Shown here piece by piece: positions 1-20,000 of a DNA stretch of 20,000 nucleotides. The first letter of the stretch is position 1, and each line of letters begins with the position of its first letter. The notes below the pieces were generated by a model. It searched no databases, was not told where the DNA came from, and was given only the letters and a program-made list of their open reading frames with translations. The translations under genes were made by a program, and so were the position numbers. The DNA is from Chiloscyllium plagiosum. Its lineage: Eukaryota. The stretch is taken from assembly GCF_004010195.1 (NCBI RefSeq), contig NC_057757.1, positions 9,217,708 to 9,237,707 of the forward strand. Reading direction: 5' to 3'.

Positions 1-246
1 AGTTTTTCCACGGCAATTATATCCAGGCACCTCTGAGTGAACCGTTTGTGAGGAGACAGTGTGAATTTTTTGCACTTTCTGCAGTTTACAATGTTGTCTG
101 ATGTACTCTCACAAAATCTATGTAAGAAAGGATTCAAAGATAGACGGTCGAGAACAACAATGGGCATGCCCATATCCTTCTCCTCATATCTCAGGGACAA
201 CGTTGCAACAGGTTGGACAAAACTGCTATGTATCTCCATAGACAAT
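1..246 (-). CDS. Putative coding exon of an unidentified gene, open to the window edge
   Basis: Minus-strand frame from ATG at 239 has 79 uninterrupted codons to the edge (MEIHSSFVQPVATLSLRYEEKDMGMPIVVLDRLSLNPFLHRFCESTSDNIVNCRKCKKFTLSPHKRFTQRCLDIIAVEK), preceded by a pyrimidine-rich acceptor-like tttcatttttcaaAG (AG at 248-247). It is absent from the ORF track because no stop lies in the window. A diverged paralog lies at 7200-7295. Confidence 0.3.
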
Positions 247-509
247 CTTTGAAAAATGAAACATGGAATGTGAGAGATTCAAAAGCGATCTATTGCTTGA
301 ACAGTGGTGTGGGGAGTCTTGTCAAGGGTGGAGCTATATCACCTCGAACACAAGAGGGACAGACAGAGACAGAGAAAGAAAGAAAGGATTCAACCCCAAA
401 GCAAGAAAGACCCAATGGGACAGAGATAACCACAAACGTATAAACACACTGATAAATTCCTAGACTAAAGTAAGTCTCAGGAGCAGCGTCTGTCACTCAT
501 GTGAGAGCA

Positions 510-3500
510 ATAGAGCCATAGAGCATGGAAAAACATCTTTTGGGCCAATTCATCCATGCCAACCAGATATCCTAAATTAATCTAGTCCCATTTCCCAGCA
601 CTTGGCCCATATCCCTCTGAACCCTTTCTGTTCATATAACCATCCAGCTGTCTTTTAAATGCTGTAACTGTACAAGCGTCCACCACTTCCTCTGGCAGCA
701 CGTTCCATACACACACCACCATCTGTGTGAAAAAGTTGCCCTTTAGGTCCCTTCCAAATCTTTTGCCTCTCACCCTAAACTTCTGCCTTCTAGTTCTGGA
801 CTCTCCCAACTCAGGAAAAAGACCTTGTCTATCCACACTCCTCATGATTTTATAAACCTCAATAAGGTCACCTTCTGCCTCCGACGCTCCAGGGAAAACA
901 GCCCCAGCCTATTCAGCCTCTCCCTTTGGCTCAAACCCTCCAACCCTGGCAACATCCTTGTAAACCTTTTCTGAACCCTTTCAAGTTTGACAACATCTTT
1001 CCGATAGCAGCGAGACCAGAATTGCACGCAACATTCGAAAAGTGGCCTGACCAACATCCCGTAAAGCTGCAACAAGATTTCTCAACTGCTATACTCAGTG
1101 CTCTGATCAATAAAGGAAAGCATACCAACACCTTCTTCACTATCCTACCTATCTGCGACTCCACTTTCAAGGAGCTATAAATCCACACTTCAAGGTGTCT
1201 TTGTTCAGCAACACTCTCCAGGACCTTACCATGAAGTGTATAAGTCCTGTCTTTCCAATATGCAGCACCTCGCATTTATCTAAACTAAACTCCATCTGCT
1301 ACTCCTCGGCATATTGGCCCATCTGATCAAGTTCTTATTTTACTCTAACCTTCTTCACTATCCACGACATCTCCAATTTTGCTGTTATCTGCAAACTTGT
1401 GAACTATACCTCCTATGAAAAGTCATTTATATAAATAACGAAAAGTAGTGGACCCAGCAGCGATCCTTGTAACTCACCATTGGGCACAGGCCAGGTATGA
1501 AAAACAGCCCTCCACCACCACCTTTGAGCAAGTTCTGTATCCAAATGATTAGTTCTCCCTGTATTCCATGTGATCTAACCTTGCTAACCAGACTCCCATG
1601 GGGAACCTTGTTGAACCTTTCTAAAGTCCATATAGATCACATCCATCGCTCTGCCCTCATCACACCTCTTTGTTACTTCTTCCAAAAACGCAATCAAGTT
1701 AGTGAGGTATGATTTCCCACACACAAAGCCATGTTGACTATTCCAAATCAGTCCTTGCCTTTCCAAACACATGTACATCCTGTCCTTTAGGAGTCCCTCC
1801 CACAATTTGCCCACCACAGATATCAGGCTCACTGGTCTATAGTTCCCTGGCTTGCCCTTAACACCTTTCTTAAACAGTGATACCACATTAGCTAACCTCC
1901 ACCTCACCTGTGCCTATTGATGATCCAAATATCTCAGCAAGGGGCCCAGCAAACACTTCCATTGCTTCCCACAGGGTAAAACTGATTAGGTCCTGGGGAT
2001 TTATCCACTTTTATGCATTTTAAGGCATCCATCTCACACACACCCCTGTAATATGGACATTCTTCAAGATGTCACCATCTATTGCCCCACATTCTGTATT
2101 TTCCACAGTAAACACTAATGCAAAATACTCATTTAGTATCTCCCCAGTCTCCTGCAGTCACATGCATATTCCGCCTTGCTGATCTTTGAATGGTCTTATT
2201 CTCTCCCTAGTTACCCTGTTGTCCTTAGTGTTTTTGGAAACTGCCTTTGGATTCTCCTTAATTCTATTTGCCAAAGCTATCTCATGTCCCCCTTTCGCCT
2301 TCTTGATTTCCCCCTTAAGTATACTACCATTACCTTTATACTCTTCGAAGGATTCACTCGGTGTCTGCTGTCTAACCCTGACATATGCTTCCTTCTTTTT
2401 CTTAACTGACACCTCAATTTTTCTAGTCATCCAGCATTCCCTGCACCTACCAGCCTTGCCTTCCACCCTAACAGAAACACTCTGTCTTTGGACTCTCGTT
2501 ATCTGATTTCTGAAGGCTTCCCATTTTCCAACTGTCCCTTTACCTGCGAACATCTGCCTCCAATCAATTTGTGAAAGCTCTTGCCTAATACTGTCAAAAT
2601 TGGCCTTCCTCCAAATTATATCTTCAACTTTTGGATTGGTCTATTCTTTTCCATCACTGTTTTAAAATTTACAGAATTATGGTCACTGGCCCCAAAGTGC
2701 TCCCCCATTGACACCTCAGTCACCTCAGTCGCCTTATTTCCCAACAGTAGGTCAAGTTTTGCACCTTCTCTCGTAGGTACATCCACATACTGAATCAGAA
2801 CATTTCCTTGTAACACTTAATAAATTCCTCTCCATCTAAACCATTAACAATATGGCAGTCCCAGTCTGTGTTTGGAAAGTTAAAATCCCCCACCATAATG
2901 ACCCTATTGTTCTTACAGATCTCTGAGATCTCCTTACAAATTTGTTTCTCAATTTCCCGTTGACTATTGGGGGGTCTATAATACAATCCCAATAGGTCAT
3001 CATCTCTTTTATATTTCTTCGTTCCACCCAAATAACTTCCCTGGATGTATTCCCAGGATTATCTTACCCAAGTACAGCTGTAATGCTATCCCTTACCAAA
3101 AACACGACTACTCCTCCTCTCTTGCACCCCCCCACTTTTTATCCTTCCTGTAGCATTTGTATCCTGGAACATTAAGCTGCCAGTCCTGTCCATCCCTGAG
3201 CCATGTTTCTGTAATTGCTATGACATCCCAGTCCCATATTTCTAACCATGCCCTGAGTTTATCTGCCTTCCCTGCTCGGCTTCTTGCATTGAAATAAATG
3301 CAGTTTTATTTATCAGTCCTACCTTGTTCTCTGCTTTGTCCCTGCCTGTCCTGACTGTTTGACTCGCTTCTTTTTTCAACTGTACCAGTCTCAGATTGAT
3401 CTCTTTCCTCACTATCTCCCTGGGTCCCACCCCTTCACCTTATTGTTTAAATCCTCCTGAGCAGCTCCCTGCCAATATATTAGTCCCCTTCCACTTCAGG

Positions 3501-3710
3501 TGCAATCCATCCTTCTTGTACAGGTCATTTCTTCCCTAAAAGAGATTCCAATGATGCAAATATGTGAACCCTTCTCCCCTGCACCAGCTCCTCAGCCACA
3601 CATTCATTCTATCCTACTGAGCACCAGGTGTAATCCAGATATTACTACCCTCGAGGACCTCCTTTTTAAATTCCTGCCTAACTTCCTATGTTCTCCCTTC
3701 AGAATCCCAT
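510..3710 (-). mobile_element. CR1/HER1-type LINE, 5'-truncated and decayed (ORF1 esterase end, ORF2 APE endonuclease + RT, 3' UTR/tail)
   Basis: Fragmented motifs in the expected order: ORF1 ...KLGRNLKRRSSRVVISGL (~3620-3700); EN CIYFNARS (~3300), AITETW, GLYYRPPNS, MVGDFNFP, LDLLL, SDHNSV; tether KSPGP (~1990); RT WRLANVVSLFKKG..NYRPVSLISVVGKL, QHGF, YMDF, QGSLLGPLLF, KFADN; C-term LVRPLFECCVQFWS..LERVQKRFTRM, FFTQMVV..WN.LP; tail repeats near 510-525. Many stops and frameshifts. Confidence 0.93.
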
Positions 3711-3973
3711 CCTACCACCTATTCACTCATCTATTCACAATCATTCGAAGGCTGAGCCTATAAACTTACCATCTGATATCTAGGAGGAGAAAGTGAGGTC
3801 TCCTACTGAGCACCAGGTGTAATCCAGATATTACTACCCTCGAGGACCTCCTTTTTAAATTCCTGCCTAACTTCCTATGTTCTCCCTTCTGAATCCCATC
3901 CTACCACCTATTCACTCATCTATTCACAATCATTCGAAGGCTGAGCCTATAAACTTACAATCTGATATCTAGG
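3612..3973. repeat. Direct tandem duplication of 173 bp (3612-3784 and 3801-3973) with a 16-nt spacer
   Basis: Copies differ at only 2 positions (cttcAgaatc/cttcTgaatc; cttacCatc/cttacAatc). Spacer 3785-3800 is aggagaaagtgaggtc. Confidence 0.95.
3784..3801 (-). mobile_element. 18-nt terminal fragment of the Penelope-like palindromic element
   Basis: gaggagaaagtgaggtct is the exact reverse complement of 11904-11921 (agacctcactttctcctc), the end of that element adjoining its TSD. Confidence 0.7.
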
Positions 3974-5312
3974 GCCATACAGAGGAGAGGTATCTGTCTT
4001 CTAACTCTGTTCCACCATTGCTACCTGATGGAGACTGCACTGCACATTTGTTGGAAATCTGGGATTGGGAATTGCCAAACGAAATGTTCAGTGATGTCGG
4101 CTTTGCAGGAGGTTGAGCGCGGCAGTAAACCACTTATCTGCAGAGTTGCTTGAAAGATTCAGGACCACATTTCTTGTCGTCTGAAATCTGCCCATGCTCT
4201 TCGTCGTTACATTCACTGGACCAGCACTAACTGCATCAGTCCTTTTATTAGCGCATTCTAACCTCTTGCTGAAGCAGAGCACAAACACAAAATATTCAGT
4301 AATAGGAAGCAAAGAGCAGCCACAGGACAGTGGTCCATAAGTGAGGGGGCTTAACTTGCCCCACAAGGTGATATTAGATTAGACAATTAATACCGGTCAC
4401 TAAAAGTGACTTTTCACTCAGAATTCCTGCTGCTGTCTCAAAAAGACTTGGAAGTTGGTGCCTCACTTGTGAGCTCAGTCAGTACTTTAATTAACGTGGT
4501 ACCACAGTCATCTGGGATATAAAAATCTGATCTAACAGCCCATTGGGCATTCTCAGTGAGTGCAGAAATACAGCAGCCAGAGTTCCTGAGTAAACCTGGT
4601 GAAATGAATCTAGAAATTTCCAACAATCCACATATGTGTGAGTCTTTGCTCTGGGAATATTTCTCAAAATTCCCACAGCTAAAATAAATATAGGCTCAAT
4701 TTTTTAAAAAAAAGCAGAAATTGCTGGTATTAGAATGAGGAAATGAGCTCCAAAACTGAAAAAAAAACCTGAAAAAAAGGAGCAGCTCTCACAGCTACAA
4801 TATTTTCCCATCCTCCATCTTGGATTACCCAGAATCCTCTGATGTTCTTCATTTAAATGATACCTTTTTTCATATTTTCTGCCGACTTCACATTTTCTCA
4901 TGATACTTCATACACGATTTCTTCTGGTCACTCAGCCTGCCTATACCTACCTGCAAATTGCTGATGGCTTCTTCACAAGATATTTGCGTACCCAACTTGG
5001 TGTCTGCAAATTTAGCTGCTATGCCTTATCTCCATTCATCCAAATCAAACCGTTCTGGACAGACAATTTCGTTTTCACTTCCACCCAGTGCGGAATAATT
5101 CGTACTGAAACAGGAATTTTAAATCTTTCAGAAACAGCCAAACTCAATCAAATATCACATTGATCAATTGTGGTCTCTGACAAATAATTAGCCATAATAT
5201 TTCTAATTCGACAAGTCAAAATGACAATTGCAGGCAAACACCATTTTGTTGATTATTTGTGTACCCCCTGTATTTTGAGGCTAAAATAGCTATACTGTTC
5301 TCTCTATCCTGT

Positions 5313-5775
5313 ATAGCTCAGTGGTTGGCACTGCTGTCTCATAGCACCAGGGATCCTGGTTTGATCCCCACCTTGGGCAACTGTCTATGCAGTTTAATTT
5401 ATCAGTCCTGCTTTGTTCCTGCCTGTCTTGACTGTTCGACTCACTTCTTTTCCCAAGTGCACCAGTCTCAGATTGATCTCTTTCCTCACCATCTCCCTGG
5501 GTCCCACCTTACGAGTTTGCACATTGTCTCCGTATCTGTGTGGGTTCCCTCCAGATGCTCCAGTTTCTTCCCACAATCCAAAGATGTGCAGGTTAGCGTG
5601 AACTGGCCATGCTAAGTTGCCCATAGTTTCCAGGGATGTGTAGGTTGGGTGCATTAGTCAGGGATATATATCTGGTAGGGGTAATGGGTCTGGAGTGGGT
5701 TCAGAGGGTTTGTGTGGACTTATTGGGATGAAGGGCCTGTTTGCACACAATAGGGATTCTGTGGATTCTGTGAAT
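5313..5775 (+). mobile_element. tRNA-derived HE1-type SINE, interrupted by a LINE fragment
   Basis: A-box-like tagctcagtggttggcac, degenerate B-box ggtttgatccc, core gagtttgcacattgtctcc...cccacaatccaaagatgtgcaggttag, LINE-like 3' end gaagggcctgtttgcacacaatagggattct. Homologous to the SINE at 9998-10310. Confidence 0.88.
5387..5512 (-). mobile_element. Internal CR1 LINE fragment (ORF1/ORF2 junction region) inside the SINE
   Basis: Clearly homologous to 3298-3431 of the nearby LINE (shared accagtctcagattgatctctttcctcac...atctccctgggtcccacc); both translate as GPRE.VRKEINLRLV.L.KE.S.TV.TGR.KA. Confidence 0.85.
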
Positions 5776-6169
5776 TTAATAGGAATCAAGTAAAAAGCCT
5801 TCACTTCCCTGTAAACCAATACTGTGACATTTAAGAATTGCTCTTCTTACAAACATTCCTGAGAGATGGGAACTTAAAATAGCTACAGAAAAGCAATCTA
5901 GTCTTTGCATTTGCCTACAATACACTGCACCCCAGGGGCTGGAACAGAGCAAGTGGGAAGTGTATTGTGAATGGTATGGAGATGCAGAGGGAGGCTATTA
6001 CATGCACTGGGTGCGTAATTGAGGAGCTACTGAGGGGACAGTTCAGGCAAGTTGATGCTACACAGGAGAGGTCAATTATACAGGGGCTATGGAGGGAGAG
6101 ATGCGACATTCGAAAGACTGCAGATTTTGAGGAGGGAGGATGCAGAATTGGTGGGTTTCCAGTTTCAGG

Positions 6170-6420
6170 ACTGAAAGACAGAAACAGGGAAGAAAGAAAG
6201 GAGGAGGAAAGAAAACGAAGGGAGAAAGTGAGAGAAGAAGAAGAAGAGAAAGGGGGAGAGTGGAAAAGAGCTTACACAAAGGTAGAAAGAAGAGGCAAGA
6301 GAGAGAAATATAAAAGAAGAGGCAGTCGGTAAGAAAGAGAGAGCAAGTTTGACAAAGAGAGAGACAGACAGAATGAGAGAGAAACAGATTGAAAATGAGA
6401 GACAGAGGGAAAAGCATAAT
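6170..6420 (+). repeat. GA-rich low-complexity polypurine tract
   Basis: Strongly A/G-biased with degenerate gaga/gaag/gaca units. Confidence 0.8.
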
Positions 6421-6789
6421 AATCAGGTAAATACAAGCAGGAGTCAAGGAAGAAATGGCGAGATTAGAGAGGTAATACCCACCATTCTGATTGTTCCTAG
6501 CTCTCTGTCTCTCTCACTCCCTTTCTCTCATTAGGGACAGACCGTCCTATAGAAACTTGCATTAGCAGGGGTGGTTCACGGAGGGGATGAGATTAAAGGA
6601 TCAAAACAGGTATTGAGATTCAAACACTACTCATAGAACCTCACACAGAGACAGACAGAAACGCACAGATACTCACAGATGAGGAAGGGTCATCAGATCC
6701 GAAAAATTAACTCCTGTTTCTTTGCTTGTGTGCTGTCTCGATCTCTTTGTGTTTGCGTCCAGTGTGTCTTAACACTACAGTATGTGTCT

Positions 6790-7295
6790 ATGTTTGTGTG
6801 TAACTCAATGTCTGTATCTCTGTGCAATGGGGTCCCTGTTGTTGTCGGGGTGAATCCTTTGAAAACGGGGTCAAACCCCTCTCTGTCTGTCCCTCTGTGT
6901 TTAAGGTGATAATGTTGATGCTCATGTTTACGCGGGTCTCTGTGTTCATGTGTTGGTGTCTGTGTCTGTGTCCATCTCTCAGCAATGGGAATCACTCTGT
7001 CCAGATGGAAGTTTGAAAGGATGAGTCAAAGTCAGAGTCTCTCTCACTCTTTCTCTCTTTGTCCCTCTTGCATTTAAAGTGATGCAGTGATACTCTCTGC
7101 TGGATTCCGCACATCACTGCACAGGCAGAAGATTGCTTTCCAAAAAACCATCGAAGTCTGTGAATCTCACACATTTTACCAATGTTTTGTTCTTGAAAGA
7201 ATGTCTTTGGAGGCGAGATAGTTTTGCCTGATCGCTTGCAGTTTTGTCCCTGAGATTTGAGGAGAAGGAGATGAGCATACCCAGTGTGTTTCTTA
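6790..7295 (+). pseudogene. Degenerate inverted paralog of region 150-445 (acceptor-like site plus disrupted exon), cut by the gap
   Basis: After ttttgttcttgaaAG (7198-7199) it reads MSLEA/(frameshift)DSFA*SLAVLSLRFEEKEMSIPSVFL versus LSMEIHSSFVQPVATLSLRYEEKDMGMPIVVL at 246-150 (minus). Upstream blocks are also shared (agagggacagacagaga...aaaggattca.cccc...gaccc.at.g.acagagata). Confidence 0.45.
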
Positions 7296-7795
7296 NNNNN
7301 NNNNNNNNNNNNNNNNNNNNNNNNNNNNNNNNNNNNNNNNNNNNNNNNNNNNNNNNNNNNNNNNNNNNNNNNNNNNNNNNNNNNNNNNNNNNNNNNNNNN
7401 NNNNNNNNNNNNNNNNNNNNNNNNNNNNNNNNNNNNNNNNNNNNNNNNNNNNNNNNNNNNNNNNNNNNNNNNNNNNNNNNNNNNNNNNNNNNNNNNNNNN
7501 NNNNNNNNNNNNNNNNNNNNNNNNNNNNNNNNNNNNNNNNNNNNNNNNNNNNNNNNNNNNNNNNNNNNNNNNNNNNNNNNNNNNNNNNNNNNNNNNNNNN
7601 NNNNNNNNNNNNNNNNNNNNNNNNNNNNNNNNNNNNNNNNNNNNNNNNNNNNNNNNNNNNNNNNNNNNNNNNNNNNNNNNNNNNNNNNNNNNNNNNNNNN
7701 NNNNNNNNNNNNNNNNNNNNNNNNNNNNNNNNNNNNNNNNNNNNNNNNNNNNNNNNNNNNNNNNNNNNNNNNNNNNNNNNNNNNNNNNNNNNNNN
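7296..7795. other. Assembly gap (500 N)
   Basis: Run of exactly 500 N, probably a placeholder; true size and contiguity are unknown. Confidence 0.99.
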
Positions 7796-8740
7796 ACTGG
7801 CATCGATAGCCACCTTGAAAGGCTTTGTGTAATCCAGTGTGGCTAATACTGGGGAACTGGTTAACACAGTTTTTAGGCTGTTAAGTGCCTCTTGACAGTC
7901 CATTGTCCACTGAAACTTCTGTCCTTTTTTTTTAACAATTCGGTGATTGGAGCAGCCACACTGCTAAAGTTCGGTACAAACTTTCGGTAAGATCCACTCG
8001 ACCCCAGAACCGTAGTACTGCTTTTTTTTCATCAAAATTCTCCAATTACTTTCATTTTTGCATCTCCTGGGGCTATTTGTCCATGTCCAATCTCATGGCC
8101 CAGGAAGGTGACTTGGGTTTTGGCCAGGTTTCCCACCAAGCCTGCCTTCCGAAGTCAATCGAACAAGTCCGATAAATCCTGTAAATGTACCTTCCACGAG
8201 TGACTTGAAATCACCAGGTCATCAATATATACCACACAGTTGAGTAATCTGGCAATGACCTTATTGGTCAGTCTCTGAAATGTGGCTGGAGTACTTTTCA
8301 TTCCAAATGACATGACTTTGAACTGATATAGTCCATTTGGCGTGACGAAAGCCAAAATTACCTGTGCTCTCTCTGACAGAGGTACTTGCCTCTGAGCAAG
8401 TCCAATTTAGTAAGTTGCTTGTCCCACTTTTTTGACACAGTCCTCCAATCATAGAATTGGATATGCATCAGTCTTTGTAACGGCACTGACTTTGCGAGAG
8501 CCCACACATAACCATTGGATACCATCTAGTTTTGGCACCATGACTATGAGTGAGCTCCAGTCACTGTAACACACTTTGATTATGTCATCTTGGAGCATGC
8601 GCTCTATCTCCTTCTGAACTTGTGCCAACTTTAGAGGGTTTTGCCTATAAGGATGTTGCTTAATTGGAACAGCGTCGCCTGTATCTACATCATGCACAAT
8701 TAGGTTAGTACTTCCCAGTTTGTTTCCACACATCTCCCCA
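7796..8740 (-). pseudogene. Retrotransposon reverse transcriptase and start of RNase H (frameshifted)
   Basis: ORFs 8449-8733 and 8155-8355 (VYIDDLVI at ~8218-8229) and 7903-7796 (KPFKVAIDAS). Confidence 0.9.
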
Positions 8741-8899
8741 CGTGATGGTAATAACTCTTTCAGGTCATTTCAATTTTCTTGTGGTAATTCAATAATTTAT
8801 CCCAATTTTTGACAACTTCCTCATTGTCCAATTTGTTTTGAGGAACGTCCAATTCAGAATCCTCTGAACTTGGTTCTTCACTCTGTGCTGTAATGATGA

Positions 8900-9935
8900 A
8901 CACCGTATCCTCTTGCTTTCCTTCCTTGTCAAAATACCTTTTGAGCATATTCACATGACACACTCTGTGAGATTTCTTCCTGTCGGGAGTCCTTATCAAG
9001 TAGTTCATCTCACTCAATTTTCTCTCGATTTGATAAGGTTCACGAAACCTTGCTTTTCAAAGCTCACCTATTACTAGAAGTAACACCCATACCTTATCCC
9101 CAATTGAAAAATTGCAAATTTCTTATCCGCTGCTTGTTTCATTTAATGCTATGATACTTTTAAATGCTGTCCAGCTCTATTTAATCATTCTCTAAAATTT
9201 GACACATAGTCCAAATGGGTGGTCTCCGAATTCTGACTTATTAATTTCTCCTCAATCATTTTTAATGGTCCTTGAACTTCATGCCCAAAAATTAATTCAA
9301 ATGGACTGAATTTGGTCAATTCATTTGGTGCATGTCTGATCGCCAGAAGTACAAATGGAACTTCCTTATCCCAATCATCTGGATAATCCCGATCATAAGC
9401 CCTCAATATGGTCTTCAGTGCTTGCTGTTATCTTTCTAGCACTCCCTGATTCCGGATGGTACGCAGTAGATTTGAATTGCTTTATTCCCAGATTATCCAT
9501 AACCTCCTTGAATAGTTTGGATGTGAAGTTTGATCCTTGATCTGATTGGTAGCCCGCATCTAGTAAAAAATTAAGTAATTCTTCCACAACCCTTTTAGTT
9601 GTGATATGGCGTAATGGGATTGCTTTTGGAAATCTAGTCGACACATCCGTTATTGTTTATAAATACTTATTCCCATGTTTTGTTTGAGGTAGGGGACCTA
9701 TGCAATCAATAAAGACTCTTGTGAAAGGTTCCTCAAATGCTGGAATAGGTACTAAAGGTGCAGGTTTTATTACTACCTGTGTTTTTCCAATTAGCTGACA
9801 TGTATGAAACATCTGGCAAAATTCAACTACACCTTTGTGTAGTCCAGGCCAGTAAAAATGTCTTTGTGCTTTAGCCTGTGTTTTCTTCACTCTGAAATGA
9901 CCTCCAAGTGGTTGTTCATGCACCACTCGCAGCAC
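8900..9935 (-). pseudogene. Retrotransposon integrase (HHCC zinc domain, DDE core, GPY-like C-terminus; frameshifted)
   Basis: ORFs 9657-9935, 9393-9644, 9185-9406 and 8760-9017; FREPYQIERKLSE at ~9010-9050. Confidence 0.9.
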
Positions 9936-9997
9936 CTACTGGAAAAACAATTTGATGAATCTCTGCCCATTTCTCATCTACTTGAGTGTGCAAATGT

Positions 9998-10310
9998 CGA
10001 TTAGATTCCCTACAGTATGGAAACAGGCCTTCAGCCCAACAAGTCCACACCGACCCTCCAAAGAGTAACCCACCCAGACCCATTACCCTGCCTGATATTT
10101 ACCCCTGAATAATGCACCTAACACTATGGGTAATTTAGCATGGCCAATCCACCCTAACCTGCACATCTTTGGATTGTGGGAGGAAACCGGAGCACCCGGA
10201 GGAAACCCATGCAGACACGGGGAGAATGTGCACACTCCACACAGACAGTCGCCCGAGGCGGGAATCGAACCTGGGTTCCTGGCGCTGTGAGGCAGCAGTG
10301 CTAACCACTG
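9998..10310 (-). mobile_element. HE1-type tRNA-derived SINE nested in the Gypsy pol (between PR and INT)
   Basis: Minus strand cagtggttagcactgctgcctcacagcgccaggaacccaGGTTCGATTCCcgcctcgggcgac (intact B box), conserved core, and LINE-shared 3' end gaaggcctgtttccatactgtagggaatctaatc. Confidence 0.92.
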
Positions 10311-11712
10311 CTTGATAAGGCATCATTTGTGTAGTAATAACACACAGGAATGCATTCACTTTCTCTCTTTGTAAATGCCTTTTGATATAACTGTTTTAAC
10401 TCCTCATCTTTCTGCTGTAATTCAATCAGCATAATAGAGCTAAAGATGCTTGCATGTTTACCTATTTGCTCCCTCTCTGTCCCACTTATCTGATCAAAGA
10501 AAGTTTTGGATAACACTTCATCAGCTTTGTTATCTGTGTGGTTTGATCTCTCCTGCTTCAACTTGTGCCTCTATGATCTTGTGATCACACACTCGGGGAA
10601 AATTCCTGGATAAACATCTGTCATGTCTTCAGCTGTCTGTGTCTCCACTAGCTTTTCAACTAGAGTAGGCAGCACACCTAGCGGTGAATCAGCGATATCA
10701 TTTGCAAGGACAAATTGTATTCCTGGAGGTGAGAGTTTGTCCAATACTCCTACCACAGATTCTCCACTCTTCTCTAGACCCTCTAGCCTCACTTTACATA
10801 ACTGAGCACTTTTTGTCTCACCATGGATTCTGTTACCAGTACCATTTCTGGCAATAGTCCCTCAGGAGTCCATATCTCCTCATCCTTCAGCATCACAAAC
10901 TGAGAGGATCCTGTGTCCTTTAATATTGTAACCTCTTTACCTGCTGCTCCTGGCCTATGTGAATAAACGTTACCCTTGCATGTATATTTTTTAAGCAGAT
11001 CCGGCACTTCCTCCTTAACCAATCTCTGATCATCTTGTGCACTCTGAGGCAGTTGTCTAACTTCCTTTGTGCTTTTTGTTACTAGCCCAACAAAACTCCC
11101 AGCCTTGTCTGGTTTCCCTACATCTGGCTTTCTCCTAGCCCACCAACACTGTGATTTTGTGTGGCCCACTTTATGACATTGAAAACACTGGAGCTTTTTA
11201 ATTTCTTTGTCTCCCTCTAGGGTGTCTTTTTTACCCTGTAGCAAGTTATCCTTGTGATCTTCACTCAAATCTACCTTTCCCTTTTCACGTGAGGCTTTCT
11301 CTTTGCCCCAGTTTCTATCCCTCATGGACTGAAATTGATTCTGGAAGCCAAATTATGTTTTACGGACCAGGTCATGATCATCAGCCCCTTCAGCTGCTAA
11401 CATCGCTGCTTTAACTCTCTGCTCTTCCACATGTGTTCGCACTACTTCAGGCAGTGAATTTCTGAATTCCGTCAAAATAATTACCTCTCTAAAGGCATCA
11501 TAGGTTTGCTCGATTTTTAAAGCTATTATCCATCTATTGAAATTACTCTGTTTGATCCTTTCAATATAGGTTTGACCAGGGTCCCACTTTAGATTCCTAA
11601 AACGTTGTCTATAGGCATCTGGTACAAGCTCATATGCACTTGGAATGGCTATTTTCACCTCCTCATACTCCCCCGATACCTCCTCTGATAGTGATGTGAA
11701 TATCTCACTAGC

Positions 11713-11921
11713 TGAAAATGTGTTGCTGGAACAGCGCAGCAGGTCAGGCAGCATCCAGGGAACAGGAGAATCGACGTTTCGGGCATAAGCCCTTCTTCAG
11801 GAAGGCTTATGCCCGAAACGTCGATTCTCCTGTTCCCTGGATGCTGCCTGACCTGCTGGGCTTTTCCAGCAACACATTTTCAGCTCTGATCTCCAGCATC
11901 TGCAGACCTCACTTTCTCCTC
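11713..11921 (+). mobile_element. Palindromic non-autonomous Penelope-like (pLTR-derived) insertion with 15-bp TSD
   Basis: TSD GAATATCTCACTAGC at 11698-11712 and 11922-11936. Inverted arms 11710-11791 and 11804-11885 (80/82 complementary) around a 12-nt spacer, then a unique 36-nt tail. Removing it restores gag SRASEIFTSL. Confidence 0.85.
11768..11803 (-). ncRNA. Minimal type I hammerhead ribozyme-like motif
   Basis: Minus strand reads UUC-CUGAAGA-A-GGGC-UUAU-GCCC-GAAAC-GUC-GAUUC: CUGANGA box, 4-bp stem II, GAAA box, palindromic ACGU stem III, GUC cleavage triplet. Stem I is weak in this copy. Confidence 0.6.
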
Positions 11922-12456
11922 GAATATCTCACTAGCCCTACTGACAAATTTTGTTTGGATCAACAAAACCCACATTGCCACTGGCAATTGCATTTGTTTA
12001 GCCACCTTTTCAAATGAGATGAAAAAGGCTTCCACATCCTTCTCATCAAATTGAGGCAATGCCTGAACATACGTAACCAGTTTCTCACTCGGCTCCTGAC
12101 CACCAGGGGCTTGCTCATCCTCACTCTCCTCCTCACTAAGCCTACCCTCAGCCTTTATCTCCAGCCTTTTCAGCTGACTTTCCTTTTTAAGTGTCAGTTT
12201 TTGAAGTTCAAAAGCTCTCTCTTTTTATTTCTCTGCTCTCATTCCCCCTCTTTTCTGCTGCTGCTCTCTTTTTCCCTCTCTTCTGCTTTTGATCATAACT
12301 CAAACTGTCCCATTTCTGCTGCCTTTTCCTTATCTGTCCCCTCTAACTCAAGCTGCTTCACTGGCAGTTGTATTCTTGCCATCTCGATAGATTCTGATGA
12401 TTTCTCTGGCATTTTTAAATGCTGAGCTACTGCTGTAATTATCTCTCCTTTCCTCA

Positions 12457-12596
12457 CATAGCACATAGAACATTACAGCGCAGTACAGGTCCTTCGGCCC
12501 TCGATGTTGCGCCAACCTGTCATACCAATCTGAAGCCCATCTAACCTACACTATTCCATGTACGTCCATATGCTTGTCCAATGACGACTTAAATGT
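12457..12596 (-). mobile_element. Short 3'-tail fragment of a young CR1/HER1-type LINE nested in gag
   Basis: (catagaa)n-type tail plus acagcgcagtacaggtccttcggccctcgatgttgcgcc; about 7 differences in ~110 nt from 15001-15117. Confidence 0.85.
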
Positions 12597-12786
12597 CCAA
12601 TCCAGTCAGGTCAGCTAATTCCTGCAATTTGGTCTTATTCACCTTTTGCAAAACTTCCAAGGCCACTGCGTCCACATCCAGTAAACTTCTGATGACTGAA
12701 AGAGCCATTACTGTCCCAAACTTTGTCTACCCAACCAAACCAACACCCGAAATCAAGACACTAGTACCTACCACTTGCTGTTTAAA

Positions 12787-12805
12787 ATCCCACAAAGAGC
12801 CCTCA
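12787..12805 (-). promoter_or_regulatory. Degenerate primer-binding site, tRNA-Pro-like
   Basis: Minus strand TGAGGGCTCTTTGTGGGAT versus canonical tRNA-Pro PBS TGGGGGCTCGTCCGGGAT; 3 nt after the inferred LTR end and ~80 nt before the gag ATG. Confidence 0.6.
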
Positions 12806-12808
12806 GTC

Positions 12809-13460
12809 TATTATGGACTAGGCCAGACCACTCAGAACATTTTTAAGATGGCAGCCCCAGACCATAACTTTGCAATTTGTTTTGGTCAGTGGACAGTGAA
12901 AATTACCCAGATTAAGTTAGCTAGGTTGACTACTAGATTTTAAAACAGACAAAACATTATTCACAAAATTACACAATGAAACACAAAGAACAGAATAAAA
13001 AACCCCGACAGAACTCAAGCAATCCAACTAGACTGAATTATGCTGTTTCCAAATAGACACAACAGTCCCAATAAGCAAACTCCCTTTAAAACCCAGTATA
13101 AATGGAACACATGCTTACAGGTTGAAGATGAAGGGCAGAAAAGAGAGAGTTTCCACACAGCTCACTGTTGAGCTCCTCACCAGTTCAAAACTGAACTAAA
13201 AACTGCTCAGCTCAGCTAGAGAGCTGACCACTCTCCTTTCATTATACAGGTCACTTCTAAGACATGACCACTTTGGCCTGAAGTCTCATTTGTTTACATA
13301 TAAACAAAAGGCCCCTCAAAACCCTTTTCATCTCTGTACCAAACCAGACTGATCGGAGCCCGGCCCGGTTTATTGCCCCTCTAAAAAAAAAGCCAAGGAC
13401 ACAGAGTCAATTTGAGCTCAGGAACAGCTTTTAGAAAAAAAAGGGACTAGCTTTGTGACA
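12809..13460 (-). repeat. Putative 5' LTR (~650 bp)
   Basis: Starts TGTCACA exactly where CR1 homology stops (13461 onward), ends ...CCATAATA (likely decayed ..ACA) just before the PBS; non-coding. No second LTR is visible to confirm boundaries. Confidence 0.65.
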
Positions 13461-13882
13461 CACTCTCTGTAAAACAAAATCCTTAGCCCCTCACATCTGG
13501 TTTGAACTTGCCCCTCTCACCTTAAAAGCGTGTCCCCCAGTCTTAAACATTTCAACTCTGGGAAAAATGTTCTGATTGCCAACTCTATCAAGCACCTCAT
13601 AATTTAACAGATTTTTATCAAATCTCCACCACAGCTTTTGCCACTGCCAATAACATACCCTGAGTTTTTCCAGCCTCTCTTTATAGCTCATACCCTCTCA
13701 TCCAGGCAGCATCCTGGGAAACCTCTTCTGTTCCCTCTTCAAGGTCTCCACACTCTTCCTGGCGTGGAATGGCCAGAATTGAATGCAATCGTCCAAGTGT
13801 GGCCTAACCAAAGTCTTACAAAGCTACAACGTGACATCCTGACTCTTGTACTCATTGCCCTGACTAATAAAAGTGAGCATGC

Positions 13883-14020
13883 TGGGTATATGAATAGGAA
13901 GGGTTTGGAGGGATATGGCCAGGTTCTGGCAGGTGGGACTAGATTGGGTTGGGATATCTGGTCGGCATGGACGGGTTGGGCTGAAGGGTCTGTTTCCATG
14001 CTGTACATCTCTATGACTCT
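13883..14020 (+). mobile_element. Short LINE 3'-tail fragment in opposite orientation inside LINE 2
   Basis: GYMNRKGLEGYG... then ctgaagggtctgtttccatgctgtacatctctatgactct; same family as the tail at 520-650; ATGC at 13879-13882 and 14021-14024 is a possible TSD. Confidence 0.85.
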
Positions 14021-15000
14021 ATGCCATATGCCTTCTTTACCATCCAATCTAATTGTGCGACCAACTTCAAGGAGGTATAGACTTGGACTGCAAGATCCCT
14101 CTGGACATCAATGTTGTTCAGGGTCCTGCCAAAACTGTATACTTTTTCTTCATATTTGATCTCTGAAAGTGCATCACCTCACTCTTACGCAGATTAAGCT
14201 TCATCTGTCATTACTCAGCACATATCTGCAGCTATATCCTTTGACAACCTTCCACACTATCCACAACCCCACCAATCTTTGTGTCATCTACAAATGTACT
14301 GAATCATCCCTCCACATTTTCAGCCAAGTAATTTATATACATCACAAACTGCAGAGGAACACCACTAGCCACAGACCTCCAGTCAGAGAAACACTCTTCC
14401 ACCACTACCCTCTGCCTTCTATGGTCAAGCCAATTCTCAATCCACATGGCCAAGTCACTATGGAAACCACGCACCTTAATCTTCTGGATGAGCCTATCAT
14501 GAGCGACCTTGTCGAAAGCCTTACTATAATCCATGTAGACAACATTCACTGCTCCACCCTCATTGATCACCTTTGTCACCTCCACGTAAAATCCAATCAA
14601 GTTAGTAAAACATGCCCTCCCTCACATAAAGCAATGCTGACTGTCCCTAATTAGGGCATGCTTTTCCAAATGCATGTAAATCCTATCCCTAAGAATTCTC
14701 TCCAATAACTTGAAAACCATCGATGTGAGACCCACAAATCTACAGTTTCCTGGATTATCCCTATTTCCCGTATTTGAACAGAGGAGCAACATTAGCTCCT
14801 TGCCAGTCCTCCAAGACCTCTCCAGTGGCTAGTGAGGGCACAAAGATCTTGGTCATGATCCCAGCAATCTCCTCTCTTGTGTCTCTCAATAACCTGGGGT
14901 AGATACCATCGGGCCCTGGGGACTTTTCCACCTTAATGCTTGTCAAGAGACCCAACACCATTTTCTTTCTTGATTTCAAAATGCCTGAGCACATGAGCAT

Positions 15001-15117
15001 ATAGAACATAGAATATTACAGCGCAGTACAGGCCCTTCGGCCCTCGATGTTGCGCGGACCTGTCATACCAATCTGAAGCCCATCTAACCTACACTATTCC
15101 ACGTACATCCATACGCT
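15001..15117 (-). mobile_element. Short 3'-tail fragment of a young LINE inside LINE 2
   Basis: atagaacatagaatattacagcgcagtacaggcccttcggccctcgatg..., near-identical to 12457-12596. Confidence 0.85.
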
Positions 15118-16847
15118 CCACACTAATCTCACCGTCCTCCATATCCTTCTCCTGGGTGATTACCGACATAAAGTATTCAGTTAGGATCTCACCCACATCT
15201 TCTCCCTCCAAACACAAGTTCCCTCCTTGACCCTGGAGTGGGCCTACCCTCTCTCTAGTTACTCTCTTGTTTTTAATGTATGTATAGAATATCTCGAGAC
15301 TCTCTCTAACCCTATTTGCCACGATCATTTCATGCTCCCTCCTCATTATCCTTATTCCCTGCTTGAGTACTCTCCTGCTTTCTTTATGTTCCTCATGGGC
15401 CCTGTCCGATTTTAGCCTAAAACTTACAAATGCTTCTGTTGTCCTTTTGACTAAAATCACAACCTCCCTCGTCATCCAAGGGACCCTTACCTTGCCATCC
15501 TTGTCCTTCCTCCTTCCTGGAACATGCTGGTCCTGGACTCTTGAACAGTAGGTCTTCAAACAGCTCCCACATGTCAAATGTGGACTTGCCTGAGAATCAC
15601 CCCCTCCCAATTAACCCTCCCTAGCTCCTGCCGAATACTGATGTAATGTGCCCTCCCCCCAATTTAGTACCTTCCTCCAAGGTCTTGACTTATCCTTATA
15701 GCTATCTTAAAATGCAAGGAGTTGTGATCACTGTTTGCAAAATGCACTCCCGCTGAAAGGTCAGTCACATGACCAGGCTCATTCACCAATACAGGGTCTG
15801 GTATGGCCCCTCCTTTAGTTGGACAGTCCACGCACTGTTTCAAGAAACCCTCTTGGATGCACTTAACAAATTCAACCCTGTCTCAGTCTCTTACTCTAAG
15901 GGAATCCCAGTCAATATTGGGGAAATTAAAGTCACCCACACCATGCTGTTATTGCATTTTTCCATAATCTGCCCACACGTCTGTTCCTCAATATCTTGGT
16001 GGCTGTTTGGGGGCCTGTCGTATAATCCCATCAAAGTGATTGCACCCATTTTATTTTTGAGCTCTCCCCATACTGCCTCAGGGGATTAGCTCTCCTGTGT
16101 GCCCTCTCTGACTGCAGATGTGACATTCCCCCTAGTTGGTCACACAGCTCCTCCACCTCTTCTATTCCCCCCCAGCCACCCGCCCCTCTCTATCTCATCC
16201 AAAACAACAAAACCCTGGAATTTTGAGCAGCCAGTCCTATCCCTCTCTCACCCAAGTCTCTGTAATGGCCACAACATCATAGTCCCATGTACTGATACAA
16301 GCTCTCAGCTCATCTGCATAACCTATAATAATCGTTGCTTTGATATAAACACGCTTCAGCCCATCAGTCCCATCGTGTTCATTTACCTGTCTCTGCCTGT
16401 CCTCCCCTTCCTAACATTGACCTTTCCCTCAATCCATCAACTTGCTGCTCTGGTTCCCAGACCCCTGCCACTCTCGGTTAAACCCTCCCTGTGAGGATAT
16501 TTATTCCCCCTCCAGTTTAGGTGCAACCCGTCGCTCTTGTACAGGTCACCCCTTGCCCCAGAAGAGATCCCAATGCTCCAGGAACCTGAAGCCCAGCCCC
16601 CTGCAGCAGCTCCTCGGCCATGCATTCATGATTGGCCAAGGAATTGAGCCGGTTGAGTGAAACAGAAAACTATAGGCTCCCCAAGGTCTCAAGGCCCGAG
16701 CGCATGTGAGGAATGGATCGGACACAGAAAGGAACCAACTCACCTTGGCCGTCTGCGTGGCTCCCAGCGCACTCGGGATTGTTCAGAGTCTTCAGGAGCC
16801 TCTCGTTTCCCAGGGTTGTGACATCTTTGTCGCTTTCTTTCTGAAAA

Positions 16848-17020
16848 GGTAGTGGAGGCCGAATATTTATAAGTTTGAGATAGATGCTCGACAAAGAAGG
16901 AGGCAAAAGGTTAACGGGGTTCGACAGGAACGAGATTTGAGGCTGTCATCAGGTCAGTCAGGATTTTGGCGAAGGCAGGGCAAACCCCAACAGCTGATTG
17001 GCCAACCCCTGGTTCATTAT
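16848..17020 (+). mobile_element. Old CR1-type LINE 3' fragment
   Basis: Degenerate gtggaggc..gaatatttataag..gagatagat..aaaggtta..tcaggtcagtca..tggccaacccctggttc, resembling CR1 3' ends. Confidence 0.5.
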
Positions 17021-17359
17021 CATCATTTATTGCTGAAAAGGGCGTAAGTCAGTTTACTTGTGGAACCAAACAGCACCCTTTCCTCATAAATTGTTGTGGT
17101 AGTTTGAAATTTCGCCCTTCTGCACGTGTCCTGATGAGCACAAGTTTCAGTAACGTGGCTCCCTCCTCAGCAAGATCTGTGGTGCAAAGTATGGGGACAA
17201 CAGCAATCCACTGGGGCCTAGTTTGGGAGGCTTGCTCGGTTATGGAAACCTGCCAGTGTCTCCCTCAAAATGCTGCAACTTCTCGGGAGGGTTGCAGTTG
17301 AACATTTGAAGAGGGGATTGGTAAGATTTTCTGTTCGATAAGGGTGTCACCTGGATACA

Positions 17360-17680
17360 GACACGAGATGAACAGTGTAGATAGTGAGAAGCTGTTCCCC
17401 ATGGCAGACATGTCTAAGGCCAGGGGCCCAATTTGAAGGAGAGGAGCAAGTAGTTTTGAGGGGACGTGAGAAAACACTTTTTCACCCAGTGGGTGGTCAA
17501 AATATCGAACATGCTGCTTGAGGGGAGTGATACAAACAGGTCGTCTCATAACATTTAAGAAACATCTACCTGAGCATTGGTAAGCAATATACCAAGTGCA
17601 GAAAAATGGGAGTTTAGTGTTTGTTGGTCAGCATAGACATGGTGGGCTGAAGGGACTGTTTCCCTGCCGTATGACTCCCT
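17360..17680 (+). mobile_element. Old CR1-type LINE 3' fragment
   Basis: VDSEKLFP, gtgagaaaacactttttcacccagtgggtggt (FFTQ motif), tail catggtgggctgaagggactgtttccctgccgtatgactc. Confidence 0.75.
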
Positions 17681-18845
17681 GACGTATGAGGAGAGATTGA
17701 ATCAGTTAGAACGGTATTCCCTGGAGTTTCGAAGAATGAGGAGTGATCACATAGAAAATGAGAAAACTCTATCAGGATTGGACAGGGTAAAGAAAGTAAG
17801 GATGTTCCAGATGACCAGGTAGTCCAGAACCAGGTGTCAACAGTTTATGGATCAGGGTTAGGACTGAGGTGAGGGAACAGTGAGCCTGTGGGATGTGAGA
17901 CCAGAATATTAAACGTTTTCAAAAAGGAGTTAGACACAGTCCTTGGGGCTAAAGGGATTAAACGATACAGAAAGGAGAACAGTACAGCACAGGAACACGC
18001 CCTTTGGCCCACGATGTTGTGCCGAAGATGTCACCAAATTAAACTAATCCCTTCTGCCAGCCCTTGCTCCATATCCCTCCATTCCCTGCATATTCATGTG
18101 TTTTTCTAAAAGCCTGTTAAATGCCCCTATCATATCTGCCTCCACCACCACCCCCGCGCAGGGTGTTTCAGACTCCTACCTCTCTCTGCGTTAAAACAAC
18201 TTGCCCCTCACACCTTAAATGCATTCCGCCTAGTTTTAGACATTTCAACTCTGGGAAAAGATTCCAATCGTCTACCCTATCCATGCATCTCTCTGGACTT
18301 CTATTAAGCCTTCCCTCAGCCTTCGCCGCCCCCCCCCACCCACCTCCGGCGAAAACATCCCGAGTTTTTCGCCCCTCTCCCGATACCTCACACCCTCTAA
18401 TCCAGGCAGCATCTTGGTAAACCTTTTCTGCGCCCTCTCCAAAGCCTCTACATCCTTCCTGTAACGTGGTGACCAGAACTGAACACAAAGTAAGGCTTAA
18501 CCAAAGTCCTCTAAAGCTGCAACATGACTTTTTGACTCTTGTACTCAATATCCAGACCAAGAAAGGAAAGCATGCCATACGCCTTCTTCACCACCCTATC
18601 GACTTGTGTGGCCACTTTCAGGGAGCTGTGCACTTGAACCCCAAGGTCCCTGTGTATCTCAATGCTGTTCAGGGCCCTGCCATTATCTGTATACTTTCCT
18701 TAACATTTGATCTCCCAAAGTACAGCACCTCACACTAGCCCAGTTGAATCTCCATCTGCCCACATGCGGAGAAAAGGGAAACCGGATTCTGAGTTAGATG
18801 GCTCAGCCATAAATGGAGGAACAGGCCAGAAGGGCCAAATTCCAT
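17680..18845 (+). mobile_element. CR1-type LINE 3' fragment split by a nested insertion (17680-17970 and ~18765-18845)
   Basis: LTYEERLNQLERYSLEFRRMRSDHIE, LNVFKKELDTVLGAKGIK; the tail resumes after the nested element (ggagaaaaggg...tcagccat...gaagggccaaat). Confidence 0.7.
17976..18763 (-). mobile_element. CR1/HER1-type LINE 3' fragment (~790 bp)
   Basis: Homologous to 520-1320 and 13461-14215 (WSPRYRKDVEALERAQKRFTKML); tail gaacagtacagcacaggaacacgccctttggcccacgatgttgtgccga. Confidence 0.88.
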
Positions 18846-19085
18846 ATTTCAGTGTTAAGGTTAAGATCCATGTTGGGTTCAACAGGAGAACAGCCTCCAC
18901 ATCTCCCTTTTAGAGAGAGAGACATTCTCCCGCCCATTGTTCTGAATTGGCCCACATGGGGGTGTGGGTGGGAGAGGGGGAGTGCGGTGGGAGTTGCTGC
19001 CCATTTGTGGACAGTGCTGCGAAGGAATGGGTTGAGCAAGCCAACTGGTCTTTGGGCCTGTCGGAGATCAGCTCTGATGGCCTGC

Positions 19086-19410
19086 TGTCCCACACCCAGG
19101 TTCAGCAAACATCAACGACCGAAGTTTGTTGTGGAAACGGGACAGCGAGATGGCTGTTCTTGTGGAAGACACTGAGATGGAGGCATCTGTGATGGATGGT
19201 GAAGAATACCAAGCTGGAAGATTCGCCCGGCACCTTCGACTCCAGTGTGTCCCACACCCAGGTTCAGCAAACATCAACGACCGAAGTTTGTTGTGGAAAC
19301 GGGACAGCGAGATGGCTGTTCTTGTGGAAGACACTGAGATGGAGGCATCTGTGATGGATGGTGAAGAATACCAAGCTGGAAGATTCGCCCGGCACCTTCG
19401 ACTCCAGTGT
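19086..19410 (+). repeat. Perfect 162-bp tandem duplication covering the acceptor and most of the PLD exon
   Basis: 19086-19247 equals 19248-19409 with no mismatch found; the period is a multiple of 3. Confidence 0.96.
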
Positions 19411-19415
19411 ATCAA
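19100..19415 (+). CDS. PLD1: Phospholipase D (PLD1/PLD2 family) internal exon, C-terminal half of the second HKD catalytic motif; internally duplicated
   Basis: Encodes (G)[50 protein letters not shown](K), matching from memory human PLD1 [52 protein letters not shown]. Acceptor cccAG at 19098-19099 (copied at 19260-19261), donor GTAAGT at 19416; single-copy exon 19262-19415 is 154 nt. PLD1 versus PLD2 is not resolvable from this exon alone. Confidence 0.88.
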
Positions 19416-19464
19416 GTAAGTGAGTTGATCCATCTTTCCTTTCCTTTAACTCCCTGAAGGGATG

Positions 19465-20000
19465 TTGGTATCCAGTTGGCTGGCATTGACTGCCTGTCCC
19501 TAGTTGCCCTTGAGAGGGTAGCAGTGAGCTGTGTTCTTGAACGGCTGCAGCCCATCTGCCATTACGGATGGAATTCCAAGAGTTTGACCCAGCGATACTG
19601 AAGAAACAGCGATATATTTCCGAGTCAGGACGGTGTGTGGTTTGGAGGGGAACTTGCAGGGGGGAGTGTTTCCATGTATCTGCTGCCCTTGTCCTTTGAG
19701 GTGCAAGTGGTCAAGGCTTTGGAAGGTGTTTTCTGAGGAGCCTGGGGGACTGTCAGAAGTGTGTCTTGTCGATAGTACACCCTGTTGCTGCTGAGCGTCG
19801 ATGGTGGAGGGAATGAATGTTTCTGGATGCCACGCCAATGAAGTCAGTTGCTTTGTCCTGGATGGGGTTGAGTTTCTTGAGTGTGGTTGGAGCTGCACCT
19901 ATCGAACTGGGTGGGGAGTCTTCTATCAAACCCCTGACCTGTGCTTTACAGACGGTGGACAGGCTTTGGGAGTCAGGAGGTGAGTTACTCACCAATCCCT
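19465..20000 (-). mobile_element. 3' part of a different non-LTR (CR1/L2-group) LINE, running off the window
   Basis: LSTVCKAQVRGLIEDSP..APTTLKKLNPIQDKA..IHSLHHRRSAA resembles the post-RT YKAQVR..EY..LD.IQ.KA..SL.HRR region of LINE ORF2. Confidence 0.8.

Follow-up and report, generated by a model that had tools for sequence, protein, structure and literature searches.

A 209-bp hairpin in Chiloscyllium plagiosum probably arose by recent insertion of two terminal fragments of a highly abundant Penelope-type element, set back to back

Penelope-like elements (PLEs) leave insertions of a recognizable shape, which is described in a small number of papers drawn on here for the available parts of their text. 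Arkhipova et al. report inverted pLTRs, a 31-bp tail, and target-site duplications (TSDs) of 8-10 bp, with the head-to-head arrangement as the most frequent form (PMC3846280). Craig et al. present an inverted, 5'-truncated copy with a one-sided tail of 30-40 bp as typical (PMC8557442, Fig. 2 legend). In the anole, the PLE protein cleaves both strands, extends each of them, and initiates at two sites with the tail between them; its main substrate is uncleaved RNA (Frangieh et al., PMC11167929). For the head-to-head arrangement, self-priming on an antisense template has been proposed instead (PMC3846280), and a search of the literature found nothing on twin priming in Penelope elements. The minimal hammerhead ribozymes (min-HHRs) of metazoan PLEs are mostly solo motifs of truncated elements, and opposite-strand pairs lie 100-700 bp apart; the available parts of that study name no cartilaginous fish among the hosts (Cervera and de la Pena 2014, PMC4209133).

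The window analyzed here is a stretch of 20,000 nucleotides from the genome of Chiloscyllium plagiosum, to which all positions below refer. The 209-bp hairpin within it most likely results from a recent insertion in which two terminal fragments of a highly abundant Penelope-type element were placed back to back, and it is an ordinary case of a known kind. It is composed as follows.

11698-11712, no strand: left TSD, 15 bp, whose last 3 nt equal the family sequence at 11883-11885
11713-11803, minus strand: inverted unit of 91 nt without tail, starting 3 nt before hammerhead C3 (a loose-end peak at 11803 in 4 of 4 data sets) and stopping at the inner end point
11769-11803, minus strand: minimal type I hammerhead motif, with C3-A9 at 11800-11794, an extra A at 11793, stem II at 11792-11789 with 11784-11781, and GAAA at 11780-11777
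11804-11885, plus strand: direct unit, 5'-truncated inside stem II and without the CUGA box; GAAAC-GUC is kept, with the cut site after 11822
11886-11921, plus strand: tail of 36 nt, at a single end only, with the outer family end at 11919-11921
11922-11936, no strand: right TSD, 15 bp, an exact repeat of the left one

The exact repeat and the arm alignment confirm the anatomy given in a preliminary description of this DNA, namely a 209-bp insert (11713-11921), a 15-bp TSD, 82-nt arms with two mismatches, and a 36-nt tail. Besides the TSD, no exact repeat of at least 8 nt exists between 11680-11719 and 11890-11944, and the chance of a 15-bp direct repeat is about 2e-6 in a 40x40 search box. 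Contigs matching the flanks stop at 11712 or begin at 11922, which is consistent with the repeat being host sequence. The arms, 11710-11791 and 11804-11885, differ at 11732/11863 and 11736/11859, and 3 of the 82 left-arm bases (11710-11712) fall within the TSD. The 3-nt match of the left TSD to 11883-11885 is a possible priming microhomology, and the tail is 39 nt long if it is discounted. The plus-strand unit measures 118 nt with its tail. On the hammerhead strand, the 5' ends of both units meet between 11803 and 11804, so that the units stand head-to-head and not, as initially described, tail-to-tail; this strand is also the ORF-sense strand in two contigs considered below (L005 and L006). 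Each TSD copy directly borders the 3' end of one unit, which would follow from priming of both units at the target.

Both arm mismatches are sites where the insert deviates from the family majority. The arms share family alleles at two variable positions (11758/11837 and 11762/11833), as expected from a single template or subfamily. The insert holds seven CpG dinucleotides, with an observed/expected ratio of 0.48 vs 0.31 in the window and 0.26-0.28 in the flanks. Thus, with two arm mismatches, an intact TSD, and seven CpG, the insertion is young, in line with the CpG-retaining state noted earlier. Arm-to-arm repair could give it a falsely young look.

The insert splits the gag region of another, decayed retroelement.

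8158-12224, minus strand: host, a decayed Gypsy-type LTR retrotransposon in the order SCAN/gag, integrase, RT, with Pfam matches to SCAN, Integrase_H2C2, rve, Integrase_p58_C, and RVT_1

Pfam matches at E up to 0.01 were obtained in 8 of the 13 pieces tested, with SCAN at 11356-11697, the integrase domains at 9935-8763, and RT at 8406-8158. The integrase-before-RT order is presumably that of the Gmr1 type. No PLE ORF lies next to the insert. Taken as 8158-13460, the decayed element also holds a LINE-like end piece at 12455-12574 that is 93% identical to 14998-15117; a 500-N assembly gap occupies 7296-7795, and a further RT-like fragment adjoins. Elsewhere in the window, 5387-5508, inside a SINE-like repeat, is an 84% copy of 3298-3431, 2 kb away. 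At 19086-19409, a piece of 162 nt is exactly duplicated in tandem. Its translation resembles a phospholipase D exon, with a weak match to Pfam PLDc_2, and a GTAAGT donor-like site follows; the duplication may be a real exon duplication, a pseudogene, or an assembly error.

The hammerhead core runs on the minus strand from C3 (11800) to C17 (11773), exactly as first quoted. G12-A14 lie at 11780-11778, A15.1 at 11777, and GUC at 11775-11773; stem II is GGGC/GCCC, and the cut is predicted after C17 at 11773. The assignment to minimal type I hammerheads with an extra A and a palindromic stem III is borne out by the CUGANGA and GAAA boxes, the nucleotide added after A9, the G10.1-C11.1 pair, the NUH site, and the palindromic ACGU at 15.1-16.1. 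The palindrome is suited to a dimer and gives a 4-bp intermolecular duplex of -3.1 kcal/mol; the active dimer is absent from the free two-strand fold of the core region. A stem I of about 4-5 bp, as in min-HHRs, is not present in the insert copy, where stem I has 2 bp, and the upstream family letters of the loose-end consensus would give one further pair past a U-U mismatch. On its own, the loose pattern CTGANGA-N8-30-GAAA occurs no more often than expected by chance (2 matches vs 2.17 expected), so the case for the motif depends on stem II, GUC, and the family context. Rfam returned 12 matches at E up to 10, none reaching its gathering cut-off and none to a hammerhead model.

Folding places this core in a very stable hairpin. 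The MFE is -169.2 kcal/mol (z -23.4), none of 200 shuffles is equally stable, and the longest unbroken Watson-Crick run is 55 bp. A transcript would form long dsRNA, as was foreseen. Stem II has a pairing probability of 0.97-1.0 in the 91-nt unit alone and of 0.0 in the whole insert, where forcing it costs +21.9 kcal/mol. Because stem II is predicted not to pair within the hairpin, the ribozyme of the insert copy is probably inert. The hammerhead would have been inherited from the pLTR and would be buried in the hairpin of any transcript from this copy.

The repeat family to which the insert belongs was delimited by aligning 11500-12100 to four of 24 listed sequence data sets, three of the four being contig sets (including X1 and X5) and one consisting of raw RNA reads (X21). 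X5 carries another species label, and the differences, joints, and loose ends counted in X1 and X5 are lower bounds. Family contigs number 87,705 in X1 and 106,015 in X5. In X1, depth, which does not equal copy number, is 2.2-9.3 million in the insert vs 0.7-47 thousand in the flank bins, with the boundary bin 11920-11940 set aside, and X5 repeats this contrast. Loose ends occur at 11919-11921 in all four data sets and are followed by unlike AT-rich letters (agreement 0.32-0.49); these positions are the true family end. The second peak, at 11803, is followed by about 5 shared letters, after which agreement is 0.34-0.35 in contigs and 0.47 in raw reads. At least 754 X1 contigs have loose ends at 11803, vs at least 1221 plus at least 537 at the outer end. 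Loose ends at 11875-11884 reflect other subfamilies, which diverge at 11872-11884, and several family variants exist between the hammerhead and the tail.

Most family pieces are single units with one end fixed and the other variable. Inverted pairs are common in the family, and their junctions vary. Among the 15 joints listed (671 more exist), 10 link 11803 to ten different points at 11840-11892, each present in at least 2-12 X5 contigs, and one connects opposite strands near the tail. Because inversion points differ among copies, the palindrome seems to be generated anew whenever a copy inserts, rather than being a fixed mini-element. In X21 (about 2% of the data set), 3,197 reads match, in either orientation; 97% of them continue into dissimilar sequence, and the depth over the flanks is 0-6. 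The family is transcribed in both orientations according to these reads, and the flank depth gives no indication of expression from the insert locus. X21 has 19 A>G places, and the three contig sets have 8-10; as these two kinds of data are not comparable, the excess is at most a hint of editing.

The association of this motif type with PLE coding sequences comes from other contigs. Family-specific patterns had no match in viral, metagenome, or prokaryote contigs, and a relaxed core pattern had none in viral contigs and seven in prokaryote assemblies (L001-L007). In two of the seven, the core lies downstream of a same-strand GIY-YIG ORF, by 87 nt in L005 and 349 nt in L006, with Pfam GIY-YIG matches that only just exceed the cut-off.

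L005:4001-4967, same strand: GIY-YIG ORF, then minimal hammerhead, on a contig filed under a bacterial metagenome bin
L006:2-1047, same strand: GIY-YIG ORF, then minimal hammerhead, on a contig filed under a bacterial metagenome bin

Both contigs are probably eukaryotic DNA contaminating bacterial bins. Stem I, which the search pattern left free, comprises 4-5 pairs in L002, L005, and L006; L002, from the bin shared with L005, carries a hammerhead with a 5-bp stem I and has no ORF match. In an alignment of the window motif with these three, 5 of 8 pairs vary on both sides and 0 of 500 shuffles match the score, for a set of four sequences of which three were hand-picked from the seven matches and in which three stem II pairs were preset by the search pattern. 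The remaining four matches were left out of the alignment. L003, L004, and L007 were dropped with at most one stem I pair adjoining the core and prokaryote-like sequence. L001:4001-4025, on a 3.5-Mb Flavobacteriales contig, is hammerhead-like with 5 stem I pairs, including 3 G-U, and an A at position 17, and may be a real ribozyme or chance.

The L005 GIY-YIG protein has no relative among viral contigs. The 40-aa open frame at 11802-11921 (+), considered as a possible ORF start, had no candidate among longer proteins, and its only matches, two repetitive bacterial proteins (Ig-like and PASTA repeats), were rejected as spurious. Neither family-pattern scans nor protein searches with the 40-aa frame, which gave nothing relevant, reached an RT or GIY-YIG ORF of the insert's family, and the direct link to such an ORF suggested earlier is not supported by them. 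L005 and L006 connect the motif type, and not the insert's family, to PLE ORFs, the shared feature being the hammerhead core only.

The most probable account, at roughly 0.7, is a single recent insertion by a PLE RT/GIY-YIG protein that copied the end module alone (the pLTR with its hammerhead plus the tail). The PLE endonuclease would nick both target strands 15 nt apart, and each 3'-OH would prime reverse transcription on element RNA. One cDNA would begin at the outer start site and produce the tail, and the other would begin at an inner site 36-39 nt upstream. Both would extend in the direction of the hammerhead along RNA that had escaped self-cleavage, halt at or just before the hammerhead, and be joined between 11803 and 11804. 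In the two units, 31 and 19 nt remain on the 5' side of the cut site, so the template RNA was presumably uncleaved there. The hairpin would then be a by-product and the insert copy dead on arrival. We infer priming on two strands, and the head-to-head inverted unit, the one-sided tail, and the TSD fit the published PLE pattern, in agreement with the Penelope-like origin first proposed.

Simple random truncation of a long RNA leaves the frequent 11803 ends and the fast loss of agreement (0.34) unexplained. The main rival account of this sharp boundary before the hammerhead is a dedicated short non-autonomous RNA of ~130 nt, running from a few bases before the hammerhead to the tail, which a PLE protein would use as template in trans, with inversion at insertion. 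The strong 11803 boundary and a shared extension of only ~5 letters in all four data sets speak for such a template, as does the very high abundance of the family, and non-autonomous PLE derivatives are on record in the available parts of two sources (PMC8557442; bioRxiv 10.64898/2026.07.22.740005). However, the raw RNA reads of X21 give a longer upstream consensus (agreement 0.47-0.54), so some copies extend upstream, and they show no pile-up of RNA starts or ends, in a library that may be unable to reveal them. Transcription from a pLTR promoter, or stopping of the RT at the hammerhead, would likewise produce this boundary. A dedicated short RNA is unlikely. The strong form of the preliminary description, in which the whole 209-bp palindrome replicates as a family of mini-elements bearing a ribozyme, is very improbable: its clean TSD, near-perfect arms, and intact core, and the 12% of X1 contigs (10,514/87,705) that are at least 99% alike over the matched part, are set against inversion at many different points in other copies, a core on one arm only, a ribozyme fold blocked by the hairpin, and an X1 depth that drops at the center (2.6-3.2 million vs 9.3 million).

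A DNA MITE or fold-back transposon with a chance hammerhead-like string would account for the long inverted repeat and for a loose core pattern at chance level. However, MITEs have terminal inverted repeats and a structure fixed across copies; here the inverted repeat is non-terminal, with a 36-nt tail at one end, the joints vary, most pieces of the family consist of one unit in which only one end is fixed, and in other contigs the motif is associated with GIY-YIG ORFs. The one-sided tail and variable joints point to retrotransposition, as had been argued before, and leave a MITE barely credible. An assembly artefact from a fold-back read could be suspected, as no contig among the matches listed spans the whole stretch, but a fold-back would yield neither a TSD, a one-sided tail, nor two arm mismatches. 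A microRNA precursor is suggested by Rfam matches to mir-680 and mir-3127 (E 1e-4 to 3e-3), but these score 37-40 bits, far under gathering cut-offs of 82-104, and fall on both strands. Artefact and microRNA together have next to no probability.

The family left a second trace in the window.

3784-3801, minus strand: the 18 terminal nt of the tail, without change, flanked by direct repeats of 173 nt at 3612-3784 and 3801-3973

The repeats differ at two sites, and the stub between the copies is 16-18 nt, with a chance of about 5e-7. The region 3612-3973 has the appearance of an abortive insertion by a PLE that is flanked by a very long target duplication, a single case that does not show the cause; a search found no literature on retrotransposons creating such duplications. 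A wider and more speculative reading, which we consider unlikely, takes a short RNA starting just before the hammerhead as the main PLE template in this lineage, with one-event priming on both strands of a staggered break and nicks up to 173 bp apart. The one-sided tail would come from the two start sites, and the cDNAs would join at the ribozyme; where almost nothing was inserted, as with the 18-nt stub at 3784-3801, the outcome would be a tandem duplication of host DNA. If so, genomic copies of the family would document the second-strand step of PLE insertion, which is unsolved, and the family would generate small duplications and long dsRNA.

As a lone copy, the insert has little importance. 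Taken as a family, its copies form a very large natural collection in which open steps of PLE insertion can be studied: the start and stop points of reverse transcription with respect to the hammerhead, the origin of inverted copies, and the length that target duplications reach. Additionally, head-to-head copies of the family seed long hairpins in host transcripts.

As far as the available parts of the published accounts go, the insert resembles EN+ PLE insertion units in its head-to-head inverted 5'-truncated unit, one-sided 36-nt tail, and TSD, as well as in having the hammerhead in the terminal module and an apparently uncleaved template (PMC3846280, PMC8557442, PMC11167929). Unlike those units, it contains no ORF part, and its TSD is 15 bp, compared with 8-10 bp in the rotifer examples. 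It shares with metazoan PLE min-HHRs a type I core, an extra nucleotide between 9 and 10.1, the G10.1-C11.1 pair, a palindromic 15.2-16.2, and the absence of loop 3 (Cervera and de la Pena 2014, PMC4209133). At 4 bp, stem II is shorter than in Schistosoma (7-8 bp), and the 2-bp stem I is shorter than the 4-5 bp of Schistosoma and equal to the 2 bp of D. virilis (PMC4209133). Like the animal non-LTR retrozymes, as partly described, the insert is non-coding, PLE-related, and carries a type I hammerhead (bioRxiv 10.64898/2026.07.22.740005). However, the units of retrozymes are arrayed head to tail in tandem and each contain a complete ribozyme, whereas the insert is a head-to-head pair with one complete core.
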